Below are positions 1-64,000 of a stretch of DNA of 64,000 nt, piece by piece. Under the pieces are notes generated by a model. The model was not told where the DNA came from. It did no database searches and saw nothing but the letters and a program-made list of their open reading frames with translations. This stretch comes from an uncultured candidate division WWE3 bacterium (GTDB lineage: Bacteria > Patescibacteriota > WWE3 > UBA101185 > UBA10185), in contig CAIRNR010000007.1 in the NCBI GenBank assembly GCA_903879985.1, forward strand, positions 649,925 through 713,924. Reading direction: 5' to 3'. Each line of letters opens with the position of its first letter. The first letter of the stretch is position 1. Made by a program: the position numbers and the translations under genes.

Positions 1-1053
1 TATGACAAATTAAATCTCACAAGACCAAATAAATTTACAAAGGCCACCGAATACATTGAACAGCAAATAGCTTTGGTTGAGGTATTAGAGAAGAAAGGTT
101 TTACATATCAAACATCTGACGGAATTTATTTTGATACGTCAAAATTCGAAAGTTATGGCCAATTATCAGGAATGAAGGCAGATAACGTTTTAGAAGGCGC
201 ACGTGTTGAAATTAACCCTGAAAAAAAGAATGCCACAGACTTTGCTTTGTGGAAGTTGTCATCTCCTTACGAAAATAGAAGCCAAGAGTGGAAATCCCCA
301 TGGGGAACAGGTTTTCCAGGTTGGCATTTAGAGTGCTCAGCTATGGCATTGTCCGAACTTGGTAGCACTATTGATGTTCACGTTGGTGGCGAAGATCTAC
401 GTATGATTCATCACCAAAATGAAATTGCTCAAAGTGAGTGCGCTACCGAAAAGAAATTTGTTAGATATTGGATTCATTCAGCATTCATGATGGTTGATGG
501 TGGACGTATGAGTAAATCCGGGGGAACAGGGTATCTTTTATCCGATCTTGAGAAGCGTGGTTTTGACCCTATGGCTCTTAGATATTTGTACATGACAACT
601 CATTACAGAAATCAGCTAAACTTCACTTGGGAGGCCATTACATCAGCTCAGAATGCCCTTAAAAAGATATACGACTTAGCTCGTAGTTACAAACACGACG
701 ATCAAACAAAACCTTCACATGATTTTGTAAACAAATTCGCTGCAAGCGTAAGTAATGATGTAAACATGCCGGAAGCCTTGGCTGTTGTTTGGGAATTGTT
801 AAAGAGTGAAACATCTGAGCAGGAAAAATTTGCAACATTAATGGTTATGGACGAGGTTTTAGGCTTAGATATTAAAGGCCATTTAGTTTATGACACTCCG
901 CAGCATATCGTTGACATTGCTAAGACACGTCAAGAATATCGTAAGGCCGGGATTTGGGACAAAGCGGATCAGTTGCGCAAGCAAATTATTGAAGCCGGTT
1001 ATGATATTGAAGATATTCCAAGTGGTACGTATAGGTTGAAGAGGAAGATGTAA
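1..1053 (+). CDS. cysS: cysteinyl-tRNA synthetase, C-terminal part (5' end lies outside window)
   Basis: Frame is open from nt 1 into the listed ORF. Class I aaRS motifs 'HVGGEDLRMIHHQNEIAQSE' and KMSKS-like 'RMSKSGG' are present, with a CysRS-like anticodon-binding tail. Confidence 0.85.
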   Translation, partial: YDKLNLTRPNKFTKATEYIEQQIALVEVLEKKGFTYQTSDGIYFDTSKFESYGQLSGMKADNVLEGARVEINPEKKNATDFALWKLSSPYENRSQEWKSPWGTGFPGWHLECSAMALSELGSTIDVHVGGEDLRMIHHQNEIAQSECATEKKFVRYWIHSAFMMVDGGRMSKSGGTGYLLSDLEKRGFDPMALRYLYMTTHYRNQLNFTWEAITSAQNALKKIYDLARSYKHDDQTKPSHDFVNKFAASVSNDVNMPEALAVVWELLKSETSEQEKFATLMVMDEVLGLDIKGHLVYDTPQHIVDIAKTRQEYRKAGIWDKADQLRKQIIEAGYDIEDIPSGTYRLKRKM

Positions 1054-1059
1054 GTTTTT

Positions 1060-2529
1060 ATGCTGCCTTCTGCCCTTACTTTAGAATCCGCACCTGATAC
1101 TACTTCGGACGCGATTACTTCATTGCAAGAGGTCGCAAGTTCCTATAAATCAAATTTTGAAGCCGATTGGAAAGATATTAGAACCCCGTTGAACACATGG
1201 TTTCGCTCTGATTTTATGCCTTCTGACGCTTTTAAAAAGCCTTCTATGGCTAATTTCTCGACATGTTTAGAAACTATTGAAACCTCTTTAGTTCCTAGCT
1301 ACTTTCATAAACTGTGTGACGAAGGAAAGCCTGTAAAGGAAGCTTTGGGTCAGGCCAGAGAATTATCATTTTTTGCACGACAATCGGCTGTGGCACTAAT
1401 TTTGGATTCCGAACAACTCGCAGAACAAGAAAAGAACAGCATTGCATCATTACACTTGTTACTAACGTTAGGCGATATGAGTCGCCCAAGGGATTCTTTC
1501 CATGTTTTTACTTCTATGGAAAATCAAGACTTTATAAATCTTAGATGTGAGCTACTTAAAGAAGTTGCCGATTTCGGATGGCAGTATCCTCAAGATTTCG
1601 AACATGTTATGGTTGCTGGAAAAAAATTAGGTGACAGTATTTCTGCGTATGCCAAGCATATGCCTGATTTTTCTAACGACGAGCAATCAGCACTTATGGA
1701 TGATCTAAGTGACAATGTCAGAATAAACCGTGGACGTCGTGCAGGGATACGCGGGGAAGTTTTGTCCGCAATAGCTGTTGAAAGTGTCTTAAAGTACAGC
1801 ATAAATTTAAATGAAACAGCAAAATCTCTTGGCATTAAACATTTGAGAGTGCAACAAGCCACTGCTGCAGTTGATGCAATGGGGATAGCCGACTTGGTTA
1901 TTACAGGTGATGTTGGTGGTGTAGAACAACCACTCGTAGTTATTGATGTAAAAGCTGAATTTGACGATACCAGTATGGACGCGTGGATTGTTCATGACAA
2001 CGCAAAAAAGACTGCTGAAAATAAAAGTGATACTCGACCAGAAACTATAACTAAAATAAGTGGCTATCTGCAAAACGCACGCGGATCGGAAGCAGTAGCT
2101 TGCTTTGTTACAGTACCCACAGCAAAAATTCCTGATAGTAGCGCTTATAATATCGAAACAGATGGTGATGATTCCTCTAAAGACTTTCCAAATAGTCATT
2201 TTGTAAAAGAAACGGGAATTCCAGGCGTAAGTATTCGCATTCCTTACTTATGGGTTGCCGAAGGCGGGGATTGTCACTTTGGTTATGCTAAAGATGGTAC
2301 TTCAAAAGACTTACTTGGCATATTGGCAGGTACCCATCTGAGAACGTCATTAACAACCGAAGAAATTGTGCGACCTAAAAATAGGCTGGAAGTGGAGGCA
2401 AATTCGGAAAAAGCTCATTCATTTGATATAATACTGCCTGACAACTTAGAAGGAGTTATTGGGTATTCTTTAAGAAAGGCTCTACAAAGCCGAAAAAATG
2501 TTTTAGATGGAGGCGTTGATGGACGATAA
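1060..2529 (+). CDS. hypothetical protein (489 aa), no recognisable family
   Basis: Long uninterrupted ORF starting 7 nt after the cysS stop, with the same strand and codon style as its neighbours. No motif recognised. Confidence 0.5.
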   Translation: MLPSALTLESAPDTTSDAITSLQEVASSYKSNFEADWKDIRTPLNTWFRSDFMPSDAFKKPSMANFSTCLETIETSLVPSYFHKLCDEGKPVKEALGQARELSFFARQSAVALILDSEQLAEQEKNSIASLHLLLTLGDMSRPRDSFHVFTSMENQDFINLRCELLKEVADFGWQYPQDFEHVMVAGKKLGDSISAYAKHMPDFSNDEQSALMDDLSDNVRINRGRRAGIRGEVLSAIAVESVLKYSINLNETAKSLGIKHLRVQQATAAVDAMGIADLVITGDVGGVEQPLVVIDVKAEFDDTSMDAWIVHDNAKKTAENKSDTRPETITKISGYLQNARGSEAVACFVTVPTAKIPDSSAYNIETDGDDSSKDFPNSHFVKETGIPGVSIRIPYLWVAEGGDCHFGYAKDGTSKDLLGILAGTHLRTSLTTEEIVRPKNRLEVEANSEKAHSFDIILPDNLEGVIGYSLRKALQSRKNVLDGGVDGR

Positions 2530-2677
2530 ACCTCAAGAAAAAGATGAAGAAAATTTTGTGAAATATGCGACCGTAGAGAATTTAGTTCGGCAGAAACAAA
2601 GCCCCGTTAAAATCTTCCAAAAACTGCAAACTGTTTTGGAATCGATTTTCTCGCGTTTTGAGAAGCCGAACGAGTAG
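2519..2677 (+). CDS. possible small ORF (52 aa) overlapping the stop of the upstream gene
   Basis: ATG at 2519 is preceded by a GGAGG Shine-Dalgarno at about -8. Hand translation gives MDDKPQEKDEENFVKYATVENLVRQKQSPVKIFQKLQTVLESIFSRFEKPNE, ending at TAG 2675-2677. It is below the ORF-track length cutoff, and a terminator follows. Confidence 0.2.
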   Translation: MDDKPQEKDEENFVKYATVENLVRQKQSPVKIFQKLQTVLESIFSRFEKPNE

Positions 2678-2701
2678 TAATAAGAAATAAAGTGTTAGTG
2701 A

Positions 2702-2736
2702 ACCCGCGATAAGAAATTATGGCGGGTTTTTTTTGT
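2702..2736 (+). terminator. rho-independent terminator
   Basis: aaCCCGCgataagaaattatgGCGGGtttttttt: a GC stem followed by a run of eight T. Confidence 0.6.
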
Positions 2737-2770
2737 TTCATATAAGTTTGGGCCGGTATATCATATAGCT

Positions 2771-4909
2771 ATGTTATTGTCCGCTGAATTACCAACCGAA
2801 GAATTTACTCCGGAAATACCTTTAGAACAACAGCTATGGCCCGAGGCAATAGAATCCCCCAAAATTAAATTAGATATACCAGAAAATACGGCAACTGATT
2901 TTGCACCCCCTCAAGTAAGTGTTATTTCCGATGAACACATCTCAAATGAGCTAAACATAGACTTAAATATTGATAGGGAATCGTTTTCTCAGGCAAACCA
3001 TGCTTTTCAGAGATTATCCGCAACATATCCATCGGGCATTAAAGTTGGTTTTTCCAACGACTTAGATATTGAGGATATTCCTAAAAGAGACATACGCGAT
3101 TTGGGCGTTATTTTGGATACATGGAACAACGCGAACGAAACTTACTTTTACTTGGACTCTCGTCCTCATCAGTATTTTTACTCGCCAATAAAGGAACAAT
3201 GGGATGACTTAGCAGTTGAGCAGAAAGCACATTTGCGTACAGTTTTAGGTGTTAACTTCGATACACTAGCACAAGATTTCTTTTCTGGTAGTGGAGATGT
3301 ACCCGACGGTATAAGAACCTTACAAGAATTAATTAAAAACCCAGATTTCCAGGAAAAGGAAAACTTAACTAACTATCTGATGCAAGAAGGTTGGTTAGCA
3401 AAAAGAAATTTCTTTAGATCCAACCCAAACGAGGATGAAAACACATATTCGCGGTCACGCTATAGTTACGAATATACAAAATTCGAAATAAATCAACTCT
3501 TATGCTCAGCTGCAGTCGATCTTGCTGAACAAGGAAATAGCGCTCAGTTGGGTACCATATTAGAACATTTTGCTTTCTCAAGAGTACCTTCAGATTCCCG
3601 ATTCAATTTAGGTGATTTTCCAAGTCCTTACGAAGATGCTACAAGCGTATTACTAGACGAAAATCTTTCTTCGGACGGAAGAAGGGTAGTGTTGAAAGAA
3701 TTCGTAAAGGTCTTTGGGCCAATTAGCACTGTTGATACTTTGTCTAACAAGATACATGCTTTAAGTCGTACTGGTAACAATAAAGAAGAATCATATATCA
3801 AAGATTTAATTAACCTTTATTCCTTGATTGAAGGTGAAAATGTTTTAGCACCTATGGAAAAGTTGACTAATGTTTATGACGTTGTTGATTATGCCGCTCT
3901 AGATAGACCTGAACTTACAGCTAAAGAAGCAACAAGATTGGAAGCAGTTGCTAGGTTATTTGCTGAAGGTGCTGAGTACAGTACTGTTGACGGGCATGTA
4001 GTAAAATTTGCTTCCACAGCTCCAGCCAAGGAACAAACAGAAGTAGTAATACTGGACACAGGTGCAGGCAATGCCCGCGTTTCCCGAGAACTTTTTATAC
4101 GTGGCTATAAAAATTGTTCGGCATTAGAATACGACCCAAAAAATATACGTTATGCATTGGAAAAGCGTCCCAGTGAGGATTTTGGGATACTCCGTGGTAG
4201 TTGGCATAACATACCCCTTGCTACGGCTGATTACACAAATATGAATAAAGCTATTGATGTTTGTTTCACTACAGAGAGGTCTTTTTTACATGATCGTACT
4301 GCGGCGGAATGGTTTGGTTTATTTGATGAATTTAGGAGGGTTTCCCATTACAGAGCAATGCTTTATATGGATTTACCCGATATTAATTCCGGTGTTTATA
4401 AAGAACGCGATGATGCTTTTAGAACTAATTTGCGTGAAAATTTAGATATAACCGATAAAGAGAGTCATATTATTTTTGATGGCCCCGGCAAAGTAAAATT
4501 TAATAGGATGGCTATATCAGAAGAGCAATTAGCTATTTATTGTCGACTATTTGGTCTTGTTCAAATTAATAGAGAGGTAGATCCAAGACCTGACGAGGAT
4601 ATGACCGACCTTTATTTCACACTGGCAAAAGATCAAAACTGGCTTTCCGGAGACATCTCCAGAGAGGAGTTATGGAATTCCATGGCAAAGTTAGGTATGT
4701 TCGATTTCGATGTAGATTACAACATGTTTGTGGAATCTTGGGGCATGACAATAGGACAAGCGCTATTGTTTGGTTTGGATACAACAGGTTCTCTCCATAG
4801 TTCTCCATACCTAGAGGATTTGTTCAAAAAGCGAAAAGGTCCAGCGGTTTGGGTTGATAACAAAGGCGGCAGATTGAACTTGAGGTCTGAATGGCCATCT
4901 TATGAATGA
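2771..4909 (+). CDS. large hypothetical protein (712 aa) with an internal class I SAM-dependent methyltransferase-like fold
   Basis: Glycine-rich motif I 'VVILDTGAGNA' lies at about nt 4044-4076. It is followed by an acidic beta2 end ('ALEYD') and 'AIDVCFTTERSFLH' (motif II/III-like). No known family could be assigned to the N- and C-terminal regions. Confidence 0.5.
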   Translation: MLLSAELPTEEFTPEIPLEQQLWPEAIESPKIKLDIPENTATDFAPPQVSVISDEHISNELNIDLNIDRESFSQANHAFQRLSATYPSGIKVGFSNDLDIEDIPKRDIRDLGVILDTWNNANETYFYLDSRPHQYFYSPIKEQWDDLAVEQKAHLRTVLGVNFDTLAQDFFSGSGDVPDGIRTLQELIKNPDFQEKENLTNYLMQEGWLAKRNFFRSNPNEDENTYSRSRYSYEYTKFEINQLLCSAAVDLAEQGNSAQLGTILEHFAFSRVPSDSRFNLGDFPSPYEDATSVLLDENLSSDGRRVVLKEFVKVFGPISTVDTLSNKIHALSRTGNNKEESYIKDLINLYSLIEGENVLAPMEKLTNVYDVVDYAALDRPELTAKEATRLEAVARLFAEGAEYSTVDGHVVKFASTAPAKEQTEVVILDTGAGNARVSRELFIRGYKNCSALEYDPKNIRYALEKRPSEDFGILRGSWHNIPLATADYTNMNKAIDVCFTTERSFLHDRTAAEWFGLFDEFRRVSHYRAMLYMDLPDINSGVYKERDDAFRTNLRENLDITDKESHIIFDGPGKVKFNRMAISEEQLAIYCRLFGLVQINREVDPRPDEDMTDLYFTLAKDQNWLSGDISREELWNSMAKLGMFDFDVDYNMFVESWGMTIGQALLFGLDTTGSLHSSPYLEDLFKKRKGPAVWVDNKGGRLNLRSEWPSYE

Positions 4910-5679
4910 TTGGTTTTAGTATAATCGTCTGCTTTTTCCCAAGCCAAAGTAAACATTGCTCTCATTGTATTGGCAATAAGGTCGTTTTGAACTATAATTC
5001 CCACTAAGTCGCCATCTTTGTGAAAGTTAATGAATGCGACTTTACTGCTATAAATGTCTACTTCAATACCAATAGGGAACTTCTCTTTTGGTACAACTCT
5101 TGTTTCACGCTTTTCCTTTTCATTTTTACTGATATATGTTTTGGTTTTTGCGTCCTCTGCAACGATAACTTTAGCCCAAATGTTAGCCACAGCTCTTTCC
5201 TTTCCATATGTGTGCGAAAGCCATTCATACACCTTTGGATCAACCTCTGATGTTTGTAGAATCGCCCAAATCTCTTTACCCTCTTTAAGAGTGTCGTTGT
5301 AGACCTCTTTAATGCCATTGATTCCTTCATATATCTTCACACCGGGTTTATTATCAGTTGTTTTGAATGCCGTAATTAGCTGGGGTAGGTAAGTCTGCAG
5401 AGTTAGTTGGTGGTTTTGAGCTTCTTTTAACTGTTCCTCTACGAGTTCTGAAAGTTTGTAAGGATGTTCGGCACGGAAGTGAAGCTTCTTTTTAATTTTT
5501 AATTGAGAGGCAAGTCCTTTATTTTGAAGATCATACAGAGTTTTATAAACAATTCCTCTTTTCAATCCAGATTTTTTAATAATATCTAAGACTGGCAAAA
5601 TGCCCTGTTCGAGCAAGATGTCATAAACAATTGCTTCTTTATCTTTTAGCCCTGATTCTTTGAGAGTTTTTGAATACAT
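4900..5679 (-). CDS. TrmB-like winged-helix transcriptional regulator
   Basis: N-terminal wHTH 'EAIVYDILLEQGILPVLDIIKKSGLKRGIVYKTLYDLQNKGL' followed by a ~180 aa C-terminal domain. This resembles TrmB-family regulators. Confidence 0.5.
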   Translation of the reverse strand: MYSKTLKESGLKDKEAIVYDILLEQGILPVLDIIKKSGLKRGIVYKTLYDLQNKGLASQLKIKKKLHFRAEHPYKLSELVEEQLKEAQNHQLTLQTYLPQLITAFKTTDNKPGVKIYEGINGIKEVYNDTLKEGKEIWAILQTSEVDPKVYEWLSHTYGKERAVANIWAKVIVAEDAKTKTYISKNEKEKRETRVVPKEKFPIGIEVDIYSSKVAFINFHKDGDLVGIIVQNDLIANTMRAMFTLAWEKADDYTKTNHS

Positions 5680-5739
5680 AACTAATATAAACGTAGCAAA
5701 GTTCTAATACTGTGTCAACATGTTAATTGTCAAAACAAT

Positions 5740-5768
5740 TTGACGTATCCTGTAACCCGTAGTAATAT
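5740..5768 (+). promoter_or_regulatory. sigma70-like promoter (TTGACG-17-TAATAT)
   Basis: Hexamers read directly, with a 17-nt spacer. It sits upstream of a second, stronger promoter. Confidence 0.35.
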
Positions 5769-5828
5769 GTGTTAAGTAAAAAAAGGGAAATACCCCTGAG
5801 TGCTCGCAGGAAATGTTATCAAAGTGAC

Positions 5829-5857
5829 TTGACAGGACATGAACTATAGGGTACAAT
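5829..5857 (+). promoter_or_regulatory. near-consensus sigma70 promoter (TTGACA-17-TACAAT)
   Basis: TTGACA at 5829-5834, a 17-nt spacer, and TACAAT at 5852-5857. No ORF lies downstream before the terminator at ~6043. Confidence 0.5.
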
Positions 5858-5863
5858 GGTTTT

Positions 5864-6043
5864 AGAAGGTTGAAGCAGAGTACATTCAAAACTAAATATA
5901 GAAACCGTTTATTTAAGGAGAGAACCTAACGTCTCAAGCCTAATAGAATAAATATAGTGCAATTAAAAAGGCCGAGATTTGGTGAGAAGCTATAAAGCGT
6001 AATGCTGTAGCGTATTTTCCTCAGATCTCGGCTTTATTTTTTT
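5864..6043 (+). ncRNA. candidate small non-coding RNA (~180 nt), family unknown
   Basis: Bounded by the consensus promoter at 5829-5857 and an intrinsic terminator (GCCGAGAT ... ATCTCGGC plus a T-run). It has no ORF or RBS and lies in a 730-bp non-coding gap. Confidence 0.3.
5964..6043 (+). terminator. intrinsic terminator with a long loop (possibly a structured RNA 3' domain)
   Basis: An A-run precedes GCCGAGAT (5970-5977). This pairs with ATCTCGGC (6023-6030), followed by TTTATTTTTTT. Confidence 0.45.
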
Positions 6044-6407
6044 CCTCATATTGTTCTTAGCCAGAAACCTACCTGTAAGGTACGGAAATACTGTTAATAC
6101 CCAAATCGGAAGCAATATGCTGTCCAACAAAAAGGGAGAGAGTTTAACAGGGTCTACCGACCATTACAGATAGATTTTTGCCTATGACAAAGTGTGTCAA
6201 GACAATTAGAAGGAGAGTACGTTGAAAATCGAATACTAATTATCAGAATTTTAGATTTTGACAACAGGGGAGTGAAGCATGTTTTGGATTAAGCCTTAGC
6301 GTGTTTTTCTCCCTGAGTTGTGGCTCCGTAGCAGCTTTTAACTTGCAGTTAGTATTTGCGGGTTTGAGGGTTGGTATGGGAAGTAATCAATATAGAAATG
6401 AAACCAA

Positions 6408-6812
6408 ATGAAAAAGGAGAGTGTTATGTTAGTAAAACAGATAAAAACAAGAAATGCCCATGTTGCAAGCGTTCAGACGTGGGGCGGGGGTTTGAGGGAA
6501 AACGACGACGACTGCTATGAAGCAGCTTTTTTCCCGAATTCTATCTCCGCGGTTATCGGGCTGGTTGAAGAGAGGGACACCTGGTTAATTAGTCAATTTA
6601 AGGTTAAACCAGGTGAAATTTTTTACCAAGGAGTGTGGTGTGATGACGATAGGGTCGGGGGTTGTATTTCCGATGATCGTAATGGAAAAAAGCCTTTCAT
6701 GGACCAGGCACCTGCACCAAATAATTATTTTGGTAATTGGGAGTGTGTCATAGCCGGAAACAATAATTCCGACTTTTCACAATTACCACCAGTTTCACAG
6801 TTTTTTTCATAA
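6408..6812 (+). CDS. hypothetical protein A (134 aa), first gene of a higher-GC accessory block
   Basis: RBS AAAGGAGAG precedes the ATG. Cys/Trp-rich and Gly/Asp-rich sequence with no family assigned. Followed by a conserved hairpin. Confidence 0.45.
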   Translation: MKKESVMLVKQIKTRNAHVASVQTWGGGLRENDDDCYEAAFFPNSISAVIGLVEERDTWLISQFKVKPGEIFYQGVWCDDDRVGGCISDDRNGKKPFMDQAPAPNNYFGNWECVIAGNNNSDFSQLPPVSQFFS

Positions 6813-6989
6813 TCTTTATTTAACAAGGAGGTACTTGGAAGCTTAACAGCGCCAATTACCTCCTAAGTTCTTTCATTAATATTGAATTCCCCGATGTTGT
6901 TCTAAGAACATAGAGCTATTACGGGAAATTTAAATGAAAGTTAACCTTGTCCAAGATTAGGGCATTGTATTAAAAAAGGAGAAACATAA
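6813..6989 (+). repeat. repeat module copy 1: terminator-like hairpin plus ~125-bp conserved leader with a palindrome
   Basis: The hairpin AGGAGGTAcTTGG-13nt-CCAAtTACCTCCT lies at 6826-6864. The leader that follows is near-identical to 8396-8566 and contains the TGTTCTaAGAACA inverted repeat plus RBS AAGGAG. Confidence 0.7.
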
Positions 6990-7592
6990 ATGAAAGCAAC
7001 AATAAGTTCTAAATTGTTTGCGGCTTTGGAAGCAACGGTTCGGGAAGTAGAAGTTCCTGTTGCTGATTTGCTTCGTGACCTGAAAGCGTTTACCGTTACT
7101 AAGGTGGCTGGAACAGACGTGGAACAAGCTCTGGTGTATGTCCTGAATCAGGAGGAAGGTTTTACTAATCTTTCGAAGGATTTTGTAGACGCTACCTTTC
7201 TTATGAGCTGGCCTGCGATAAAAGATGGAACAATATTTGTTAAGGATGAATTCGAAATACCTGAATTTGGTCCTGTTGTAAGGCATGTAAGTATTTCCAA
7301 CCTATATATAGGAGGAAAGTTTGATAATGGTCAGGCAAAAGAATTGGCTCAAGCGGTATATACGGTAATCCAATACGCTTGGATACGAAGTCATCCAAGG
7401 GATGATATGCCTCAAATAACTCCAATTTGGGAGCTGAACCTCCGAGGATTTCTCTTTCGAGAAAATGTCGTCCGGGGTGGAAGTGGATCACGCGAAGTCG
7501 CATTTGTGCTGACCGAAGAAATGGCTTTGATAAACGCTGCGGCCGAAGCTTGTAAAAAACTGGACCCTAGGCTCGCGCTTTGGACTTTTTGA
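6990..7592 (+). CDS. hypothetical protein B1 (200 aa), paralog of 8567..9205
   Basis: Shares the motifs 'VLNQEEG', 'WPAI' and 'W-I-R/K-S/T-HPR' with B2 at roughly 35% identity. Its leader is identical to that of B2. Confidence 0.55.
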   Translation: MKATISSKLFAALEATVREVEVPVADLLRDLKAFTVTKVAGTDVEQALVYVLNQEEGFTNLSKDFVDATFLMSWPAIKDGTIFVKDEFEIPEFGPVVRHVSISNLYIGGKFDNGQAKELAQAVYTVIQYAWIRSHPRDDMPQITPIWELNLRGFLFRENVVRGGSGSREVAFVLTEEMALINAAAEACKKLDPRLALWTF

Positions 7593-7663
7593 ACTAATAA
7601 ATTCTAAACTGCTATAAAAACCAAAATATTCTATAAACAAAATGATGTAAGGAGATAAATATA

Positions 7664-8395
7664 ATGTCAGGAAACATTTGGACTCTATTTGATGATGGAC
7701 AGCGGAGGATTGAATTTCAAAGTCTCCCTTTTGGCGCCAAAATAACCGCTTTCAATGATAAACCGGTTTTGGCCGAAGATGTTATTGTTTATGAGATTCC
7801 GTCTCAGGAGGATGGTATTCTTTCTAGGTTGGGAATTGTGATCATGCCCGCAGAGCTTCCAATGCACGCCTACGTAGTAGCGCATGCTTATGAAATGGGC
7901 GTTGTACGTACCTGCCTTTATTGGAATTGGTTCGAAGGTATGGAAGTTATCAAAGGACTTTTTGCATCCATTGGTAAAGAAATGTCTATACTACCTGTTA
8001 CTCCAATGTCCTTGCCCGATCCTAATAAGGAATTGCCACTTAGCTATGTGACAACGTTGGGAGAAGGTATTACCAAGAAGGATACGGTATCATCCGCGGA
8101 TGCCTTTTGGTGGAGGACGCCTTCTTACCCATCTTCCGTGTGGAGCTTGAAAACTTTCGAGCTGCTGGGTTTAACTGGTACTGACCAAGAAATTATGGCT
8201 ACCCTAGAGCCGCACGACGGTGGTTGGAACTCACCTTTAGGTCAATTTGTTTCAGTAGTGGGGGACCTGTTATATGATTTTGAGCACGGTCACCTAAATG
8301 GCTATTGCACGTTGCACCTTGATTTACAGCAGCCGCTTCTTATTGAAGAATGCCGTCTCTTGATTAAGGAACTGCGAGAAGAGCTATATAAATAA
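7664..8395 (+). CDS. hypothetical protein C (243 aa)
   Basis: RBS AAGGAGA precedes the ATG. Starts 71 nt after B1 with no intervening hairpin, so it is likely co-transcribed. No family assigned. Confidence 0.5.
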   Translation: MSGNIWTLFDDGQRRIEFQSLPFGAKITAFNDKPVLAEDVIVYEIPSQEDGILSRLGIVIMPAELPMHAYVVAHAYEMGVVRTCLYWNWFEGMEVIKGLFASIGKEMSILPVTPMSLPDPNKELPLSYVTTLGEGITKKDTVSSADAFWWRTPSYPSSVWSLKTFELLGLTGTDQEIMATLEPHDGGWNSPLGQFVSVVGDLLYDFEHGHLNGYCTLHLDLQQPLLIEECRLLIKELREELYK

Positions 8396-8566
8396 TTTTT
8401 ATCTAACAGGGAGGTACTTGGAAGCTTAACAGCACCAATTACCTCCTTAGTTCTTTAATATTGAATTCCCCGATGTTGTTCTAAGAACATAGAGCTATTA
8501 CGGGAAATTTAAATGAAAGTTAACCTTGTCCAAGATTAGGGCATTGTATTAAAAAGGAGAGGAATT
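8396..8566 (+). repeat. repeat module copy 2 (hairpin plus conserved leader)
   Basis: Hairpin at 8409-8447. The leader is near-identical to copy 1 over about 120 nt, including the TGTTCTaAGAACA palindrome. Confidence 0.7.
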
Positions 8567-9205
8567 ATGTCAGGATTAATTAGCAAGGGATTAAAAAAGG
8601 CGCTTAAGGAAACGCGGATTGAGTATAAAGTTCCTATCAGAGACCTAATGCATAACCCGAAAGGATTTACAGTAAACACAATGCCTTACGATGGTGAAGC
8701 CATGGCATATTGCGATGTATTGGTATTAAACCAGGAAGAAGGACTAGCTGCTTTTCCCATTGACTCCGAATTTAAGCGAGGCTTTCCGGGCGCTGATGTA
8801 CTTTTTGATTTCTTTATGAATTGGCCGGCAATCGTGGCCACAAAGGAAATCGTTGTGGTTGATTCGTTTATCGCAACAGATGACGATATTATTAGGCGGA
8901 ATATCTTCTTTTCGTCTCCATACATAGAGTCGTGGTATGACGGATGTGAACAAGAACCGGAGTATGTGCGTCCCCGAGAAATAGTCAAAGAAGTTAATGC
9001 CTTCATACGCAATACTTGGATAAAGACGCATCCTCGCAAAACTCCTAATGTTATGCCCATATACGACAGGCAAACCATTATGGCGTTGATTTCCAACGAT
9101 ATTATTGAAGGTGAATATTATTCGAGACGTACTGCGTTAGTTCTGCTAAAAGAGTTTCAGGTGATTAAGAGGCTAATTAATACACTCGATCAATTGAAAT
9201 CCTAA
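8567..9205 (+). CDS. hypothetical protein B2 (212 aa), paralog of 6990..7592
   Basis: Carries the same conserved motifs as B1, with the duplicated leader upstream. Confidence 0.55.
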   Translation: MSGLISKGLKKALKETRIEYKVPIRDLMHNPKGFTVNTMPYDGEAMAYCDVLVLNQEEGLAAFPIDSEFKRGFPGADVLFDFFMNWPAIVATKEIVVVDSFIATDDDIIRRNIFFSSPYIESWYDGCEQEPEYVRPREIVKEVNAFIRNTWIKTHPRKTPNVMPIYDRQTIMALISNDIIEGEYYSRRTALVLLKEFQVIKRLINTLDQLKS

Positions 9206-9265
9206 TATAGCAATAGGGAGGTACCTGGAAGCTTTACAGCACCAAATACCTCCTTAGTTCTAACT
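9206..9265 (+). repeat. repeat module copy 3 (hairpin only, degenerate)
   Basis: GGGAGGTAcctggaagctttacagcaccaaaTACCTCCT at 9216-9254. No leader element follows. Confidence 0.55.
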
Positions 9266-9301
9266 ATATGTAGTGCTAGTGCTCAACCATTTTGAGCGCA
9301 G

Positions 9302-9376
9302 AAAAGCCCGAATATTTGTGTGTTAATCGGAAGGTAGGACCGATTAACTTAAACACAACATGTCCGGGCTTTTTTG
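9302..9376 (+). terminator. rho-independent terminator closing the accessory block
   Basis: A long imperfect hairpin AAAAGCCCGaatatttgtgtgtt...aacacaacatgtCCGGGC is followed by TTTTTTGTTTT. Confidence 0.55.
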
Positions 9377-9433
9377 TTTTCACGGCTATTATTAGATATA
9401 GCGGCCGACCAGCTTTGCTGGTAAAATCACCCC

Positions 9434-10546
9434 ATGCTATCAATCGGAATCGTCGGACTACCAAACGTTGGAAAATCCACACTATTTAACGCACTACTTA
9501 AACGCCAAGCTGCACTCGCGGCTAATTATCCTTTTGCCACCATTGAGCCTAATGTTGGTATTGTTGATGTTCCTGATGAGCGTTTACAAACATTAGCTCG
9601 TTTTGTTCAAAATGATTGTGGACGTACTGCGGGAACTAGGGAAGTTCCAGAAAAAATTACACCGGCACTTATTCGTTTTTATGATATTGCCGGACTTGTT
9701 AAGGGTGCTTCTCAAGGAGAAGGTTTAGGAAACGAGTTTTTGGGTCATATACGTGAGTGTGACGCTATTGTTCAGGTTGTGCGTGCATTTACGGATGAGA
9801 ACGTTATTCGTGCTGGTGCTACAGAACCTAAGTCTGATATCGAAATTATAAATACGGAACTTATACTGGCCGATCTACAATCTTTGGACAAGAAGCTTCA
9901 GAACCTTGAAAGAGAATCAAAAGTGGCTAAATCCAAGGACGATATGACAAAGTTAGACATTTACCGCAGATTAAAGGCAACTTTAGACGAAGGTACGTTG
10001 GCTAAAGAAGTTCCACTAACCGAAGATGAAAAATACCTCGTTAAAGATTTAAATTTGCTTACACTCAAGTCTATGATTTATGTTTTGAACGTAGATGAGG
10101 GAAAATCGGGAGAAGAACTTACCCAAAACATAGGCATACCCGCGCAGAATCAACTAAGGATTTCTGCAAAAATTGAGTCAGAATTAGCCGAATTTGAACC
10201 GGAAGAGCGCAAAAGTTACATGGAAGCAGCAGGGATTGAATCAACAGGCTTAGATTTACTTATTAAAAAGGGTTACGAGATTTTGGGACTTGAAACATTC
10301 TTAACCATGGGCCCAAAGGAAGTTCGCGCTTGGACTTATGAAAAAGGATCAAAGGCGCCACAAGCGGCAGGAAAGATACATACTGACTTTGAAAGAGGCT
10401 TTATATCGGCTGAAATTATTAATTATGAAACTCTTTGTTCAGTAGAGAGCTTGAAAAAAGCCAAGGAACAAGGTTTAATACGCTTAGAAGGCAAACAGTA
10501 CACAATGAAAGACGGGGATGTGGTAGAGTTCAACTTTAGTGTATAA
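9434..10546 (+). CDS. ychF: ribosome-binding ATPase YchF (Obg-family GTPase)
   Basis: G1 motif 'GIVGLPNVGKSTLFNAL' and a C-terminal TGS-like domain. Confidence 0.85.
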   Translation: MLSIGIVGLPNVGKSTLFNALLKRQAALAANYPFATIEPNVGIVDVPDERLQTLARFVQNDCGRTAGTREVPEKITPALIRFYDIAGLVKGASQGEGLGNEFLGHIRECDAIVQVVRAFTDENVIRAGATEPKSDIEIINTELILADLQSLDKKLQNLERESKVAKSKDDMTKLDIYRRLKATLDEGTLAKEVPLTEDEKYLVKDLNLLTLKSMIYVLNVDEGKSGEELTQNIGIPAQNQLRISAKIESELAEFEPEERKSYMEAAGIESTGLDLLIKKGYEILGLETFLTMGPKEVRAWTYEKGSKAPQAAGKIHTDFERGFISAEIINYETLCSVESLKKAKEQGLIRLEGKQYTMKDGDVVEFNFSV

Positions 10547-10707
10547 CAAGCGTGTAAAATTAGTTTGACCAAACGCTTGCATTTATGCTACATTTTCTGT
10601 ACTATTCATTGGTTTTGGGGAATCTATTGCCACTAGATTATGTCTAATGGACAGTTACTTTTTGATAAAGCATAATGTGACTGTCAGGCAAAACAAAAAA
10701 AACGTTT

Positions 10708-10986
10708 ATGAAAAATTACGAAATAATGACTATATATAAAAGCAACCTCGGCGATCAAGCCGCTAAAGATCTTTCTACAAAGGTCCAAGAAGCTGTTACC
10801 GTATTAGGTGGCACAATTTCTAAAGCTAACTTTTGGGGAAAAAGAAAATTTGCTTATGAACTAGATAAAGAAAAAGAAGGCTACTATGACGTAGTTAACT
10901 TTGAACTTGATCCAGCTTCTATGGCGAAATTAAAGACTAAATTGAAATTATTAGATGGTTTGGTGAGATATTTAATTACGGCTTAA
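10708..10986 (+). CDS. rpsF: 30S ribosomal protein S6
   Basis: 'MKNYEIMTIYKSNLGDQAAKDL...' and typical S6 length. Sits in the rpsF-ssb-rpsR operon context. Confidence 0.8.
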   Translation: MKNYEIMTIYKSNLGDQAAKDLSTKVQEAVTVLGGTISKANFWGKRKFAYELDKEKEGYYDVVNFELDPASMAKLKTKLKLLDGLVRYLITA

Positions 10987-11010
10987 TGCCGGGAGGGTAT
11001 TTTAAAACAT

Positions 11011-11478
11011 ATGGCGTCAAGAAACCTTAACAAGGTACTACTCATAGGAAACCTCACACGCGATCCTGAGATGCGATATACTCCTCAGGGAAATGCAGTA
11101 GCAAGTTTTGTAGTGGCCACCAACAGAGAATGGGTCACACAAGGTGAAAAAAAGCAGTCAGTTGATTTTCACAATGTTGTTGCATGGAACAAATTGGCAG
11201 AAATTTGCGGTCAATTACTTAAAAAAGGTGTTAAGGTTTACGTTGAAGGAAGACTCCAAACCAGAGATTGGGTTGGCGAAGATGGTAAAAAGAGATATAA
11301 GACTGAAATCGTTATCGATGACATGATTCTCTTAACAACTAAGAGAGACGGTACCGACGAAGCAGGCATGGACGGTGAAACAGAAGAAATGGGCGGAACC
11401 GAAACTACCACTTCATCCTCGTCAGATGAAATTAACTTAGATGATATTGATTTAGGAGATTTAGATACTTCTAAATAA
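11011..11478 (+). CDS. ssb: single-stranded DNA-binding protein
   Basis: OB-fold N-terminus 'VLLIGNLTRDPEMRYTPQGNAVASFVVATN'. The acidic tail ends in '...DDIDLGDLDTSK', which is not the canonical DDDIPF tip. Confidence 0.8.
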   Translation: MASRNLNKVLLIGNLTRDPEMRYTPQGNAVASFVVATNREWVTQGEKKQSVDFHNVVAWNKLAEICGQLLKKGVKVYVEGRLQTRDWVGEDGKKRYKTEIVIDDMILLTTKRDGTDEAGMDGETEEMGGTETTTSSSSDEINLDDIDLGDLDTSK

Positions 11479-11547
11479 ACTAGAAAGACATTAGATTCAA
11501 GCCTTCGGCTTCGGGCCGGAGGCGGGAATCGTTTTTAGGAAAAAAAT

Positions 11548-11811
11548 ATGGCAATACAAAAAAGAAAACCACAAAATAGAACAAACAGACCAAGACCAGC
11601 TAAAAATGTTGGTGATCACTTTGCACAAACAGGTACTACACCTGACTACAAAGAAGTTTTGGTATTAAGAAGATTCATTAGTGATCGTGGTAAGGTTTTG
11701 CCACAAAAATACAGTGGATTAAGCTCAAAATTTCAAAGATTAGTTTCTAAAGAAATTAAAAAAGCTAGATTCATGGGACTTTTACCCTACACTGATCGTC
11801 ACGCTCTTTAA
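11548..11811 (+). CDS. rpsR: 30S ribosomal protein S18
   Basis: 'VLRRFISDRGKVLPQKYSGLSSKFQRLVSKEIKKARFMGLLPY'. Confidence 0.8.
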   Translation: MAIQKRKPQNRTNRPRPAKNVGDHFAQTGTTPDYKEVLVLRRFISDRGKVLPQKYSGLSSKFQRLVSKEIKKARFMGLLPYTDRHAL

Positions 11812-11864
11812 TCAGCAAAACTACTATTCCAAATGTTCTGCTTTTCGCGTATATTTGTCTGGTT

Positions 11865-12287
11865 ATGAAAAATTTCCGTAAAACATTGAGAACAATATTA
11901 TTGGCTACGTTAATACCAATTGTGGCGATAGGTTGTTTAGTTGGCGGTTACGTTTATGGGAATAAAAGTTTTGCCTCACAGATAAAAAAGAATCCACCAA
12001 AAATTGAAGTTCTAAATAAAGCTCAACCTGATGTCAAAGGAAGTAATACTGAAGATTTCGTTTTGTTCTGGCAAGTCTGGGATATGGTTACGCAAACTTA
12101 TTTATTACGTCCGGTGGATCCTCAAAAAATGATGGACGGCGCTATAACGAGTGTTCAAGCTTACTTCGCGACTACTGATCCTAACGCAACTACTGCACCA
12201 ACTTTACAAAGTATTTCCACTGAAAGTTCTCAAAGCACAACTTCAGTTACGCCATCGCCAACTATACCAGCGATTGAGAGTAAATAA
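11865..12287 (+). CDS. membrane-anchored protein duplicating the N-terminal module of the adjacent S41 peptidase
   Basis: A TM helix is followed by 'DFVLFWQVWDMVTQTYLL', which matches 'FSKFWQVWDASIAN' in the next gene. The Thr/Ser-rich tail has no PDZ or catalytic part. Confidence 0.5.
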   Translation: MKNFRKTLRTILLATLIPIVAIGCLVGGYVYGNKSFASQIKKNPPKIEVLNKAQPDVKGSNTEDFVLFWQVWDMVTQTYLLRPVDPQKMMDGAITSVQAYFATTDPNATTAPTLQSISTESSQSTTSVTPSPTIPAIESK

Positions 12288-12289
12288 AT

Positions 12290-13501
12290 ATGACATATAA
12301 AATGTTCCAAAAAATTCTAAAAACAATTTTACTTTTCGTTGGACTATTCTTTGCAGGTTACTACATTGGCGTTAGGGGAATTATTTTTGATGTTTCTATA
12401 AAGAAGCCATATTCTTTTGCCGTAAAAAACCAGCTTGCTTACAGCACTAAGGTTGATTTTAGTAAATTTTGGCAAGTTTGGGATGCGTCCATTGCAAATC
12501 AAAATAAAGCTACTGTAGATAAACTTTATTACAACGCGATGGTAGGTATGGTTGGTTCATTAGGCGATCCATATACCGCTTTTTTGCCGCCTCATGTAAA
12601 CAAAACGATAGGGGATGACCTTAATGGAAAATATCAAGGTATTGGTGCTGAGCTTGGTATGGATAACGGACAACTTATGGTTGTTGCTCCAATTGATGGT
12701 TCACCTGCAAAAGCAGCGGGACTTAAATCCGGAGATAAACTTTTAAAAATAGACGGTGTTACTACTGCAGGCATTACTGTTTCAGAGGCTGCAGGAAAAA
12801 TTAGAGGTGATGCTGGAACAGTTGTTGTATTAACTGCAAAAACCGGTGATGATCCCGAGCGTGATATTAAAATAACTCGTGGTGTTATATCGGTTGCTAG
12901 TGTTAAGTGGCAGGACAAAGGAAATGGGGTTGCCTATATTCGTATCAGTAGCTTTGGTGCTAAAACCAATGTTGAATGGGACAAAGCCGTTTCTGATATC
13001 ACAATGCAAATGTCTGAACTTAATACAGTAGTTGTGGATGTTCGTGGAAATCCTGGAGGTTATTTACAGTCAGCAGTTCATATAATAGAAGAATTTTATA
13101 ACGGAAAACCAGCGCTTTGGGAGGAAGATGCCGCCGGAAAGCAAACTCCACTTATGGCAAATAGATATGGAAGCTTTATGAAAGTTCCTACTGTATATGT
13201 ATTAATCGATCAAGGTAGTGCTTCAGCTTCTGAAATTGTTGCTGGTGCATTGCGTGCAGAAGTTCATGCTAAGTTGATTGGAGTTAAATCATTTGGAAAA
13301 GGTACTGTTCAGGATGCTCAAGATTTTAAAGATGGCTCCGGTATTCATATCACCATTGCTAAATGGTTAACACCAGACAAAATTTGGGTTCATAAAGTAG
13401 GATTGACTCCTGATGTTGTTGTCGAAATAACTCCAGAGGATGTTAAAAATGGCGTTGATCCACAGTTAAATAAGGTTCTGGAATTTGCCAATCCTAAATA
13501 A
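12290..13501 (+). CDS. ctpA: C-terminal processing peptidase (S41 family) with PDZ domain
   Basis: PDZ 'GLKSGDKLLKIDG', plus 'VVDVRGNPGGYL' and 'TVYVLIDQGSASASEIVAGALR' (the Ser/Lys dyad region). Confidence 0.8.
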   Translation: MTYKMFQKILKTILLFVGLFFAGYYIGVRGIIFDVSIKKPYSFAVKNQLAYSTKVDFSKFWQVWDASIANQNKATVDKLYYNAMVGMVGSLGDPYTAFLPPHVNKTIGDDLNGKYQGIGAELGMDNGQLMVVAPIDGSPAKAAGLKSGDKLLKIDGVTTAGITVSEAAGKIRGDAGTVVVLTAKTGDDPERDIKITRGVISVASVKWQDKGNGVAYIRISSFGAKTNVEWDKAVSDITMQMSELNTVVVDVRGNPGGYLQSAVHIIEEFYNGKPALWEEDAAGKQTPLMANRYGSFMKVPTVYVLIDQGSASASEIVAGALRAEVHAKLIGVKSFGKGTVQDAQDFKDGSGIHITIAKWLTPDKIWVHKVGLTPDVVVEITPEDVKNGVDPQLNKVLEFANPK

Positions 13502-13522
13502 AAGTAGTAGTTTATTTTTATT

Positions 13523-14668
13523 ATGCAAACGAAATACAAACCTATTGTAGGAATCTTTTGGATAATACTTTTTGTCACACTTATCGGATTGCTTTCATTC
13601 CGTTTTAATCCTAATGCCAATAACAGTATAAAAAGTTTTGTAAGTAATATGGAGAATCGTTTTACTTCGTTAGTTAAAGGTACGCCCTACAAAAGTTCAA
13701 ACATAGTCTCTAACCAAGAGGTTGTTCAAGAGGAATCAAGTACGATTGATGTTGTAAACAAAGTTTCACCAGCTGTTGTTTCTGTTGTTATTCGCACAGT
13801 TAGTTTTAATAGATATTCCGGACCTTCTTCTACAAATCAGGGGATTGGTACAGGTTTTATAGTATCTTCGGATGGTCTAATTGTAACCAATAGTCACGTT
13901 GTTTATGATACCAGTGGGCAATATGCCGTAGTTTTAAAAGATGGCACTACATACAACGTTAAGACTGTTAACCAAGATTCTGTTTCAGATTTAGCCATTT
14001 TAAAAATTGATGCAACAAATCTTCCAACAGTTACTTTAGGAGACTCAGAAAACATAAAAGTTGGACAAACAGCGATTGCAATTGGCAATGCTCTTGGTCG
14101 ATTTGATAATACTGTAACCAAAGGAGTCATTTCTGGTGTTGCTCGTGAGCTTCAAGCCGCGTCTCCAACTGGGGATATAAACACTTACGAAAATGCTATT
14201 CAAACTGATGCATCGCTGAACCCAGGAAACTCAGGTGGTCCGTTATTGAACTCTGCAGGAGAAGTAGTAGGTATCAATGTTGCTACAGCAAGCGCCGAGA
14301 ATATTAACTTTGCGATTCCAATTAATAACTTAAAACCAATCTTAGCCGGTTATTTAGCAACAGGAAAAATTGTGCGTCCGTTTTTGGGTGTTGGGTATAG
14401 CATGATTAGCAAAGAAATTGCGGCACTGCAAAGATTGCCTGAAGGAGCTTTTGTATCAAGGGTACTGGCAAAGTCACCCGCAGATAAAGCAGGGTTACAA
14501 AGTGGGGATATTATTAAAAAACTTAATGATGTGAATCTTTCGGAATCAACAACGTTGTCTATGGTTTTATCAAAATATAAAGTAGGGGACACAATAACGT
14601 TGATTATTGATAGAAGTGGTAAGGAAATGACGTTAAAGGCTACATTGGCCGAAGCTTCAGGTAACTAA
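13523..14668 (+). CDS. htrA: HtrA/DegP-family serine protease with PDZ domain
   Basis: Catalytic triad context 'TNSHVV', 'DLAILKI' and 'NPGNSGGPLLN', plus a C-terminal PDZ 'GLQSGDIIKKLND'. Confidence 0.85.
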   Translation: MQTKYKPIVGIFWIILFVTLIGLLSFRFNPNANNSIKSFVSNMENRFTSLVKGTPYKSSNIVSNQEVVQEESSTIDVVNKVSPAVVSVVIRTVSFNRYSGPSSTNQGIGTGFIVSSDGLIVTNSHVVYDTSGQYAVVLKDGTTYNVKTVNQDSVSDLAILKIDATNLPTVTLGDSENIKVGQTAIAIGNALGRFDNTVTKGVISGVARELQAASPTGDINTYENAIQTDASLNPGNSGGPLLNSAGEVVGINVATASAENINFAIPINNLKPILAGYLATGKIVRPFLGVGYSMISKEIAALQRLPEGAFVSRVLAKSPADKAGLQSGDIIKKLNDVNLSESTTLSMVLSKYKVGDTITLIIDRSGKEMTLKATLAEASGN

Positions 14669-14703
14669 ACTAGTTCGCACAGCACTTCCTATACGCTGCT
14701 TTT

Positions 14704-15690
14704 TTACTCGGCTAACTGATTTTCGTGACCTTCTGTTCCTATTAAACTGCACGCGCGCAATATTTTATCTATATCACCGTTCATAATCATTCCGATACCG
14801 TGCCATGATTCGTTTATTCTGTGGTCGGTTACACGATCTTGTGGAAAATTATATGTTCTTACTTTTTCGTTACGTTCGCCGTTTCCAACCTGACCTGTGC
14901 GCAAATCGGCAACGTTTTTGACCTGCTGTGTTTGCATTTCCTGGTATAAACGTGAACTTAGTATCTCCAAAGCTTTTGTGCGGTTTTTTCCTTGAAATCT
15001 TTCTTCCTGGCATTCAACAATAACTCCTGTTGGTCTGTGGATTAAACGCACGGCTGTAGAGACTTTGTTTACGTTTTGGCCACCTTTTCCGCCTGATCTA
15101 AAAAATTCCCAAATTAAATCATCAGGATGAATTTCAATATTAATTTTTTTCAGTTTTGGTAATACCGCGATAGTGGCAGTTGATGTGTGTATTCGGCCAC
15201 CAGACTCTGTTACAGGCACTCTTTGGACTCTATGGACGCCAGACTCGTTTCTTAGTAATGTGAACACGTCCTTGCCTCGTAACTCTGCTGAGATTGTTTT
15301 AACTCCACCTGCATCATTTTCTGATTTAAATACTTCTTCCATTTTCCAGTTGTGAGTTTCAGCATATCTCTCGTACATGCGGTAGAGTTCTGCAGCAAAT
15401 AGGGCAGCTTCATCGCCACCGGTTCCTGCACGAATTTCAATAGTAGTTAAGTTTACGTTAACGTTGCTTTCTCCGTTGTCGTTATCTGAGGCATCTTCTT
15501 TGACTCCGTTTTCAATATCACTCAGTGTTTTTTCTAATTCGGCTTTTTGGTTATTTAATGAGGTGATTTCTTCCTCAACCAACTGCTTAAACGCAGCATC
15601 ATCACTTGTTTGTAAAAGGTTTTGATTCGATAAAATATCAACATCAAGCCTTTGAATTTCGTTTTTTAAGTACAAAAGTGTTTGATCCAT
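14704..15690 (-). CDS. prfA: peptide chain release factor 1
   Basis: GGQ motif 'GGKGGQNVNKV'. The codon-recognition region 'RVQRVPVTESGGRIHTS' is the RF1 P-x-T type, not the RF2 SPF type. Confidence 0.8.
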   Translation of the reverse strand: MDQTLLYLKNEIQRLDVDILSNQNLLQTSDDAAFKQLVEEEITSLNNQKAELEKTLSDIENGVKEDASDNDNGESNVNVNLTTIEIRAGTGGDEAALFAAELYRMYERYAETHNWKMEEVFKSENDAGGVKTISAELRGKDVFTLLRNESGVHRVQRVPVTESGGRIHTSTATIAVLPKLKKINIEIHPDDLIWEFFRSGGKGGQNVNKVSTAVRLIHRPTGVIVECQEERFQGKNRTKALEILSSRLYQEMQTQQVKNVADLRTGQVGNGERNEKVRTYNFPQDRVTDHRINESWHGIGMIMNGDIDKILRACSLIGTEGHENQLAE

Positions 15691-15737
15691 ATTTAAAGTG
15701 TATTACTTAGGAGGGAATTAAAAAATAACTTCGACAT

Positions 15738-16073
15738 CTACTGATTATTAGCTTCAGTTTTTTCGGTTTGTTTTAACAATTCTTTAAGGTCTTGAGTTTT
15801 TGGTTCTGGAATTCTTTGATTTCTGACTTCTTTAGCTTTTTTAGCGGCAATGTTTTCTTTTTTCTTTTCTTCGGCAACCAAGAATTTCTTGTTAAACTTG
15901 TCGATTCTTCTTTCGGTGTCTACGAATCTTCTTTGTCCTGTATAAAAAGGATGGCAAGCACTACAAATTTCTACCGAAATAGCTGGTAGTGTTGAGATTG
16001 TTGTAAATTTGTTGCCACAAGCACATGTGACTACGGTTTCCATATTTACTTTTGGATGAATATTACTTTTCAT
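15738..16073 (-). CDS. rpmE: 50S ribosomal protein L31 with Lys-rich C-terminal extension
   Basis: 'MKSNIHPKV...CACGNKF...[11 protein letters not shown]' contains a CxxC...CxxC zinc ribbon. A tail of about 40 aa follows. Confidence 0.75.
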
Positions 16074-16147
16074 ACGAATGGCAGTATACCAGTATTTTTT
16101 TATTATTACAAGCGTTGGATAGGCTTTAGTGCCGCTGTATATAGGAA

Positions 16148-16190
16148 AAGAAAGCCCTCGGAGAATTTTTTGTTTTCTTCGAGGGTTTAG
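16148..16190 (-). terminator. intrinsic terminator downstream of the lipoprotein gene (bidirectional appearance)
   Basis: CCCTCGgagaattttttgttttcttCGAGGG, followed by a T-rich tract on the minus strand. Confidence 0.45.
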
Positions 16191-16194
16191 TGGA

Positions 16195-16614
16195 TCACTT
16201 GTCGCACGGTACGTCCTTTAATGAGGACTTTACTACCGTTTTTTCGCCAGAGCGCATGTCCGTGTTGTAGTAGAACGTATAGCACTTGTCGATTTTGTCT
16301 TGGTATGAAAGCCATTCTTTCTCATCTTCCACGTTCATGGCATACGAGTAGCTGGAGTCCTTAAAATATACCCAGCGCGATGTTGTTTCATTTGGCATGG
16401 GCAGCTCTCCGAACTTCGACTCGTACGGTTTAGGGGTCCACGTTGTGTCTTGTGTGGCCTTTACCTCGATACCCTTAGGCGATATGATCTTGGTGACCGA
16501 CTGCCAGCCTGGACCAGTTAATTTTGCTCCGGTCTTAGTGCTAGGTAGGCAACCGCTCAAGAGCATGCTAGCCAGGATTACCAAAAGTATATAAATCCGA
16601 AAATTCAGTTTCAT
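16195..16614 (-). CDS. putative lipoprotein
   Basis: Signal peptide with lipobox 'LLSGC'. No family assigned. Confidence 0.5.
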
Positions 16615-16715
16615 AGCTCTTCTCCTTTTTCTATTGATGGTTTATGAAAATTACAAGAATTTTAACAGGTGTAACCTATAGGGTCAAGTTTCGCTGTTTC
16701 TTGTAGGTTATGTAT

Positions 16716-17717
16716 TTAGTCGTGATTAGGTGCACACTCGGCGAGTATTACGCCCAAAGCGATAAACGCGGCTCCAACGAGCATATATTTGTTTGGCACT
16801 TCACCAAGTAGCCAAAAGGCAAATGGGAATGTAAATATCGTTGAAAGATAAGAATAAATAGCCGTGTCAGCTACCTTTGCGTATTCAAACGCCCACTGGG
16901 ATAGCATGTATGCGATTATGGATGAAAAAATAACCATAAACAGTAATCCAAAAACCGCCGTAGGGTTTAAAGCAAACAAATCGAAATTCGGGTAACCGTT
17001 AGTTGACATTCGTTCAAGCACTGCAAAAGGTAAAAGTGTAACGATTCCAACATAAAACGAAAGTGTAACAATTAAACTTGGTGAGTATTTACGAACCATT
17101 GGTTTTATATGCACAAAACTTAGGGATTTCTTTAAAATTTTAGAACGTTCGCCCATGCTGAATTTTGACCATATTACGTATATCAACCATGCTAAACCAT
17201 AAATTAAACCTAATGCATTTCCAAAAATTCTACTGGATATAGCTATATTACTGGCGTTGTCGGCAAAAGCTGGTTCTAAAATAATAAATAGTGTTCCAAT
17301 AGAAGCGATAATTAGTCCTATTGTCATTTGGCGGCTAACTTTTTCTTTATAAAAATAATGACCGGCATACACCGATAAAACCGATCCTAATACCGAGATA
17401 ATTGTGTAATCCAATACCGTTGTGTACTTTAAAGCTACAAATACTAAAGCAATCGAACTTTGTGAAAATAATCCGAGTAATACAAAATTAAAAATATCTT
17501 TTCTATCTACCGGCTCGCGATGTAATTTATATACGGCGTAGGGCAGCAAAATAATTCCGACGAGTAAAAATCTTAAGAATAGAAAGGTAAAAGGTGGAAT
17601 ATATTCGAGCGTGAGCTTTATTACAGGTCCTGCAGCTCCCCAAATAAAATTGGCTATCAATAACGCTAGTTGGGCGTAAAGTACTTTTTTGGGCAGTTTG
17701 GGGGCAAATGCAAACAT
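16716..17717 (-). CDS. EamA/DMT-superfamily transporter
   Basis: About ten predicted TM helices and an N-terminal 'LIANFIWGAAGPVIK' EamA-like motif. Confidence 0.55.
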   Translation of the reverse strand: MFAFAPKLPKKVLYAQLALLIANFIWGAAGPVIKLTLEYIPPFTFLFLRFLLVGIILLPYAVYKLHREPVDRKDIFNFVLLGLFSQSSIALVFVALKYTTVLDYTIISVLGSVLSVYAGHYFYKEKVSRQMTIGLIIASIGTLFIILEPAFADNASNIAISSRIFGNALGLIYGLAWLIYVIWSKFSMGERSKILKKSLSFVHIKPMVRKYSPSLIVTLSFYVGIVTLLPFAVLERMSTNGYPNFDLFALNPTAVFGLLFMVIFSSIIAYMLSQWAFEYAKVADTAIYSYLSTIFTFPFAFWLLGEVPNKYMLVGAAFIALGVILAECAPNHD

Positions 17718-17721
17718 TAAG

Positions 17722-19053
17722 TTATTCTATATCGGACAGAAAATTTTCTAAAGACTTTGTTTCCTGTTTTTGGCTTGTTAAGTCTTTTATTGTAACTTGA
17801 CCTGCTTTAAGTTCGTTTTCGCCAATCATTATTACGTATTTTATGTTCTTTTTATCAGCGTATTTTAATTGTTTATCAAGTCTTGTCTCAGATCCTGTCC
17901 AAAGTGTGACATTCTTGCCTTTGTTGCGTAAAGCTTTGGCTACCTCATAGGAAGCTTCGTAGTAGGATGTGCTATTTTTATCGGCCGTTGGCCAAACGGA
18001 AACCAAATATTCGGTTTCGGAGTTTATTAGTTCTGGCAATAAGTTCCAGTTTTTTAAGAACTCAAGTAGGGTAATGTCGCCCATGGCAAATCCTGTTGCT
18101 TCAAGTTTGTAGTTACCAAAAATTTCGATGAGTCTGTCAAAGCGCTCACCGCCAAATAGGGAACGACGATTATTTGGGTTTTTATCGAAGACTTCATATA
18201 CAAGACCGTCGCTGTAATCAAATCCACGAATTATTGAAGGATCAAAGGTAACGTATCTAGCAAGATTAGTTTTTTTAAGCAATTCAAATAGTTTATTAAT
18301 GTTTTGAAATCCAAGGTTATTTTGGAGAATCTCTGTTGGTATTACTTGGTTAAGGTTTTCTAACGTGGAGTTCATGTATTTTTCCACGGTTTCCGCCTGT
18401 GACATGTTTAGGCCGATGTCGGTTAAGGCTTTTATAAAATCATCTTTTTCCATTTTCTTGCGTTTATCCATTAAGCGACGCGTAGACAATACTTTTTCTT
18501 CAGGAAGTTTCAAAGTGTCTTGTAATAAAGCTCCAATTAAGCGACGATCACTTACAAAAACTTCGTACATATTTTCGTTTGCGCCGAATTCTTCCATAAG
18601 AGCAATGATTAGCGAAAAAATTTCAAAGTCGGCTTCGACTCCGGGTATTCCAAATATGTTGCATTCTAGTTGGTAAAATTCACGTCCACGACCAAGCTGT
18701 GGTTTTTCATAACGCCAATTGTTGCCGATCATAAACCACTTAACAGGGGATTGAAGTTCGCCAAATTTTTGTGCCAATAATCTAACGGTTCCAGGTGATA
18801 ATTCTGGTCGCAAGGCTAATTTTCTACCGGCTTTATCTTCAAAGGAAAATAACTGCTGGTTTACTATTTCTTCGCCTGTTTTTGCAGCAAAAATTTCGAG
18901 AGGTTCCAAAATTGGGAAGTCGTATTCTTCAAAGCCAAATCTAACAGCAACACGTTTCCATGTGCTAAAAATGTAGTTGCGTACGCGCATATCGGCTGGG
19001 TAAAAATCGCGCGCGCCTTTGTATGCTTGTGTGTTTAGTTTTTGTTCGGTCAT
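17722..19053 (-). CDS. hisS: histidyl-tRNA synthetase
   Basis: Class II motifs 'GARDFYPADM', 'LRPELSPGTVR' and 'RYEKPQLGRGREFYQ', plus a C-terminal anticodon-binding domain. Confidence 0.85.
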   Translation of the reverse strand: MTEQKLNTQAYKGARDFYPADMRVRNYIFSTWKRVAVRFGFEEYDFPILEPLEIFAAKTGEEIVNQQLFSFEDKAGRKLALRPELSPGTVRLLAQKFGELQSPVKWFMIGNNWRYEKPQLGRGREFYQLECNIFGIPGVEADFEIFSLIIALMEEFGANENMYEVFVSDRRLIGALLQDTLKLPEEKVLSTRRLMDKRKKMEKDDFIKALTDIGLNMSQAETVEKYMNSTLENLNQVIPTEILQNNLGFQNINKLFELLKKTNLARYVTFDPSIIRGFDYSDGLVYEVFDKNPNNRRSLFGGERFDRLIEIFGNYKLEATGFAMGDITLLEFLKNWNLLPELINSETEYLVSVWPTADKNSTSYYEASYEVAKALRNKGKNVTLWTGSETRLDKQLKYADKKNIKYVIMIGENELKAGQVTIKDLTSQKQETKSLENFLSDIE

Positions 19054-19209
19054 ATTCGTATTAATTATATATTACTTTATAATTTAATAGTTAGGGAAGC
19101 GTGTGGAGGTTTTATGCCTTTTTCACACGCTTCCTTTATTTTTTTCTGGATACTTACTTTTGTATGTGTGGTCCAGCTCCTCCAAAATCCCTAACAATGC
19201 TTGTCATTT

Positions 19210-20028
19210 TCAGCTCTCCTTTCTTATGTACGGATATATGCAGGGAAATTTTGCGTCTCCTAGTTTGAACATTTGAATCCTTCGTACCCACGACTCTGTT
19301 TGTTCTGTTCCTTCGGTGGCGAGCAATATTCCCTCGGTTGCTTCAATCAGGTAACCTTCCTCTGCGTATGCTCTAAGCATCAGTTCTGCGATTTTTAATA
19401 GGTCGCTGTCTTTAGGTTCGGCGATTCCGTAATATTTTTGCAGAGATTCTCGTTGGAATTCGGCTTCTCTTAGCAACATATCTTGAGGAATTTCCATTTT
19501 GCCTTGATAAGTGCCCGATCCCATTAGTCCCAAACTACATATTTCCATAAGTTGAGGGAACATTTTCGAAAGTTGTTGGTTTAGACTGCTAACGTATGCC
19601 TTTCTTCTTTCATTCATGATCTCTTTGTTCAACTCATTACCTAATACTGGGGCTTTAAATACTTCGTAACTGTTATCGCCAACAATAATTGTTAGCTTCG
19701 ACGGAATGCCTAACTCCCACAATTTTGTAGTAAGTTGCTGAAGTTTAGGAACTCGCGGAAAGAACAAACCGTCTTTAGGTTCCTCAGTTGGCATAAACAG
19801 TTCCCGTTGATCCGAACTTAGGTATTTACCCCGCATCTTTGGGCATACGAATATCACCAAATTTAAATATCCATATTCTGCCAAAGATTTTTCCACAAAT
19901 TCTAAGGTAGGGAAGTCCTCGTTGTCTTGCAAACGATCAAACTCGCGCAACACCTTCAATACAGCGTCCATTGATACACCTCCTTTCAAGTTATTTAATT
20001 TTTTAAAGACTATTTTTATGTTTTTCAT
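19210..20028 (-). CDS. hypothetical protein (272 aa)
   Basis: Uninterrupted ORF with no recognised motif. Confidence 0.4.
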   Translation of the reverse strand: MKNIKIVFKKLNNLKGGVSMDAVLKVLREFDRLQDNEDFPTLEFVEKSLAEYGYLNLVIFVCPKMRGKYLSSDQRELFMPTEEPKDGLFFPRVPKLQQLTTKLWELGIPSKLTIIVGDNSYEVFKAPVLGNELNKEIMNERRKAYVSSLNQQLSKMFPQLMEICSLGLMGSGTYQGKMEIPQDMLLREAEFQRESLQKYYGIAEPKDSDLLKIAELMLRAYAEEGYLIEATEGILLATEGTEQTESWVRRIQMFKLGDAKFPCIYPYIRKES

Positions 20029-20531
20029 ATTTGCCTTTAGAACGCAAAAAGCTCCCGTTCCTCCCTACATGCGCAGTTATGCGTATATAAAGATGAACGA
20101 GAGCTCATTAATTTGCTTTTAAAACAAAAAAAAGAGACCCCGTGGTCCCATCATCATTCCAATAAGTTATGAACTTACTGACTCTTGGTCCCGACTCCGT
20201 CGCCTAAAGGCCGACATCAGGTGTTTAATTTTACGGTCAAACTTCCGTTTAAGATTGTGCTGCAGCTTGCAGGCTAATCAGCTTTTCTCTTAACAGGATC
20301 CAGGCTTTACTTTAAAGTATTAGCTAGGTTAAAGGCGTGTTCAAAAGAAGTTTATAAGCAGCTTTCACCGTCCTGCTTCGCTATGTATAAATTATTCTTC
20401 CTACTAGTCCCTTATTTATCCTTTATATATGCTATTAAATTTTCAACTGTCCGAATTTTACCATTTTGAAAACTATAAGACAAGTGATAAAATTGCCGAA
20501 ATGCTTTTCATGACTCACAAAGGAGGGAATC

Positions 20532-20804
20532 ATGCAATTCACAATTCCGTTAAACGATGAACAGGATCATGTGATTCACATCGATTGTGTTCGTCAGCCG
20601 ACAGCAAACAAGTGTCACTTAAATGTGAACATTACTTGCCATTGTGGGCAGAATATTTGTGAACCTGTACCTGATGGTTTTTGGAATCTGGTATTGGCTT
20701 CTGTAAAAGAATGGTTTGTTCAAAAGAATAATTTTGGCGGGACACACCTGGATGCACAATGGACTACCAGCGGGCATACGTGCATTGAACTTACGCATTC
20801 GTAG
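20532..20804 (+). CDS. small Cys/His-rich hypothetical protein (90 aa)
   Basis: RBS AAGGAGGG lies 5 nt upstream. A 'CHLNVNITCHCGQNICEP' cluster is present. A terminator follows. Confidence 0.45.
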   Translation: MQFTIPLNDEQDHVIHIDCVRQPTANKCHLNVNITCHCGQNICEPVPDGFWNLVLASVKEWFVQKNNFGGTHLDAQWTTSGHTCIELTHS

Positions 20805-20828
20805 GGGAACGTATGAAGCTTAGCGGTT

Positions 20829-20873
20829 GGGGCGTTCAGTAATAACATTAATTTTACTGGGCGCCCTCTTTTT
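20829..20873 (+). terminator. rho-independent terminator
   Basis: GGGGCGttcagtaataacattaattttactGGGCGCCC followed by TCTTTTTT. Confidence 0.5.
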
Positions 20874-20936
20874 TGCGCGATCTACTTTTCTTCTACACTT
20901 CCCAACGTGGAGGCAACCTGCTAATATATACCCACT

Positions 20937-21590
20937 ATGGAGATAACTTACATCGGGCATTCATGTTTCAAAATAAAAGGTAAAGAGGCGACATTAATGA
21001 TCGACCCTTACGATCCATCTATTGGTTATAAAATGCCAAAGTCCGAAGCTGACATTTTACTTGTCACACACCAGCACCCAGATCACAATAATATTTCAGC
21101 TGTTAACAATTATAAACTTTTAATTGATGGCCCAGGCGAATACGAAACAAAAGGAACTTTTATTCACGGTATTCAAACTTTTCATGATGATAAACAAGGC
21201 GAAGAGAGAGGTAAACAAACTATCTACGAAATCGATTTTGAAGGTATAAACATAGTCCACCTTGGTGACTTAGGTCATGAACTTCCAAAAGATACTTTAG
21301 AGAAAATTTCAAAAGTAGATGTATTAATGATCCCGGGCGGTGGTTTCTATACTATTAATGCTAAAACAGCCGCTAAAGTTATTTCTTCACTCGAGCCAGG
21401 TTATGTAATACCAATGCACTACAAGGATGAAGGCTACACAGGATCGGAAGAGGTAGATAATCTATCTAAATTCCTAGACGAAATGGGACTCGACGAAAAA
21501 ACAGTTCGTAAAGAAGATAAGTTGAAACTTTCTTCTAAAAGCGATATACCTGAGGAAACTGAGGTTATTGTATTAAACCCCAGTCATTAA
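20937..21590 (+). CDS. metallo-beta-lactamase-fold hydrolase
   Basis: 'LLVTHQHPDHNN' is an HxHxDH motif. 'HLGDLGH' is also present. Confidence 0.7.
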   Translation: MEITYIGHSCFKIKGKEATLMIDPYDPSIGYKMPKSEADILLVTHQHPDHNNISAVNNYKLLIDGPGEYETKGTFIHGIQTFHDDKQGEERGKQTIYEIDFEGINIVHLGDLGHELPKDTLEKISKVDVLMIPGGGFYTINAKTAAKVISSLEPGYVIPMHYKDEGYTGSEEVDNLSKFLDEMGLDEKTVRKEDKLKLSSKSDIPEETEVIVLNPSH

Positions 21591-21595
21591 TTTCA

Positions 21596-22933
21596 ATGGC
21601 TCCACACAAAGAACAAAAATTAAATCCATCGGTACATGTACCGCCACACGATATTGACGCGGAAAAATCCGTTATTGGTGCGCTACTTATTGATAAAGAT
21701 GCCATCGTTAAGGTAGTAGAATTTTTAAGACCTCAACACTTTTATAGAGACGCTCATTCTCAGATTTACCAAGCAATAATGACTTTGTACGAAAAGCGCG
21801 AGCCTGCAGATTTAATCACTATTCCTAATCAGTTAAAAAAGATGGGCGAACTCGAGCGTATTGGTGGTGTTACATACTTAACCGAACTTGTAAACTCTGT
21901 TCCAACTGCTGCTAACATAGAAGCTTACGCAAAATTGATAAAAACCGACGCCGTTAAGCGTGCGATGATTACTGTCGCATCTCAAATAGGGGAAATGGTC
22001 TTCGAAGAATCAGAGGTTGCAGATTTATTAGATAAATCTGAGCAATTATTGTACGCAGTGTCCCAGGATATGATGTATCAGGACTTTATTCCTATTAAAG
22101 ATACTTTGGAAATTACGTTTGAGCGTTTAGACGAATTAAGTAAACATAAAGGGGCACTCCGTGGCGTACCTACGGGTTTAAAGACAATTGATAAGATGCT
22201 ATCGGGTTTGCAAAAAGAAACTTTGGTAATTTTGGCCGCGCGACCTTCTGTTGGTAAAACTTCACTTGCTTTAAATATTGCCCAACATGCGGCTGTAGAT
22301 AAACACTTTGGTATTGCTATATTCTCACTGGAAATGGGACGAGAAATGTTAGTAGATAAGCTTATATCTGCAGAAGCGGGCATTGATAACTGGAAAATAG
22401 CTACAGGTAACCTAGACGAAGAAGATTTTGAAAAATACGGAGTCGCCGCAGGAGAATTAGCAGAAGCTTCCATTTTTATCGACGACACTCCTGGTATCTC
22501 GACATTAGAAATGAGAACAAAAGCTCGAAGATTATTGCTTGAACACAAAATAGATCTAATTATTGTAGATTACTTGCAATTGATTCACGGCCCTAAGACA
22601 GAGAGTAGAGTACAGGAAGTATCCGAAATTTCTCAGGGTTTAAAAAACTTAGCAAGAGAGTTAAAAGTTCCGGTGCTTGCCTTATCCCAACTTTCTCGTG
22701 CAGTTGAGCAAAGAGGTGGAGATAAAAGACCTCAACTTTCGGATTTACGAGATTCTGGTTCTATTGAGCAAGATGCCGACGTAGTTATGTTTTTGTACCG
22801 CCCAAATGAAGAAGATAGAAGTAATTTAAGACTCAATGTTGCTAAACACCGAACAGGTGCAACCGGAGAAATCGATTTATTCTTTAAAGGTGAGATCACT
22901 AAGTTCTTTGAGATTGAATCTAAGAACCAGTAG
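21596..22933 (+). CDS. dnaB: replicative DNA helicase DnaB
   Basis: Walker A 'ARPSVGKTSLALNIA', Walker B 'IVDYLQLI' and the RecA-like 'SQLSRAVEQR'. Confidence 0.85.
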   Translation: MAPHKEQKLNPSVHVPPHDIDAEKSVIGALLIDKDAIVKVVEFLRPQHFYRDAHSQIYQAIMTLYEKREPADLITIPNQLKKMGELERIGGVTYLTELVNSVPTAANIEAYAKLIKTDAVKRAMITVASQIGEMVFEESEVADLLDKSEQLLYAVSQDMMYQDFIPIKDTLEITFERLDELSKHKGALRGVPTGLKTIDKMLSGLQKETLVILAARPSVGKTSLALNIAQHAAVDKHFGIAIFSLEMGREMLVDKLISAEAGIDNWKIATGNLDEEDFEKYGVAAGELAEASIFIDDTPGISTLEMRTKARRLLLEHKIDLIIVDYLQLIHGPKTESRVQEVSEISQGLKNLARELKVPVLALSQLSRAVEQRGGDKRPQLSDLRDSGSIEQDADVVMFLYRPNEEDRSNLRLNVAKHRTGATGEIDLFFKGEITKFFEIESKNQ

Positions 22934-22989
22934 TGCGTAGCAGGGGACAAACTGCTATAATCTGTAAGCTTTTTAGGTAATTATTGTGG

Positions 22990-23076
22990 GCCGTGGTGGC
23001 GGAATGGTATACGCGGTGGTCTCAAAAACCACTGGGATCTAATCCCGTGTGAGTTCGACTCTCACTCACGGCACCA
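22990..23076 (+). tRNA. tRNA-Leu (anticodon CAA), class II with long variable arm, CCA encoded
   Basis: Acceptor stem GCCGTGG/TCACGGC. Anticodon stem GTGGT/ACCAC with loop CT-CAA-AA. T-arm GTGAG-TTCGACT-CTCAC. Ends ACCA. Confidence 0.8.
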
Positions 23077-23216
23077 TATAAATCTCTGCAGTATGTAGGG
23101 AACGACGTTTTTCCATTTAAAGCTTCTATTTGCATACTAACTATATTTCCTCTAAAATCCCGTTAATTGTTGCTAATCTAATCCAAAAAACCAATCAAAG
23201 AAAGTGAGAGAACAGT

Positions 23217-23522
23217 ATGTTTGAAGTACATGATCCCAAAAAGCATGGATCTGTTACATGGTTTATTGAGAATGCCCTTTGTGTGATTAAGGCTTATATG
23301 CCAGAGAAATATGAAGGTCGTTCGGCTGAATGGCTTTCGGAAAAATTGAACACGAACAAGGTTTTTGCAATGAGGTTCCTTCATGGTGACGTATCCATGG
23401 TCTCATTGTTTATGGCCCAAAAAATAGTAGATCTGTGCAATGATTTAGGCGTGGACGTGCTTATCAGTACTTTGCTGACACGCGATCCTGCTGAATTCAA
23501 ACCACAGGACTACAAAAAATAA
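23217..23522 (+). CDS. hypothetical protein (101 aa)
   Basis: ORF with RBS-like GAGAGAA upstream. No motif. Confidence 0.35.
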   Translation: MFEVHDPKKHGSVTWFIENALCVIKAYMPEKYEGRSAEWLSEKLNTNKVFAMRFLHGDVSMVSLFMAQKIVDLCNDLGVDVLISTLLTRDPAEFKPQDYKK

Positions 23523-23650
23523 AACGAGTTTTAAAAATATTGATTTAGCAACATAAGGTTATAGCGGCACCAGTCATAAAAGACAAAGCCGCTATTTTAC
23601 TGCGTCAGGGGGTTGTTACTACCCATGAACTTGGAGTACAATATCCCCGT

Positions 23651-24202
23651 ATGCTAGCCTCAGACCTAAAAACAGGAAAAATATTTCAAGAAAACGGAAC
23701 CCCTCTATTGGTTCTAAAGTACGAACACATAAAAGTAAGCCGAGGAAGTGCCCAGGTTAAGGTTCGTGTTCGAAACTTGCTAACCGATCAGGTGTTTGAG
23801 CGCAGTTTTCAGTCGACGGGAAAAGTAGAACCAGCAGATGTTTACATGAAGAATGTTCAGTACTTATATAATGACGGTTCATTTGTCTTTATGGACCCAG
23901 ATACCTTCGAGCAGTTCTCAATTGATCAGGAAGTAATAGGGGACAGTTCTAGATTTTTAATTGAAGGACAAACCTGCTTAGTTCAGTACTTTAACGACAA
24001 AGCCATTTCAGTAGAATTGCCCGCAACCATGATTTTTGAGGTCGACTACACAGAACCAGGCTTTAAAGGAAATACAGTTTCAAATGTCTTAAAAGATGCA
24101 ACTTTGACTAATGGTGCAGTAGTAAAGGTGCCTACCTTCGTGAAAATAGGCGACAAAGTTAAAATCGATACTCGTTCCGGTGAATACGTTTCAAAGGCGT
24201 AA
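23651..24202 (+). CDS. efp: elongation factor P
   Basis: Length and 'KVSRGSAQVKVRVRNLLTDQVFERSF' are EF-P-like, and three OB/KOW-like segments are present. Confidence 0.75.
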   Translation: MLASDLKTGKIFQENGTPLLVLKYEHIKVSRGSAQVKVRVRNLLTDQVFERSFQSTGKVEPADVYMKNVQYLYNDGSFVFMDPDTFEQFSIDQEVIGDSSRFLIEGQTCLVQYFNDKAISVELPATMIFEVDYTEPGFKGNTVSNVLKDATLTNGAVVKVPTFVKIGDKVKIDTRSGEYVSKA

Positions 24203-24242
24203 ACTTCACACGCCAATCCCGTTGATATAGTACAATTAGCAT

Positions 24243-25256
24243 ATGCTGTTAACTGAAACGATTACACTAAGTAGTCTCACATTTCCTACATTCTATTTAG
24301 TAATACTGTTGGGTTTTATTTTTTGGTTGTTCATTTTGTGGTACGAATCAAAAAAGGATGGTTTTGACACAGAACATTTCTTTGATTTGGTATCTTTGTC
24401 ACTCATTTGTGGTGCTGTGGCTTATTGGGCAGCTCATTCTTTTTATAACTATTTGGAAATATATTACCCTACAAACATTTTACTAAAGCCGGATAAGGCC
24501 TTGATTATGGTATTCACGCCCTTTTGGGCGGCTTTGATCCCAACTTTTATTATGGCGGCTAAGAGAAAATGGTCGAAATATCGTATTTTGGATATATATG
24601 CCTTAGCATTTGGGTTTTTGACTATCTTCCTGAGTTTTGGGTGGTTTTTAATCTACGGCACGTTTGAATATATGGTTGTGGCAGCGTTAACGCTAATCTT
24701 TTACTTTGGTGTTTTAAGATTTAGAGGTTACAAATTCGTGTCAGGTCTCGTATTTTCGCAATTTATCTTCTTTTTAATCCTTCTGCTTGTTTCGTTCCTA
24801 CGTTATCAGGGTTACTTGCTCTTTTCTGGGGTATTGTTTATGATTGCAGTAGTTAATTTGTACTTTAGGAGAAAAAGATATATGCAGAATAAAAGAAGTT
24901 TACCTATAGATTTACTAAACTTAGTAAAATCAAAGCTTACTAAAAGAGAAAAAGAGTTGACGCAAGAACAACAGTTGTTGCATAAAGAAGACCCTTATCA
25001 AGCGGAGAATAGAGATTCAGGCAATTCTGAATATATAGATGAAGCAATACTGGAAGATCAGGCTAAAACTGAGATTGATGCCAGAATGGATATCGCCAGT
25101 GGTATGAAATTGCAGATACGTAAAGCTTTGGCAGCACTTAAGATTGGAAAATATGGTATTTGTGAGGTTTGCGGTAAACCAATAGATCCAGCCAGACTTA
25201 GGGTATATCCACAAGCAACAACTTGTATGGAACATGCAGATCGACCATCTGCCTAA
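24243..25256 (+). CDS. polytopic membrane domain fused to a DksA/TraR-type C4 zinc finger
   Basis: About 7 TM helices (aa 1-210) are followed by a coiled coil and 'CEVCGKPIDPARLRVYPQATTCMEHA'. The position upstream of lspA-rluD resembles ylyA-lspA-rluD of Firmicutes. Confidence 0.5.
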   Translation: MLLTETITLSSLTFPTFYLVILLGFIFWLFILWYESKKDGFDTEHFFDLVSLSLICGAVAYWAAHSFYNYLEIYYPTNILLKPDKALIMVFTPFWAALIPTFIMAAKRKWSKYRILDIYALAFGFLTIFLSFGWFLIYGTFEYMVVAALTLIFYFGVLRFRGYKFVSGLVFSQFIFFLILLLVSFLRYQGYLLFSGVLFMIAVVNLYFRRKRYMQNKRSLPIDLLNLVKSKLTKREKELTQEQQLLHKEDPYQAENRDSGNSEYIDEAILEDQAKTEIDARMDIASGMKLQIRKALAALKIGKYGICEVCGKPIDPARLRVYPQATTCMEHADRPSA

Positions 25257-25262
25257 AAACCA

Positions 25263-25577
25263 GTGTTTGTTAACTCTTACAATTGTACTTATGTATTCTC
25301 GGGACTAATGTCTCAGAATTTATTCGTTTTTCTAACTTTTGCTGTACTTTTGGTGTTTGTTTATGTATATATAACAACGCACAAGAGGACGATAGTCTCA
25401 AACATTGGTATTGTGACGCTGTTTTGTGGTGGTACGCTAAATTTGATAGAACGCCTAAGATTTGGTTGTGTTAAGGATTATCTCAACTTTTTCGGTTTAT
25501 TTGCATTTAACGTGTATGATGTCATGGTTAGCGTAGGAATTTTATTGATCGTTTGGAACCTATGGAAGAAAAAATAA
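25263..25577 (+). CDS. lspA: short lipoprotein signal peptidase-like protein (LspA C-terminal motifs only)
   Basis: 'GGTLNLIERLRFGCVKDYLNF' and 'FNVYDVMVSVGILLIV' match the LspA GGxxxNLIDR and FNxADxxI motifs. The N-terminal 'N-GAAF' region is absent. Confidence 0.45.
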   Translation: MFVNSYNCTYVFSGLMSQNLFVFLTFAVLLVFVYVYITTHKRTIVSNIGIVTLFCGGTLNLIERLRFGCVKDYLNFFGLFAFNVYDVMVSVGILLIVWNLWKKK

Positions 25578-26257
25578 CAAAAATCTATGAAAATGACGAC
25601 TATGTCGTAATAGACAAACCCGCAGGGCTTGTTGTAAACCGTTCCAATACCAACGCTACCGAGACATTACAAGACATGTTAGAAGAAGAGTCTGATACTT
25701 ATCAAACAGCCACAGAAACCGATTTTTCATCAAGAGCGGGTATTGTTCATAGATTGGACAAGGACACTTCAGGCGTTTTGGTTGTAGCGAAGAATGAAGA
25801 AACGTTTCTAAACTTGCAAAAGCAGTTCAAAGAACGTCAAACTAAGAAAGAATATCTTGCCATAGTTTATGGTCAAATAGCAGACTTTATTATAGATATT
25901 GACGCACCCATAAGAAGAAATCCTTCTAATCCTTTGAAGTTAGCTATTGTTGCAGACGGTAAGCCTTCTCAGACACATATAGAACGAGTTAAAAACTTTG
26001 GTATAGGTCAAAACATGTATTGTTTGTTAAAAGTGTATCCAAAGACCGGTCGTACACATCAGATTCGTGTACACCTAACTGCGTTAAATCATCCTATTGT
26101 AGGAGATCACATATATGCTTCTAAGAATTTATTAATGAACTCCAGTACTGATTTTTCCAGATTAATGCTTCATGCAAAGTCTTTAAGTTTCCTAGATCCA
26201 AAAACAGCAAAGCCTGTTGAATACGTTTCCCCAACACCACTTGAATTTGAAGTCTAA
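25553..26257 (+). CDS. rluD: RluA-family pseudouridine synthase
   Basis: Catalytic 'HRLDKDTSGVLVVAKN' and 'THQIRVHL'. Confidence 0.8.
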   Translation: MEPMEEKITKIYENDDYVVIDKPAGLVVNRSNTNATETLQDMLEEESDTYQTATETDFSSRAGIVHRLDKDTSGVLVVAKNEETFLNLQKQFKERQTKKEYLAIVYGQIADFIIDIDAPIRRNPSNPLKLAIVADGKPSQTHIERVKNFGIGQNMYCLLKVYPKTGRTHQIRVHLTALNHPIVGDHIYASKNLLMNSSTDFSRLMLHAKSLSFLDPKTAKPVEYVSPTPLEFEV

Positions 26258-26300
26258 CTATTGCCTACAAATACACAATATTGCATAATATTAGTGCGAT

Positions 26301-27392
26301 ATGCCTGCCTATACCAATACTCTAAGTAAAAGTAGTTATAAAAGTAGCCCTAAGAAACCCAAAAATGTTTCCAGTCGTAAAAAAATTGTTAACAGGGCTG
26401 CGAAGAAACATCTTGGTAGAATACTTATTACCGCATCTATCATACTGGTGTCGGCTTTGTTTTTAGGTACATACGGTTTATTTAAATATCTCAATAAAAA
26501 CTTTGCTTCTGCTTTATCCGTTTCAAATTATTCAATTGATAATGACGATTTTCCGAGTGTTGCCTATATCACAGTAGAGGATTTTAATGCTGACCCGATT
26601 GTTGTAAAAAAAGTTGAATTTTTCATTTTTGATAAAACTAAAAAAGAAGTTGTTCGTTACGATATTCCTTTAGACTTTGTAGCGGCTGTTCCCGGTAAAT
26701 TTGGCCAAGAAGAAATTTCACGTATTTTTGCGTTAGGCGCATTGAACTCTAAGGACCCCTTGGTGGATGGTACAAATTTAATGGAAAAGACTTTGTTTAA
26801 AACTTTTGCCTATAAGGTTGATAAATATATACTTATTGATCAAAGCTTGGAAAAAGATACAGATAAACTTTTTAACGGAAGTAGCGTGCTTAGTTATTTA
26901 GATTTAAAAGAGGTTTCTGGGATATCTCGTTCTTTGCACACGGATATGACTTTAAAAGAGTTATATGAAATTAATAGATTCATTAGTTCTATACCCTTGG
27001 ACAAAAAGGTTATTCATAACTCCGCAGACGCTTTTGCCGCTGCCGACGAAGAAATCAAAGAATTAACCTACGATTCCAAAATAGTTTCCGAAAAAAAGAA
27101 TATTGCATTACTAAATGGTACTGATTTTTCCGGAGTTGCCACTTTTGCTTCTAGAGTGGTAACAAACATGGGAGGTAGAGTAGTGGCATCGTCAAATACT
27201 CAAAACACCTATGATACCAGTTGCATAATTACAGACGATCCCACAAGTTCTACAGTAGCCTTCTTATCTAGGGTATTTCATATAACCAAAATACTAACAA
27301 AGGCCGATGCTACAGGGTTTTTCGAGAGCGAGATTGATAGGGCAGACATCACCGTTATCTTCGGATTTGACATTTCTGGGCAAGTATATTAG
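26301..27392 (+). CDS. membrane-anchored LytR-CpsA-Psr (LCP)-like protein
   Basis: A basic N-terminus plus TM helix is followed by 'IPLDFVAAVPGKFGQEEISRIFALGALNS...VDKYILIDQS', which resembles LCP 'IPRDxxVxIPG.G..KIN.A...IDYYV'. The match is remote. Confidence 0.35.
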   Translation: MPAYTNTLSKSSYKSSPKKPKNVSSRKKIVNRAAKKHLGRILITASIILVSALFLGTYGLFKYLNKNFASALSVSNYSIDNDDFPSVAYITVEDFNADPIVVKKVEFFIFDKTKKEVVRYDIPLDFVAAVPGKFGQEEISRIFALGALNSKDPLVDGTNLMEKTLFKTFAYKVDKYILIDQSLEKDTDKLFNGSSVLSYLDLKEVSGISRSLHTDMTLKELYEINRFISSIPLDKKVIHNSADAFAAADEEIKELTYDSKIVSEKKNIALLNGTDFSGVATFASRVVTNMGGRVVASSNTQNTYDTSCIITDDPTSSTVAFLSRVFHITKILTKADATGFFESEIDRADITVIFGFDISGQVY

Positions 27393-27479
27393 ACTTTCAG
27401 CTAGTACTCTCTCCTTTCTACCCCCGTCCCAAATTAGGGCGGGGGCTTTTGTGTTTTAAACCCCCTTTTATAAAAAAAT

Positions 27480-30059
27480 ATGATATATAGCTACATAGGT
27501 CTAATTATTCTTTCAGTTTTAGCTGTTTTATTTATTGTTTATATGAGAATTCGCAAAACATCACCTTCGGAGTCTGCAGCACCGACTATACGAAAATCAG
27601 GTGTTGAGATACTTGAAGTACGTTTAAGTCGTAATGAAGAGGAATCTAAAATTCCGGGATTTTCGGCAATGTCTGCTGAAAACATGTTTGCAGCGTTACA
27701 TGGACTATTAAAAGATGATTCTAACAATCAAGAACATATATCTTTTGAAATAGTATCATCAGGTGCGCATGGTCTTAAATTTTTTGTTGCTGTCCCACCC
27801 AATATTTTAAAATTTGTCGAATCTCAGATTTATGCCCAATATCCTACTGCGGAAATTAAAGCGGTTGAGGATTACACGCGCAGTGTAGAAGTTACCGGTG
27901 AAAAATTTGAAATTGCTACAGTAACTCTGACTAAGCCAATTTATTTTCCAATTAAAAGTTTTAGAGATTTTGAAATAGATCCCATATCCTCACTAACATC
28001 AGCCTTATCTTCGGTTGCTGGAGAAGAGGAGATATGGATTCAGTTAATGGTAAAACCTATTCCTGATGTGTGGCAAAAAGAAGGTTTTACCTATGTTAAG
28101 ACATTACGTGATGGCGGAAATCCCTCGGCCAAAAACCCGAACTTTTTCCAGACAGTACTTTCTGTTGCGGGTAAGGAAGCTGGCGCTATAGCAGCAGGTA
28201 CATTATCTAATGCATTTAAATATCCTGAACCTGTTGATACCAGAAAACCAAGTGGTGGTGCACCCTTAGCTCCAAGAATTACAGGATCTCAAGAGTTGGA
28301 ATTAAGGGCTATTGAAAATAAGCTTTCCAAAATGGCGTACGAAGTAAATATTAGAGTTTTGGCCTGTGCGCCAAGTCAAGAAAGAGTAGATAGTAATATC
28401 CGTTCCGCGCTGGCTACATTCAGACAATACTCGACTATTAACTTAAATACCTTTACATACGGTGTTTCGTCCAACCATGCGCGATTATTAAGTGATTATA
28501 AAGGTAGATGTTTTGATTCAGGGAATAGCATCGTTTTAAACACTGAAGAACTCGCGACATTTTTTCATTTCCCAACCGGTGATTCTGATACGCCAAACAT
28601 GTCTTGGGTTTACTCTCGTAAATCAGAACCACCTGCAAATCTTCCTACGGACAACTGCTGTTTTATAGGCGAAACAATGTACCGAAACAAAAGAGTTAAG
28701 TTTGGTTTACGTAACGACGATGACCGTTTACGCCATTTATATGTAATAGGGAAATCAGGTACAGGTAAATCTACATTGTTTGAGTCAATGATTACACAGG
28801 ATATTGCTAACGGTGCAGGAGTTGGTGTTTTAGATCCCCACGGTGAAACAATAGAAAAGATTTTGGATAGAATTCCAGATAATAGAGTAGAGGATGTTAT
28901 TTACTTTGATCCATCCGACGCGGAAATGCCTATTGGCTTGAATCTGCTTGAAATAGACAATCCTTCTCAAAAGAATCTTATGGCTTCTGGATTAGTAGCA
29001 GCAATTAGACAGCACTTCGATTATTCATGGGGTCCTCGTTTGGAGTATTTACTTAACTACGCAATTTTAACGCTGCTAGAAGTTCCGGGAACTAACATGT
29101 TGGGTATCACGCGTTTGCTTGAGGATAAAAATTATCAGGCATATATATTGCATTCAGTTAAAGATCCTTTAGTGGTTAAGTTTTGGGAAACCGAGTTTAA
29201 AGAAATGAAGGGTAACCAAAAACTAGTAACTGAAGCTATTTCACCAATCCAAAACAAAGTTAACAGATTTTTGGCATCTACTACTATTAGAAATGTATTA
29301 GGCCAGAGACACTCTTCCTTGGACATTGAGGACGCAATGAACTCAAGTAAGATTCTATTAATCAATTTGTCTAAAGGTAAAATAGGAGGAGATAACGCAA
29401 ACTTGTTGGGTGCCTTACTTGTGTCGCGTATTCAATTTTATGCCTTACAACGTGCCAATTTGGCCCCTGAAAAGCGTAAACCGTTCTACTTGTATGTTGA
29501 TGAGTTTCAAAACTTTGCTACCGGAAGTTTTGAGGAAATTCTATCTGAATCACGAAAATACAAACTTGGATTATATTTAACCCATCAGTTTACGGCACAG
29601 CTTCCTGAAACCTTGTTAAAAGCAGTTTATGGTAACGTTGGAACTATCATGTCTTTTTCTTTAGGTGCGCCTGATGCTAAAGAATTGGCTAACGAATTTG
29701 CTCCATATTTTACCGCTGACGATATCATTTCACTTGAACGTTTTCATGTATATATGAAGCTAATGATTGACGGTATGACATCGCATCCGTTTTCTTCCAG
29801 AATTTTGGTACCTTGGGAAGATAACTTTTTGATTAAGAAAACAGATAATAGGGAGCGCGCTATTCAACGCAGTCGTGAGAAATATGGTACGCCAAGAGAG
29901 CATGTAGAGGCTAAGATAAACAAGTGGATAGAAACTAAATTTGACAAAGGTATGGCAATTGCTCAAGAATATAAGAGTAAGAATCCTGGTCAACCAGAAG
30001 CCCCTGTAACAGACTCTGGTACTTCGGTTACAATGAACTTACCGAACTCCGGGAATTAA
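27480..30059 (+). CDS. membrane-anchored P-loop ATPase, VirD4/TraD/TraG-like (type IV secretion/DNA-translocation coupling protein family)
   Basis: N-terminal TM helix, Walker A 'VIGKSGTGKSTLFESM' and Walker B 'FYLYVDEFQNF'. The C-terminal 'HQFTAQLPETLLKAVYGNVGTIMSF' resembles a TraD/TraG C-terminal region. Confidence 0.45.
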   Translation: MIYSYIGLIILSVLAVLFIVYMRIRKTSPSESAAPTIRKSGVEILEVRLSRNEEESKIPGFSAMSAENMFAALHGLLKDDSNNQEHISFEIVSSGAHGLKFFVAVPPNILKFVESQIYAQYPTAEIKAVEDYTRSVEVTGEKFEIATVTLTKPIYFPIKSFRDFEIDPISSLTSALSSVAGEEEIWIQLMVKPIPDVWQKEGFTYVKTLRDGGNPSAKNPNFFQTVLSVAGKEAGAIAAGTLSNAFKYPEPVDTRKPSGGAPLAPRITGSQELELRAIENKLSKMAYEVNIRVLACAPSQERVDSNIRSALATFRQYSTINLNTFTYGVSSNHARLLSDYKGRCFDSGNSIVLNTEELATFFHFPTGDSDTPNMSWVYSRKSEPPANLPTDNCCFIGETMYRNKRVKFGLRNDDDRLRHLYVIGKSGTGKSTLFESMITQDIANGAGVGVLDPHGETIEKILDRIPDNRVEDVIYFDPSDAEMPIGLNLLEIDNPSQKNLMASGLVAAIRQHFDYSWGPRLEYLLNYAILTLLEVPGTNMLGITRLLEDKNYQAYILHSVKDPLVVKFWETEFKEMKGNQKLVTEAISPIQNKVNRFLASTTIRNVLGQRHSSLDIEDAMNSSKILLINLSKGKIGGDNANLLGALLVSRIQFYALQRANLAPEKRKPFYLYVDEFQNFATGSFEEILSESRKYKLGLYLTHQFTAQLPETLLKAVYGNVGTIMSFSLGAPDAKELANEFAPYFTADDIISLERFHVYMKLMIDGMTSHPFSSRILVPWEDNFLIKKTDNRERAIQRSREKYGTPREHVEAKINKWIETKFDKGMAIAQEYKSKNPGQPEAPVTDSGTSVTMNLPNSGN

Positions 30060-30080
30060 TTTTTTTATAAAGGAGAAAAT

Positions 30081-30893
30081 ATGGAAAATGTTGAAACAAA
30101 TGAAAAGAGTTTAGATACGCTAAAAAGGCTTGTGTCAGCTGCGTACGTTAATATTGAGAAGATATCGCATATTATTGAAAAGATCGAACAGGAACAGAAG
30201 CGTGAGCTCTACAAGAGTATCCCAGGCATTGAGGGTACCTATGATGGTGCGTTTATGATTGCGGACGATGGTAAAAAATATGAGGTTCCAGCAAATTACG
30301 CAGCTAAATCAAGATTAGTATTTGGCGACCGTTTAAAGATGGTAGAAGAAGTAGGGAAGACTTTGTTCAAACAGCTCGATAAGGTTGCACGTAAAGACGT
30401 TGAAGGTGTTTTATCCAAAAAAGAAGGTAAATGGTATATCTTAACGGATGCAGGAACATTTAAGATTTCTGATGTTGCGGCTGAATTTAATAACGCTCAG
30501 TTAAACGAAAAAGCTATTGTTATTATTCCAGACGGAAATACCCCAGCTACATTTGCGGCATTAGACAAGATTATTCGTCCAGAAACTCAAAGTGTTTGGA
30601 AAGAAAAGCCAGCTTTTGTAAATAAACCTTATGTTAGACCTGCTACAGCAAGTGCTTCAGCACCAGCAGCAAAACCAGTGGTAGCAAAACCCGTAGCACC
30701 TGCGGTTGTACCTGCAGAAAGAAAAGCGTCTGTTGCACCAGTTCCAGCGCCAGCTCCTAAAAAAGACTTAGAAATTAAACCTGTGCGAAAACCTAAGGTA
30801 GAAGAATCACCAAAAGAGTTTATCGCAGATCTTGGTACTCCTGCTGCACAGCAAACAACACAATCTCTTTTAGATGACGACGATTTGCGTTAA
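30081..30893 (+). CDS. hypothetical protein with Ala/Pro/Lys-rich low-complexity C-terminus
   Basis: 'PAAKPVVAKPVAPAVVPAERKASVAPVPAPAPKK'. RBS AAAGGAGAA precedes the ATG. Confidence 0.45.
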   Translation: MENVETNEKSLDTLKRLVSAAYVNIEKISHIIEKIEQEQKRELYKSIPGIEGTYDGAFMIADDGKKYEVPANYAAKSRLVFGDRLKMVEEVGKTLFKQLDKVARKDVEGVLSKKEGKWYILTDAGTFKISDVAAEFNNAQLNEKAIVIIPDGNTPATFAALDKIIRPETQSVWKEKPAFVNKPYVRPATASASAPAAKPVVAKPVAPAVVPAERKASVAPVPAPAPKKDLEIKPVRKPKVEESPKEFIADLGTPAAQQTTQSLLDDDDLR

Positions 30894-30962
30894 TACTGAC
30901 AGCCGATACAAAATCAGCTAATGCTATTTAGATATGTGTTTTGTGAGTAGGGAATTATTTTA

Positions 30963-31718
30963 CTATTCTTCTACAACTACTTCCTCTTCTTCTTCTAGTT
31001 CCATGTCTTGATCATCTATGCCTTTTTTAATGTAAGGTCTAATATCTTGTCTTTCGGACTTAAATATAGCGATAGAGGATTTAACTAAAACAGTCGCATG
31101 TTTCTCTTTACCGCGAATATAACTGGCTTGTATGTGTCCGGATTTTTCAATGACTGAGTTTAACTTTTGAACAATTTCTTCGTTGTTAATCACACCCACC
31201 AAAACAGTAGAATCTTTTCGTATTTTATAAACTTCAACTTCATGTTTTTTTGGTTTTAATGTTAGTATTTCGCCGGCATAAAAATCGTTACTGGTAACAC
31301 CTTTGGCTGTGATTTCTAGCATCATTTCTCTTGTTGTGCCTGGTTCAATGAGTAAGGATTTTGTATCAATCTTAACTAAGATTTTGTTCTCAACGCGTCC
31401 TTTTTTAGCAATCTCAAAGTTTTTTAGCGCAACGGTGTTAATTGGGTCAACTTTAAGGACTTCTCTAAACACTTTTTTAGCTTTGTCGAATTTTTTGGTT
31501 TGGATTAAGGCTCTGCCTAGGCGGATTTTGGCTTCTATGTTTTCAGGGTAAACATCTAGAATTCTGGTGTTAATTTCTACAGCTGTTTCCCAGTCGGATT
31601 TAAGAGCGGCGTCGATAGCCTTTTTATTAAGAACAGCTAGGCTGATTTGCATGCCTACAAGCATATAAAATATTGAGTTTTTGTCAATGGGAAAGATGCG
31701 TGCTAATATATAAAGCAT
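30963..31718 (-). CDS. TPR-repeat protein with C-terminal acidic tail
   Basis: TPR-like helices 'IEAKIRLGRALIQTKKFDKAKKVFREVLKVDP', ending 'EEEEEVVVEE'. Confidence 0.45.
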   Translation of the reverse strand: MLYILARIFPIDKNSIFYMLVGMQISLAVLNKKAIDAALKSDWETAVEINTRILDVYPENIEAKIRLGRALIQTKKFDKAKKVFREVLKVDPINTVALKNFEIAKKGRVENKILVKIDTKSLLIEPGTTREMMLEITAKGVTSNDFYAGEILTLKPKKHEVEVYKIRKDSTVLVGVINNEEIVQKLNSVIEKSGHIQASYIRGKEKHATVLVKSSIAIFKSERQDIRPYIKKGIDDQDMELEEEEEVVVEE

Positions 31719-32259
31719 GTCAGGTCACTCAAAATGGGCAAACATAAAAAGGAAAAAAGAAGTTACAGACGCTAAACGGGGCAAAATATTTTCAAAAATC
31801 AGTCGTTTAATTACAGTTGCAGCAAAAAATGGTCCAGATGTGGATTCTAACCCGTCACTAAGGCTTGCGGTTGAAAAGGCTAAAGAAGAGCGCATGCCAA
31901 AAGAAAATATAGAACGTGCAATAGCAAAAGGTTCCGGTCAAGGAGGTGGCGTTACTTTCCAGGAAATTATTTTAGAGGGGTTTGGTCCAAACGGAGAAGC
32001 ATTTTACATTACGGCTTTAACAGATAATCACAATCGTACTGTTGGTGAAATTAGAAATATTTTCCATAAAGCTGGTGGTTCTATGGGTGGCGCGGGAAGT
32101 ACTGCTTATATATTTGCTGATCCGGAAAACCCAGTATTTACACTAGATATTACAGATGAATCTTTAGCTACACGCCTGGAGAATTTATACGAAGAAATTG
32201 AAGATAATGACGACGTTCAGGAAATCCTCATAAATTTCGTATTACCAGAACAAGAATGA
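31717..32259 (+). CDS. yebC: YebC/PmpR-family (TACO1-like) protein, short form
   Basis: 'MSGHSKWANIKRKK...' is the N-terminal domain, and 'DNHNRTVGEIRNIFHKAGGSMGGAGSTAYIF' is also present. At 180 aa it is about 60 aa shorter than typical. Confidence 0.75.
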   Translation: MSGHSKWANIKRKKEVTDAKRGKIFSKISRLITVAAKNGPDVDSNPSLRLAVEKAKEERMPKENIERAIAKGSGQGGGVTFQEIILEGFGPNGEAFYITALTDNHNRTVGEIRNIFHKAGGSMGGAGSTAYIFADPENPVFTLDITDESLATRLENLYEEIEDNDDVQEILINFVLPEQE

Positions 32260-32741
32260 TCATTTTAGGAATTGATCCAGGTACAGCGCGAATGGGCTAT
32301 GGCCTTATTGAGGTATCCGGAAAGAAAAAAGTTTCCCTAATTACTTGCGATGTTTTAATTACTCATCCCGATTTAGATCAACACCACAGATTAAAATTTT
32401 TATATAATGAGTTATTGCGTTTGATAAAAGAGTTCTCGCCAAAAACTATGGTCGTGGAAAAATTATTTTTTAACACAAACGTTCGTACGGCAATGACAGT
32501 TGGTCAGGCGCGCGGTATAACATTACTTGCGGCGTCAACTAAAAAGATGGATCTGTTTGAATACACTGCTTTGGAAGCTAAAATGGCCTTAACCGGTTAT
32601 GGCCGCTCCGATAAAAAACAAATGCAGGAGGCGGTTAAAGAATATTTTAACTTGCCCCAGATTGTTAAATCGGATGATGCAAATGATGCAGTAGCGATGG
32701 CGCTATGCTATCTTAAAAAAGACTATGAAAAGCTTGCTTAA
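32256..32741 (+). CDS. ruvC: Holliday junction resolvase RuvC
   Basis: 'MIILGIDPGTARMGYGLIE' carries the catalytic Asp. 'VVEKLFF' and 'DANDAVAMALCYL' are also present. Confidence 0.85.
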   Translation: MIILGIDPGTARMGYGLIEVSGKKKVSLITCDVLITHPDLDQHHRLKFLYNELLRLIKEFSPKTMVVEKLFFNTNVRTAMTVGQARGITLLAASTKKMDLFEYTALEAKMALTGYGRSDKKQMQEAVKEYFNLPQIVKSDDANDAVAMALCYLKKDYEKLA

Positions 32742-33534
32742 GGTACAAATTGATAAAAGGTTACGTTACCTAATACAAACATTAATTGTAGTAGGATTTA
32801 TTTATTTATTTGCTATCGTCGGTTTAGATTTTTCGTTGCCTATTTTAATTTTAGCCGTTTTAGTTATTGTTGCACTTGGTTCAGTTATTACTCATTTTCC
32901 AAATATTAAGCCGGTCAATTTTTTTGTAAGTATTCTGATGCCTATCAGCGTTATTACCGGGGCACTATTATCGTTTAAATATTTTCCTAATTTAGGTTTT
33001 TATTTTAAATTATTTATTATTTTTGGATTTGGTTTTTTGTATTATTTAGTTTCGTTAATGGATAATGTTTTTTTGGTTATTCAGGATAGGGCAGAGATAA
33101 TTCCGTTATATAGAGTAGCTGTCACCTGGAGTTTGATTTTACAAGTGGTTATCGCAATTCCGTTGTTCGCCGGAATTTTTAAGTTAAATTTAGATGGTAT
33201 ATATCAATCTTTAATTATTGGAACATTAGCATTTGTGTTTAATTTATATCAATTGTGGGCATTACAGTTTGATGACGATGCTAAAAATCCTAAAGTAGGG
33301 GAGATAATTTTTTTATCAACGGTAGTATTCTTTTTGAACGCTGCTGCTTGTTTAATGACATCTTTTTTGCCTATGGAATCGTTTTTAAGAGCACTTTTTT
33401 TGGCTTCGGTGCTTATGTTTTCACTGGTTTACGTTAGTGGCCACCTTAAAAATGAGATTTCAAAGAAATTTATAACCCAATACATCATTTATATTATTAT
33501 TTTTGCATTGATAATGATTGTTTTCACCCCCTAA
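32725..33534 (+). CDS. hypothetical polytopic membrane protein
   Basis: About 8 hydrophobic helices, no motif. Confidence 0.4.
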   Translation: MKSLLKVQIDKRLRYLIQTLIVVGFIYLFAIVGLDFSLPILILAVLVIVALGSVITHFPNIKPVNFFVSILMPISVITGALLSFKYFPNLGFYFKLFIIFGFGFLYYLVSLMDNVFLVIQDRAEIIPLYRVAVTWSLILQVVIAIPLFAGIFKLNLDGIYQSLIIGTLAFVFNLYQLWALQFDDDAKNPKVGEIIFLSTVVFFLNAAACLMTSFLPMESFLRALFLASVLMFSLVYVSGHLKNEISKKFITQYIIYIIIFALIMIVFTP

Positions 33535-34284
33535 TTTGTTTTAGCTGCGCCAAGAAAGGGGAGTGGAGTAGGTGTTTTTTCCAAAATCTTTAGCACGCTA
33601 TAGGGTCAAGTGATAAACTATAGGGTCGTTTGTCATATATCCTGTAGTATGATTGTCATAGTTTTCGTTCATAACTGACTGTACAGTACTATTGTTGGTT
33701 ATGTATATGTTGTAGCTACGGCAAATAAGGAGGGTTGTCATACATTAGGGGAGGCAAGGTGTGGATAAGTCCCGTAACAGCTTTATATACAAAGAATTAA
33801 GTCGAAATAAAGTTGGGCGAGCAAATAGAATTTTATTTTTCTCTTAATTAATTATTTAACGCAATTACTATTTAATTAACTTCGAATTAAACGCAAATTA
33901 GTTATATCTTTCTACTCTCTGGTTTATTAGTGTCCATTATTGGTGTTTATTGCTGTTAAGCCTTAAATTAGATACGCAACGTCGTTAAACATACATTATA
34001 CGACGTGTAACGTATAGGGATTTTGGATTACTCTTCTTAATTCGCATCATTACTTTTTAAAAGTTTTATTCTTTGTTTTATTTTTATTAATTAATAACTA
34101 ATTAATTCCCAATTGGATTTTATTTTTTTCTATTTCCCTATTCTATTGTTTTTAGGTCCTGCGGTTTATGTGCGCCCTTTGTGCGGTTTTTACCTGATAT
34201 GCCCAAATTTGCCATATTTCTCTATTTTGGTAGACTGTCACTTAATAAAACGCCTATATCTATAAGGAAAGGAGAAAATAAGCT

Positions 34285-34620
34285 ATGGAAGCCTCGTGGA
34301 TAGCCTCTGGTGAACGCTTGGCCGTTAATAGCAAAGGTAAACGTGTCGAGTTTAATATCGTGCAGTACTGTGTAGACACGACCAACAATCGCGTAGTGTT
34401 CAGCCTTATGCGCAACGACAGACCGTTTAAACTGAGCTATATAAAAGATATGAAATTGTACGATGCTGCAGCGCGGTTGTTACGCTACAAAGCACTTTCA
34501 TATTGTGTAATGGGAGTTTCACCTGAACAAGTAAATAAGATTCAGGCTGAAGCTAAAGATCTGCTTATTCAAGGAAAAATTTATGTGGCAGTTTGTTGGG
34601 AAGTTTCAGTTTGTAAGTAA
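34285..34620 (+). CDS. hypothetical protein (111 aa)
   Basis: RBS AAAGGAGAAAA precedes the ATG. It follows a 750-bp AT-rich gap. No motif. Confidence 0.4.
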   Translation: MEASWIASGERLAVNSKGKRVEFNIVQYCVDTTNNRVVFSLMRNDRPFKLSYIKDMKLYDAAARLLRYKALSYCVMGVSPEQVNKIQAEAKDLLIQGKIYVAVCWEVSVCK

Positions 34621-34753
34621 CAAGATCCGCTTTTTGCAATTTTATTGTGAGAGCGGATTATTTTTTTGGTCTTGAAGTAAAATGTTATTGCTGTTACAAT
34701 AAAAACAGGCTGTGAGGCTTTAAAATGCCCTACAATCGATTTTTGAAATAAAG

Positions 34754-35827
34754 ATGACTAAAGTATCACTTAACTCAAACATACAGGAAGTAATCTTAAA
34801 ATATTTGGAGTATTGCGAGATCGAAAAGAACCTTTCCCAAAATACTATCAAAATGTACTTCTTTTATTTAACAGATTTTTCCACTTGGTTGCAGGGTTAC
34901 ATAAATAAAGAAATTGTTACACTTGGTGACATTAATGATGAACTTGTAAAAAAATACAGATTGGATCTGAATCGTCGTATAAGTACAAAATCTAACTCGG
35001 AATACAAGCGCTCCACACAAAAAACATTTTTAGTAGCATTACGTGCGTTTCTAAAATACTTAGTTATTGAAGAAGATGCGTCTGTTATGTCGCCGGAGCA
35101 AATAATTTTAGGTAAATCAGAAGACCGTGTGCCAAAGTTTTTAAATGACGGACAATTAGAGAAATTGGTAGATGTTCAGGACTTAAGTAAAAGATCGGGT
35201 TTACGCGATCGTTCTATACTGGAAACCTTGTTTAGTACAGGGCTTCGTGTCAGCGAGCTTGTGCATTTGAACAGAGATGACATTAATTTAGATTCAGGTG
35301 AGTTTACTGTTATAGGTAAAGGAAGAAAGGCGCGCACGGTTTATTTATCTACAGGAGCTATTAATTGGATTAAGAAATATTTGGGCACACGTTCAGACCC
35401 ATTTAAGCCCTTATTCATTAGATATTCCGGTTGTCACATGGCTGAAAAAGATTATGACGGTAATTCTATAAGACTTACATCACGAAGCGTGGAACGACTG
35501 GTAAAAAAGTATGTTGGCAAAAGCGGTATCTCGGTTGATGCCACGCCTCACACACTTCGTCATACTTATGCAACAGGATTATTACGTGAAGGTGCTGATT
35601 TAAGAAGTGTTCAAGAGCTATTAGGCCACGCAAATGTTTCTACCACGCAGATTTATACTCATGTAACCAACACTCAGCTTCGTGAAGTACATAAGAAATT
35701 TCATAAAGATATTGATGTTAAGCGGAAAAATTACGACATTGTTCCGGAAGCAGATGGCCGTAATGTTGGTGATGATGGCAAGGATACCTTAGGATCTACT
35801 AGCGACGAAGTTTCCTCTTTGATATAA
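34754..35827 (+). CDS. xerC: tyrosine recombinase, XerC/XerD family
   Basis: N-terminal SAM-like 'EKNLSQNTIKMYFFYLTDFSTWL'. Catalytic 'GLRVSEL' (Arg), 'HTLRHTYAT' (H-x-x-R) and 'LLGHANVSTTQIYTHV' (His/Tyr). Confidence 0.75.
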   Translation: MTKVSLNSNIQEVILKYLEYCEIEKNLSQNTIKMYFFYLTDFSTWLQGYINKEIVTLGDINDELVKKYRLDLNRRISTKSNSEYKRSTQKTFLVALRAFLKYLVIEEDASVMSPEQIILGKSEDRVPKFLNDGQLEKLVDVQDLSKRSGLRDRSILETLFSTGLRVSELVHLNRDDINLDSGEFTVIGKGRKARTVYLSTGAINWIKKYLGTRSDPFKPLFIRYSGCHMAEKDYDGNSIRLTSRSVERLVKKYVGKSGISVDATPHTLRHTYATGLLREGADLRSVQELLGHANVSTTQIYTHVTNTQLREVHKKFHKDIDVKRKNYDIVPEADGRNVGDDGKDTLGSTSDEVSSLI

Positions 35828-35883
35828 CTAAAAACTAATAGGACGTTTTGGTATACTAACCGAAAACGAAAGGAGTTGTTTAA

Positions 35884-36171
35884 ATGAAACCTGGTGTGGT
35901 ATTCGATATGCCTGTTTCAGTACTATTTGGTAAGAGCCCTGTTAAGTTTACAGGCTACACAGCTTTTGATGATGGAGTTATTTGGGTGATTTTTGATCAT
36001 GATTACCCAACCTTATCTCAGAAGCAAAAGGCTAAGGTGCTAATCGTAGCCAAAATTATGCTCACCAATTTGTCAAACGACCAAAAACTTCCTGGTTTGG
36101 ATGTTAATGTCTGTTTGCACGAAATGGTTCAGCCTGGTTTGGTGCATATAAAATATAAAAAGTTGGAATGA
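35884..36171 (+). CDS. hypothetical protein (95 aa)
   Basis: RBS AAAGGAG precedes the ATG. No motif. Confidence 0.35.
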   Translation: MKPGVVFDMPVSVLFGKSPVKFTGYTAFDDGVIWVIFDHDYPTLSQKQKAKVLIVAKIMLTNLSNDQKLPGLDVNVCLHEMVQPGLVHIKYKKLE

Positions 36172-36241
36172 TAACGTTTTGTTTGGTACTGGAGATTGTC
36201 GCTATTTTTGTAACGGCAATCTCCATTTTTTGAACTTAAGC

Positions 36242-36592
36242 TTATTTGGATTTGGTTGTATGTTTGCGCTGGAGTTTTTTATCCATATATGTCGTAACTC
36301 GTATCTTTACAACGCCCTCCAAAGATTTTTCCGGATCATCTGGCGGCCATCCTTCTTTGTTCAGAAATTGCACAATATATCCGGCGGTTGTTAACGTTTT
36401 TCCGATTTTACGCAAATAAAGTTCCGGGGTTGTAATCGGGAGTCTGATCACAGCTATTTCGATTTGTATTGTTGGAGTGCCTTGTAACACCGTTATTGGC
36501 GCATTTTCCAGCCTCTTTTGGATTATATCGAGCGCTTCCCTTATTCCGGACGATGCATTTTTGATTTCCCATAAATCCTTTGCAGGTAACAT
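36242..36592 (-). CDS. hypothetical protein (116 aa) downstream of rnhB
   Basis: A minus-strand GAGAGG RBS lies 6 nt before the ATG. Same strand and close spacing to rnhB. Confidence 0.4.
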   Translation of the reverse strand: MLPAKDLWEIKNASSGIREALDIIQKRLENAPITVLQGTPTIQIEIAVIRLPITTPELYLRKIGKTLTTAGYIVQFLNKEGWPPDDPEKSLEGVVKIRVTTYMDKKLQRKHTTKSK

Positions 36593-36653
36593 GATTTCCT
36601 CTCATTTCTTTTTATTATTGTTGGTGATTATTGTGCAAAATTATAGCATAAGC

Positions 36654-37316
36654 CTAAAGTAGCATTGATCTGATAGGTTCAAAGCTTTTGCGGTGGATTT
36701 CGCAAATGCCGTGAGCCTTAATAGCGTCCATATGTGCCTTAGTTCCGTAGCCTTTATGTTTATCAAAGCCGTATTCCGGGTATTTGTCGTGAAGTTCACA
36801 CATTTTTCTGTCTCTATAAACTTTAGCAATTATCGATGCCGCGGCAATGGTCATGCTTTTTGAGTCTCCTTTAGCCATAAACGACTGGTTGTCGTGGGTA
36901 ATTTTTTTGATTTCAAAGCCGTCTACTAAAACATGTTGAGGCTTAACTTTTAGGTTTGTCACAGCTTGGTAAAAAGCTTCTTGAGTTGTTTTTGAAATGC
37001 CCCATTCGTCCAATTGAGTTACAGGTATTTCAATAATAGAGTAACTGACAGCGTTTTCGATGATAAATTTAGACAATATTTCTCTATTTTTTTCGGTTAC
37101 TTTTTTGGAATCGTTGATTAGTTTGTATAGTCCGAAATTTTGATGTGGGACGTCGTTAAACGTAAATTCGGCGCTCAGCAGCTTTTCCAAGTCCAAAATA
37201 ACAGCTGCTGCCACAAACGGTCCAGCCAATGGTCCCCTACCCACTTCATCAACTCCTGCAATAAATTTTATGCCTCGTGCAAATAATTCTCTTTCATAAG
37301 ATAACAAATCATTCAT
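36654..37316 (-). CDS. rnhB: ribonuclease HII
   Basis: 'FIAGVDEVGRGPLAGPFVAAAVIL' matches the DEVGRG active-site motif. Confidence 0.85.
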   Translation of the reverse strand: MNDLLSYERELFARGIKFIAGVDEVGRGPLAGPFVAAAVILDLEKLLSAEFTFNDVPHQNFGLYKLINDSKKVTEKNREILSKFIIENAVSYSIIEIPVTQLDEWGISKTTQEAFYQAVTNLKVKPQHVLVDGFEIKKITHDNQSFMAKGDSKSMTIAAASIIAKVYRDRKMCELHDKYPEYGFDKHKGYGTKAHMDAIKAHGICEIHRKSFEPIRSMLL

Positions 37317-37348
37317 GGGATAAAGTTTAACACGTTATTTATTTTGGA

Positions 37349-38320
37349 TTATTCAGCGTCTTTAGCAAAAAGGACTTTTGCCATCTTTGCTAATCTTCGG
37401 CGGCCTTTGTAGATTACAGCTCCGAATAGTGATAGTACTAGCAAAATTGCGCCTGCAGCTCTGTATGGAAACATAAAAAAAGATGTACTGCTGGTTAGCA
37501 TTTGGTTATTATCGCCGTAAACCATAGAAATGGTGGCTGTAAATTTACCAATGGCCCATGGTTGATCCCATGTTCCGTAAAGGTTTCGTGTAGCACTTGG
37601 TAAAATATTTTTTTGTGTAATTTCAACTGTTGCTACTTTTTGACCGAAAAAGTTTGTGATTGTAATTCCACCTGTTGGTTTAATATGGACGGTACTGTCA
37701 TTTTTGACTTGAGCTTCAAAACCAACTGGTCCGTATTCAAATAATTTTTTGGTTGACGTAAATGTGGAAATAGATGCAGTTTCGTTAACAGAACCTGCGA
37801 CTCGTAACAATACTAATGCTGCTACTTCCTGTGATAATGTTGCACCCGTTGCTTTCATCCCTTGTGGGGCTTTAGTTCGGAAAATTATTGCACCATAATA
37901 GCCGCCCGGCTCGGCATTTTGAGGAATATTTATTCTAAAACCAATTAATCTACTAGTTTTAGCTGTAATAGGCGCAACATCTTTGCTTTCTTCGATCCAT
38001 GTTGCTAGTGAGAAACTATTTTCTTCATCTGATAACCCTACAGCTCCTTCGTCGCCCTTTGCGGTAAAGTTCTTTTTATCCAGCTCTATACCTAAATCAG
38101 CGTCAGTGAGGTTGTCAACTCTAATAGTATTATTTAAGGTGTCGCCTGGATTACCTGTGAGTTCAAATACTGGTGGGGATATAGCAATACCTTGTGTGGT
38201 CTGCGCACTAACTGCTTTTCCACAAGCAGTTGTTGCGACAAGAACTAACAATGTAATGGTGAAAGCAGTTATTTTATTTACTGTTGCCGTTTTTCTCAGC
38301 ATTTGTGTCCATTCTAGCAT
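37349..38320 (-). CDS. secreted/anchored surface protein, paralog of 39432..40448 (N-terminal signal/lipobox-like, C-terminal TM anchor)
   Basis: 'NAEPGGYYGAIIFR' and 'IKPTGGITITN' are shared with the paralog. C-terminal TM plus basic tail '...KGRRRLAKMAKVLFAKDAE'. Resembles DUF916/DUF3324-type proteins of Firmicute WxL loci; this is a tentative call. Confidence 0.5.
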   Translation of the reverse strand: MLEWTQMLRKTATVNKITAFTITLLVLVATTACGKAVSAQTTQGIAISPPVFELTGNPGDTLNNTIRVDNLTDADLGIELDKKNFTAKGDEGAVGLSDEENSFSLATWIEESKDVAPITAKTSRLIGFRINIPQNAEPGGYYGAIIFRTKAPQGMKATGATLSQEVAALVLLRVAGSVNETASISTFTSTKKLFEYGPVGFEAQVKNDSTVHIKPTGGITITNFFGQKVATVEITQKNILPSATRNLYGTWDQPWAIGKFTATISMVYGDNNQMLTSSTSFFMFPYRAAGAILLVLSLFGAVIYKGRRRLAKMAKVLFAKDAE

Positions 38321-38331
38321 TACTTATTTCT

Positions 38332-39414
38332 TTAGTACATTGGGACTGCAGTGAGGATCACAGATGTGGTATATGAACCTGCTTTTGTAGTACCAGAGAT
38401 ACCTATTTGATATCCAATTCTAGTTACATCGCTAGAAACTGGTGCTATGCTGTGTGCTACTTCTACTCCCGTAGTCGTAAAGGCTGCCCATTTATTACTG
38501 TTAAACCTTGCTGCCGTTCCTGCTAATGATGTAGAGGAAGTTGTGTAACCAAAACCTTCGGTACCTGCCGCTGTAAATGCTGTAGGTGTGGCATTAGAAC
38601 CTGCAAAGTCAGCTATAGTGTTTGTACCACTTGTTAAAGCACCCGAATATCTTGTGTAAACTGTATAACCCGAACCTGCGTTTGTGACTACGGTCATATC
38701 ATGTGCTGCAATTGCATTAGCGCCTGATGTAACTGTACCAAATGGAATCGTAGTTGGAGTAGTTGTTACGGTTGTAGTAGCACTGTTGACAGTGGAACCC
38801 GAGGCAATTGCTGAAATTGTAAATGTAAGTGCAGGATCTACTGTTAGAGAAACTGACTGACCTGTTGTGTATTGGTAAGCTAATACAGTTGAATCTACAG
38901 GACTGGTGGCGCAGTCAGTGTTGTTGTATGTGTTGAACTTAACGAAATAAGTTGTTCCGGCTGTGGAAGCATTTGTAATACCACTTAATACAACTGTTCT
39001 TCCTGTGGCGCCTGCTGGTGTCTCACCAGATGCGAAAGTTATTTTAATGGTACCGTTTGTAGAACCTGATGCTGCCCAGCTACCTGGTGTAGGAATATAA
39101 GTTGAAGTACCAACTAAAGCAACTGAATTTGTGTTAATACCACTTGGTGCTGCAGAACCAGCTGCGGTTGTTGAAAAAACAAGTTGAATACATTTAATTG
39201 CTGATGTTGTGACGTTATCAAATGTGCCTGTATATGTAACATTTGCGGTTGAAGGTCGTGAATCAGTTAAATTGATTCCACCATTTGTAAGAACGGAAGC
39301 TTTTGCTACGATTGCATTATTTGCTAATAAAATAAATGCGGCTAACGATAAGACTAAATTTAAAACTACGAATCTTTTTATATTTTTATTTATTTTTTTA
39401 TACATGGCAGACAT
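38332..39414 (-). CDS. secreted Thr/Ser/Gly-rich surface protein with C-terminal module shared with the giant protein
   Basis: Signal peptide. The last ~90 aa, 'EGFGYTTSS...IGYQIGISGTTKAGSYTTSVILTAVPMY', are homologous to the C-terminus of 40420..45459. Confidence 0.5.
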   Translation of the reverse strand: MSAMYKKINKNIKRFVVLNLVLSLAAFILLANNAIVAKASVLTNGGINLTDSRPSTANVTYTGTFDNVTTSAIKCIQLVFSTTAAGSAAPSGINTNSVALVGTSTYIPTPGSWAASGSTNGTIKITFASGETPAGATGRTVVLSGITNASTAGTTYFVKFNTYNNTDCATSPVDSTVLAYQYTTGQSVSLTVDPALTFTISAIASGSTVNSATTTVTTTPTTIPFGTVTSGANAIAAHDMTVVTNAGSGYTVYTRYSGALTSGTNTIADFAGSNATPTAFTAAGTEGFGYTTSSTSLAGTAARFNSNKWAAFTTTGVEVAHSIAPVSSDVTRIGYQIGISGTTKAGSYTTSVILTAVPMY

Positions 39415-39431
39415 TTTCTTTTTTAAATCAA

Positions 39432-40448
39432 TTACTTTTGTTGTGCGTTATCCTTTTCAAAAAGGACAGCGACAGCTTTTCGGAACCTATCTTTTTTAAT
39501 TATGATAAAACGTATTAGTAAAGTCAATGGCAAGACTGAAAGCAAAAATGGGAAAAGAGGAAATACCCAAAAAATAATCTCTCTTTGAATTTTTATTTTG
39601 CTGTTCCCTGCTTCTAAATCAAGGTTAAGACGGTATTTTCCCGGAAACATTTTTTTAGTTATTAATGAAATTATTTCTGTCTTTTCAGTTTGAGGTAGAA
39701 CTATTTTTGAAGGAATTTGTTCGTTAAAAATTATTTTTCCCGTAATTAAGTTTGTGATGGTTACGTTTCCTGTCGGAATTATGTGAATATTTCCCGGATT
39801 TTGGAAGGTTACGTTCATTTCGTTTGGGCCGAAGCTCGTAAAATTACTTATTTGCACATTTGTTAGGTTTAATCTTTCGTTTATATCACCGGGGGCGGTT
39901 AAAAAAATCAAAACCCCTACCCTACTCGTTATGTAGGTTTTCTTTCCTTCGTCTGTTGGGTTTTCCGGAGTGACTGGTTGAAAAAAGATTGTACCGTAAT
40001 GGCCACCAGGCTCTGCATTTTCAGGCATATTAATTGTTACAGTAATCTTTTTTGATTCACCTGGGTTAATAATAAAGTCCGCAGGTTCCAGTTTAATCCA
40101 CGAAGACGCGTCGTACATGCTTCGGGCGTTTATAGGAATACTTTCGTCAGCGTAAAAGTTTTTAGCTGATGCCTTTATTGGTAAAGGAAATGGGTTAACG
40201 TTGTATACCAAAATCTCGGCGGTGTTAACTTTTTTTGGCACTAAATTCATTTCGATGATTGCGGGAGAAACTCCAAATGTGACTTGATCTTTTATGTCTT
40301 GGAGTTGCAAGGTTTGGGCGTTTGCTTTTGGCGTATGTGGCAATAGCAATAATACATATGTTGTTATGCCTAAAATTATTGCGACAACCATTGTTTTCTT
40401 ATTCAAAATATTTTTCATCTTAATAAGAAGGCGTGACCGTATAAACAA
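39432..40448 (-). CDS. secreted/anchored surface protein, paralog of 37349..38320
   Basis: 'NAEPGGHYGTIFFQ' and 'IIPTGNVTITN'. C-terminal TM plus tail '...KKDRFRKAVAVLFEKDNAQQK'. Confidence 0.5.
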   Translation of the reverse strand: MFIRSRLLIKMKNILNKKTMVVAIILGITTYVLLLLPHTPKANAQTLQLQDIKDQVTFGVSPAIIEMNLVPKKVNTAEILVYNVNPFPLPIKASAKNFYADESIPINARSMYDASSWIKLEPADFIINPGESKKITVTINMPENAEPGGHYGTIFFQPVTPENPTDEGKKTYITSRVGVLIFLTAPGDINERLNLTNVQISNFTSFGPNEMNVTFQNPGNIHIIPTGNVTITNLITGKIIFNEQIPSKIVLPQTEKTEIISLITKKMFPGKYRLNLDLEAGNSKIKIQREIIFWVFPLFPFLLSVLPLTLLIRFIIIKKDRFRKAVAVLFEKDNAQQK

Positions 40449-43400
40449 TTACAGTTGTGTATGCACCGGTCATTTGAATAGCGTCCGTTTTTACTTGGTA
40501 AGTGATTGTAAAGTTATCGGTTACGGGACTACCGGTTACACCTGTATCATGGTCGGCAACAATATCTCCAGGTGCTGTTGATGAGAAAGGTGCGTAACAT
40601 GCACCACTATTTCCTCCTGGGCATGTGGCACTATTAAACTTATTTGCTCCTTGAATACTTGTGTCCGAAGAATTATAACCGAATCCCCTATCCCCTGTTA
40701 GCCAACCGTCGGGAGCTGCATAAGTTCCTCCATTAAAATCTGGAATTGTATAAATTGGATTTGCTGAAGATGTAAGTGGAGTTGTTTCGTACGCTTTTAT
40801 TACATAGCCGTTGTAGGCGTTGGTGGTTGTAGTTAAGGTTGTGGTTTTAGTATCGTTGAAGCTGTTTGTAGTACCAAGGTTTGAAAAAGTTACAGTTGTT
40901 GGTGACACTGTAAAAGTTAAGGATGGCGCTACAAGTTGGCCATTAGAAGATACTATTGCCGAATTTCCTGCGTTATCTACGGCACGCACGTTAAAGAAAT
41001 ACATCTGTGCGGTTCTAAGTGTAAGACTGGTTGCCGTAACCGACGTGTTTGTTGAGTTTGATGTCCAAGTTAATATATCTGTGCCGCCTGCGGATGATCC
41101 AATGGAGTAATCATAGCGTGATAGTCCAGAAACTGTAGCAACAAAGCCGTCCCAGTTGGCTGATAAACTAGATAGTGAACCATCGTTAAATGCTGCGTCT
41201 ATACCTGCGGCGGTGCCATCATAAACTGTGCCTCCGGTTGGAGCTGTGGAGTCTATTCCAAAGTCGCTGGCACTTTCGGCGTTACCCCCGTAGGCTACCC
41301 ACGAAGAATAAAGTCCTCCAGAATCCTTGGTGCGCGCTTGCCAGTGGTACTCCGTAGCGTCTGTAAGTCCACTTAGCGTTTGGTCTAGGCTTACGCCCGA
41401 ACCTGCAGATGCCGTACCAACAGCATTACAGCTTGTTTCAACATTTGTAAATGGCGTGCCCAAAGGTTGTGCTTCTATACATAGGTAAAGTGTGTCGGGA
41501 TTGTCTGGATCAGAACCTGATGCAGTAAATTTCATAGACGTCGTGTTGTTCCAGCTGCCTGTGGAAATTACCGAGTTAGTTGTGGTTTCCTGAATAAGTG
41601 TTGTTGGCGCGTTTGGTGCTTGGTTTGCTTTTACGAGCGTGGTGGTGCCGGCTAATTCAACGGATGCCGCAGGTTGTGCGTGTCCGTAGTCCAACAGTAT
41701 ATCGGTTGTTGAGTTCATATCGCTTAATTTTATAGTCTCATTGTTTGCAGTATTATTTGTGATATCTAAAACTGTATATACACATGTAGGAGATGAGTTT
41801 ACGGGCATATTTCCCGTTAATGTTGTTTTCTCCGTACCTAAGTATCCAGGATCTCCAAATGTTCCTGGTGTTGAATTAAACAATGTTTCATTTCCGTTGT
41901 AGTTACATGGCGAATCTTGATCATAATAAATATTTACATTAGCCAGCCCTGAACCGGCAACCACAGTTCCTGTGTCAGTTAACTTAATTCTAGTAACGTA
42001 TGCAGATCCTTGATCTAGCGTATATATAAAAGGAGCTCCTATATATGTATTGGTTGAAGGTACGTTTATAGTCGCGACCTGTGATCCTGAAGTTGTGACA
42101 TTGAGTTGTGCGTTATAACGTAAGTAGCGCATGGACATCAAAGCAAAATCAATATCACTAACATTAGGTGCTGATGTAAGTGTACTTATGGATGTTCTTA
42201 CACGCATGTTGCTTATTCCATCAATGGTATCAACATATACTGCAGGTGTTGTTTGAGGTCTGGCGAGTATCCAAGTATCAAACCATGCATACGCGGCTGT
42301 TGCATTTGTATCTGTACCTGGTGTGTTCGCCCATCCTGATGTTCCTTGTACGCCAGAGAAGTCTCTAAGTTGTACATCTTGTGTCATGGCAGTGTTGTTA
42401 GAATGATATTTAATTGCATAGTGCATCGCTGTAATAGACCCGTTCGATGCTACGTTCATTGGAAATGATAAGTTAGAAGATACCGCGTATTCTCCATTTA
42501 CAGTATCGTCATCATTATCAAGCGCATAAAAAGTTGCAGGATATTCTACAACAGCAGTCCTTTGCCATGTTGATGTAGTGGGGTTTACTGTTTTACCCTC
42601 CTTTGTATCTCTGGTGTTACTGCAGTCCGTAGTGGTTCCAGTTCCCCATGAAATTTCGCATTGCGCAGTATTTGTATTTGTCGAACCAGCTATCATATAA
42701 ATACGGTCAAAAACTAGGTTATATTTAGTTCCCGGTCCATTCGTTAAAAATCTTACCGTTACATCTCCTTGTGGGCTAATATAGTCACTAATGTTAAAAC
42801 CACCTATCGTTGTGCCGTTGAATGCGTATGCATACTCAACGTCAGCTGTAGTACCAGTAAAATTAGTACTTAACTGTGTCCAACTTGACGTGGTGTAGTT
42901 TCTTAAATAAACTCCGTATGTTAATGCTACATTAGAAACGTTCATCTCCGGAATAACTACAAAAGTATTCATACCCGGATACGTCTTTACATTGTTAAAG
43001 GTGAACTGCACATCTACCGGCTGTGAACTTGCCGGCATTGGAATTGTTAATCTGTTGTTATCGGAGCCATTTACTCCTGTGGACACGCCTCCAACTAAAT
43101 CAGAGATATAACCTGTCGGTGTACTTCCTGCTGCTATGGTCATGTCTCCAACCTCATAAATTGGATCTACACCAACCTCCACTTGTACGTTATCTAATCT
43201 ATGTTGTGTCGTGGAAGCTACTGTTGAATAAACTCTTAAAAGTAATGATCCTCCTATAACAAAATTAATTAATGGCGTTCGAACAACTGTTCCTGGTACC
43301 GATGTACGTGTTGAAAAATAGCCATCATATACTTCGTAAAGTCTTGCAGTAACCGTTGTATTAACATAATCAACTTTGCGTGGTTGCAATGTTCTCCATC

Positions 43401-45459
43401 CTCCTCCGGTACAGTCAGAATCTGCAGGGGCGTCTACACCTGTGGGGTCTTGCCAGTCGCATATTTGATGCGTGTAAGCGTCTCCAGTTGTAATATCTGA
43501 ATCGGTAATACTAATTAGCAACTTATTAATACCCTGTGGTATATCATAGGTATTTTGATACTGTGTATCTATCCCGTCTACATAAATTAATTTATTTAGT
43601 CCTCCAGGATTTGATCTTGCTGATATCCAATAGTTAGTATCTGCACCAAGTAGCGCTTTCCAGGATCCCGTATTAGTGTTGTCCGTTGCTACCTCAGATC
43701 CGGTGCGTAATATTCCGTTGGTAGGTTGAAAGCCCCTTCTTACGGTGACTTTATTAGGTTCTTCCACCCAACGAATACTCATCATGGCAAAAGCCCAGCT
43801 TCGATTGTTTGTCGCGGTAACGTTTGTACTGGCAGATGTTCTTAAACGCATGTTCATCAGGTTATTACCCGTATCTATAGAATCTTCCGGTGATGTTGTG
43901 ATTTCAGCGTTTACCCAGCTGTCTGTCCAGCCATATACTGTCGCTGAGGCGTTTGTATCTGTTGCAGGAGTACTTACCCAGCCCGATGTTCCTGATAATC
44001 CATAATAGTCACGAATTTGAGGATCAACTGTTTCTGTTGAGATATTAGATCTGTATTTTGCCGCATAAAGTATACCTGTAACGGATATCATGTGGCCAAG
44101 CCCTGTTGTTCTAATGGGAAATGAAATATTTTGAGATGCTGCGTATTCTCCATTATTTGCATCGTCATCATTATCAAGTGAGTAATATGAGCTGGGGTAT
44201 TCTAGTGTGGAACCTGCTTGCCATGTTGACACTGAAGGTGCTACTGTTTTACCCTCTTTTACAGTTGTTGTATTATAGCAATCTGTTGCAGTTCCAGTTC
44301 CCCATGAAATTTCGCATTTCGACGTGTCGGCGTTTACAGATCCCATCATCATATAAATGCGGTCAAATGAAATAGTATACTTTGAGGCGGGCGCATTTGT
44401 TAGAAATCGTATTGATACATTTCCGCTGGCACTTATATAGTCTGAAAGACTAAACCCTGGTATAGCGGTGTCATTAAATGCGTACACATACTCAACATCA
44501 GCAGCAGTTACCGTAAAGTTTGTTCCTCCCAATTGTGTCCACGTAGAGTTTGAATAATTTCTTATATATACGCTGTATGTAAGTGCAACATTTGACACCT
44601 TAATTTCCGGAGAAACTAATATCGTGTTCATTCCCGGGTATGTCTCTACGCCATTAAATGTAAATTGAATGTCTGCTGCATTTCCTGCTGAGGGCATAGG
44701 AATTGTTAATGAGTTATTATCTGATGCGTTTAAGTTGGTCGAAACAGCGCCAACCAAGTCAGAAATATAACCAGTTGGTGTACTACCTGCAGCGATATTA
44801 TAACCCCCTACTTCGTAATTTGGGTCAATGGCAACTTCCAACTGTACCCAGTCAAGTTTATGTAAGGTTGTTGATGCCACAGTGGAATAAACTCTAATCA
44901 TTACTCTGTTGTTTTGTGAAGCGTCTATAAAGTTAGTTAGTGGTGTGCTGACTACTGTTCCCGGTACGGAGGTACGTGTTGAGAAATAACCATCATATAT
45001 TTCGTAAGTTCTGGTTACATCTGCAGTACTTGTATAGTCAACTCTACGTGGTTGTAATGTTCTCCATCCTCCTGTGGTGCAATCGGTGTCGGCTACTGCG
45101 TCCACTCCAGTTGAATCAGACCAGTCGCATATCTGATGTGTAAATGCGTCTGCAGTGGTGGTGTTACTATCATCGATGGTCAATAGAAGTTTGTTAGCTC
45201 CCATTAACGCAACGCCATCAATATAAATAATTTTATTTAATCCTCCAGGATTTGACCTTGCTGTTATCCAATAATTTGAATCGTTTCCTAATGTACCTTT
45301 CCAGTCGCCTGTATTATCGGAACCTGTGGCAATAGGTGTACCCATTCTAAGTGCCCCACCAGTTGGGGGGAATACTGAAGCCGCATAAGTCTTTCCAAAA
45401 GAAAAAGTAATCCAGACCAAACACATGATAATAAAAGATAATATTTTAAATTTACTCAT
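40420..45459 (-). CDS. giant secreted surface protein (1679 aa) with tandem ~545-aa internal duplication, FN3-like region and shared C-terminal module
   Basis: Signal peptide 'MSKFKILSFIIMCLVWITFSFGKTYAAS'. Repeats cover aa 31-578 and 579-1119 at about 60% identity. The 'TEYHWQARTKDSGGLYSSW' segment is FN3-like. The C-terminus is '...TGAYTTVIVYTVTPSY'. Confidence 0.6.
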   Translation of the reverse strand: MSKFKILSFIIMCLVWITFSFGKTYAASVFPPTGGALRMGTPIATGSDNTGDWKGTLGNDSNYWITARSNPGGLNKIIYIDGVALMGANKLLLTIDDSNTTTADAFTHQICDWSDSTGVDAVADTDCTTGGWRTLQPRRVDYTSTADVTRTYEIYDGYFSTRTSVPGTVVSTPLTNFIDASQNNRVMIRVYSTVASTTLHKLDWVQLEVAIDPNYEVGGYNIAAGSTPTGYISDLVGAVSTNLNASDNNSLTIPMPSAGNAADIQFTFNGVETYPGMNTILVSPEIKVSNVALTYSVYIRNYSNSTWTQLGGTNFTVTAADVEYVYAFNDTAIPGFSLSDYISASGNVSIRFLTNAPASKYTISFDRIYMMMGSVNADTSKCEISWGTGTATDCYNTTTVKEGKTVAPSVSTWQAGSTLEYPSSYYSLDNDDDANNGEYAASQNISFPIRTTGLGHMISVTGILYAAKYRSNISTETVDPQIRDYYGLSGTSGWVSTPATDTNASATVYGWTDSWVNAEITTSPEDSIDTGNNLMNMRLRTSASTNVTATNNRSWAFAMMSIRWVEEPNKVTVRRGFQPTNGILRTGSEVATDNTNTGSWKALLGADTNYWISARSNPGGLNKLIYVDGIDTQYQNTYDIPQGINKLLISITDSDITTGDAYTHQICDWQDPTGVDAPADSDCTGGGWRTLQPRKVDYVNTTVTARLYEVYDGYFSTRTSVPGTVVRTPLINFVIGGSLLLRVYSTVASTTQHRLDNVQVEVGVDPIYEVGDMTIAAGSTPTGYISDLVGGVSTGVNGSDNNRLTIPMPASSQPVDVQFTFNNVKTYPGMNTFVVIPEMNVSNVALTYGVYLRNYTTSSWTQLSTNFTGTTADVEYAYAFNGTTIGGFNISDYISPQGDVTVRFLTNGPGTKYNLVFDRIYMIAGSTNTNTAQCEISWGTGTTTDCSNTRDTKEGKTVNPTTSTWQRTAVVEYPATFYALDNDDDTVNGEYAVSSNLSFPMNVASNGSITAMHYAIKYHSNNTAMTQDVQLRDFSGVQGTSGWANTPGTDTNATAAYAWFDTWILARPQTTPAVYVDTIDGISNMRVRTSISTLTSAPNVSDIDFALMSMRYLRYNAQLNVTTSGSQVATINVPSTNTYIGAPFIYTLDQGSAYVTRIKLTDTGTVVAGSGLANVNIYYDQDSPCNYNGNETLFNSTPGTFGDPGYLGTEKTTLTGNMPVNSSPTCVYTVLDITNNTANNETIKLSDMNSTTDILLDYGHAQPAASVELAGTTTLVKANQAPNAPTTLIQETTTNSVISTGSWNNTTSMKFTASGSDPDNPDTLYLCIEAQPLGTPFTNVETSCNAVGTASAGSGVSLDQTLSGLTDATEYHWQARTKDSGGLYSSWVAYGGNAESASDFGIDSTAPTGGTVYDGTAAGIDAAFNDGSLSSLSANWDGFVATVSGLSRYDYSIGSSAGGTDILTWTSNSTNTSVTATSLTLRTAQMYFFNVRAVDNAGNSAIVSSNGQLVAPSLTFTVSPTTVTFSNLGTTNSFNDTKTTTLTTTTNAYNGYVIKAYETTPLTSSANPIYTIPDFNGGTYAAPDGWLTGDRGFGYNSSDTSIQGANKFNSATCPGGNSGACYAPFSSTAPGDIVADHDTGVTGSPVTDNFTITYQVKTDAIQMTGAYTTVIVYTVTPSY
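42103..43725 (-). repeat. intragenic tandem repeat unit 2 of the giant surface protein (approximate bounds)
   Basis: aa 579-1119 'PTNGILRTGS...NPGGLNKLIYVDG...DNDDDTVNGEYA...'. Confidence 0.6.
43726..45369 (-). repeat. intragenic tandem repeat unit 1 of the giant surface protein (approximate bounds)
   Basis: aa 31-578 'PPTGGALRMG...NPGGLNKIIYIDG...DNDDDANNGEYA...' aligns along its whole length to unit 2. Confidence 0.6.
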
Positions 45460-46129
45460 TTGTAATACTCAATTTTCCGTCAATAAATTGAACGTCGTAT
45501 ATTACGTTTTTCATTTCGATTTTTGTTGGTACATCGCTGTTCTCCATTGATTGTGAGAATGTTGTGTTATTTACAAGATCTACTCCGATAAGTGACTTAT
45601 TGTCATTTGAAGGGAAAATTAGTGTGTCGCTGTTTAATGCTTCAATTGGCGAGTTATCTGGTAAGTCTAAAACAGTTTGCATTGCCCACGTAAGTTCCGA
45701 ATTCTTTTCCCAAAGCTGGGCTTTATCTAAACCTTTTTTTATTATGCACGGGTCGTTGTTGGCTACAACAAAAACGCATTGTGTAATATCAAAGTTAGGA
45801 TCTTGGCTGTTATTTGAAATCACAGTGCTATCAATAACTCTTGTTGGTGCATCAATTGTTAGGTTGTCTAAGGCTGAGCGATCTATTATTTCGGGGGCGG
45901 CTGTTGCTGTAGTTTCTGATGTTTGTTGTACGTCTGTTGCTGAAAGCACGTCGCCAGCTGTGGGATTAGCTGAAGAAGTAGACTCACTTGTTTCCTGCGT
46001 GGCGTTTTCTTCTTGGGCGTAAACAATACCAATACCTGCAACAACAAACACAACACTCACAAGTATTAAAAAAGCAGGTATATAAATTTTAATTCTACTC
46101 ATTGTTTTCTTAGTATTAGTTTCTCCCAC
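45452..46129 (-). CDS. signal-anchored secreted hypothetical protein (225 aa)
   Basis: An N-terminal TM helix is followed by Thr/Ser-rich and Asn-rich segments. It overlaps both neighbours. Confidence 0.4.
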   Translation of the reverse strand: MGETNTKKTMSRIKIYIPAFLILVSVVFVVAGIGIVYAQEENATQETSESTSSANPTAGDVLSATDVQQTSETTATAAPEIIDRSALDNLTIDAPTRVIDSTVISNNSQDPNFDITQCVFVVANNDPCIIKKGLDKAQLWEKNSELTWAMQTVLDLPDNSPIEALNSDTLIFPSNDNKSLIGVDLVNNTTFSQSMENSDVPTKIEMKNVIYDVQFIDGKLSITNE

Positions 46130-47169
46130 ACATTTAAAATCATTGTATCTATTTGAACAAGTTTATCTATTAGTCTATCTATAATATCTTTCTTTGGCTG
46201 GGGTGTCTCAGCATTAAACATAAAATCTTTGGTGAACTGTTTAGTTGTTTCTGCGCCCAATATATTATTTGAATCATGGGTTACGTCGTAAAATTCCATG
46301 CGAGTTGTTGAATTTGGTGAGGCTAGTTGGCTTTCGGTTTCTCCCCTCTTTTGCATAACACCCATAACTGCAGCATTGCTTGACTCACTTACTGGTGTTT
46401 CAGAAATAAAGTATGCAATTGTGGCAAAATCTTTAAGAACATTTGTGCCCTTACCATCGTTGGCTAGTACTGCTGAGGTTGGCATGTATTTAACTTTTGT
46501 TATTCCAGGGGCTTTGGCTTTAAAATAAATTGTGGCAAAATCACCTGCAGCATCAACATATCCCGGATTTGGTACGCCGCCTATTAGTTGGATATACCCT
46601 GCCTCATTGTCTACGTCGTTTTGAATAAAAATTGTGGCAAAAGAATTGTCTGTTACAACTTTTACAACTTCCAATGTTTTAGGGTCAAAGCTTATATCGG
46701 TTTTAACAACATTAACAGGAACTTTAATTTGAGTAATTTTTACATCCAGAGGAAATATTGCGCCCAAAGATATATCTTGTTTTGCGGGTAGTACAAAGAA
46801 AGCTGTCTTTTCTGCGGGTACCTGTGCGTTTTTAAATATTGTAACTATCTTGATTTCCAAAAAAACAAACCCGATAGAAAAGGCTGACATCACTAGGATA
46901 AGTAAAGCATTCCCGAATGCTGAGCGCAGTGTCGCCGGATTGCTAATTACTTCTTTTTCGCGAACGCGTCCGCAAACAAAACATTTGTTCCCTATTTTTG
47001 TTGTGCGGCACATCAAACACATTTCTTGTTCTGGGAAAATCAGCATCCAAATTGGATAAGCAAATGCAATGATTGGACCAAATACTGCCATTGCATGGAT
47101 AATCACCCACGATACAAGTGCTAATATCAAAAGTCGTATTAATTTAAAAGCGTCATCAATAAATTTCAT
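46099..47169 (-). CDS. membrane protein with zinc ribbon between two TM helices and a beta-rich extracytoplasmic domain
   Basis: 'CLMCRTTKIGNKCFVCG' is a CxxC-x9-CxxC ribbon flanked by hydrophobic helices. The C-terminal ~250 aa are beta-rich ('DFATIYFKAKAPGITKVKY'). Confidence 0.45.
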   Translation of the reverse strand: MKFIDDAFKLIRLLILALVSWVIIHAMAVFGPIIAFAYPIWMLIFPEQEMCLMCRTTKIGNKCFVCGRVREKEVISNPATLRSAFGNALLILVMSAFSIGFVFLEIKIVTIFKNAQVPAEKTAFFVLPAKQDISLGAIFPLDVKITQIKVPVNVVKTDISFDPKTLEVVKVVTDNSFATIFIQNDVDNEAGYIQLIGGVPNPGYVDAAGDFATIYFKAKAPGITKVKYMPTSAVLANDGKGTNVLKDFATIAYFISETPVSESSNAAVMGVMQKRGETESQLASPNSTTRMEFYDVTHDSNNILGAETTKQFTKDFMFNAETPQPKKDIIDRLIDKLVQIDTMILNVWEKLILRKQ

Positions 47170-48224
47170 CTATTTATATAGTATAGGGTAATCGAAAGGT
47201 CAATCAAGTTACATACGCCATCATTGTTGATATCGCAGTCTTTTGTTTCTCCGGCTCTCCACCCTGTTACCCAAGTTTTTACGACTTCGTATACTTCTGT
47301 GATTTCAATTTTATGGTCACCGTTTCTGTCGAGGTGTGGAAATAATTTTACAAGTGGATTGATATATGGCGTTGGTGTTGGTGCTTCCTGTGCAATTTGC
47401 TCGGCGGTTAGTGCTTCAGCTGTTGTCGGCGTAGGCGTTGGATTATCGGGGACTGTTTCTTCCTCGTCGTGATGAGGCGTTGGAGTCGGCGTAGGAGATG
47501 GTAATGGATTATTTATTTTTAAATACACTGCCCTACTCGTTTCGCTGTTGTATGTTTGGTATTCAGTTATCGCATTTATTGTATTAGTAGCCAAATAACC
47601 GGGAATAGATTTTGTGTCTATAGCTAAACTCCATGTTCCGTCGCTTCCCGAAGGTATTGCCCCAAAAATTGTGCCGTTGATAAAAACTGTAACGTTAGCA
47701 TTAGGTACGGTGGCACCACTGACGCTTGCGCTGTCACCATAAGTAGTTTCTGCTAAATCAATTCTTATGGTTGGTGGTAATACAATGTTGTTGATTGTTT
47801 CATCCAAACCAGGTTGTGTGGCTATGCTGTAATTAATTGTGGGAGTTGTTAAAAAGTTTGGGTCTGTTTCATACATACTTATATATTGAATGTCGCTGTC
47901 AAAGCCCGAAAATGATTTTGAAAAATTTCCATCAGCATCCGTAGTTGTAGTCCCGATAGTGCTTCCATTTTGCACAAAAGTAACAACGGAAAGTGGTGCG
48001 CCTTTTCCGTTAAATATGATATTTGAAGAACCAACTCTTACTGTTAAATTTATTTGTGTTTCGGCTCTTGCTCTTCCCAGTGTGAAAGCTAATAGCAGCA
48101 CTACAATTGCAACCACTGGTATAACATAAAAGCTTCTGTGGGCCATTGCACTAATCTTATAATTTTTAGTTGGATTATTCCAGATTCTCTGCGATTTCAA
48201 ACTCTTCTTTTGCGAGCATTGCAA
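47166..48224 (-). CDS. secreted protein with Ig-like/CarboxypepD_reg-like repeats, Pro/Thr linker and C-terminal dockerin-like Ca-binding repeats
   Basis: Signal anchor. 'DADGNFS' and 'SDGTWS' beta-sandwich repeats. Linker 'PSPTPTPTP'. C-terminal duplicated 'DRNGDHKIEITE' and 'DINNDGVCNLIDL' follow the D-x-N-x-D-G pattern. Confidence 0.5.
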   Translation of the reverse strand: MQCSQKKSLKSQRIWNNPTKNYKISAMAHRSFYVIPVVAIVVLLLAFTLGRARAETQINLTVRVGSSNIIFNGKGAPLSVVTFVQNGSTIGTTTTDADGNFSKSFSGFDSDIQYISMYETDPNFLTTPTINYSIATQPGLDETINNIVLPPTIRIDLAETTYGDSASVSGATVPNANVTVFINGTIFGAIPSGSDGTWSLAIDTKSIPGYLATNTINAITEYQTYNSETSRAVYLKINNPLPSPTPTPTPHHDEEETVPDNPTPTPTTAEALTAEQIAQEAPTPTPYINPLVKLFPHLDRNGDHKIEITEVYEVVKTWVTGWRAGETKDCDINNDGVCNLIDLSITLYYINR

Positions 48225-50754
48225 TTGAAGTTATCTTGTCACCGGGATCTAAACGCATAAGTCTTACACCTTGTGTGGCACGACCTATTGTTGGTATTTG
48301 TTTTGTAGAAAGTCTTAAAATTTTTCCGTCTTTTGTAGCTATTAATACATCGGCATCTAATCCGTGTTCCAAAGCTCTTGCGGAAATAAGGTGTCCTGTT
48401 TTTTCTGTGACTTTGTAAGTAAGAATTCCCGAGCCTGCGCGATTTTGAACTTTGTATTCGGTGGTAGGTGTTTTTTTGCCATATCCTAGGTCGGAAACTG
48501 TGAATAGATCAATATTTGTAATCCTACTTGGAATAATTACTGTACCAACAACGTAGTCTTCTCCTTTTGATAATTTTATTCCGGTTACACCTGCGGCTGC
48601 TCTTCCCATGGCGCGAACGTCGTCTTCACTAAATCTTATGGATTGTCCCTGACTTGTTGTTAATAGAATTGCGTCTTTACCTGATGTTAAACCGGCAAAT
48701 ACCAAACTATCTTTATCTTCAAGTCTTAAGGCCAAAATGCCTGATGATCTAATATTAGAAAATTCTTCTAGTGGTGTCTTTTTAACAACACCTTTATGTG
48801 TAACAAAGAATACGAATCCGTTGGCTTCATCCATTTCGGTCATACTCAAGGTTAAAAATGCTTCAACTTTTTCTTCTTGTCCCATGCTCAAAAAGTTAAC
48901 AAGTGGTGTTCCTTTTGCAGTTCTGGAAGATTCTGGAATATCCCAAATACGCATTTTGTAAACTTTACCTTTGTTAGTAAAGAACAATGCCCAGTCGTGT
49001 GTTGAACAAATCTTTATTGTGTTTACGCGGTCTTCGTCGCGGAGTTGTTGTCCTGTTACGCCTTTTCCTCCTCTACCCTGTTTGCGATATGTATCTTCTT
49101 TAAGTCTTTTAATGTAGCCACTTTCGGAGATTGTAACGATTCCTGTTTCATCAACAATTAAATCTTCGTCACTTAGTTCGCCGATTTTTGCTTTAATAAC
49201 CTTAGTTTTTCTTGTATCACCAAATTTAGTTTTCAAATCGTTTAGTTCTTGTTGAACTGTTTCAATAATCTTTACTGGAGAGGCTAATAAGGTCTCATAA
49301 CCATGTATTGTTTCTTGGATTTGCTTAAGTTCATCTTCTATCTTTTTGCGTTCAAGTGCTGCAAGTCGGCGTAATTGCATATCTAAGATTGCTTGAGCTT
49401 GTAGGTCTGACAATTTGAATCTTGTCATTAATCCTGATTTAGCTGCGTCGGCATCTTTGCTTGCACGGATTAACGCAATTACTTCATCTAAGAAATCTAA
49501 AGCAATCTTAAGACCCTGTAGTATATGCTCGCGTTCTTTGGCACGTCTGAGTAGGTATATAGTTCTTTTAACTACTACTTGTTGTCTGTGCTTGATAAAC
49601 TCTTCCAAAATTCTTTTTAATGGGAAAAGCAAAGGTTCGTTATCGAGTAGTGCTACAAAGTTTCCGTTAAAGGTTGTTTGTAATTGAGTATATTTATATA
49701 GCTGATTTTGGATTTTCTTTACAACGGCGTCGCGTTTAAGTTCAATAACGATTCTAATACCTTCTTTGTTGGATTCATCGCGTAAGTCTGAAATGCCTTC
49801 GATCTTTTTGTCTTTAACTAAGTCAGCGATTTTGGATATAAGCGTTGATTTGTTGACCATGTATGGAATTTCGGTGACAACTATTTTAATCTTTTCAGCT
49901 TTTCCTTCTTCCACTTCGATTTTTGCGCGTTGTACTACCCTACCCTTACCTGTTGCGTACATCTGCATGATTTCTTTTTGATCGTAAATTGTACAACCGG
50001 TTGGAAAATCAGGACCTTTTATATATTGCATTAAATCTTCTACTGTAGCCGAGGATGAAAAATCTATTTTAGCTATTTGTGATTCATCAGTTTTGTCTGG
50101 GCCTGTTCCTATAGTCTCTGCCTTCTCAATGAGTAAATTTATTCCATCTATGATTTCACCTAAATTTTGTGGTGGAATGTTAGTAGCCATACCAACTGCG
50201 ATACCTGTGGTACCGTTTAGTAATAGATTTGGTAATAATGATGGTAAATAAGCTGGTTCGTAGTTTTGAAGATCGTTCATTATAAAATCAACGGTCTCTT
50301 TATCAATATCTCCATATAATTCTTCTGAAATTTTTTGGAGTTTACACTCAGTGTATCTCATTGCTGCTGGCGGATCTCCGTCGACACTACCAAAGTTTCC
50401 TTGTGGCCAAATGAGTGGATATCTTAAATTAAAGTCTTGTCCCATACGTACCAAAGCGTCGTAAATGGAAGTATCTCCGTGTGGGTGATACTTTTTCATG
50501 ACTTCTCCGATAATGGCCGCGCATTTTTGAAACTTACCACTGGCTACAACATTTTGATCTTGCATTGCGTATACAACACGTCGTTGAACAGGTTTAAGTC
50601 CATCTCGTACGTCGGGTAAAGCTCTTGAGACAATAACACTCATTGCGTAATCTAGGTACGCGCTTTGCATTTCATCACCAATGTCTGTTTGGAATATTCC
50701 TTGTCTATCGTCGAACTCTTCATTTTTTGCTAGAGCGTTAATTCTTTCTGACAT
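48175..50754 (-). CDS. gyrA: DNA gyrase subunit A
   Basis: 'AAMRYTECKLQKISEEL' lies near the active-site Tyr. C-terminal beta-pinwheel repeats are present. Length is 859 aa. Confidence 0.9.
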   Translation of the reverse strand: MSERINALAKNEEFDDRQGIFQTDIGDEMQSAYLDYAMSVIVSRALPDVRDGLKPVQRRVVYAMQDQNVVASGKFQKCAAIIGEVMKKYHPHGDTSIYDALVRMGQDFNLRYPLIWPQGNFGSVDGDPPAAMRYTECKLQKISEELYGDIDKETVDFIMNDLQNYEPAYLPSLLPNLLLNGTTGIAVGMATNIPPQNLGEIIDGINLLIEKAETIGTGPDKTDESQIAKIDFSSSATVEDLMQYIKGPDFPTGCTIYDQKEIMQMYATGKGRVVQRAKIEVEEGKAEKIKIVVTEIPYMVNKSTLISKIADLVKDKKIEGISDLRDESNKEGIRIVIELKRDAVVKKIQNQLYKYTQLQTTFNGNFVALLDNEPLLFPLKRILEEFIKHRQQVVVKRTIYLLRRAKEREHILQGLKIALDFLDEVIALIRASKDADAAKSGLMTRFKLSDLQAQAILDMQLRRLAALERKKIEDELKQIQETIHGYETLLASPVKIIETVQQELNDLKTKFGDTRKTKVIKAKIGELSDEDLIVDETGIVTISESGYIKRLKEDTYRKQGRGGKGVTGQQLRDEDRVNTIKICSTHDWALFFTNKGKVYKMRIWDIPESSRTAKGTPLVNFLSMGQEEKVEAFLTLSMTEMDEANGFVFFVTHKGVVKKTPLEEFSNIRSSGILALRLEDKDSLVFAGLTSGKDAILLTTSQGQSIRFSEDDVRAMGRAAAGVTGIKLSKGEDYVVGTVIIPSRITNIDLFTVSDLGYGKKTPTTEYKVQNRAGSGILTYKVTEKTGHLISARALEHGLDADVLIATKDGKILRLSTKQIPTIGRATQGVRLMRLDPGDKITSIAMLAKEEFEIAENLE

Positions 50755-50828
50755 AACTCGGTAAGTATATCAGGTTTTGGTTGGGTGTAAAAGGGGTCTT
50801 TTGGCGTTATAGTAAGGAATATTGGACT

Positions 50829-50867
50829 AAAAAACCTCGAGTGTTTTTTACGCACCCGAGGTTTTTC
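50829..50867 (-). terminator. bidirectional intrinsic terminator downstream of the H+-PPase gene
   Basis: AAAAAACCTCGagtgttttttacgcacCCGAGGTTTTT: the stem is flanked by an A-run and a T-run. Confidence 0.55.
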
Positions 50868-50892
50868 TTTATACTACTTGACGACTTTAAAC

Positions 50893-52917
50893 TTAAAGTC
50901 CGATCAAGATTATGATGGCTGGTGCTATTAAGAGCGCAACCATTTGAACAATCTTCATCATTGGGTTTAAAGCTGGACCAGCGGTATCTTTAAATGGATC
51001 ACCAACTGTATCACCGACAACTGCTGCTTTATGAGTGTCACTTCCTTTTCCGCCAAAATTTCCATCTTCAATGTACTTTTTAGCGTTGTCCCATGCACCA
51101 CCTGTGTTACACATAAACAAGGCGAGCATTAAACCGGAAATAACTGTACCTGCTAAAAATCCACCCAAAGCTTCGGCACCTAAAAGTCCTACTAATATTG
51201 GAGCTGCAATAACCATTGCTGCTGGTATTACTAATTCTTTTTGAGATGCTGATGTAACGATATCCACGGCTTTGGAATAATCTGGTAAAGCTGTGCCTTC
51301 CATGATGCCTGGAATTTCTCTGAATTGACGTCTAACTTCCTCGACAACTTGAAATGCTGCTCTACCTACTGCTGCGATTAATCTTGAACTAAACAAGAAT
51401 GGTAAGGCTCCTCCAATTAACGCACCTACGAAAACTTTTGGATTTGCGATATCAACTTTTGTAAGTCCTGTAACTTCAAAGTATGTAACAAAAAGTGAGC
51501 AAGCTGCAACGGCTGCTGAACCTACTGCGAATCCTTTTGTTAATGCTTTTGTTGTGTTACCTACTCCGTCTAATTTTCCTGTAACGTTTGCTGCACTTTC
51601 ACTTAAACCTGCCATTTCGCACATACCTTGTGCGTTATCAGCGATAGGTCCAAATGTATCCATAGACATAATTATGCCTGTGGTTGCGAGCATTCCCATT
51701 CCAACTAGTGAAATTCCGTAGAATCCCAATAAGGCATAACCTGCATATATTGATGCGGCTACGACCATTGCTGAAATGAATGTTGATTCCATTCCATAAC
51801 CAAGTCCGGCAATAAGGTTTGTACCGGCTCCGGTTTTTGAAGCTGAGGCAATGCCAACTACTGGGCCTTCACCTGGTCCTGTGTAGTATTTTGTGATGAA
51901 TAACAAAGCAATCATTGCGAGTAATCCCACGACGGCTGCATAACCAGCTCTAATATCGCCCAACAAGTAAACGGCCAAGACCATGAATATAGCAATGGCT
52001 GAAACTGCTGAAACGATGAAACCGCGGATTAATGGATTAATTGGATTTTCCTGGTCATTTTTTGCTTTAACAAAGAATGTACCCAAGATTGATGTCCAGG
52101 TTGCTGCGGCTCTTGCTAAAAGTGGGAATACCACACCTTTAAGACCAAATAAGCTTCCGCCTAAGATCATAGCGGCAACAACTGTAAGTTCGTAAGATTC
52201 AAAGATATCTGCGGCCATACCTGCGCAGTCACCAACATTATCGCCAACGTTGTCGGCAATAACGGCTGCATTTCTAGGATCGTCTTCAGGAATACCTTTT
52301 TCAACTTTTCCTACTAAATCTGCGCCTACGTCTGCGGCTTTAGTGAAGATTCCGCCTCCGACTCTCATGAACAAAGCCAAAAGTGTGGCACCAAATCCGT
52401 AAGTAATCAAAACACTTGTTGCGTGTTTGGCTACTGCGTCAGCACCTAAATGGATATTTGTGAAATAAGAGTATGCATAAATTAAGGAAACGCCTAAAAG
52501 TCCAAGACCAACAACAAGCATTCCGTTTACAGTTCCTGCACCGAAAGCTACTTGCAGCGCTGGGTTTAAACCTTTTAAGGCTGCGTTTGCTGTTCTAACG
52601 TTTGCTTTAACAGCAATCCACATTCCTAAATAACCAATAAGTGCACTAGAACCTGCACCTAGTAAAAACAATATAGCTCTTTCTATTCCTAGGGTAAGAG
52701 CAATAATTACAGCTAACACTCCCATTAATGGGAAAACCACTTTGAACTGGCGCTTTAAGTAGGCCATAGCTCCATCACTGACTGCTTTGGCTATACTCTT
52801 AAGCTTATCGCTGCCTTCGTCTTCGGCTATTACTTTTTTGGTAAGGTAAAAACCGTAAGCCAATGCGCATATAGCGGTAAGAGGCGCAGTAAAAAGGGCA
52901 ATTACTTGAATGTCCAT
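50893..52917 (-). CDS. hppA: membrane-bound proton/sodium-translocating pyrophosphatase
   Basis: 'DNVGDNVGDCAGMAAD' and 'GDTVGDPFKDTAGP' match H+-PPase signature motifs. About 16 TM helices. Confidence 0.85.
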   Translation of the reverse strand: MDIQVIALFTAPLTAICALAYGFYLTKKVIAEDEGSDKLKSIAKAVSDGAMAYLKRQFKVVFPLMGVLAVIIALTLGIERAILFLLGAGSSALIGYLGMWIAVKANVRTANAALKGLNPALQVAFGAGTVNGMLVVGLGLLGVSLIYAYSYFTNIHLGADAVAKHATSVLITYGFGATLLALFMRVGGGIFTKAADVGADLVGKVEKGIPEDDPRNAAVIADNVGDNVGDCAGMAADIFESYELTVVAAMILGGSLFGLKGVVFPLLARAAATWTSILGTFFVKAKNDQENPINPLIRGFIVSAVSAIAIFMVLAVYLLGDIRAGYAAVVGLLAMIALLFITKYYTGPGEGPVVGIASASKTGAGTNLIAGLGYGMESTFISAMVVAASIYAGYALLGFYGISLVGMGMLATTGIIMSMDTFGPIADNAQGMCEMAGLSESAANVTGKLDGVGNTTKALTKGFAVGSAAVAACSLFVTYFEVTGLTKVDIANPKVFVGALIGGALPFLFSSRLIAAVGRAAFQVVEEVRRQFREIPGIMEGTALPDYSKAVDIVTSASQKELVIPAAMVIAAPILVGLLGAEALGGFLAGTVISGLMLALFMCNTGGAWDNAKKYIEDGNFGGKGSDTHKAAVVGDTVGDPFKDTAGPALNPMMKIVQMVALLIAPAIIILIGL

Positions 52918-53020
52918 TTTGTCCTCCTGTTTAAAAAATTTCTACAACAATTCCTAGGCCAAATTAATGGCCGGATTAGGCTATTTTATACGCTAATGTG
53001 GCTTTTAGGCAAGGTTTGAT

Positions 53021-53332
53021 TTATAGCCACTTGTTTATTGGGAATTTTGGTTCAACTATTTCGGTTTCGTCGACAGGTTTTTGTTTTAGAATTTTCTTTT
53101 TTGGTGTGGGTTTAGGAGGTTTGGGAGTTCTATCTGCTATTTCTCTTATAAGGCCGTGGATTCTATTTAGTAATACACGCTCCTTTTGGTCCCAGTAATC
53201 GTAAGCAAAATTTTCGCGGAGATCTTTGTTTTCGTCGGCGGCCAGGCCTTTTTCAAATGTGGCGTCGGCCAGCTCTTGTTTTAATTCGGTAATCTTTTGT
53301 CTTAAGTTTTCAATGCTATCAGTCTCGTTCAT
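53021..53332 (-). CDS. GreA/GreB N-terminal coiled-coil-only protein (Gre-factor-like, lacks FKBP-like C-domain)
   Basis: 'LRQKITELKQEL...KDLRENFAYDYWDQKERVLLNRIHGLIREI' parallels GreA '[30 protein letters not shown]', including the acidic tip D/E. The tail is Lys/Pro-rich. Confidence 0.45.
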   Translation of the reverse strand: MNETDSIENLRQKITELKQELADATFEKGLAADENKDLRENFAYDYWDQKERVLLNRIHGLIREIADRTPKPPKPTPKKKILKQKPVDETEIVEPKFPINKWL

Positions 53333-53343
53333 ATACTTATTTA

Positions 53344-55332
53344 TTAAGTAATATCGATATTAGCGTCTTTTGCGTGTGTTTGAATAAATCTTTTTCTTGG
53401 AGCAACTTCTTCACCCATCAACATTGTGAACACTTCGTCGGCTTTTGCTGCGTCATTAACATTAATTTGCTTAAGATGTCGTGTTTGCGGATTCATGGTT
53501 GTTTCCCACAATTCTTCAGCATTCATTTCTCCTAATCCTTTAAAGCGCTGAATAATTGCTTTTTGTCCTTCAGGTCTTTTTAAAAATGCTTCTCTATCTT
53601 TATCGTCGAACAAATACTTTTTCTCTTTACCCCAAACAGCTTTGTACAATGGTGGTACAGCTACGTAAATATGTCCGCCCTGTAAAATTTCTGGCATATG
53701 TCTAAAAAAGAATGTTAAGTAAAGAGATGCAATATGTGAACCGTCGACGTCTGCATCAGACATTAAAATAACTTTGCTGTATCTGATCTTATCAGGATTA
53801 TATTGATCCCCTATTCCAGCACCGATGGCTATAATAAGAGCTTTAAACTTTTCTGAATCAACTATTTTGTCGAGTCTTGCACGTTCAGTGTTTAAGACCT
53901 TACCAAAAATTGGCAGGATTGCTTGATAGTCACGGTTACGCCCTTGCTTTGCTGAACCACCTGCAGAATCTCCTTCTACGATAAAGATTTCTGTGCGTGA
54001 TGGATCTTTTTTAGAACAGTCGGCTAGTTTTCCTGGTAACACTCCCCCACCTTCAAGTGCGGTCTTACGTATAACTGTGTCTCTAGCTGCTTTTGCTGCC
54101 ATTCTGGCTTTAAGTGCGAGAATATTTTTTTCAACAATGCCTTGAGCATCGCGAGGAAATTCGTTAAAGAAAGTTGTCATTGCATCTTTTACAACGTTTT
54201 CAACAGCAGTTCTTACATTTGTATTACCAAGCTTCGCTTTTGTTTGACCTTCGAACTGTAAAGTGGCTGAATCTAACTTAATTGAAATGATTGCTGTTAA
54301 ACCTTCGCGCAAATCATCGCCTGACAAGTTGGCATCTTTTTCTTTTAAGTAACCTTTTTCTCTCGCGTAGTCGTTAACGGCTTTTGTTAAAGCTGATCTG
54401 AAACCTGTTAAATGTGTTCCACCTTCGGAGTTTTTTAAATGGTTTGCAAAAGTTAAAACAGTTTCAGTAAAAGAATCGTTGTATTGCATCGCAGCCTCAA
54501 CGGTTACGTCATCGTATTCTTTTTTAACGTAGAAAATATTTTCGTTTAGTACTACTTTATTGTGATTAATAGCTTTAAGGTAAGCTTTTATGCCTCCCTC
54601 AAAATAAAATGTATAGGACTGATCGTTTTTTCTATCTATTATGTCGAATCTTATTCCAGCGGTAAGGTATGCATATTCTCTTAGTTGATTTACAAATTGT
54701 TTGTATTCAAAAGCCGTGGTTTCAAAAATTGTTTCATCCGGCATGAACTGAACAATAGTTCCGGATTCGTAATTCCATGATGCAACGTCCAAATCAAATG
54801 GAACGCCTTTAAGTTTAGAAATTGGTTTTGCAGGATTAAGTTTTTCAACAGGTCGTACAACATGTCCACCGTTTTCGTATTCTTGAATAACTACTTCGTC
54901 ACCACGTTTAACAACAACTCGGCACCATTTAGATAATGCGTTTACAACAGAAGAACCTACTCCGTGTAAACCACTTGAAACTTTATAACTTCCGCCGCCA
55001 AATTTACCGCCTGCATGTAATCGTGTGAAAGCAAGTTCAAGTCCTGAGACGCCATAACCTTTTTTTATTTCGTAAGGAATACCTCGACCGTTATCAAAAA
55101 CAGCAATAGAACCATCGGCCATTAAAATTAATTTAACGTGATTACAATAACCGGCGATTGCTTCGTCCATTGAGTTGTTTACGATTTCGGTTACAAGGTG
55201 ATGAAGTCCTTCAGATCCTGTGGATCCGATATACATTCCAGGTCTTTTTCTAACAGGCTCAAGACCTTCGAGCACCTGTATTTGGTCTGATGTGTATTCA
55301 TTGGCATTTGGCATAACTGAGCAATTGTACAT
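53344..55332 (-). CDS. gyrB: DNA gyrase subunit B
   Basis: GHKL ATPase 'LHHLVTEIVNNSMDEA' and the TOPRIM 'EGDSAGGSAKQGR'. Length is 662 aa. Confidence 0.9.
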   Translation of the reverse strand: MYNCSVMPNANEYTSDQIQVLEGLEPVRKRPGMYIGSTGSEGLHHLVTEIVNNSMDEAIAGYCNHVKLILMADGSIAVFDNGRGIPYEIKKGYGVSGLELAFTRLHAGGKFGGGSYKVSSGLHGVGSSVVNALSKWCRVVVKRGDEVVIQEYENGGHVVRPVEKLNPAKPISKLKGVPFDLDVASWNYESGTIVQFMPDETIFETTAFEYKQFVNQLREYAYLTAGIRFDIIDRKNDQSYTFYFEGGIKAYLKAINHNKVVLNENIFYVKKEYDDVTVEAAMQYNDSFTETVLTFANHLKNSEGGTHLTGFRSALTKAVNDYAREKGYLKEKDANLSGDDLREGLTAIISIKLDSATLQFEGQTKAKLGNTNVRTAVENVVKDAMTTFFNEFPRDAQGIVEKNILALKARMAAKAARDTVIRKTALEGGGVLPGKLADCSKKDPSRTEIFIVEGDSAGGSAKQGRNRDYQAILPIFGKVLNTERARLDKIVDSEKFKALIIAIGAGIGDQYNPDKIRYSKVILMSDADVDGSHIASLYLTFFFRHMPEILQGGHIYVAVPPLYKAVWGKEKKYLFDDKDREAFLKRPEGQKAIIQRFKGLGEMNAEELWETTMNPQTRHLKQINVNDAAKADEVFTMLMGEEVAPRKRFIQTHAKDANIDIT

Positions 55333-55388
55333 GTTTTTATACTCAGGAGCAATAGTTTACACGTTGTAATGACGGGATTTTTTGAGTG

Positions 55389-56084
55389 TTAGAGGTTAAT
55401 AATTAGTGACTCAATTGTGAGTCTAGTGTTGACGTTAAAGTTTTCAAGTTCGTATTTTGCGCCTGCCATGGAACGGATGTTTCCGCTGATTTTAACCCCA
55501 TGCACAGCACTTTTTTTCATTTCAACACGTGCTTCTGAAATCCAATTTTCAAGTTTATTTATAATAGTATCTTTCTCTTCCTTAGCCAGAATCTCTGCGA
55601 GATACAATCTTTCTCCTAGTGACATTCTTATTAATTTATTAAAATCAGCAAATATTTCGTCGTTACCTTCTAAAGACTGATTTCCCGTTACGGTAATTTT
55701 TCTGCACCTTGATATAACGGTTTCCAATAAATCTTTTTCAGTTTTTGCACTTAAAATTACGATAGCGTAGTCCGGAGCTTCCTCCAAGGTTTTCAATAAG
55801 GCATTTTGTGCATCCAAAGTTAATTTATCTGAATTGTCTATTAATAGTATTTTGTATTTGTGGCTAAAGGGTTTTTCTTGCAAAAATTTTATTTCTGTTT
55901 TAACCTCGGCAATGCCAATAGATTTCTTATCCGGCAACATTTCCACCGTTTGTAAATCAGGGTTTATTTCTCCAAGTTTTATATCGGCGCTAACATCTGC
56001 AAGTAATTCATTAACTCTTACTCTTCTATCTTCTTTTGTTCCCCCACTAACTAAATATGATCCGTGCATGTACCTATTATACAT
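55389..56084 (-). CDS. holB: DNA polymerase III delta-prime-like clamp-loader subunit (short)
   Basis: AAA+-like fold without a Walker A motif. 'ILLIDNSDKLTLDAQNALLKTLEEAP' has a sensor-1/box VII-like context. Confidence 0.55.
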   Translation of the reverse strand: MYNRYMHGSYLVSGGTKEDRRVRVNELLADVSADIKLGEINPDLQTVEMLPDKKSIGIAEVKTEIKFLQEKPFSHKYKILLIDNSDKLTLDAQNALLKTLEEAPDYAIVILSAKTEKDLLETVISRCRKITVTGNQSLEGNDEIFADFNKLIRMSLGERLYLAEILAKEEKDTIINKLENWISEARVEMKKSAVHGVKISGNIRSMAGAKYELENFNVNTRLTIESLIINL

Positions 56085-56162
56085 TTCTTAGTTATTTGCT
56101 AAATTATTCTTGTTGAACTCGTACACATATATTGTTAACATTAAGTTAGAGAAAACTGCCCT

Positions 56163-57926
56163 ATGCCTACAGATACATTAAAAACAGTTGCAGACGTATT
56201 GTTTGAAAAAAAACTGATAAATTCGGAGCAGCTAACTGCAGTTAAATTTGAAAGCTCCAATACCGGCAGGACTGTTGATCAAATTATAAAAGAACGAAAC
56301 TATGTAAACGCCGATGACTACGCCGAAGCTCTTGGTCAGGTTTACAATATTAAATTTGCAACTATTACTCCACAAGAACTTGATCCTGTTTTACTTGATA
56401 TCGTTCCTTTAAGTGTTGCAAAAAGATATAAGTTTGTTCCATTTAAGCTTGAAGACAATAAATTATTCTTGGCAATGGTAGATCCTTTGGATTTGCAAAC
56501 AATTGATTTTATAGAACGAAAATCCGGCTACAAAGTAGTTCCCTACATCACAACCGAAAAGAATATTGAAAAAGTCTTGGAAGAACAAAAAGGAAAAGAA
56601 CTTGGCGAGGAAATATCGGCGGCACTCCAGGAAATCAATCAAAAGACAATTAAAATAGAGGAAACTTCAGGAGAAATTACTGATGCCACTTTAAGAGATG
56701 CACCAATTGCACGTATTGTAGGCATGATTTTGGAAACGGCAGTAAAAACTGGCGCCTCGGATGTGCACCTAGAACCTGGTGAACTTGAGTCGCGTCTTCG
56801 ATATCGTGTTGATGGTATTTTGGAAGAAAAGCGAAAACTTCCAAAACCAATGCATGACTCTATAGTTGCCCGTATAAAAATCCTTTGTAACATGAAGATT
56901 GACGAAAAGCGTATTCCTCAGGACGGCCGATTTAAAGTTCAAGTAGGAACTACCGAAACCGACCTTCGTGTGTCTACCCTACCAACGATTTTCGGTGAGA
57001 AGGTTGTTATCCGACTATTAAAAGAAGAAGGTACAATTTATTCATACAGAGACTTAGGCATGCGCGGATTAACCTTAAAACGTTTTGAAGAAACATCTTT
57101 GCAACCTGACGGAATGATTTTAGTTACTGGTCCTACAGGCTGTGGTAAAACTGTTACTTTAGCCTCGGCACTTAGTAAACTTAATACTGTACGTGTAAAC
57201 ATTGTTACACTTGAAGATCCGGTAGAAATTAAAGTTGAAGGAGTCAACCAAGTTCAAGTAAATCCTCAAGCAGGTTTAACTTTTGCCGACGGTTTACGCT
57301 CATTCTTACGACAAGATCCAAACATCATCATGGTAGGAGAAATTCGAGACAGTGCTACAGCCGAACTTGCAGTACATGCGGCCTTAACCGGGCACTTAGT
57401 TCTTTCTACTTTACATACAAATTCTGCAGCCAGTGCTGTTCCTCGTCTACTTGATATGGGTGTAGAAAGCTTTTTAATTTCCTCAACTTTAAATGCTGTT
57501 TTAGCTCAACGCTTGGTACGAAAAGTTTGTACCGAATGTAAAGAGGAAATAGAACCACCTGAGGAAGTTGCTAATGAAATTAGAAATTATTTAGAAACTA
57601 TATCTAAAAATGAAGTGTTAATGCTTAAAGATCATGAGGTCGCAAAAGTTGTAACAGCTGGATTGGCGGAGCCGAAAATAAAAACATACCGAGGTAAAGG
57701 CTGTCTTCGTTGTGCAAACACGGGTTACAAAGGACGAATCGGTATTTATGAATTATTAAAGATGTCAGACGCTCTTGGAAAATTAACACTAGAAAATGCA
57801 CCTACCAACGCAATGGAGGCGCAGGCTATAAAAGAAGGAATGCTAACTTTATTACAAGATGGTTACTTGCGTATTGTAGAAGGTGTAACTACCATTGAAG
57901 AGGTAATGAGAGTAGCAAAAGATTGA
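56163..57926 (+). CDS. pilB: type IV pilus assembly ATPase PilB (GspE family)
   Basis: N-terminal GSPII_E_N-like domain. Walker A 'VTGPTGCGKTVTLASAL', Asp box, His box and the tetracysteine motif 'CTEC...CLRC'. Confidence 0.85.
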   Translation: MPTDTLKTVADVLFEKKLINSEQLTAVKFESSNTGRTVDQIIKERNYVNADDYAEALGQVYNIKFATITPQELDPVLLDIVPLSVAKRYKFVPFKLEDNKLFLAMVDPLDLQTIDFIERKSGYKVVPYITTEKNIEKVLEEQKGKELGEEISAALQEINQKTIKIEETSGEITDATLRDAPIARIVGMILETAVKTGASDVHLEPGELESRLRYRVDGILEEKRKLPKPMHDSIVARIKILCNMKIDEKRIPQDGRFKVQVGTTETDLRVSTLPTIFGEKVVIRLLKEEGTIYSYRDLGMRGLTLKRFEETSLQPDGMILVTGPTGCGKTVTLASALSKLNTVRVNIVTLEDPVEIKVEGVNQVQVNPQAGLTFADGLRSFLRQDPNIIMVGEIRDSATAELAVHAALTGHLVLSTLHTNSAASAVPRLLDMGVESFLISSTLNAVLAQRLVRKVCTECKEEIEPPEEVANEIRNYLETISKNEVLMLKDHEVAKVVTAGLAEPKIKTYRGKGCLRCANTGYKGRIGIYELLKMSDALGKLTLENAPTNAMEAQAIKEGMLTLLQDGYLRIVEGVTTIEEVMRVAKD

Positions 57927-57995
57927 CGTTTTGACGCGAAGCCGTTGTGCATTTCGGCGAGCGTGTGTTGGAAAAGCTAACAAGCACAAATTTAT

Positions 57996-59072
57996 ATGAA
58001 ACTAAACGCAACACAAATACTAGAACAAATAATAGCAACAGGTGCATCAGACTTGCATCTATGCGTTGGTGCCCCACCCTACATTAGAGTAAAAACAGTT
58101 CTTAAACCTATGGAGAACATGCCTGTTTTAACAATTGATGATTTGGAATATTTTTTGTCCCAAATTGTCGATACTCAGCAACGTGAGATTTTAGAAATTA
58201 ACAAGGAACTGGATTTTTCTGTTGCTCTAGGTAATAAAGCGCGCTTTAGAGTTAACGCCTTTTTCCAAAAAGGTTACCCTGCTTTGGCAATGCGTTATAT
58301 TCCTATGCACGTTCCGACATTAGCTGAATTAAACCTTCCTCCATATATAGCTAACCTTTGTAATATAAAACAAGGATTAATTTTAGTCGTCGGTCCTACA
58401 GGTCATGGAAAATCTACAACATTGGCTGCAATGATCGATCAGATTAATGGTTCCCGTTCTGAACATATTGTTACTATTGAAGATCCAATTGAATATGTAT
58501 TCACAAACAAACTTTCACTAATTAATCAAAGAGAAATGTACTTAGACTCGCATTCTTGGGATGTTTCACTTAAGTCAGCTTTGCGACAGGATCCAAACGT
58601 TGTTTTAATCGGAGAAATGCGTGATGCCGAAACTATAGCGGCTGTTTTGCAAATAGCGGAGTCAGGACATTTGGTTTTTGCTACTTTGCATACAAATTCC
58701 GCGGCACAATCTGTAGAAAGAATAATTGCTTCATTTCCAAATGAAAAACAAAATGAAGTTAGATCCCAACTTGCGCAAGTTATTGAAGTTGTAATATCTC
58801 AAAGACTTATTCCATCGCCTTCTAAAGGTGTCTTACCTGCACTTGAAATATTATTGGCAACAGACGCAGTTAAAAACCTTGTTCGTGAAGGTAAAGGATT
58901 TATGTTAGATAATATAATTAGTACAAGTTCCCAGTTGGGCATGGTAAGTTTAGAAAGAAGCTTGGCAATGATGGTAAACAGAGGAGAAGTTGAATTTTTA
59001 GAAGCAATTAAATATGCACCCCGTGGTGCAGAATTTAAGAGATTAGTAGATTCTAAGTTTCAGAAAGAATAA
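57996..59072 (+). CDS. pilT: type IV pilus retraction ATPase PilT
   Basis: Walker A 'VVGPTGHGKSTTLAAM'. At 358 aa it is PilT-size, and 'AIKYAPRG' is present at the C-terminus. Confidence 0.8.
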   Translation: MKLNATQILEQIIATGASDLHLCVGAPPYIRVKTVLKPMENMPVLTIDDLEYFLSQIVDTQQREILEINKELDFSVALGNKARFRVNAFFQKGYPALAMRYIPMHVPTLAELNLPPYIANLCNIKQGLILVVGPTGHGKSTTLAAMIDQINGSRSEHIVTIEDPIEYVFTNKLSLINQREMYLDSHSWDVSLKSALRQDPNVVLIGEMRDAETIAAVLQIAESGHLVFATLHTNSAAQSVERIIASFPNEKQNEVRSQLAQVIEVVISQRLIPSPSKGVLPALEILLATDAVKNLVREGKGFMLDNIISTSSQLGMVSLERSLAMMVNRGEVEFLEAIKYAPRGAEFKRLVDSKFQKE

Positions 59073-59081
59073 TATTTAAAA

Positions 59082-60284
59082 ATGGCCGTATTTATCTACA
59101 CAGCAAAAAACATAGCAGGCAAAACTATTACAGGTACTGTTGATGCTCGTGCACAAGATGTTGCTTTAGGATTATTAAAGGACCAAGGTCTTTATGTTGT
59201 AGCAATATCAGAACAATACGATAGTTTATTGCAAAGAATTTTAAACTTCGGTGGTGTTCCCTTTGGTGACGTTGTTTCCTTTACACGACAGTTTTCAACA
59301 ATGATTTCTGCCGGACTACCTATTTCACGCTCATTAGATGTGTTGGCTGCACAAATGACCAACCAAAATTTTAAAAAGATTATTTACGAAATGCTGCGTT
59401 CCGTTGAAGGTGGTGCTACCTTATCTTCTGCAATAGCGAAATATCCAAACGTATTTCCGGTAACATATCAGGCTTTGGTTAAAGCAGGAGAATCTTCAGG
59501 TAAGTTGGAAGTAATATTACGAAGACTTGCCGATACAATGGAATCTTCAAGAAGTTTAAGGTCAAAGTTTAGTGCCGCAATGATTTATCCGGCAATTGTT
59601 TTAATTGCTATGGTAGTGGTATTTATTATCATGATGGTAGCTGTTATTCCGAAGCTTGCTGATATGTATGTGGGTATGGGTGTTGAGCTACCTTTTATTA
59701 CACAAGTGATGATAAACATGTCTCACTTTATGTCTACTTACATAGTATTTATCTTAGGTGCTATGGCTGCTGCTTTTTTGGGGATTCGTTACTTTTTGAC
59801 AACAGAAGAAGGAAAATATATTTTTTCTGAAGTTATGGTTAGAGTTCCTGTTTTTGGAAAGATCAACAAACAAAGTGACTACGCCCAATTTTGTAAAACT
59901 TTAGCCTTATTAATGGATTCAGCAGTACCTATTGTTGAATCTTTGACCATTGTCTCCACAATTTTGTCCAACCCTACCATGCGTAAGTCAGTTCTAGATG
60001 CAGCTAAGCAGGTAGAAAAAGGTGTTTCGCTATCAAATTATTTCAAATCCACCGATATGTTTCCGCCACTTATTTCTCAAATGTCCAGTGTTGGTGAAGA
60101 AACAGGAAAGATGAGTGAGGTACTCGATCGTGTTGCTACTTTTTACGAAGGCGAAGTTGATAACTTGGTTCGTGGCTTGTCGGCGGCACTTGAACCTATA
60201 ATTTTAATAGTTCTTGGTAGCATGGTCGGTGTTTTGATTGTTTCGATAATCACACCTATATATAAAATCACCAGCTCTTTATAA
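59082..60284 (+). CDS. pilC: type IV pilus platform protein PilC (GspF family)
   Basis: Two T2SSF-like repeats and 3 TM helices. 'LPISRSLDVLAAQ' and 'LSNYFKSTDMFPPLISQMSSVGEETG'. Confidence 0.8.
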   Translation: MAVFIYTAKNIAGKTITGTVDARAQDVALGLLKDQGLYVVAISEQYDSLLQRILNFGGVPFGDVVSFTRQFSTMISAGLPISRSLDVLAAQMTNQNFKKIIYEMLRSVEGGATLSSAIAKYPNVFPVTYQALVKAGESSGKLEVILRRLADTMESSRSLRSKFSAAMIYPAIVLIAMVVVFIIMMVAVIPKLADMYVGMGVELPFITQVMINMSHFMSTYIVFILGAMAAAFLGIRYFLTTEEGKYIFSEVMVRVPVFGKINKQSDYAQFCKTLALLMDSAVPIVESLTIVSTILSNPTMRKSVLDAAKQVEKGVSLSNYFKSTDMFPPLISQMSSVGEETGKMSEVLDRVATFYEGEVDNLVRGLSAALEPIILIVLGSMVGVLIVSIITPIYKITSSL

Positions 60285-60315
60285 GTTTTATATCCAATGT
60301 TAATATTGTTTCAAC

Positions 60316-60813
60316 ATGCATAGACGTACCGGTTTTACACTTATAGAAGTTTTGTTCGTGATATCCGTTGTGTGTGTTATTTTTGGAACACTCCTTGTAG
60401 CAGCTAATCCAAAAGCATTAATGCAAAAATCTCGTGATGCCAAACGTATGCAAGATATGGACGCTATGCTAAAGGCTATTAATTTAGCTTTGGCCGATGG
60501 CGAAATTACGCTGGTTCCAACAGCTACCTGCACAAATTGCTCAAGCTCAACTGGATCTCAGGCTGTTGATGGTTCTGGATATATAAAGTTTAAAATTGTA
60601 GATGGGAAAAAAGGTTTGACCAAATACAGTATCGATTCGCTTCCGTTGGATCCTATAAACAACGGTAAGTATGTTTATACTTTTGGTTCTACTGCAACAG
60701 GTTTTGAGTTGAATGCCGTCCTAGAAAATCCCGATAACGTCTCGAAAATGGGAACAGATGGCGGAAACGATTCAAATATGTACGAAGTAGGAACAAACCT
60801 TCAGATTTTATAA
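60316..60813 (+). CDS. type IV pilin (prepilin with class III signal peptide)
   Basis: 'MHRRTGFTLIEVLFVISVVCVIFG' has the G|FTLIE prepilin peptidase site with Glu5. Confidence 0.8.
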   Translation: MHRRTGFTLIEVLFVISVVCVIFGTLLVAANPKALMQKSRDAKRMQDMDAMLKAINLALADGEITLVPTATCTNCSSSTGSQAVDGSGYIKFKIVDGKKGLTKYSIDSLPLDPINNGKYVYTFGSTATGFELNAVLENPDNVSKMGTDGGNDSNMYEVGTNLQIL

Positions 60814-61706
60814 TGTTACCAACTGAAGTAATTTTTGTTTATTATGTTTTGGTTTTTGTTTTAGGAACGTTTATTGGTTCCTTTCTTAATCTTATCTCCG
60901 ATCGTGTTTTGACCGGTGAAACTTTTGTGCGTGGTAGATCCCATTGCGATCATTGCAAAAAAACTCTTGAACCAAAAAATTTAGTTCCAGTTCTTTCATT
61001 TTTGATACAGGGCGGCAAATGCGATAAATGCAAAACAAAACTTTCGTGGTACTACCCAGCTTCCGAAATGCTAACAGGTGTTTTATTTATATACGCTGCT
61101 TTTCTTTCAACTATATTTTTGTCCCCTACTCCAAAGAATTTAGTTAGTTTTCTATTTTTAATCGGTGTGTTTTGCTTTTTTACTATAATGCTTTTAACCG
61201 ACGCCAAGGAATTTATTATTCCTGACAAAGTTGTCTTTGCTGCCATAGCGTTTGTAATGGTCTTTTTGATTTTGACTTATTCTTTTGACATCGTAAGTTT
61301 GTATCTAAAGTTTTCTCACGATTCATTTGGTGCCTACTTAATTAAGTCTGGTTACTGGACTAGCCAGGTATTTGCAGTGCTTAAAGCCTTTGGACTAATA
61401 ATTATGAGTTCTTTTGCTATTGCAGGTTTCTTTTTATTCTTGGTGTTGATAACGCGCGGACGTGGCATGGGTGCGGGCGATATTAAGCTTGGATTTTTAT
61501 TGGGACTTGTAAATGGCTTTCCTTTAAACATTATTGCAATATTTCTGGGATTTGTATTAGGTGCAGTGTATAGCTTGTTTCTAATTGTTTTTCGAAAGAC
61601 AACTATAAAAGACACTATAGCTTTTGGTCCATTTTTGATTTTGGGAAGTTTAATTTGCTTGCTTTACGGCAGTATTATTTTGAACTGGTATATCCACTTA
61701 CTGTAA
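60813..61706 (+). CDS. pilD: prepilin peptidase PilD (A24 family)
   Basis: N-terminal Zn-binding 'CDHCKK...CDKCK', polytopic, and 'GAGDIKLG' with catalytic Asp context. Confidence 0.8.
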   Translation: MLPTEVIFVYYVLVFVLGTFIGSFLNLISDRVLTGETFVRGRSHCDHCKKTLEPKNLVPVLSFLIQGGKCDKCKTKLSWYYPASEMLTGVLFIYAAFLSTIFLSPTPKNLVSFLFLIGVFCFFTIMLLTDAKEFIIPDKVVFAAIAFVMVFLILTYSFDIVSLYLKFSHDSFGAYLIKSGYWTSQVFAVLKAFGLIIMSSFAIAGFFLFLVLITRGRGMGAGDIKLGFLLGLVNGFPLNIIAIFLGFVLGAVYSLFLIVFRKTTIKDTIAFGPFLILGSLICLLYGSIILNWYIHLL

Positions 61707-63099
61707 TTTTGTTTTTCGCAATTGTAAACCAGAAAGTACTTCCCTTGCCGGATCCTTCGGAGATTGCGCCTACTTTTCCGCCCATACCTTCCACGTATAA
61801 TTTAACAATATAAAGTCCCAGTCCCGTTCCACCAACTTCAGTGGCGATTGTGTATGAATTATCGATTCGCCCAAACTTATGAAACAGTTTTTGTAAGTCG
61901 TTTGGCTCAATTCCTAATCCCGAGTCTTTGATCCATATTTTAACTGCATCTTCGCTTTCATCAATCCCCACAATAAAGCCGCCATCTTTTGTAAACTTAA
62001 ATGCGTTTTCCATTAAATTGGTTAAAACTTCTCTTAGTTTTTGCTCGTCGCAATCAACATAAATAGGTTCGTAGTCTTTGTACATGCCGGTAGCTATTCC
62101 TTTTTCCTTGGCGCGTATCTCAAACCCTGATAAAACATCTTTTATTATGGATACAATTTCAAGTTGGACTATGTTGTACGTAACTTTCTTTTGCTCAAAT
62201 CTGGAAATATTTAACATGTCGTTGATTAAGTTGATCATTCTTTGGGTACCGTCGGAAGCTTTATGTAAATATTCAAGTTGCTTTGTGTTCATTTTTCCTG
62301 CTTCTTGTTGATCTAACATCCAAAGGTAACTCTTAACTATGGTCATAGGTGTCCTAAGTTCATGTGACGCCACTGACAAAAATTCGTCTTTTAAGGTATT
62401 TAAAACCTGTAAGTTTGCAAAGGCTTTGTGAAGTTCTTCTTTTTCTGTTTTTAATTTAGAAAACTGACGTGCGTTTTCAATAGCTATTCCAACATTCTTT
62501 GAAAATTTCTTTAATAAACTTCTTTCAAAGTTGGTTACTTGATCCATGGTTTTTGGTAAACCCACAATTAATATACCGATAACGTCACCACGTGCAAATA
62601 TTGGTGTGACAATAATAGCTGTGGCGCTAACAGTATCCTGAATTGTGCCCGCTTGCTCTTTTGTTATTACAGGTTTAAAAACTTCCCACAAATATGGTGA
62701 TACAAACTGTTTTGCTTCTTTAAAAGCTTTAACAGCCAAGTTATCTTCGTAGCCGTAAGGAATATTTATCGCGTTATATAGCGGTGCCAGAACTTTTGAA
62801 AGGTTTACATCTTCAGCGTATTTAGAAACTGAGGCTTTAACTAATCTTTGGTTTTCTGGTTCGCTGGTTAGTATTAAACCCAATTGATATCCCATTGCTG
62901 CCGGAATAAGATCTACAATTCTTTGAGTAAGATCTGAAAATTCTGTAGTGTCCAAAACAAGCTGAATAAGTTTATTTGTCGCGTCTAAAGCGCGATTCCG
63001 GTCTATTATTTCCAGAACCTCACTCTCTTCTAGTTGGACGGGCAGGTTATTTGTTAAGTCCATACAATTATTATGCGGGTTGGGTTTGGTGTTGTCCAC
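61675..63099 (-). CDS. sensor histidine kinase with N-terminal GAF-like domain (cytoplasmic)
   Basis: H-box 'SHELRTPMT', N-box 'LMENAFKFT' and G-boxes 'DSGLGIEPN' and 'GGTGLGLYIV'. No TM segments seen. Confidence 0.8.
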   Translation of the reverse strand: MDNTKPNPHNNCMDLTNNLPVQLEESEVLEIIDRNRALDATNKLIQLVLDTTEFSDLTQRIVDLIPAAMGYQLGLILTSEPENQRLVKASVSKYAEDVNLSKVLAPLYNAINIPYGYEDNLAVKAFKEAKQFVSPYLWEVFKPVITKEQAGTIQDTVSATAIIVTPIFARGDVIGILIVGLPKTMDQVTNFERSLLKKFSKNVGIAIENARQFSKLKTEKEELHKAFANLQVLNTLKDEFLSVASHELRTPMTIVKSYLWMLDQQEAGKMNTKQLEYLHKASDGTQRMINLINDMLNISRFEQKKVTYNIVQLEIVSIIKDVLSGFEIRAKEKGIATGMYKDYEPIYVDCDEQKLREVLTNLMENAFKFTKDGGFIVGIDESEDAVKIWIKDSGLGIEPNDLQKLFHKFGRIDNSYTIATEVGGTGLGLYIVKLYVEGMGGKVGAISEGSGKGSTFWFTIAKNKITVSGYTSSK

Positions 63100-63124
63100 A
63101 CGCGTAATATGTTATAAATAACAT

Positions 63125-63514
63125 ATGCCCAGTAATCGTAAAAAAGTATTAATTATCGAAGACGAAACCGATATTAGATTTTTATATTCCACGGTCTTAA
63201 AATCTGCAGGTTATATTGTTGATGAAGCACCTAACGGTGAAATAGGCCTGGAAAAAATAAAGAGTACAGACTGGAATATTTTGCTTTTGGATATAATGCT
63301 TCCCGGAAAAGATGGTTTAAAAATTTTGCAGGATATTAAAGAGTCTCCTGAATATAAAAAAGGTCCCATTGTTTGTTTAACAAACTTAAACAGTGACACA
63401 ATTATTCAAGAATCATTTAAAGCCGGTTCAGATGATTACCTGATTAAGTCAGAAATAACGCCCGACAGAATTGTTGCGGAGGTCGAAAAGCTTATTGGAC
63501 ATTCTCAAAAGTAG
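63125..63514 (+). CDS. single-domain response regulator (receiver only)
   Basis: 'KVLIIEDE', phospho-acceptor 'LLLDIMLPGKDG', 'VCLT' and 'KAGSDDYLIK'. Confidence 0.8.
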   Translation: MPSNRKKVLIIEDETDIRFLYSTVLKSAGYIVDEAPNGEIGLEKIKSTDWNILLLDIMLPGKDGLKILQDIKESPEYKKGPIVCLTNLNSDTIIQESFKAGSDDYLIKSEITPDRIVAEVEKLIGHSQK

Positions 63515-63580
63515 GCTGTCTAAGGCTTGGAGCTAGCGGCACTTGTAATAAAAAAGTAAATTGGTGATAATTAGTTAAAT

Positions 63581-64000
63581 ATGTCTGCCAGAAAACGAAA
63601 TTTCTTTTTATTTATTATTGTCTTTGTTGGTGTTGTTTATTCTTCATATATTGTTATTTCTAATCTAAATACATCGGCAATTTTTGAAGATTTAAGGAAT
63701 TTAGTTATGCAAGTAGTTCCAGGCAAAAACAAACCTGCTGAAACTGCGCAGGAAAGTTCTTCGACTGTCACACCTACTCCTCTGCCGAATACTGCGGTAA
63801 TAACCCACAACGATGACGCATTTTATGATTCTGAGGTAGCCTTGTTTACTACTCCTGAAACAACACAATCTTTAAAGGTTATTCTCAAACATTTTATTAA
63901 GTTCAGGGATGAAGTTTTCCCACAGTGGAATACGTTGTATTGGGACAGAAATAACGATTATGTTTTTGGACATATAACGAAAATGGACGTTGTAAATAAG
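63581..64000 (+). CDS. hypothetical signal-anchored protein, 3' end outside window
   Basis: ATG at 63581 with an N-terminal TM helix 'FFLFIIVFVGVVYSSYIVI'. The frame stays open to the window end. Confidence 0.35.
   Translation, partial: MSARKRNFFLFIIVFVGVVYSSYIVISNLNTSAIFEDLRNLVMQVVPGKNKPAETAQESSSTVTPTPLPNTAVITHNDDAFYDSEVALFTTPETTQSLKVILKHFIKFRDEVFPQWNTLYWDRNNDYVFGHITKMDVVNK

Follow-up and report, generated by a model that had tools for sequence, protein, structure and literature searches.

In the window analysed here, 64 kb of the genome of a candidate division WWE3 (CPR) bacterium, a divergent gene for a TrmBL2-like regulator and a block of accessory genes flank an intergenic region with tandem promoters, a predicted non-coding RNA and an intrinsic terminator (Table 1). 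The variable region lies between the TrmB-like gene and ychF-rpsF-ssb-rpsR, all of which are conserved. CPR bacteria (Patescibacteria) account for a large share of bacterial diversity, and nearly all of them are uncultivated. To our knowledge, very few regulatory RNAs are known from this group, and a literature search for a CPR RNA of similar description returned nothing relevant. Related loci are cited below by their L numbers.

Table 1. Features of the locus (positions in the window)
Feature	Position	Strand	Basis or remark
TrmBL2-like regulator gene	4900-5679	-	Pfam TrmB and PDB TrmBL2 matches
Putative regulator-gene promoter	5690-5718	-	-35 TTGACA 5718-5713, weak -10 TACGTT 5695-5690; read from sequence
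TTGTCAA 5' of P1	5727-5733	+	inverted repeat with the P1 -35 hexamer
P1, upstream tandem promoter, TTGACG-17-TAATAT	5740-5768	+	9/12 match
TATCAA 5' of P2	5817-5822	+	pseudo-palindrome with the -35 hexamer
P2, main promoter, TTGACA-17-TACAAT	5829-5857	+	11/12 consensus match
Predicted non-coding RNA (sRNA module, terminated form), ~180 nt	5864-6043	+	start placed from the -10 hexamer
Conserved 5' motif GCAGAGTACATTCAAAACTAAATATAGAA	5875-5903	+	columns near-invariant in alignments A3 and A6
BoxA-like core of the 5' motif, GTACATTCAAAAC	5880-5892	+	resemblance to rRNA boxA
Small hairpin GAGA / loop ACCTAACG / TCTC	5920-5935	+	fold and alignment
Rho-independent terminator	5970-6043	+	hairpin 5970-6032, then T-run TTTATTTTTTT 6033-6043
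Conserved post-terminator non-coding block	6060-6190	+	aligns with L013, L092, L095, L172, L027, L097
Intact CCTACC	6068-6073	+	inside hairpin TACC-TGTAA-GGTA, 6070-6082
Further elements of the 6060-6190 block, 3' of the hairpin: GCTGTCC, GGGAGAGAG, GGTCTACCGACC...CAGATAGA		+	
Second copy of the 5' motif, GAAGGAGAGTACGTTGAAAATCGAATA	6209-6235	+	boxA-like core 6217-6229
Four hypothetical accessory genes (128, 200, 243, 212 aa)	6426-9205	+	co-oriented with the RNA
Strong terminator between the accessory block and ychF	9305-9378	+	-37.8 kcal/mol, z -7.1

Both promoters proposed in an earlier, sequence-only reading of this DNA, a near-consensus P2 and a second one some 90 bp upstream, are present. 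P2 is the sole TTGACA-N17-TAYAAT site in the 64-kb window, where 0.05 would be expected from shuffled sequence. It is a perfect 12/12 match in the three relatives scanned for promoters, and most other relatives carry TTGACA-17-TATAAT, with one-base variants of the -10 hexamer in L022 and L095. Its position is conserved in all relatives, and the hexamers have the fixed position and the spacing of 17 ± 1 bp that characterize sigma-70 promoters. P1 reads TTGACA-17-TAnTAT in relatives, a match of 10-11/12. The putative promoter of the regulator gene stands back-to-back with P1, and the equivalent regulator-strand site in relatives is TTGACA-17-TAACAT or TATTAT. This site probably drives the regulator gene, in which case its position would leave the regulator mRNA nearly leaderless.

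The 3-kb neighbourhood as a whole contains 11 promoter-like sites against 7.3 ± 2.9 expected, which is not above chance. The weight of the case is therefore carried by P2 being the only such site in the window and by conservation in relatives. The local count would suit a chance juxtaposition of promoter and terminator in AT-rich intergenic DNA. The inverted repeats at the -35 hexamers could likewise be operator or divergent-promoter DNA that serves the TrmB-like gene only. However, the module and its promoter are kept together in L095 although they are separated there from the regulator gene. Chance is essentially refuted by this and by the strand-specific conservation over 17 lineages and the covariation in the transcribed hairpin, both described below; the singular occurrence of P2 also speaks against it. 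We regard either version of this explanation as barely credible.

The conserved 180-nt module

A start near 5864 would give a transcript of about 180 nt, the length that had been predicted. The covariance model R1 scores 110.7 bits on the window RNA (E 1.8e-18) and finds homologues in 16 other loci. The 17 matches are single-copy, lie in distinct related loci, and have E values from 1e-6 to 3e-24. There is one copy per locus. An RNA of a mobile or viral element and a genome-wide repeat were both rejected, since within the 64-kb window the motifs are confined to the locus and two diagnostic patterns were unmatched in IMG/VR.

The strongest structural element is the terminator. Its hairpin has a folding energy of -32.7 kcal/mol, whereas shuffled sequences average -15.5 (z -6.3) and none was as stable. 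It is a stable, G+C-based hairpin followed by a U-run (UUUAUUUUUUU) on the transcribed strand, and it thus takes the form of an intrinsic terminator, as the sequence-only reading had called it. A simple terminator scanner missed the hairpin because its loop limit is 8 nt; the window strain carries a 26-nt apical insertion that is specific to it. The A-run upstream of the terminator is not conserved, so termination would be unidirectional. Hairpin and U-run are conserved in all 17 module-bearing loci. Over the 17 sequences 95.2% of the stem is paired, and 12 of the 21 pairs show double, compensatory changes. None of 500 shuffles reached these values, and slid controls stayed at or below 64%. 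Conservation with compensatory changes in related genomes, which had been named as a check, is therefore present. On these sequence and comparative grounds, the non-coding transcription unit at 5829-6043 is genuine and conserved among WWE3 (CPR) bacteria.

The first 100 nt are different in character, and consensus folding found no structure in them beyond a hairpin of 3-5 bp. The stems of this small hairpin vary by lineage (GAG/CTC, AGA/TCT, AAGA/TCTT, AGATA/TATCT). Its loop in relatives is AACCTACCA, and in the window the CCUACC motif in it has undergone a C-to-A change to CCUAAC. No start codon follows the SD-like AAGGAGAG at 5915-5922, and a comparison of 218 small ORFs across lineages yielded only short fragments on both strands and no conserved small ORF. 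The best candidate, a 40-aa ORF at 6051-6173, is interrupted by stop codons in L018 and L098, and the reading frame of a mini-ORF encoding MKIEY (6222-6239) is not conserved. A small protein gene or leader peptide was rejected on this basis, and the description of the transcript as lacking an ORF is borne out.

No known RNA family accounts for the module. At gathering thresholds, Rfam 15 identified only tRNA-Leu (22990-23073) in the whole window. At E<=10, positions 5500-6600 returned only eukaryotic snoRNA and miRNA noise, far below gathering scores. The 23 related loci gave no matches, and the RNA region of L018 gave noise only at E<=5. The unmatched families include 6S, SRP, tmRNA, RNase P, riboswitches, T-box and GOLLD/ROOL/OLE. 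This agrees with the earlier remark that no hallmark of RNase P, tmRNA, SRP or 6S RNA was visible. 6S RNA was also rejected on structure: minimum free energy and consensus folds consist of an unstructured 5' 100 nt and an independent 3' hairpin, with no end-to-end pairing.

The order of promoter, untranslated leader, terminator and genes is the classical layout of a metabolite- or tRNA-sensing riboswitch or attenuator that controls the next gene. An ACCAA loop is, moreover, complementary over 4-6 bp to UUGGU in the 5' arm of the terminator. However, this pairing shifts register and is uncompensated in L173, L095 and L172, and no conserved multi-helix aptamer lies upstream of the terminator. 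Neither a riboswitch nor a T-box matched in Rfam even at E<=10. The genes downstream differ in every relative, and the nearest lies about 380 nt past the terminator. A sensor of this kind is thus very improbable.

The non-coding locus beyond the terminator

The sequence-only reading had proposed a candidate small RNA of ~180 nt. The non-coding unit with its near-consensus promoter and intrinsic terminator stands, but it is not self-contained, as covarying non-coding sequence continues past the terminator. The 180-nt unit makes up the 5' portion of a non-coding locus built of modules. This locus extends to ~6235 in the window and covers 1-2 kb in relatives, where it runs a further 0.6-1.8 kb past the terminator with no conserved ORF. 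More than 1 kb is free of ORFs of at least 50 aa on both strands in L018, L098 and L099, and L171-L173 have gene-free gaps of 1.3-2.0 kb. The alignments show an exchange of UACC/GGUA for UGCC/GGCA between relatives in the stem of the hairpin at 6070-6082. Near the 3' end, the 5' motif recurs as a direct repeat of 5872-5898 (78% identity), and the homologous 3' copies in relatives read GAGAGTACTTTGAAAAT.

The longer locus carries a repeated motif, CCU[AG]CC. Over 13 loci it occurs 72 times on the RNA strand and 6 times on the other strand, against 2.1 expected. Sliding-window minimum free energy folding gives it an unpaired fraction of 0.58 compared with a background of 0.43, and it is often found in the loops of hairpins with covarying stems. 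The window locus retains a single intact CCUACC. A search for a partner found no enrichment of the complement GGYAGG in the window. The terminator at 9305-9378 has a 9-nt loop, AAGGUAGGA, with an exact complement of CCUACC; its GGUAGG was rejected as an RNA partner because the loop motif is not conserved in relatives. Likenesses seen by eye between the loop motif and the tRNA 3' end (CCU-R-CCA), 16S helix 45 or the 11-nt tetraloop receptor, and between block D and loop E or 5S rRNA, found no consistent support.

The number of modules differs between lineages. The window and L095 lack the ~500-nt middle of the locus, and L171 and L015 lack the 5' module. In L171 and the L015 type, the terminator module is absent and the rest is kept, so that the same promoters would drive the downstream modules directly. 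In L096 the 5' module stands alone, directly upstream of genes, and in L025/L031 a gene follows the promoter and 5' motif immediately. The layout of tandem promoters followed by about 600 nt of non-coding sequence recurs in Microgenomates-type relatives, with a different strand-specific repeat, CCCUGUC, in 4-5 copies. In two of three such loci a matching strong terminator ends the RNA before any gene.

These observations could also describe one large structured RNA, ~0.4 kb here and 1-2 kb in relatives and thus of a size with OLE, GOLLD or ROOL, of which the 180-nt unit would be the first domain and the 'terminator' mainly a structural or processing hairpin. The long ORF-free and gene-free stretches and the conserved blocks along their full length are consistent with this. 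So is the lack of any strong or conserved second promoter past the terminator in the three loci scanned, where only a few 9/12 matches occur (L098, L099). In a long-range helix of 17 bp, pairing reaches 93.5% and 5 pairs have undergone double changes, a hairpin in the H block shows double changes in 8 of 15 pairs, and block D exchanges GGG/CCC, GAG/CUC and AGG/CCU. On the other hand, the long-range helix has a local alternative with equal support, and a textbook terminator is conserved in all module-bearing loci. The independent gain and loss of modules in the window, L095, L171, L015 and L096 would also be unusual for a single obligate fold. We consider a single large RNA quite unlikely.

BoxA-like sequences and the downstream genes

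Within the 5' motif, relatives carry GUACUUU[UG]AAAA[CU], which matches CPR rRNA boxA at 9 of 12 positions; position 3 is always A, and position 5 often deviates as well. The boxA-like copies in the window are degenerate, with 2 (5' copy) and 1 further mismatches. At up to 2 mismatches the pattern occurs 35 times in the window against 35.6 expected, which is its chance frequency. For reference, the gamma-proteobacterial boxA consensus is GYUCUUUAANA (PMC5725501). Further references are GUUCUUUGAAAA in the B. subtilis spacer (confirmed computationally) and GCUCUUUGACAA in a CPR 23S leader, which carries GCTCTTTGACAA. In the best relatives, 16 of 20 bases are identical to the boxA region of the B. 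subtilis spacer. A degenerate rRNA operon was rejected, since blastn found no rRNA similarity in or near RNA-bearing loci; rRNA pieces occurred only in two unrelated distant loci.

The first plausible forward-strand start past the RNA is ATG 6426 behind AAGGAGAG, about 560 nt downstream, close to the 550 nt noted earlier. The accessory region (6426-9205) also contains duplicated intergenic elements. The RNA is conserved, but the protein genes downstream of it are unrelated from one relative to the next, which argues that selection acts on the RNA itself and that it is not the leader of one conserved gene. The sequence-only reading had named an Rfam match marking the RNA as the leader of gene A as grounds for abandoning it; Rfam returned no match. 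Its suggestion of a functional link to the accessory block has, by the same variability, been reduced to one of position.

A leader role can nevertheless be framed without a fixed target gene. In the main rival to our reading, the promoters serve the co-oriented genes downstream, namely those of the variable accessory block and, for some relatives, also ychF-rpsF-ssb-rpsR, and the 180-nt RNA is an attenuator by-product. The RNA would then act in cis as a 'gate', where Nus-type or other factors, attracted by the boxA-like sequence and the hairpin, let the polymerase pass the terminator and resist Rho over the long untranslated stretch. Leaders of rRNA, or the ops/JUMPStart and EAR/LoaP leaders that precede variable gene clusters, provide the model. 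No forward-strand promoter match of at least 10/12 lies between 6040 and 9500, nor downstream in L013; expression of these genes may thus involve read-through, a point in favour of a cis role. Every gene up to the 9305-9378 terminator is co-oriented, and a second boxA-like copy stands just before the genes. The tandem promoters with a boxA-like motif resemble rRNA operons, as the comparison with the B. subtilis spacer and the CPR 23S leader suggests. The direct apposition of promoter, 5' motif or module to genes in L025/L031 and L096, and the pattern of a conserved leader with variable cargo, point the same way.

However, the boxA match is imperfect, as detailed above, and Nus complexes are known chiefly for countering Rho rather than intrinsic terminators. 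A cis gate leaves unexplained several hundred to ~1,800 nt of sequence with covarying hairpins and a recurring loop motif. It also fits poorly with the Microgenomates-type loci in which the RNA ends before any gene and with the loss of the terminator, with all else kept, in L171 and the L015 type. On balance we consider such a cis-acting gate somewhat unlikely. If the locus were merely a strong promoter with an attenuator, its annotation would still be useful and its interest modest.

Proposed role and relation to known systems

Our preferred reading is a trans-acting, modular non-coding RNA that is made as a terminated form of ~180 nt and as read-through forms and that presents loop motifs to a partner. 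We put its probability at roughly 45%, judged from sequence and alignment. In its favour are the conservation and covariation of the module, the variable downstream genes and the strand-specific loop motif. Weighing against it are the mutated loop motif and single intact CCUACC of this strain, the lack of GGYAGG enrichment, the scarcely structured first 100 nt, the missing terminator module in L171 and the L015 type, and the gene placed immediately behind the 5' motif in L025/L031. P1 and P2, tandem sigma-70 promoters back-to-back with the promoter of the TrmBL2-like gene, would give rise to an untranslated RNA that begins near 5864. The initial ~180 nt would comprise the boxA-like sequence, the small hairpin, which displays AACCUACCA in relatives, and the strong terminator at the end. 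Most transcripts would stop there and accumulate as an abundant 180-nt RNA. Transcripts that read through would gain further conserved modules, as far as ~6235 here and much farther in relatives. The RNA may then serve in trans as a scaffold or titrator that offers CCU[AG]CC on hairpins to a protein or RNA partner. By analogy with classical regulator/sRNA pairs, the divergent regulator probably controls the RNA.

It is possible, and we propose it tentatively, that the locus represents an undescribed CPR class of large (0.4-2 kb), modular and highly expressed non-coding RNAs. Its members would combine rRNA-operon-like signals, namely tandem consensus promoters and boxA-like sites, with a TrmBL2-like regulator and with hairpins carrying a pyrimidine-rich motif particular to the lineage (CCURCC or CCCUGUC), and would titrate or scaffold an abundant factor at the edge of a hotspot. 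Such a class would have a WWE3 form and an analogous form in Microgenomates-type genomes, each beside a hotspot of accessory and defence genes. Besides titrating or scaffolding an abundant cellular factor, it might also control transcription into the hotspot. What is gained already is an RNA module in 17 lineages, defined by a covariance model. It stands at the head of a far longer structured non-coding locus, whose loop motif is repeated and whose expression signals resemble those of rRNA. If transcribed as predicted, the locus would give a concrete way into the study of post-transcriptional or transcription-elongation control in reduced genomes. It would then also qualify as a possible new class of large non-coding RNA, and as a conserved marker of the hypervariable hotspot of accessory genes that reaches from the TrmB-like gene to ychF-rpsF-ssb-rpsR.

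Several known systems share part of this architecture. Like oxyR-oxyS, gcvA-gcvB and sgrR-sgrS, the locus has a short non-coding RNA with a strong promoter and a terminator, divergent from the gene of a DNA-binding regulator. It also has back-to-back promoters and, in the window, inverted repeats overlapping the -35 hexamers. In contrast to the LysR type, the regulator in the window is TrmB/TrmBL2-like and its control of the RNA is putative, and the RNA continues into further conserved non-coding modules. The many strand-specific copies of a loop motif behind a strong promoter, and a copy and module number that vary between lineages, recall the sponge RNAs CsrB/CsrC, RsmX/Y/Z and CrcZ. The WWE3 motif is, however, CCU[AG]CC (CCCUGUC in the Microgenomates type) rather than GGA or CA-rich, and a CsrB/Rsm-type sponge proper was rejected for this reason, the architecture being analogous only. 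Moreover, the window has one intact copy, and the locus in relatives is far longer than known sponges.

With rRNA operon leaders and other boxA-led transcripts the locus shares tandem strong promoters ~90 bp apart, a long untranslated transcript, and a boxA-like sequence 15-30 nt into it and again near its 3' part. Unlike these, it has no rRNA gene in the window, in the 23 Rfam-scanned related loci or, by blastn, in the RNA-bearing loci. The WWE3 leader contains an intrinsic terminator, and its motif differs from boxA consistently at position 3 and in many cases at position 5 too. The JUMPStart/ops-RfaH, EAR and LoaP leaders similarly place a conserved non-coding 5' region before accessory genes that are unrelated in each lineage, but the WWE3 element has no ops sequence or EAR match in Rfam and is much longer, with more hairpins. 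Finally, the ORF-free, block-conserved 1-2 kb of the relatives, with covarying local and long-range helices, resemble OLE, GOLLD, ROOL and HEARO. In contrast to these RNAs, the WWE3 locus matches no Rfam model, gains and loses its modules independently, and is split by a conserved terminator.

Promoter-to-terminator unit and its conservation

The tandem predicted sigma-70 promoters (P1 and P2) and the hairpin with its T-run that the sequence-only reading had named are all present in the sequence. P2 is the sole TTGACA-N17-TAYAAT site on both strands of the 64-kb window, where 0.05 would be expected; promoter-like sites in general are locally not above chance (11 observed, 7.3 +/- 2.9 expected). 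A transcript starting near 5864 would be ~180 nt long. The z-score of the terminator hairpin was taken against dinucleotide shuffles, and a simple terminator scanner overlooked this hairpin (5970-6032) solely through its 8-nt loop limit. The downstream gene start is as distant as had been claimed: the next credible + strand gene begins with an ATG at 6426, preceded by AAGGAGAG. No family had been recognised by eye, and Rfam likewise has no match for the candidate RNA. At gathering thresholds, the only match in the whole window was a tRNA-Leu at 22990, and at E<=10 the sRNA region gave only eukaryotic snoRNA/miRNA noise. Three independent short assemblies of the same strain (metagenome contigs L010, L011 and L012) start at window position 6000 or 6026, within the hairpin. 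These breaks were probably caused by the inverted repeat of the terminator.

Features of the RNA locus and its neighbours in the window
Feature	Position	Strand	Details
TrmB-like regulator gene, 259 aa	4900-5679	minus, divergent from RNA	N-terminal TrmB-type winged helix
P1	5740-5768	+	TTGACG-17-TAATAT, 9/12
P2	5829-5857	+	TTGACA-17-TACAAT, 11/12
Terminator	hairpin 5970-6032, then TTTATTTTTTT to 6043	+	-32.7 kcal/mol, z = -6.3
Post-terminator block	6060-6190	+	conserved; intact CCTACC at 6068-6073
Second copy of 5' motif	6209-6235	+	direct repeat of 5' motif
Four hypothetical genes	6426-9205	+	no Pfam or NCBIfam match
Terminator closing accessory block before ychF	9305-9378		-37.8 kcal/mol, z -7.1
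ychF, rpsF, ssb, rpsR	after the four hypothetical genes		

Related loci were taken around homologues of the TrmB-like regulator in metagenomes and GTDB species genomes, with a few obtained via exact protein look-up. The same divergent layout is found in relatives whose regulator has 52-94% identity. Both promoters are kept there; P2 is mostly a perfect TTGACA-17-TATAAT, and it scores 12/12 in the 3 relative loci scanned by the promoter tool. Near the predicted RNA start lies a 5' motif that is near-invariant among the relatives (GAGAG[GT]AC[AT]TTnAAAACTAnATAG). It is followed by GAGAACCTACCA, a variable hairpin and the terminator, the stem of which reads GGCCGAGATTTGGTGAGAA ... TTCTCTCCAGGTCTTGGCC, then T6.

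A covariance model (R1) built from 13 relatives' sequences matched 17 distinct loci, each strongly and exactly once (E from 1e-6 to 3e-24). The sRNA module of the window, the predicted unit from P2 to the terminator, scores 110.7 bits. In the R1 alignment, pairing over the 21 terminator pairs amounts to 95.2%, and 12 of these pairs carry double-sided changes, the compensatory changes that the sequence-only reading had proposed looking for in relatives. None of 500 shuffles attained any of five covariation measures, and shifting the 3' partner reduced pairing to 64% or less. Chance has next to no credence as an explanation of the element. At the level of sequence, these comparisons show strand-specific conservation and covariation of the sRNA module, a non-coding unit that runs from promoter to terminator. 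We infer that the unit is transcribed and that most transcripts end at 6043.

The first 100 nt of the module have no consensus fold except a 3-5 bp hairpin presenting AACCUACCA. Its stems, read from the sequences, are GAG/CUC, AGA/UCU, AAGA/UCUU and AGAUA/UAUCU across lineages. A riboswitch at this locus is highly improbable.

Larger modular locus and its repeated motifs

The ~180-nt small RNA proposed earlier holds up as a conserved unit, but it does not stand alone and belongs to a larger modular non-coding locus. In relatives, the regulator gene is separated from the next protein gene by 1.0-2.0 kb. In L018, L098 and L099 neither strand of this gap holds an ORF reaching 50 aa, and gene callers left 1.3-2.0 kb of it empty in L171-L173. 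The gap is conserved blockwise over its full length. Small ORFs compared between lineages gave only short fragments on both strands, and because they are not conserved, conservation of the gap is at the RNA or DNA level. The best small-ORF candidate was rejected, as stop codons break its frame in L018 and L098.

Covariation is seen in several helices of the locus. In a long-range helix of 17 bp that encloses a CCUACC-loop hairpin, pairing reaches 93.5% and 5 pairs are double-changed; a local alternative is also supported. In the H-block, a conserved segment of the longer locus, the entire hairpin stem is swapped between lineages (8/15 pairs double-changed), and in block D, another such segment, GGG/CCC exchanges with GAG/CUC and AGG/CCU. 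Neither L171 nor the GW2011_GWB1_41_6 type (L015, L021, L023, L091) has the terminator module, and there the same promoters and 5' motif run directly into the downstream modules. The window has a short version, composed of the sRNA module, the post-terminator block and the second 5'-motif copy, without the ~500-nt middle part found in relatives. L095 shares this short form, and there an inserted gene parts the promoter-plus-RNA unit from the regulator gene; the unit is thus autonomous. In L096, genes come almost directly after the sRNA module. A single large obligate fold of the locus is improbable, weakened as it is by modules being gained and lost independently.

On the RNA strand of L098, L099 and L013, no promoter-like site above 9/12 was found besides P1/P2, and L013 had none whatever. 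The downstream modules would therefore be reached mainly by terminator read-through, and this read-through would set the number of modules made.

Across 13 loci, the RNA strand carries 72 copies of the motif CCU[AG]CC and the opposite strand 6, with 2.1 expected from base composition. The motif is often in the loops of covarying hairpins (e.g. ACAAA-CCUACC-UUUGU versus ACGAAG-ACCUACC-CUUCGU), and in sliding-window folds it is unpaired at 0.58 versus a background of 0.43. Within the window the motifs are confined to the RNA locus; in this strain the sRNA-hairpin copy is mutated to CCUAAC and a single intact copy is left. The terminator that closes the accessory block has a 9-nt apical loop, AAGGUAGGA, holding the exact complement of CCUACC; relatives have no equivalent of it, and the complement may be coincidental.

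In the more distant Microgenomates-type loci L100 (OZ246401.1), L103 and L105, the arrangement beside or upstream of a TrmB-like gene is analogous: tandem promoters, then a conserved non-coding region of ~600 nt. This region has 4-5 strand-specific CCCUGUC copies, with a canonical terminator at its end matched in L100 and L103, not in L105, and it may be a sister RNA family. Some of the Microgenomates-type records are mislabelled Gammaproteobacteria.

The 5' motif and its 3' copy look like the boxA of rRNA operons. In a B. subtilis rRNA operon, GTGTTCTTTGAAAACTAGATAACAG, the established boxA of this spacer, is located between the 16S and 23S genes, and 16/20 of its bases are common to the WWE3 motif of the best relatives (GTACTTTTAAAACTACATAG). 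The gamma-proteobacterial boxA consensus is GYTCTTTAANA (PMC5725501). The WWE3 motif has a consistent A instead of U at position 3, the window's two copies have further mismatches, and in the window the pattern at <=2 mismatches is no more frequent than chance predicts (35 occurrences, 35.6 expected). With its tandem strong promoters and boxA-like motif, the locus resembles an rRNA operon in outline, in keeping with a long untranslated transcript. In L142 (3760-4094), a distant CPR genome, a 23S rRNA gene has its own promoter-like site and, in its leader ~130 nt upstream, the classical boxA GCTCTTTGACAA. This suggests that the gene is transcribed apart from 16S.

Regulator gene and downstream accessory region

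The closest solved relative of the regulator is TrmBL2. Judged by the homologues of the regulator, the window belongs to candidate division WWE3 (Patescibacteria/CPR). The regulator protein and the 746-bp intergenic region recur unchanged in many freshwater-lake metagenome assemblies. In both promoters the -35 hexamer lies within a T[GA]TCAA-N6-7-TTGACA inverted repeat, and the divergent regulator presumably controls the RNA unit. The regulator gene appears nearly leaderless (5680-5718, minus): a putative -10 ends ~10 nt ahead of the start codon ATG, which lacks a Shine-Dalgarno sequence, likewise in relatives. It converges with a 712-aa ORF (2771-4909, +), the 3' ends overlapping by 10 nt (4900-4909). 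This partner is kept in relatives as a 575-717-aa protein, methyltransferase-like in some.

From relative to relative, the first protein genes 3' of the RNA are unrelated to one another. The RNA thus borders a hypervariable accessory region on one side, and no single conserved gene has it as leader. Downstream genes in some relatives are Csx3-like (a weak Csx3 match), AbiEii or MazE/PIN. Defence or toxin-antitoxin-type genes lie between the RNA and ychF at L175 6176-7510, L176 3496-4236 and L173 1-526, and the four unannotated genes of the window are at the same hotspot position. In L175, the conserved frame picks up again at ychF-rpsF-ssb-rpsR, as in the window.

No promoter match of 10/12 or better was found on the + strand of 6040-9500, all genes of the accessory block are co-oriented, and a strong terminator closes the block; P1/P2 read-through may therefore contribute to accessory-gene expression. 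The main rival, a cis-acting role of the RNA as gate or antitermination leader of these genes, is somewhat unlikely and is compatible with a trans-acting role.

The block also contains repeats. A ~68-nt element occurs three times (6809-6876, 8392-8459, 9199-9266; 71-91% identical), each directly after a stop codon, with a hairpin GGAGGTAC...GCTT.ACAGC.CCAA.TACCTCC; it may be an intergenic element, either terminator-like or REP-like. Upstream of the paralogous genes 6990-7592 and 8567-9205 there is a 105-nt direct repeat (6872-6976 and 8451-8555) with 99% identity, although the two proteins share only 30%. Such closely matching DNA before paralogues that have diverged suggests that conversion was recent or that a regulatory cassette is shared.

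Function and comparison with known systems

Rfam has no match for the element and a literature search gave nothing relevant on such an RNA, so it constitutes a hitherto undescribed RNA family. It is assembled from parts of familiar types (sigma-70 promoter, intrinsic terminator, motif-bearing hairpins). Unusual features of the wider locus are its length, rRNA-like signals, dense strand-specific motif and place at a CPR accessory-gene hotspot, and we tentatively propose that it represents a new ncRNA class of CPR bacteria, large and modular in build. The RNA is part of a larger modular locus with an enriched motif and variable cargo, outside any catalogued family. As to function, we infer, with a probability of roughly 0.45, a trans-acting modular RNA that presents a repeated loop motif to a partner. 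Such an RNA would follow the same logic as sponge RNAs and divergent regulator/sRNA pairs.

Follow-up and report, generated by a model that had tools for sequence, protein, structure and literature searches.

Two paralogous genes of a small uncultured WWE3-like CPR bacterium, B1 and B2, share only about a third of their residues and yet follow leaders that are almost base-for-base identical. The locus raises the question of what keeps a non-coding segment the same in front of such different genes, and of how these genes came to lie where they do. CPR bacteria have tiny genomes with few recognisable mobile elements, and for that reason gene acquisition and expression in this group are poorly understood. 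The locus offers a concrete, comparable case of gene acquisition, with conserved non-coding borders and differing cargo in each species. In addition, a leader homogenised before anciently diverged paralogs would cleanly illustrate, in nature, how a non-coding segment can evolve in concert while the genes do not. The genome is at least 715 kb long; the stretch scanned here, hereinafter the window, covers 64 kb of it.

The block that an earlier note on this DNA had described, between a TrmB-domain regulator gene and ychF, consists of four plus-strand ORFs (A, B1, C and B2; Table 1), and their Shine-Dalgarno sites are canonical GGAG. The regulator is transcribed away from the block. Gene A had been assigned 134 codons; because a GGAG lies directly upstream of the ATG at 6426, the shorter form is more likely, and most gene calls agree with it. 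The whole block is spanned in the same order and at 99.96–100% identity by independent assemblies from several samples, including contigs of 9.3, 31.7 and 32.4 kb, and its proteins are indexed on contigs of up to 715 kb. Many metagenome contigs end exactly at the repeat, as they might if an assembler had collapsed or duplicated it, but the agreement among the independent assemblies leaves such an artefact next to no credence.

Table 1. Features of the regulator–ychF interval and its neighbours (positions in the window).
Feature	Position	Strand	Evidence and remarks
TrmB-family winged-helix regulator	4900..5679	-	PF01978, E 2.4e-9; left conserved neighbour of the slot
Near-consensus sigma-70-type promoter, TTGACA-17-TACAAT	5829..5857	+	11/12 consensus matches; faces the slot
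Conserved structured non-coding RNA or leader	5862..6190	+	nhmmer and covariation; no Rfam match
Gene A, orphan protein, 128 aa	6426..6812	+	ORF with GGAG upstream; 134 aa if the start is 6408
Hairpin copy 1	6826..6864	+	Covariance model R1, 81.8 bits
Leader copy 1, putative structured intercistronic 5' UTR of B1	6865..6989	+	Core 6876-6982
Gene B1, orphan protein, 200 aa, paralog of B2	6990..7592	+	BLASTP against B2
Gene C, orphan protein, 243 aa	7664..8395	+	No family or PDB match
Hairpin copy 2	8409..8447	+	Covariance model R1, 83.3 bits
Leader copy 2, putative 5' UTR of B2	8448..8566	+	Core 8455-8560
Gene B2, orphan protein, 212 aa, paralog of B1	8567..9205	+	BLASTP against B1
Hairpin copy 3, without leader	9216..9254	+	Covariance model R1, 76.7 bits
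Long terminator hairpin, right border of the slot	9299..9383	+	-41.1 kcal/mol, z -7.5, U-tract
ychF	9434..10546	+	Right conserved neighbour of the slot

All four proteins are without a detectable family or homolog, consistent with the earlier note, which had recognised none. Specifically, A, B1, C and B2 have no relative among billions of proteins, in Pfam, PADLOC, PHROGs or PDB sequences, or in viral contigs, phage or plasmid records. A and B1 each matched only themselves in a search of 5.8 billion proteins, and the protein search with C returned C alone. A profile search of 1.84 billion representatives recovered just B1, B2 and one spurious repeat protein. The AlphaFold model of C is unusable (pLDDT 35), and inspection by eye revealed no signal peptides or transmembrane segments in the block proteins.

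The two neighbours of the block are syntenic in five relatives (L004–L008), with ortholog identities of 84–91% for the regulator and 64–70% for ychF. The gap between them measures 1.2–6.9 kb in these genomes and contains wholly different, unrelated genes, which supports the accessory nature of the block, as had been proposed. Conserved flanks thus enclose differing content in related genomes, as in a genomic island, and the composition of the content likewise deviates from that of its host. Cargo is richer in GC than its own flanks in 6 of 6 genomes, by 3.0 points in the window and by 6.9 to 14.9 points in the five relatives. The earlier statement that GC is clearly above the ~38% background holds in direction but not in degree: the block is mildly raised (41.0% versus 38.2% for the window, the 94.6th percentile among equal-sized windows), and its genes have z-scores of +0.8 to +2.1 for GC and +0.4 to +1.6 for GC3. 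In every species examined, the cargo is different, GC-richer and made up mostly of orphan genes.

Three to four of the five relatives share the frame of the slot: a conserved promoter and structured RNA on the left and a long terminator on the right. The aligned promoter, ACTTGACA...TAyAAT, is invariant in the window, L004, L005 and L007. The left-border RNA is found by nhmmer in L005 (E 8e-42), L008 (1e-19) and L007 (2e-5), and contains a terminator-like hairpin at about 5965–6043 and a long imperfect helix in which 6054–6085 pairs with 6157–6187. Its 49 pairs are 92% paired, and 14 of them show double changes, versus 5.7 ± 1.8 when shuffled (0/500) and 1–5 in slid controls. The terminator that had been said to close the block is real; it has the U-tract UUUUUUGUUUU, carries a conserved apical motif, GGUAGGAC, and has homologous hairpins in L004, L005 and L007.

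Variable accessory genes between conserved core genes are characteristic of chromosomal hotspots of horizontal gene transfer. The slot resembles such hotspots in its conserved flanks and in its unrelated, compositionally deviant content in each species. Unlike them, it has no integrase, tRNA or mobility gene, and it has a conserved promoter, a structured RNA and border hairpins of its own, which ordinary hotspots do not. Near the block of the window, neither an integrase nor a transposase was found, and no donor sequence appeared in viral contigs or in phage or plasmid records.

The repeat inside the block begins with a hairpin. Its 37-nt core, GGAGGTACYTGGAAGCTTWACAGCRCCAAWTACCTCC, occurs in three exact copies (6827–6863, 8410–8446 and 9217–9253) and nowhere else in the 64 kb, confirming its reported place after A, C and B2; none is expected by chance, and sequence shuffles gave 0 matches. 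Each copy begins 10–13 nt past a stop codon and folds at −19.4 to −20.6 kcal/mol (z −3.9 to −5.7). In copy 1, one arm contains GGAGG, which is Shine-Dalgarno-like, and the other contains its complement CCUCC. L004 has one homologous copy (7326–7382, minus strand; R1 63.8 bits, E 7e-16) at its right border, in the position of copy 3 in the window, and the two genomes differ by a compensatory change of the basal pair, A-U to C-G. Because the hairpin is a single copy at the right border of L004, it is, judged from these sequences, an old frame element of that border that was multiplied in the lineage of the window. The earlier note had suggested looking for the hairpin and the leader elsewhere; this yielded the one hairpin in L004, while the leader is absent from all relatives searched.

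Comparable known elements are intercistronic stem-loops and REP elements, which stabilise the mRNA upstream of them, and repeated cis-acting RNA signals such as lambda nut and HK022 put. The repeat in the window resembles these in that stable hairpins stand just past stop codons in a co-directional cluster and one structured RNA recurs in front of different genes. It differs from them in its restriction to this locus across the 172 kb that were searched and in having no sequence or Rfam relation to them, and its function is a predicted one. A dispersed palindrome of the REP/BIME type was rejected: the 64 kb of the window contain no copy besides the three at this locus, and 108 kb of sequence from relatives add a single one.

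The two hairpin-plus-leader units (6809–6982 and 8392–8560) are 94.3% identical over 174 columns. Within them, the leader cores match without a mismatch, with a single 1-nt gap in an A-run (106 of 107 columns identical), which upholds the near-identity noted before. The identity takes in the Shine-Dalgarno site and ends 7 nt before the ATG. B1 and B2 themselves are 30% identical by BLASTP (E 5e-23, 211 aligned columns) and 33% by MAFFT, rather than the reported 35% or so; the motifs VLNQEEG, WPAI and WI[RK][ST]HPR are present as described. Their aligned codons have 46% nucleotide identity, and the same codon is used at 16 of 59 conserved degenerate residues, below the 21.5 expected at saturation; the B duplication is therefore old. 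An old duplication combined with 106 nt of perfect identity calls for recent homogenisation or re-copying, not constraint alone. Constraint, gene conversion and cassette capture had been offered as a choice of explanations, a sensible one that is now narrowed: constraint by itself fails against the saturated codons.

Identity is also unevenly spread along the unit: the 106 nt of leader are free of mismatches, whereas the neighbouring hairpin part has 5 across 63 nt (Fisher p 0.006). This mosaic fits a conversion tract. Consistent with concerted evolution, the paralogs lie in direct orientation and the tract is far more alike than their synonymous sites. Thus the leader was most likely kept identical through copy-correction (gene conversion) between the repeats, a process deduced here from the identity pattern, all recovered contigs being near-clonal (99.96–100% identical). 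Concerted evolution by gene conversion is familiar from duplicated segments such as tufA/tufB or rRNA operons, where, as here, two direct repeats stay identical while their neighbours diverge and the identity is mosaic. The present case differs in that the homogenised tract is non-coding and about 107–170 nt long, the genes having escaped conversion.

Alternatively, the 106-nt core could be a small mobile element of the non-autonomous kind, recently transposed to a site upstream of each B gene. Its perfect identity and abrupt ends on both sides would suit this, as would the island of L005, where a leader core is repeated ahead of two unrelated genes. The core has no terminal inverted repeats (4 of 20 positions match in the core and 9 of 20 in the whole unit), no target-site duplication is seen in the flanks, and phage and plasmid DNA contains no match; a MITE-like element was discarded on the first two grounds. 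Moreover, the 64 kb contain it just twice, each time at the corresponding place next to a hairpin and with its end at the Shine-Dalgarno site. A mobile element is accordingly very unlikely. Separately, a diversity-generating retroelement was set aside: neither A, B1, C and B2 nor the flanking gene tables contain an RT domain, the copies differ by C>T, T>C, A>G, G>A and A>T changes plus indels, and the repeat is non-coding.

The L005 island offers a parallel that supports the reading favoured below, with a repeated hairpin of its own, unrelated to that of the window, 94% identical between copies and with a compensatory C-G to U-A change. The genes behind its repeated leader are unrelated, however, so copying of such a leader does not require that a gene be duplicated with it, and a history of simple tandem duplication is therefore weakened.

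The reading that we favour, with a probability of about one half, is that a conserved cargo slot has received an orphan operon of foreign origin, in which the hairpin-leader-B unit was duplicated long ago and conversion has homogenised the leader. A-B1-C-B2 would be a lineage-specific four-gene operon, probably acquired horizontally. The slot, as found in WWE3-like CPR bacteria, is bounded by the TrmB-like regulator, the promoter and the structured RNA on the left, and by the terminator before ychF on the right. A tandem duplication, probably through unequal recombination of hairpin copies, would have doubled the hairpin-leader-B unit and multiplied the hairpin. Since then, purifying selection would have acted on the B copies as they diverged to about 30% identity, while gene conversion between direct repeats 1.58 kb apart would have kept the 107-nt leader identical.

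Under the favoured reading, the hairpin and leader are most likely a structured intercistronic RNA. The hairpin may mark an mRNA boundary, by 3'-end protection or weak attenuation, and the leader may exert a common translational control on both B paralogs. An RNA-level role of the leader is suggested by the fold of 6813–6992 (−50.3 kcal/mol, z −5.3; z −3.6 for the other copy), by the lack of any sigma-70-like promoter call in either leader, where the best hand-found hexamers are poor, and by the identity through the Shine-Dalgarno site, a pointer to an mRNA feature. The minimum-free-energy folds of the two copies disagree on the pairing partner of the Shine-Dalgarno site, and because the leaders are identical, there is no covariation between them. 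The element matches no known Rfam riboswitch, leader or sRNA family: Rfam 15 gave one tRNA and nothing else at gathering thresholds in the 64 kb, and two chance matches at E up to 10 in 5600–9500. The homogenised leader points to an RNA element suited to reporter testing.

The same features could be taken to delimit separate transcription units, each hairpin terminating the preceding unit and each leader serving as a DNA-level control region, an unusual promoter with an operator for a regulator common to both. The leaders would then be identical because selection, aided by conversion, preserves a long platform for protein binding. The hairpins do lie close behind the stop codon of each unit, and, like the right-border terminator, they are stable G+C-rich stem-loops as in intrinsic terminators. 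Their 12-nt 3' tails hold 5–7 U; the leader contains a small palindrome, CTTGTCCAAG; and in L007 a GGAGAGG...CCUCUCC hairpin with a clear U-tract follows the last island gene. However, the tails are interrupted (AAGUUCUUUCAU and similar), and the terminator scan made no call there, which leaves the earlier view of the hairpin as a plain terminator unsupported. The organism uses near-consensus promoters and canonical U-tract terminators nearby, and the canonical terminator 46 nt past the third hairpin would be redundant. With the leaders lacking a called promoter and identical across the Shine-Dalgarno site, separate units appear rather unlikely.

The hairpins could also be attC-like sites of an unknown recombinase, with units inserted downstream of the slot promoter as in a gene-capture array. 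Integron attC sites measure 57–141 nt and carry the boxes R'' (RYYYAAC) and R' (GTTRRRY), which pair with each other. The element here spans 39–47 nt, below that size; R' is absent from 4 of 4 hairpins, including that of L004, and R'' is present in 2 of 4 (copies 1 and 2), both of which are flanked by AAC...GTT triplets. As in sedentary integron arrays and CALINs (PMC4889954), the ORFs have the same orientation and are mostly orphan, a similar imperfect hairpin follows each unit, and a strong promoter stands at one end beside a divergently transcribed gene. Three sites lie within 2.4 kb, compared with the at least two similar same-orientation sites within 4 kb after ORFs by which such arrays are recognised (PMC4889954), and the orphan, GC-shifted slot content differs in every species. 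Unlike in those arrays, the divergent gene is of the TrmB type and not IntI, the hairpin is shorter, the repeats include a 107-nt leader, and there is no evidence of cassette movement, 17–18 contigs containing no reordered or excised variant. The gene tables for about 10 kb on each side contain no tyrosine recombinase domain (PF00589), L004 has two cargo genes for one hairpin, and a survey found integrons absent from very small genomes (PMC4889954). Identity as an integron was rejected on the lack of an integrase within about 10 kb, the unmatched boxes and the TrmB-like neighbour, and with it the hairpin as an integron-type cassette boundary; a capture array with an unknown recombinase is quite unlikely.

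A broader form of this idea, that the interval is a dedicated capture and expression platform working without an integron integrase, is also quite improbable. The promoter and structured RNA would form its entry side, the hairpins its exit side and unit junctions, and the hairpin-leader modules would be recombination or expression handles. Such a platform would collect foreign genes, among them ring nucleases and the orphan A, B and C, for conflict with phages or host cells. A true platform, or counter-defence cargo, would give gene discovery in uncultured bacteria a new avenue; failing that, the locus is an orphan island of the ordinary sort whose repeat happens to be unusually tidy. For the defence, toxin or surface function that the earlier note had put forward as possible, the only hint comes from ring-nuclease-like genes in the slot or at its border in two relatives. 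Although A, B1, C and B2 are dissimilar to Csx16, to Csx3/Crn3 and to any PADLOC model, and the link to the block is one of position alone, these cA4 ring nucleases (PMC12409355, PMC7371418) have counterparts among the cargo at the same slot. Specifically, in L005 the slot itself contains a gene similar to Csx16 (PADLOC E 1e-5); in L007, an AAA-Csx3 gene (E 7e-39) separates the border terminator from ychF.

The block between the TrmB-like regulator and ychF contains four ORFs (genes A, B1, C and B2), each preceded by a GGAG Shine-Dalgarno site. They are arranged in the order A, hairpin-leader-B1-C, hairpin-leader-B2, hairpin and terminator. This is the anatomy proposed in the earlier note, a model's reading of the sequence alone, and only minor corrections are needed. 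Specifically, the position of the GGAG site favours the ATG at 6426 over that at 6408 as the start of A, a choice shared by most public gene calls, so that A has 128 rather than 134 residues. The GC content of the block is 41.0%, compared with 38.2% for the window (94.6th percentile among equal-sized windows), and the four genes lie +0.8 to +2.1 SD over the mean of 56 ORFs. The higher GC noticed previously by eye is real but mild. The strongest compositional outlier of the window is a 139-aa ORF (16195-16614, minus strand; GC 46.7%, GC3 59%, z +4.5), with no Pfam match on record. An ORF of 1679 aa (40420-45459, minus strand) has internal direct repeats at 42458-45316 with a period of ~1.65 kb and 73-75% identity, and its product looks like a large repeat-domain protein.

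Coordinates of features in the window and in the loci of five relatives (L004-L008)
Feature	Locus	Position	Strand	Remarks
TrmB-domain regulator	window	4900-5679	-	PF01978, E 2e-9
Promoter TTGACA-17-TACAAT	window	5829-5857	+	near-consensus; conserved in relatives
Structured non-coding RNA	window	5862-6190	+	conserved; no Rfam match
Gene A	window	6426-6812	+	ORF, 128 aa
Gene B1	window	6990-7592	+	ORF
Gene C	window	7664-8395	+	ORF
Gene B2	window	8567-9205	+	ORF
Closing terminator	window	9299-9383	+	hairpin with U-tract; -41 kcal/mol, z -7.5
ychF	window	9434-10546		right-hand neighbour of block
Right-border terminator homolog	L004	7154-7256
Right-border terminator homolog	L005	3824-3902
Right-border terminator homolog	L007	7526-7630
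Slot	L004	gap ~2.7 kb		two orphan genes
Slot	L005	gap ~6.9 kb		six genes on cargo strand; opposite-strand NUDIX gene adjoining ychF
Slot	L006	gap ~1.2 kb		one gene
Slot	L007	gap ~4.0 kb		one orphan gene; AAA-Csx3 gene past border terminator
Slot	L008	gap ~3.5 kb		one gene; homolog of the window's 712-aa protein
Csx16-like gene, 114 aa	L005	7556-7900	-	PADLOC E 1e-5; weak Pfam STIV_B116-like E 0.015
AAA-Csx3 fusion, 461 aa	L007	6109-7494	-	E 7e-39; between border terminator and ychF

The block is novel in sequence, as the earlier note had supposed. No match to A, B1, C or B2 was found in Pfam, PADLOC, PHROGs or sequence searches of the PDB, and among 5.8 billion proteins the searches with B1, C and A recovered nothing beyond the query proteins. 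An exhaustive search of 1.84 billion representatives with a B1+B2 profile returned B1, B2 and one more protein, P0003 (E 6e-12). This match was treated as spurious, because its score is the sum over five near-identical repeats and the pairwise E is only 1.1; P0003 was read as a eukaryote-type MATH-repeat protein. Scans of genome contigs with the B profile, and of viral contigs with B, C, A and slot-encoded proteins of two relatives, found none. The block proteins are acidic (pI 4.6-5.6) and have no transmembrane segment or signal peptide discernible by eye. AlphaFold models were unusable (pLDDT ~35) both for B1, modelled with B2, and for C.

Scanning species-representative genomes with the TrmB-like protein yielded five relatives, labelled as one candidate division WWE3 MAG, three Saccharibacteria and one "bacterium". 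In all five, the regulator and ychF adjoin the slot, i.e. the interval between them. The genes inside the slot (its cargo) show no relatedness to A, B1, C and B2 or across species, and their GC is above that of the rest of the locus in all genomes, by 3.0 points in the window and by 6.9 to 14.9 points in the relatives. Unrelated, GC-richer cargo in each genome is what a foreign-DNA hotspot would be expected to show, and it supports the word "accessory", applied previously to the block. The TrmB-like regulator is 84-91% identical among species (YchF, 64-70%; S6, 50-63%). Codon identity at its conserved residues is only 0.46-0.58, which indicates strong purifying selection and not recent transfer. 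The window also encodes, upstream, a 712-aa protein (2771-4909, plus strand) with a weak methyltransferase-like signal (E 0.04); its homologs are 71% identical in L004 and 20-26% identical in other relatives.

Part of the cargo resembles ring nucleases, namely the Csx16-like gene of L005 and the AAA-Csx3 fusion gene of L007. Csx16 and Csx3/Crn3 are cA4-degrading ring nucleases (PMC12409355, PMC7371418). The examined parts of both loci contain no CRISPR-Cas genes. Such cargo hints at a defence or counter-defence flavour of the slot, a hint from position only that is not evidence on A, B1, C and B2.

What was not expected is that the slot lies in a conserved non-coding frame, structured by prediction. 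On the left, nhmmer shows the promoter and ~330 nt 3' of it to be conserved in L005, L008 and L007 and in part in L004 (E 8e-42 to 2e-3). The RNA downstream of this promoter contains a terminator-like hairpin (~5965-6043) and a long imperfect helix of ~26 bp (6054-6085 with 6157-6187). In the alignment of four species, 92% of pair cells can form a pair and 14 pairs are changed on both sides, compared with 5.7±1.8 in shuffles (0/500) and 1-5 in slid controls. The structure is assigned to the plus strand by its G-U pairs. In L008, the homolog of the 712-aa protein sits between the regulator and this RNA, and the RNA stays with the cargo side. On the right, the closing terminator called by the earlier note is clearly present, and its homologs in L004, L005 and L007 have a similar basal helix, a conserved apical GGUAGGAC and a U-tract. 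In these four species it is unusually long (80-100 nt), lies 5' of ychF or of the final genes ahead of it, and might have a role beyond termination. The stretch that separates the regulator gene from the RNA promoter contains repeated TGTCAA / TTGACA half-sites (window positions 5715-5760 and 5818-5836), which are conserved in relatives. They look like candidate operators for the TrmB-like regulator.

The window contains exactly three copies of the hairpin core, GGAGGTACYTGGAAGCTTWACAGCRCCAAWTACCTCC, at 6827-6863, 8410-8446 and 9217-9253, which confirms the threefold repeat reported before; shuffled sequence gives zero matches. The predicted folding energy is about -20 kcal/mol per copy (z -3.9 to -5.7), and every copy starts 10-13 nt past the stop codon of the gene before it (A, C or B2). 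One arm matches the Shine-Dalgarno sequence perfectly (AAGGAGGU in copy 1), and the opposite arm is complementary to it (ACCUCCU). L004 has one clear homolog, cGGGAGGTTAGTGGCAGCTACATACACCATTACCTCCCg, after its last cargo gene and ~80 nt ahead of the border terminator, a position that matches that of window copy 3. Between species, a basal A-U pair is changed to C-G (compensatory) and one G-U pair to G-C. A covariance model built from the three window copies and the L004 copy scores its sources at 64-83 bits and finds nothing else credible over 172 kb (window and relatives); a sub-threshold match in another scanned locus, L009 (E 0.019), is a different hairpin. A metagenome scan with the hairpin pattern gave at least 35 loci, and all those listed are unrelated foldback repeats. 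The hairpin is therefore older than the split of the window and L004 species, whose YchF proteins are 66% identical. It is an old border element that was multiplied in this genome, to which the two internal copies are peculiar.

The reading of the hairpin as a terminator is not established, because its U-tail is interrupted (5-7 U/12 nt), the terminator scan gave no call, and a full terminator lies 46 nt past copy 3. Nor is its reading as a cassette boundary. It does not look like an attC site: the R' box is missing in all four copies, R'' is present in only two, and the element measures only 39-47 nt. Gene tables for ~10 kb around the block list no tyrosine recombinase, and integrons were absent from very small genomes in a survey (PMC4889954). 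Likewise, a REP-type dispersed repeat is rejected within the DNA read (window and relatives, 172 kb), a MITE is ruled out by the lack of terminal inverted repeats, and DGR repeats are rejected because there is no reverse transcriptase and copy differences are not adenine-specific. Phage and plasmid DNA records gave no match to the repeat, and Rfam, including a covariance search of the window, gave none for block RNA.

The first two hairpins lie within a direct repeat (6809-6982 and 8392-8560, 94% identical). Its hairpin part is 92% identical, with five substitutions and one 4-nt indel, and stands beside a perfect leader, the non-coding segment in front of B1 and B2. Specifically, 6876-6982, Shine-Dalgarno site included, differs from its counterpart only in A-run length, and the identical tract stops at the Shine-Dalgarno site. 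The near-identity of the two leaders claimed in the earlier note is thus borne out, with 0 differences in 106 nt versus 5 in 63 nt of the hairpin part (Fisher p 0.006). The intercistronic regions are strongly structured (z -5.3 and -3.6 for the two copies). In minimum-energy folds, the downstream Shine-Dalgarno can pair with UAGUUCUUU, conserved 3' of the hairpin, or with a post-stop segment; the winning pairing differs between the two copies, and neither is present in centroid structures. Pairing of upstream RNA with the leader (duplexfold) gave only unrealistic long-loop duplexes, and no sigma-70-like promoter was called inside the leader. No counterpart of the leader could be detected in the relatives.

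B1 and B2 align end to end (E 5e-23) and share the motifs VLNQEEG, WPAI and WI[RK][ST]HPR. They are diverged paralogs, as noted earlier, with an identity of 30-33% rather than about 35%. At conserved degenerate-codon residues, the same codon is used in only 16 of 59 cases, and full saturation expects 21.5. The two proteins are therefore under purifying selection and their duplication is ancient, and leader identity cannot have remained from a recent duplication.

The best explanation of leader identity is gene conversion that acts on a functional RNA element. The observed block order would follow from unequal recombination of one hairpin copy with another, and the direct repeats so made would be substrates for gene conversion. 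Conversion would account for identity beyond what selection alone gives, for the sharp ends of identity where homology stops, and for the mosaic of a perfect leader and a 92%-identical hairpin part. Selection is probably at work as well. In our working model, the block would be carried on a polycistronic mRNA, the hairpin may mark or protect segment ends or act in weak attenuation, and the leader may place both B paralogs under the same translational control. The case combines known kinds, namely a hotspot island, tandem paralogs and concerted evolution. A more radical reading, in which the slot is an integrase-free capture platform, seems to us improbable.

Public assemblies of this species often end ~70-130 nt before B1/B2 or ~90 nt after A, at positions within the repeat, which shows how such repeats fragment MAGs. 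The proteins are identical on ~20 contigs (longest 715 kb), which come from one MAG and a number of lake metagenomes, with DNA 99.96-100% identical. Many of these contigs terminate precisely at the repeat. It is crossed with unchanged order in several independent assemblies, which makes an assembly artefact unlikely. Among contigs carrying identical B2 or TrmB, no variant without B1-C was found.

An independent parallel is provided by the L005 island, where the two copies of a 68-nt hairpin (5017-5084 and 7256-7323) are 94% identical and a stem pair has changed compensatorily from C-G to U-A. A leader is also repeated there (5405-5508 and 8656-8759), with a core of ~62 nt that is ~95% identical, and the two genes behind it have no detectable similarity to each other. 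These repeats are unrelated to those of the window and are confined to the island within 19.5 kb. Given the L005 case, modules of this kind may be copied as units and not inherited through gene duplication alone, and slot cargo may regularly come with repeated structured modules between its genes.

Follow-up and report, generated by a model that had tools for sequence, protein, structure and literature searches.

Two secreted proteins encoded on the minus strand of our window (a 64,000-nucleotide stretch of DNA from a candidate-phyla-radiation bacterium) raise the question of why proteins that are otherwise unrelated should end alike. The original prediction was that a 360-aa Thr-rich protein (38332..39414, minus strand) and a 1679-aa giant protein (40420..45459, minus strand) share a homologous C-terminal module of ~90 aa, that this module sorts the proteins, anchors them to the surface or binds a partner, as WxL domains do, and that it may be recognised by two anchored paralogs of 323 and 338 aa.

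Extent and recurrence of the shared module

The two C-termini do align, and both peptides quoted in the original prediction are present. The BLASTP alignment with compositional adjustment (31% identity, 23% gaps, E=1e-9) spans aa 192-360 of the 360-aa protein and aa 1510-1679 of the giant, so that the module measures ~170 aa, about double the predicted length; outside it, BLASTP returned no further significant similarity between the two proteins. The conserved strand P-x-L-x-F-x-V belongs to the module and lies upstream of the quoted portion, and we place the module bounds at aa 187-360 and aa 1500-1679, respectively. The range originally given, 38335-40692, runs from the last codon of the smaller protein to the last 90 codons of the giant and, because it does so, also encloses the unrelated 338-aa gene. 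Both copies end in an aromatic residue (...TAVPMY and ...TVTPSY), and these two ORFs are the only carriers within the window (reciprocal phmmer E ~1e-5, next match E>=0.08).

Searches with jackhmmer from either copy recovered the same 117-119 ORFs from 55 related loci, in which the module ends <=8 residues from the C-terminus in 119/119 cases and exactly at it in 104/119. The profile search confirmed that the module recurs: at 50% identity, 2601 clusters matched at E<=1e-3, 1154 at E<=1e-10 and 313 at E<=1e-30. In all of the 150 best matches, which reach 4014 aa in length, the module forms the very C-terminus, and giant proteins that end in it number in the hundreds. A chance or compositional similarity of two Thr/Ser-rich beta-strand tails could be argued from the Thr-richness of both proteins and from the identity and gap values of the alignment. 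However, the E-value of 1e-9 was obtained with compositional adjustment, nine alignment columns are invariant between two module subfamilies, the cluster count is high even at E<=1e-10, and reversed-sequence controls stay at noise level. Because jackhmmer from both copies converges on the same ORFs, a low-complexity coincidence is excluded, as is, given the 2601 clusters, a generic beta-strand that does not recur; we regard chance as refuted, with a negligible probability remaining.

The module and the Pam pilin domain

Judged by profile similarity, both modules are homologous to the Pam pilin C-terminal domain family (NCBIfam NF058581, CPR_Pam_pilin_C). The smaller protein matches the whole 148-position model with aa 220-360 (positions 3-148; 32.2 bits, E=9.8e-8) and the giant tail likewise covers the whole model (positions 5-148; 28.5 bits, E=1.4e-6), with neither reaching the curated cut-off of 55 bits. 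Of the 109 members of the jackhmmer family to which both copies belong, 77 match NF058581 (best 4.3e-44), so that the family started from either copy is linked transitively to bona fide members; 16/109 members match PamT (NF058579), a model that matched none of the window proteins tested. The Pam system of Ca. Mycosynbacter amalyticus comprises the pilins PamA/PamB, the chaperones PamC/PamD, and PamT, PamE and PamR (bioRxiv 10.64898/2026.03.03.709456). According to the same preprint, the C-terminal domain of PamA/PamB is truncated and Ig-like, polymerises by donor-strand exchange and is kept in the mature filament; the strand that is donated is the linker between the N- and C-terminal domains, which is also the most conserved region; and membrane-anchored chaperones insert a strand into the C-terminal domain of the pilin. 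The filaments were observed by cryo-EM, only in Ca. Mycosynbacter amalyticus, a distant relative (bioRxiv 10.64898/2026.03.03.709456).

Since the module family matches NF058581, we consider it likely that the region 37349-45459 is a pam-type pilus operon, in which the ~170-aa module is a Pam pilin C-terminal domain (a groove-open, truncated Ig-like beta-barrel that follows a conserved strand) and serves the assembly of a chaperone-assisted strand-exchange fibre. By analogy with the published Pam model, filament formation and strand exchange would both be expected in this organism.

[quoted passage not shown] Its 307 homologues are ~355 aa long with 50-60% identity, and its sole hydrophobic segment is N-terminal. 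In the AF2 model (pLDDT 90.3), two beta domains are predicted, with strands at 45-181, a strand at 196-202 and strands at 234-358, which is the fold described for PamA/PamB. The N-terminal beta-sandwich domain comprises aa 40-181 (38872..39297, minus strand; AF2 strands between residues 45 and 181, pLDDT >90). The strand between the domains, LTFTISA (aa 196-202; 38809..38829, minus strand), lies within a V-D-P-x-L-x-F-x-V motif and is the candidate donor strand; V192, D193 and F198 are nearly invariant among homologues. Module copy 1 (38335..38856, minus strand; BLASTP against the giant, alignment, NF058581) thus consists of this linker strand, a Thr-rich insert and the putative Pam pilin C-terminal domain.

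The giant (ORF, signal peptide, no C-terminal transmembrane segment) differs in what precedes the module. Its N-terminal 1290 aa occur in only 2/55 loci, compared to 27/55 for the C-terminal module, i.e., the N-terminal region is hypervariable and the module is conserved; in ~20 loci, the operon starts with a giant of 1000-3000 aa. Much of the N-terminal part is a tandem duplication of a ~525-aa module (aa 44-566 and 591-1114; 42118..45330, minus strand; BLASTP 61% identity over 532 columns), which we presume to be the binding region. Directly upstream of the module lie two FnIII/Ig-like domains (aa ~1290-1504; 40948..41592, minus strand), indicated by an AF2 beta-sandwich at model residues 29-125 and weak Pfam Ig matches at aa 1466-1508; giant homologues also carry fn3/Ig Pfam matches. 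In the AF2 model of the tail (pLDDT 91.6), the FnIII domains are followed only by a strand and the C-terminal domain, without a pilin-type N-terminal domain. The structure prediction that had been called for places both module copies in folded beta domains. Foldseek comparison of both AF2 models with the PDB, a library without a Pam structure, yielded only generic tandem-Ig matches (TM ~0.2), with the chaperone-usher tip adhesin CfaE (6k73_D) as a weak match of both. Module copy 2 (40423..40962, minus strand; NF058581, AF2, alignment) consists of the strand P-S-L-T-F-T-V and the putative pilin domain without the Thr-rich insert. Because the 17-24-aa insert that follows the conserved strand in pilins is missing from the giant (spacing of 34 residues vs. 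a median of 51 in pilins), the giant's strand could occupy the groove of its own domain in cis, an arrangement that would count against a simple acceptor-only tip subunit.

Anchored partners and the WxL comparison

The module-bearing proteins belong to a set of four minus-strand genes (37349-45459) in the order giant, chaperone, pilin, chaperone, which is conserved in ~20 genomes; the flanking of the pilin gene by the 338- and 323-aa genes is kept in 45/55 loci. Both flanking genes encode PamC/D-like candidate chaperones with the architecture of the Firmicutes WxLIP: a signal peptide, two Ig-like domains and a C-terminal transmembrane helix in ~320-380 aa, where WxLIP is DUF916 (PF06030) plus DUF3324 (PF11797) plus the transmembrane helix (PMC10599100). 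The 338-aa protein (39432..40448, minus strand; hydrophobic aa 17-40 and 290-319) matches Pfam WxLIP_HBD (E=3e-4) and WxLIP_PGBD (E=8.7e-4), and the 323-aa protein (37349..38320, minus strand; hydrophobic aa 16-38 and 281-306) matches WxLIP_PGBD (E=8.8e-4), at 19.7-21.2 bits, below the gathering cut-offs of 27.3 and 28.9. Within the chaperone family of 80 sequences, 45 match PF06030 at E<=0.01 (best 1.4e-8). Comparison of this family with 8 plasmid-borne WxLIPs gave an hhalign probability of 98.7% (E=4.2e-16, 224 columns; reversed control P=0.016), and the best PDB matches of its profile are EfmWxLIP1 9i25_C and 9i1y_A (E=1.2e-4). These profile comparisons indicate that the family is homologous to WxLIP across both domains, a connection of Pam pili with WxL clusters that is new and testable and on which the Pam preprint text is silent (bioRxiv 10.64898/2026.03.03.709456).

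By gene position, each chaperone lineage goes with a single module-bearing protein: chaperones that follow the giant are 338-like in 14/14 cases, and those that follow the pilin in giant-type loci are 323-like in 18/18. Together with the Pam chaperone model, this pairing argues for a partner-binding module, and the two anchored paralogs are most likely its direct partners, as had been suggested.

The comparison with WxL thus carried over to the partners and to the logic of the cluster, but in none of the tests that we ran did the module itself come out as a WxL domain. None of the 109 module-bearing proteins matches Pfam WxL (PF13731) at E<=0.1, nor do the window proteins at E<=1, and the two W-x-L motifs are absent, the aligned positions reading G-Y-x-V and V-I-Y/L-T vs. 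G-W-x-L and V-W-x-L. The resemblance is confined to one C-terminal strand motif, A-G-x-Y-T-T-T-V-I-Y-T vs. A-x-T-Y-T-T-T-I-V-W-N-L in WxL, which hhalign detects over 20-27 columns (P=0.002, probability 8-14%, best among all controls); collinearity is unsupported, since 46/110 block permutations reach the real global score. Weak profile matches are reciprocally enriched (19 of the top 30, P=4e-20; 6 of the top 15, P=0.002), which may reflect a common Thr-rich beta composition.

An alternative is display without a fibre. Were the module a divergent WxL-like domain, the two membrane-anchored WxLIP homologues could retain the giant and the 360-aa protein at the cell surface by non-covalent binding and without polymerisation, as proposed for Firmicutes WxL clusters. 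The WxLIP homology of the chaperones, the strand motif, the reciprocal enrichment and the giant's lack of the pilin insert are consistent with such display, as are one partner for each substrate and a cluster of large and small module proteins with a membrane-anchored partner. We nevertheless regard it as unlikely, given the missing WxL matches and motifs, the restriction of the profile signal to one strand, the possible compositional origin of the enrichment and the matches of family members to a model built from pilins of cryo-EM filaments. Display of this type could also apply to the giant alone, even with the 360-aa protein forming pili.

Far less probable still is a C-terminal signal for sorting or secretion that an export or attachment apparatus would recognise and that would then be removed or buried (as with T9SS C-terminal domains, LPXTG or PEP-CTERM). 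The strictly C-terminal position in every protein examined and the aromatic last residue would suit such a signal, as would the great diversity of the fused passengers. However, the module forms a folded beta domain of ~165 aa (predicted pLDDT >90), neither module-bearing window protein has an LPXTG motif or a C-terminal hydrophobic tail, and no sortase or T9SS-like genes were found among the neighbours scanned. The homologous PamA/PamB domain, moreover, belongs to the mature filament, which speaks against the sorting or surface-anchoring roles of the original prediction.

A candidate Pam-type fibre and its surroundings

Under the Pam-type reading, all four proteins would be exported by Sec. 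The chaperones, held in the membrane by their C-terminal helix, would cap the groove of the newly exported module with a strand of their own, the 338-aa protein serving the giant and the 323-aa protein the pilin. The linker strand of a pilin, donated to the neighbouring subunit, would then displace the chaperone strand, so that a non-covalent fibre of 360-aa subunits would grow from its base. The giant could enter this fibre because its last 170 residues are the same pilin domain, and is probably a fibre-borne adhesin; by analogy with the Pam model, it would most likely be the first, distal subunit, FimH- or PapG-like, and display ~1300 variable residues (the two 525-aa repeats and the FnIII domains) for host binding.

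The locus agrees with Pam in the C-terminal pilin domain family, the pilin plan (beta-sandwich, linker strand, truncated Ig-like domain), the Sec signal peptides throughout, the pair of paralogous chaperones, each with two domains and a C-terminal transmembrane helix (PamC/PamD), the absence of an usher and the CPR host. It differs in its gene order with a single pilin, in the replacement of the small single-domain PamT by the 1679-aa protein with a pilin domain and a linker-like strand, in NF058581 scores below the cut-off and in lacking a recognisable PamE-like or PamR-like gene; a PamR-like terminator or anchor (two FnIII domains and a C-terminal transmembrane helix; PamR is RbmA-like) was not found among the seven neighbours scanned. 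The giant-adhesin architecture is new within an otherwise known Pam-type system, and giant module-bearing proteins are unmentioned in the preprint text (bioRxiv 10.64898/2026.03.03.709456).

Firmicutes WxL clusters (PMC10599100; PDB 9i25) share with this locus large and small secreted proteins with a common ~170-aa C-terminal domain, a similar C-terminal strand motif, and a homologous membrane-anchored two-Ig partner (WxLIP), for which strand insertion into that domain has been predicted. Unlike these clusters, the module lacks a Pfam WxL match, W-x-L motifs and significant full-length profile similarity, and two WxLIP homologues are present rather than the usual one WxLIP with an LPXTG protein. 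Peptidoglycan is the presumed ligand of WxL proteins, for which, unlike Pam pilins, polymerisation is not known.

In its proposed working, the locus resembles chaperone-usher pili (Fim/Pap), with incomplete Ig-like pilin domains that are complemented by strand donation and two-domain groove-capping chaperones, and the giant resembles the two-domain tip adhesins FimH, PapG and CfaE, with the binding region fused N-terminally to the pilin domain. In contrast to chaperone-usher pili, an outer membrane is missing, the chaperones sit anchored in the membrane, the donor strand would come from the linker between two domains and not from an N-terminal extension, and PapD/Fim sequence similarity is lacking: PapD_N, PapD_C and Fimbrial Pfam models matched none of the window proteins, the module family or the chaperone family, no PapD or FimC chain appeared among the PDB matches of the chaperone profile at E<=10, and no usher-like gene was found among the neighbours scanned. 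Haloarchaeal Tat-fimbriae or bundling pili (TafA, TafC, TafE; PMC11821415, PMC12337348) are likewise surface filaments with strand donation and no outer membrane. Their subunits, however, are exported by Tat, and the window proteins have no TafC match; three module-bearing proteins from related Saccharimonadia-type loci match NCBIfam TafC (best E=4e-15).

Next to the operon (46099..48224, minus strand), Pfam matches identify two conserved neighbours: a membrane protein of 356 aa carrying a cohesin-like domain, and a secreted Big_6 protein of 352 aa whose C-terminus is dockerin-like. Both are possibly associated with the pilus; their homologues adjoin the operon in 17/55 and 26/55 loci, respectively.

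The C-terminal module and its relation to the Pam pilin domain

Four genes follow one another on the minus strand between 37349 and 45459, encoding a giant protein of 1679 aa (40420-45459), a 338-aa protein (39432-40448), a Thr-rich protein of 360 aa (38332-39414), hereafter the pilin, and a 323-aa protein (37349-38320). Both peptides quoted in the original prediction as evidence of a common C-terminal module were found in the pilin and giant ORFs, the only carriers of the module within the window. BLASTP aligned residues 192-360 of the pilin with residues 1510-1679 of the giant (31% identity, E = 1e-9) and detected no other similarity between the two proteins outside the module. The sharing of the module thus stands, but its span in this alignment, and therefore its length, is ~170 aa, twice the ~90 aa originally reported. 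The module opens with a conserved strand, P-x-L-x-F-x-V.

Comparison with NCBIfam models showed that the pilin matches NF058581 (‘CPR_Pam_pilin_C, Pam pilus system pilin subunit’) over model positions 3-148 of 148 (E = 9.8e-8, 32 bits) and that the last 180 residues of the giant match it over positions 5-148 of 148 (E = 1.4e-6, 28.5 bits), both scores lying below the curated cut-off of 55 bits. Among the 109 members of the family that links both copies, 77 match NF058581 (best 4.3e-44) and 16 match the PamT model, NF058579. Because of these matches, we link the operon to Pam, the pilus system of Ca. Mycosynbacter amalyticus; judged by sequence, the module is the predicted Pam pilin polymerisation domain, and most of the finding is explained by this system, described in 2026. 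The preprint on that system presents cryo-EM structures of the thin filaments of this species (bioRxiv 10.64898/2026.03.03.709456). In its account, the pilins PamA and PamB consist of two domains, a beta-sandwich of nine strands and, at the C-terminus, a truncated Ig-like domain, joined by a single linker strand; the C-terminal domain is an open barrel into which the neighbouring subunit inserts its linker strand. PamC and PamD are two-domain chaperones of the FimC/PapD-like kind that carry a transmembrane helix at the C-terminus and are predicted to cap the pilin barrel ahead of strand exchange; PamT (CTD only) and PamR are the proposed tip and the proposed membrane-anchored terminator, respectively.

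The module recurs widely and is not a generic low-complexity strand, the alternative under which the original prediction would have failed. A module-only profile searched against 1.84 billion cluster representatives matched 2601 proteins at E ≤ 1e-3, 1154 at E ≤ 1e-10 and 313 at E ≤ 1e-30, and in all 150 best matches, mostly proteins of 1000-4000 aa, the module forms the extreme C-terminus. Jackhmmer searches seeded with either copy retrieved the same 117-119 ORFs from 55 related loci; in 119 of 119 ORFs the domain stops no more than 8 residues short of the C-terminus, and in 104 it reaches it exactly. The pilin has 307 homologues, nearly all of ~355 aa and 50-60% identical, and the last 300 residues of the giant have 57, which differ among themselves in their N-terminal regions.

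In the AlphaFold2 model of the pilin, built from the family alignment (pLDDT 90.3), a signal-peptide helix precedes a beta-sandwich (aa 45-181), which a low-confidence connector and one strand (LTFTISA, aa 196-202) link to another beta domain (aa 234-358); this is the plan of PamA and PamB. The model of the giant's last 300 residues (pLDDT 91.6, pTM 0.82) shows an FnIII-like domain followed by the homologous strand (aa 1514-1519) and a C-terminal domain as in the pilin. Foldseek searches of the PDB with both models gave generic matches only, to tandem-Ig, MSCRAMM, integrin or Fab structures (TM about 0.2), and CfaE (6k73_D) was a weak match of both; no WxL structure was among the matches, nor a Pam structure, none of which was in the library. 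Searching the PDB with sequence profiles, whether of the pilin family or of the module alone, found nothing relevant.

Both the giant and the pilin have a hydrophobic segment at the N-terminus only. Upstream of the module, the giant contains a tandem duplication of ~525 aa (aa 44-566 and 591-1114, 61% identity; 42118-45330, minus strand), which includes conserved Cys pairs and is without Pfam annotation. The N-terminal 1290 residues of the giant, including the duplicated region, recur in 2 of the 55 related loci, compared to 27 of 55 for the module. The pilin and giant subfamilies of the module also differ systematically behind the conserved strand: in pilins, a Thr-rich insert of 17-24 aa separates the strand from a T-N-A-x-x-G-Y motif (median spacing 51), whereas the giants lack it (spacing 34 in 15 of 17).

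Predicted chaperones and fibre assembly

The 338- and 323-aa proteins each have a hydrophobic segment at either end (the C-terminal ones at aa 290-319 and 281-306, respectively) and weak Ig-like domain matches, an architecture shared with PamC and PamD, and are the predicted chaperones of the module. The order giant (1000-3000 aa), chaperone, pilin (~360 aa), chaperone was found in about twenty loci; loci labelled Saccharimonadia contain several pilins and a 460-560-aa module-bearing protein between two chaperones. In giant-type loci, the chaperone that follows the giant is 338-like in 14 of 14 cases and the one that follows the pilin is 323-like in 18 of 18; thus, each chaperone lineage is tied to one substrate. 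This widespread operon variant, with a hypervariable giant ending in a pilin domain, extends the published description of Pam.

If assembly follows the Pam model, as homology suggests, all four proteins would be exported by Sec, the anchored chaperones would cap the groove of the module, and the chaperone strand would then be displaced by a pilin linker strand, producing a growing fibre of 360-aa subunits. Because the giant ends in the same domain as the pilin, it could be incorporated into this fibre through its terminal pilin domain, most likely, by analogy with FimH, PapG or CfaE, as the first, distal subunit displaying a variable binding region. Given that the post-strand insert is missing in the giant, its own strand may fill its groove in cis.

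CPR bacteria are obligate epibionts, and to our knowledge, how they recognise their hosts is largely unknown. If hypervariable giants attach to Pam fibres via the pilin domain, they would be the obvious proteins to consider as determinants of host specificity, and such candidates can be listed straight from metagenomes, with at least 313 clusters, mostly of 1000-4000 aa, at E ≤ 1e-30.

Comparison with WxL clusters

In Firmicutes, a WxL cluster has three components: two WxL proteins, one small and one large with the WxL domain at its C-terminus, and a WxL-interacting protein (WxLIP; DUF916-DUF3324-TM), from which a DUF916 strand is predicted by AlphaFold to insert into the WxL domain (PMC10599100). 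The likeness to WxL systems that had originally been suggested is partly right: it is firm for the partner proteins and weak for the module. The 323- and 338-aa proteins weakly match both WxLIP Pfam models; across the chaperone family, 45 of 80 members match PF06030 (DUF916; best 1.4e-8) and 0 of 80 match PapD families. The best PDB matches of the family profile are to EfmWxLIP1 (9i25_C and 9i1y_A, E = 1.2e-4), and neither PapD nor FimC chains are among the matches. In an hhalign comparison with eight plasmid-borne Firmicutes WxLIPs, the two domains aligned over 224 columns with 98.7% probability (E = 4.2e-16; reversed control, P = 0.016). From these Pfam, PDB-profile and hhalign matches, we firmly infer that the chaperones and WxLIP are homologous, a relationship beyond the published description of Pam: WxL and DUF916 are mentioned nowhere in the preprint (bioRxiv 10.64898/2026.03.03.709456).

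For the module itself, a relationship to WxL is weakly indicated at best. None of the 109 family members matches the Pfam WxL domain, and W-x-L motifs are absent. The hhalign alignment of the module with WxL (P = 0.002) scores above every control and covers the last 20-27 columns only, pairing the strand A-G-x-Y-T-T-T-V-I-Y-T of the module with A-x-T-Y-T-T-T-I-V-W-N-L of WxL. Three or four motifs appear collinear by eye, but block permutation did not support collinearity, 46 of 110 permutations reaching the real global score; for this reason, along with the negative Pfam result and the weak hhalign match, we do not claim homology of the module to WxL. Weak HMM matches are enriched in both directions: when 2893 CPR ORFs were ranked against a WxL profile, 19 of the top 30 carried the module (P = 4e-20), and when 154 Firmicutes ORFs were ranked against the module profile, the top 15 included 6 WxL proteins (P = 0.002). 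In several cases the alignment is in register; the Thr-rich composition common to both could contribute to the enrichment.

We consider it possible, albeit rather doubtful as a whole, that Pam pili and WxL clusters both descend, as separate branches, from a single ancient surface-fibre or adhesin system that relies on chaperones, has no usher and belongs to bacteria lacking an outer membrane. Under this tentative joint reading, WxLIP would be a membrane-anchored chaperone rather than a host-membrane-inserting adhesin, the WxL domain would be a divergent strand-acceptor domain of the pilin type, and the ‘large’ proteins of both systems, including the 1679-aa giant, would be adhesins joining via that domain; WxL proteins would then be able to polymerise, or would at least be held, by strand complementation. 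WxL clusters are widespread in enterococci, listeriae and lactobacilli and are linked to virulence and adhesion, and we know of no established mechanism for them. The chaperone/WxLIP homology connects them with a cryo-EM-resolved pilus, so that a common origin becomes a concrete, testable hypothesis, and offers the WxL field another, chaperone-like strand complementation, that can be set against the solved WxL-WxLIP complex 9i25 (chain A, ‘WxL domain surface protein’; chain C, EfmWxLIP1).

Neighbouring genes and other loci

Upstream of the operon on the minus strand, a gene at 45452-46129 encodes a 225-aa protein and shares an 8-nt overlap with the start codon of the giant. This protein combines a hydrophobic segment at its N-terminus with an acidic region rich in Ser and Thr, and has no homologue in any of the 55 related loci. 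Beyond it lie a 356-aa protein (46099-47169, minus strand), in which a cohesin-like domain (PF00963, E = 6e-4) is accompanied by a CxxC...CxxC stretch and two hydrophobic segments of N-terminal position, and a 352-aa secreted protein (47166-48224, minus strand), which has a dockerin/EF-hand-like C-terminus (PF00404, E = 3.8e-3) as well as Big_6 Ig domains and a linker of Pro and Thr. Their homologues adjoin a pam-like operon in 17 and 26 of the 55 loci, respectively, usually downstream of the operon rather than upstream as in the window. No PamR-like anchor was recognised among the window neighbours scanned, and this pair could be a two-piece membrane anchor in its place. The N-terminal strand of the 352-aa protein (V-S-L-x-V-G-D-T-x-L-T-F) was rejected as a terminating donor strand, being the first strand of a Big_6/CarboxypepD_reg-like domain.

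Directly downstream of the operon are RNase HII (36654-37316, minus strand) and a XerC/D-like tyrosine recombinase of 357 aa (34754-35827, plus strand), which are also neighbours on independent contigs with an identical pilin. Farther away, a membrane-anchored protein of 859 aa (27480-30059, plus strand) contains GKSGTGKS, an NTPase motif of the Walker type, and looks like a TraD/VirD4-like coupling protein of type IV secretion.

In Saccharimonadia-type loci, some of the 460-560-aa module-bearing proteins (L018:5931-7514, L023:11826-13517 and others) match NCBIfam TafC, with a best E of 4e-15 among the 109 module-family members. TafC is a subunit of haloarchaeal Tat-fimbriae, which likewise assemble by strand donation (PMC11821415, PMC12337348), and these matches hint at a wider bacterial-archaeal family of such pilins. 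Several loci with the CPR-type operon (L005, L006, L013, L020, L041-L049 and L053) belong to MAGs labelled Gammaproteobacteria, Pseudomonadales, Clostridia, Acidimicrobiia or Limisphaerales, which likely reflects mis-binned CPR contigs or wrong taxonomic labels.
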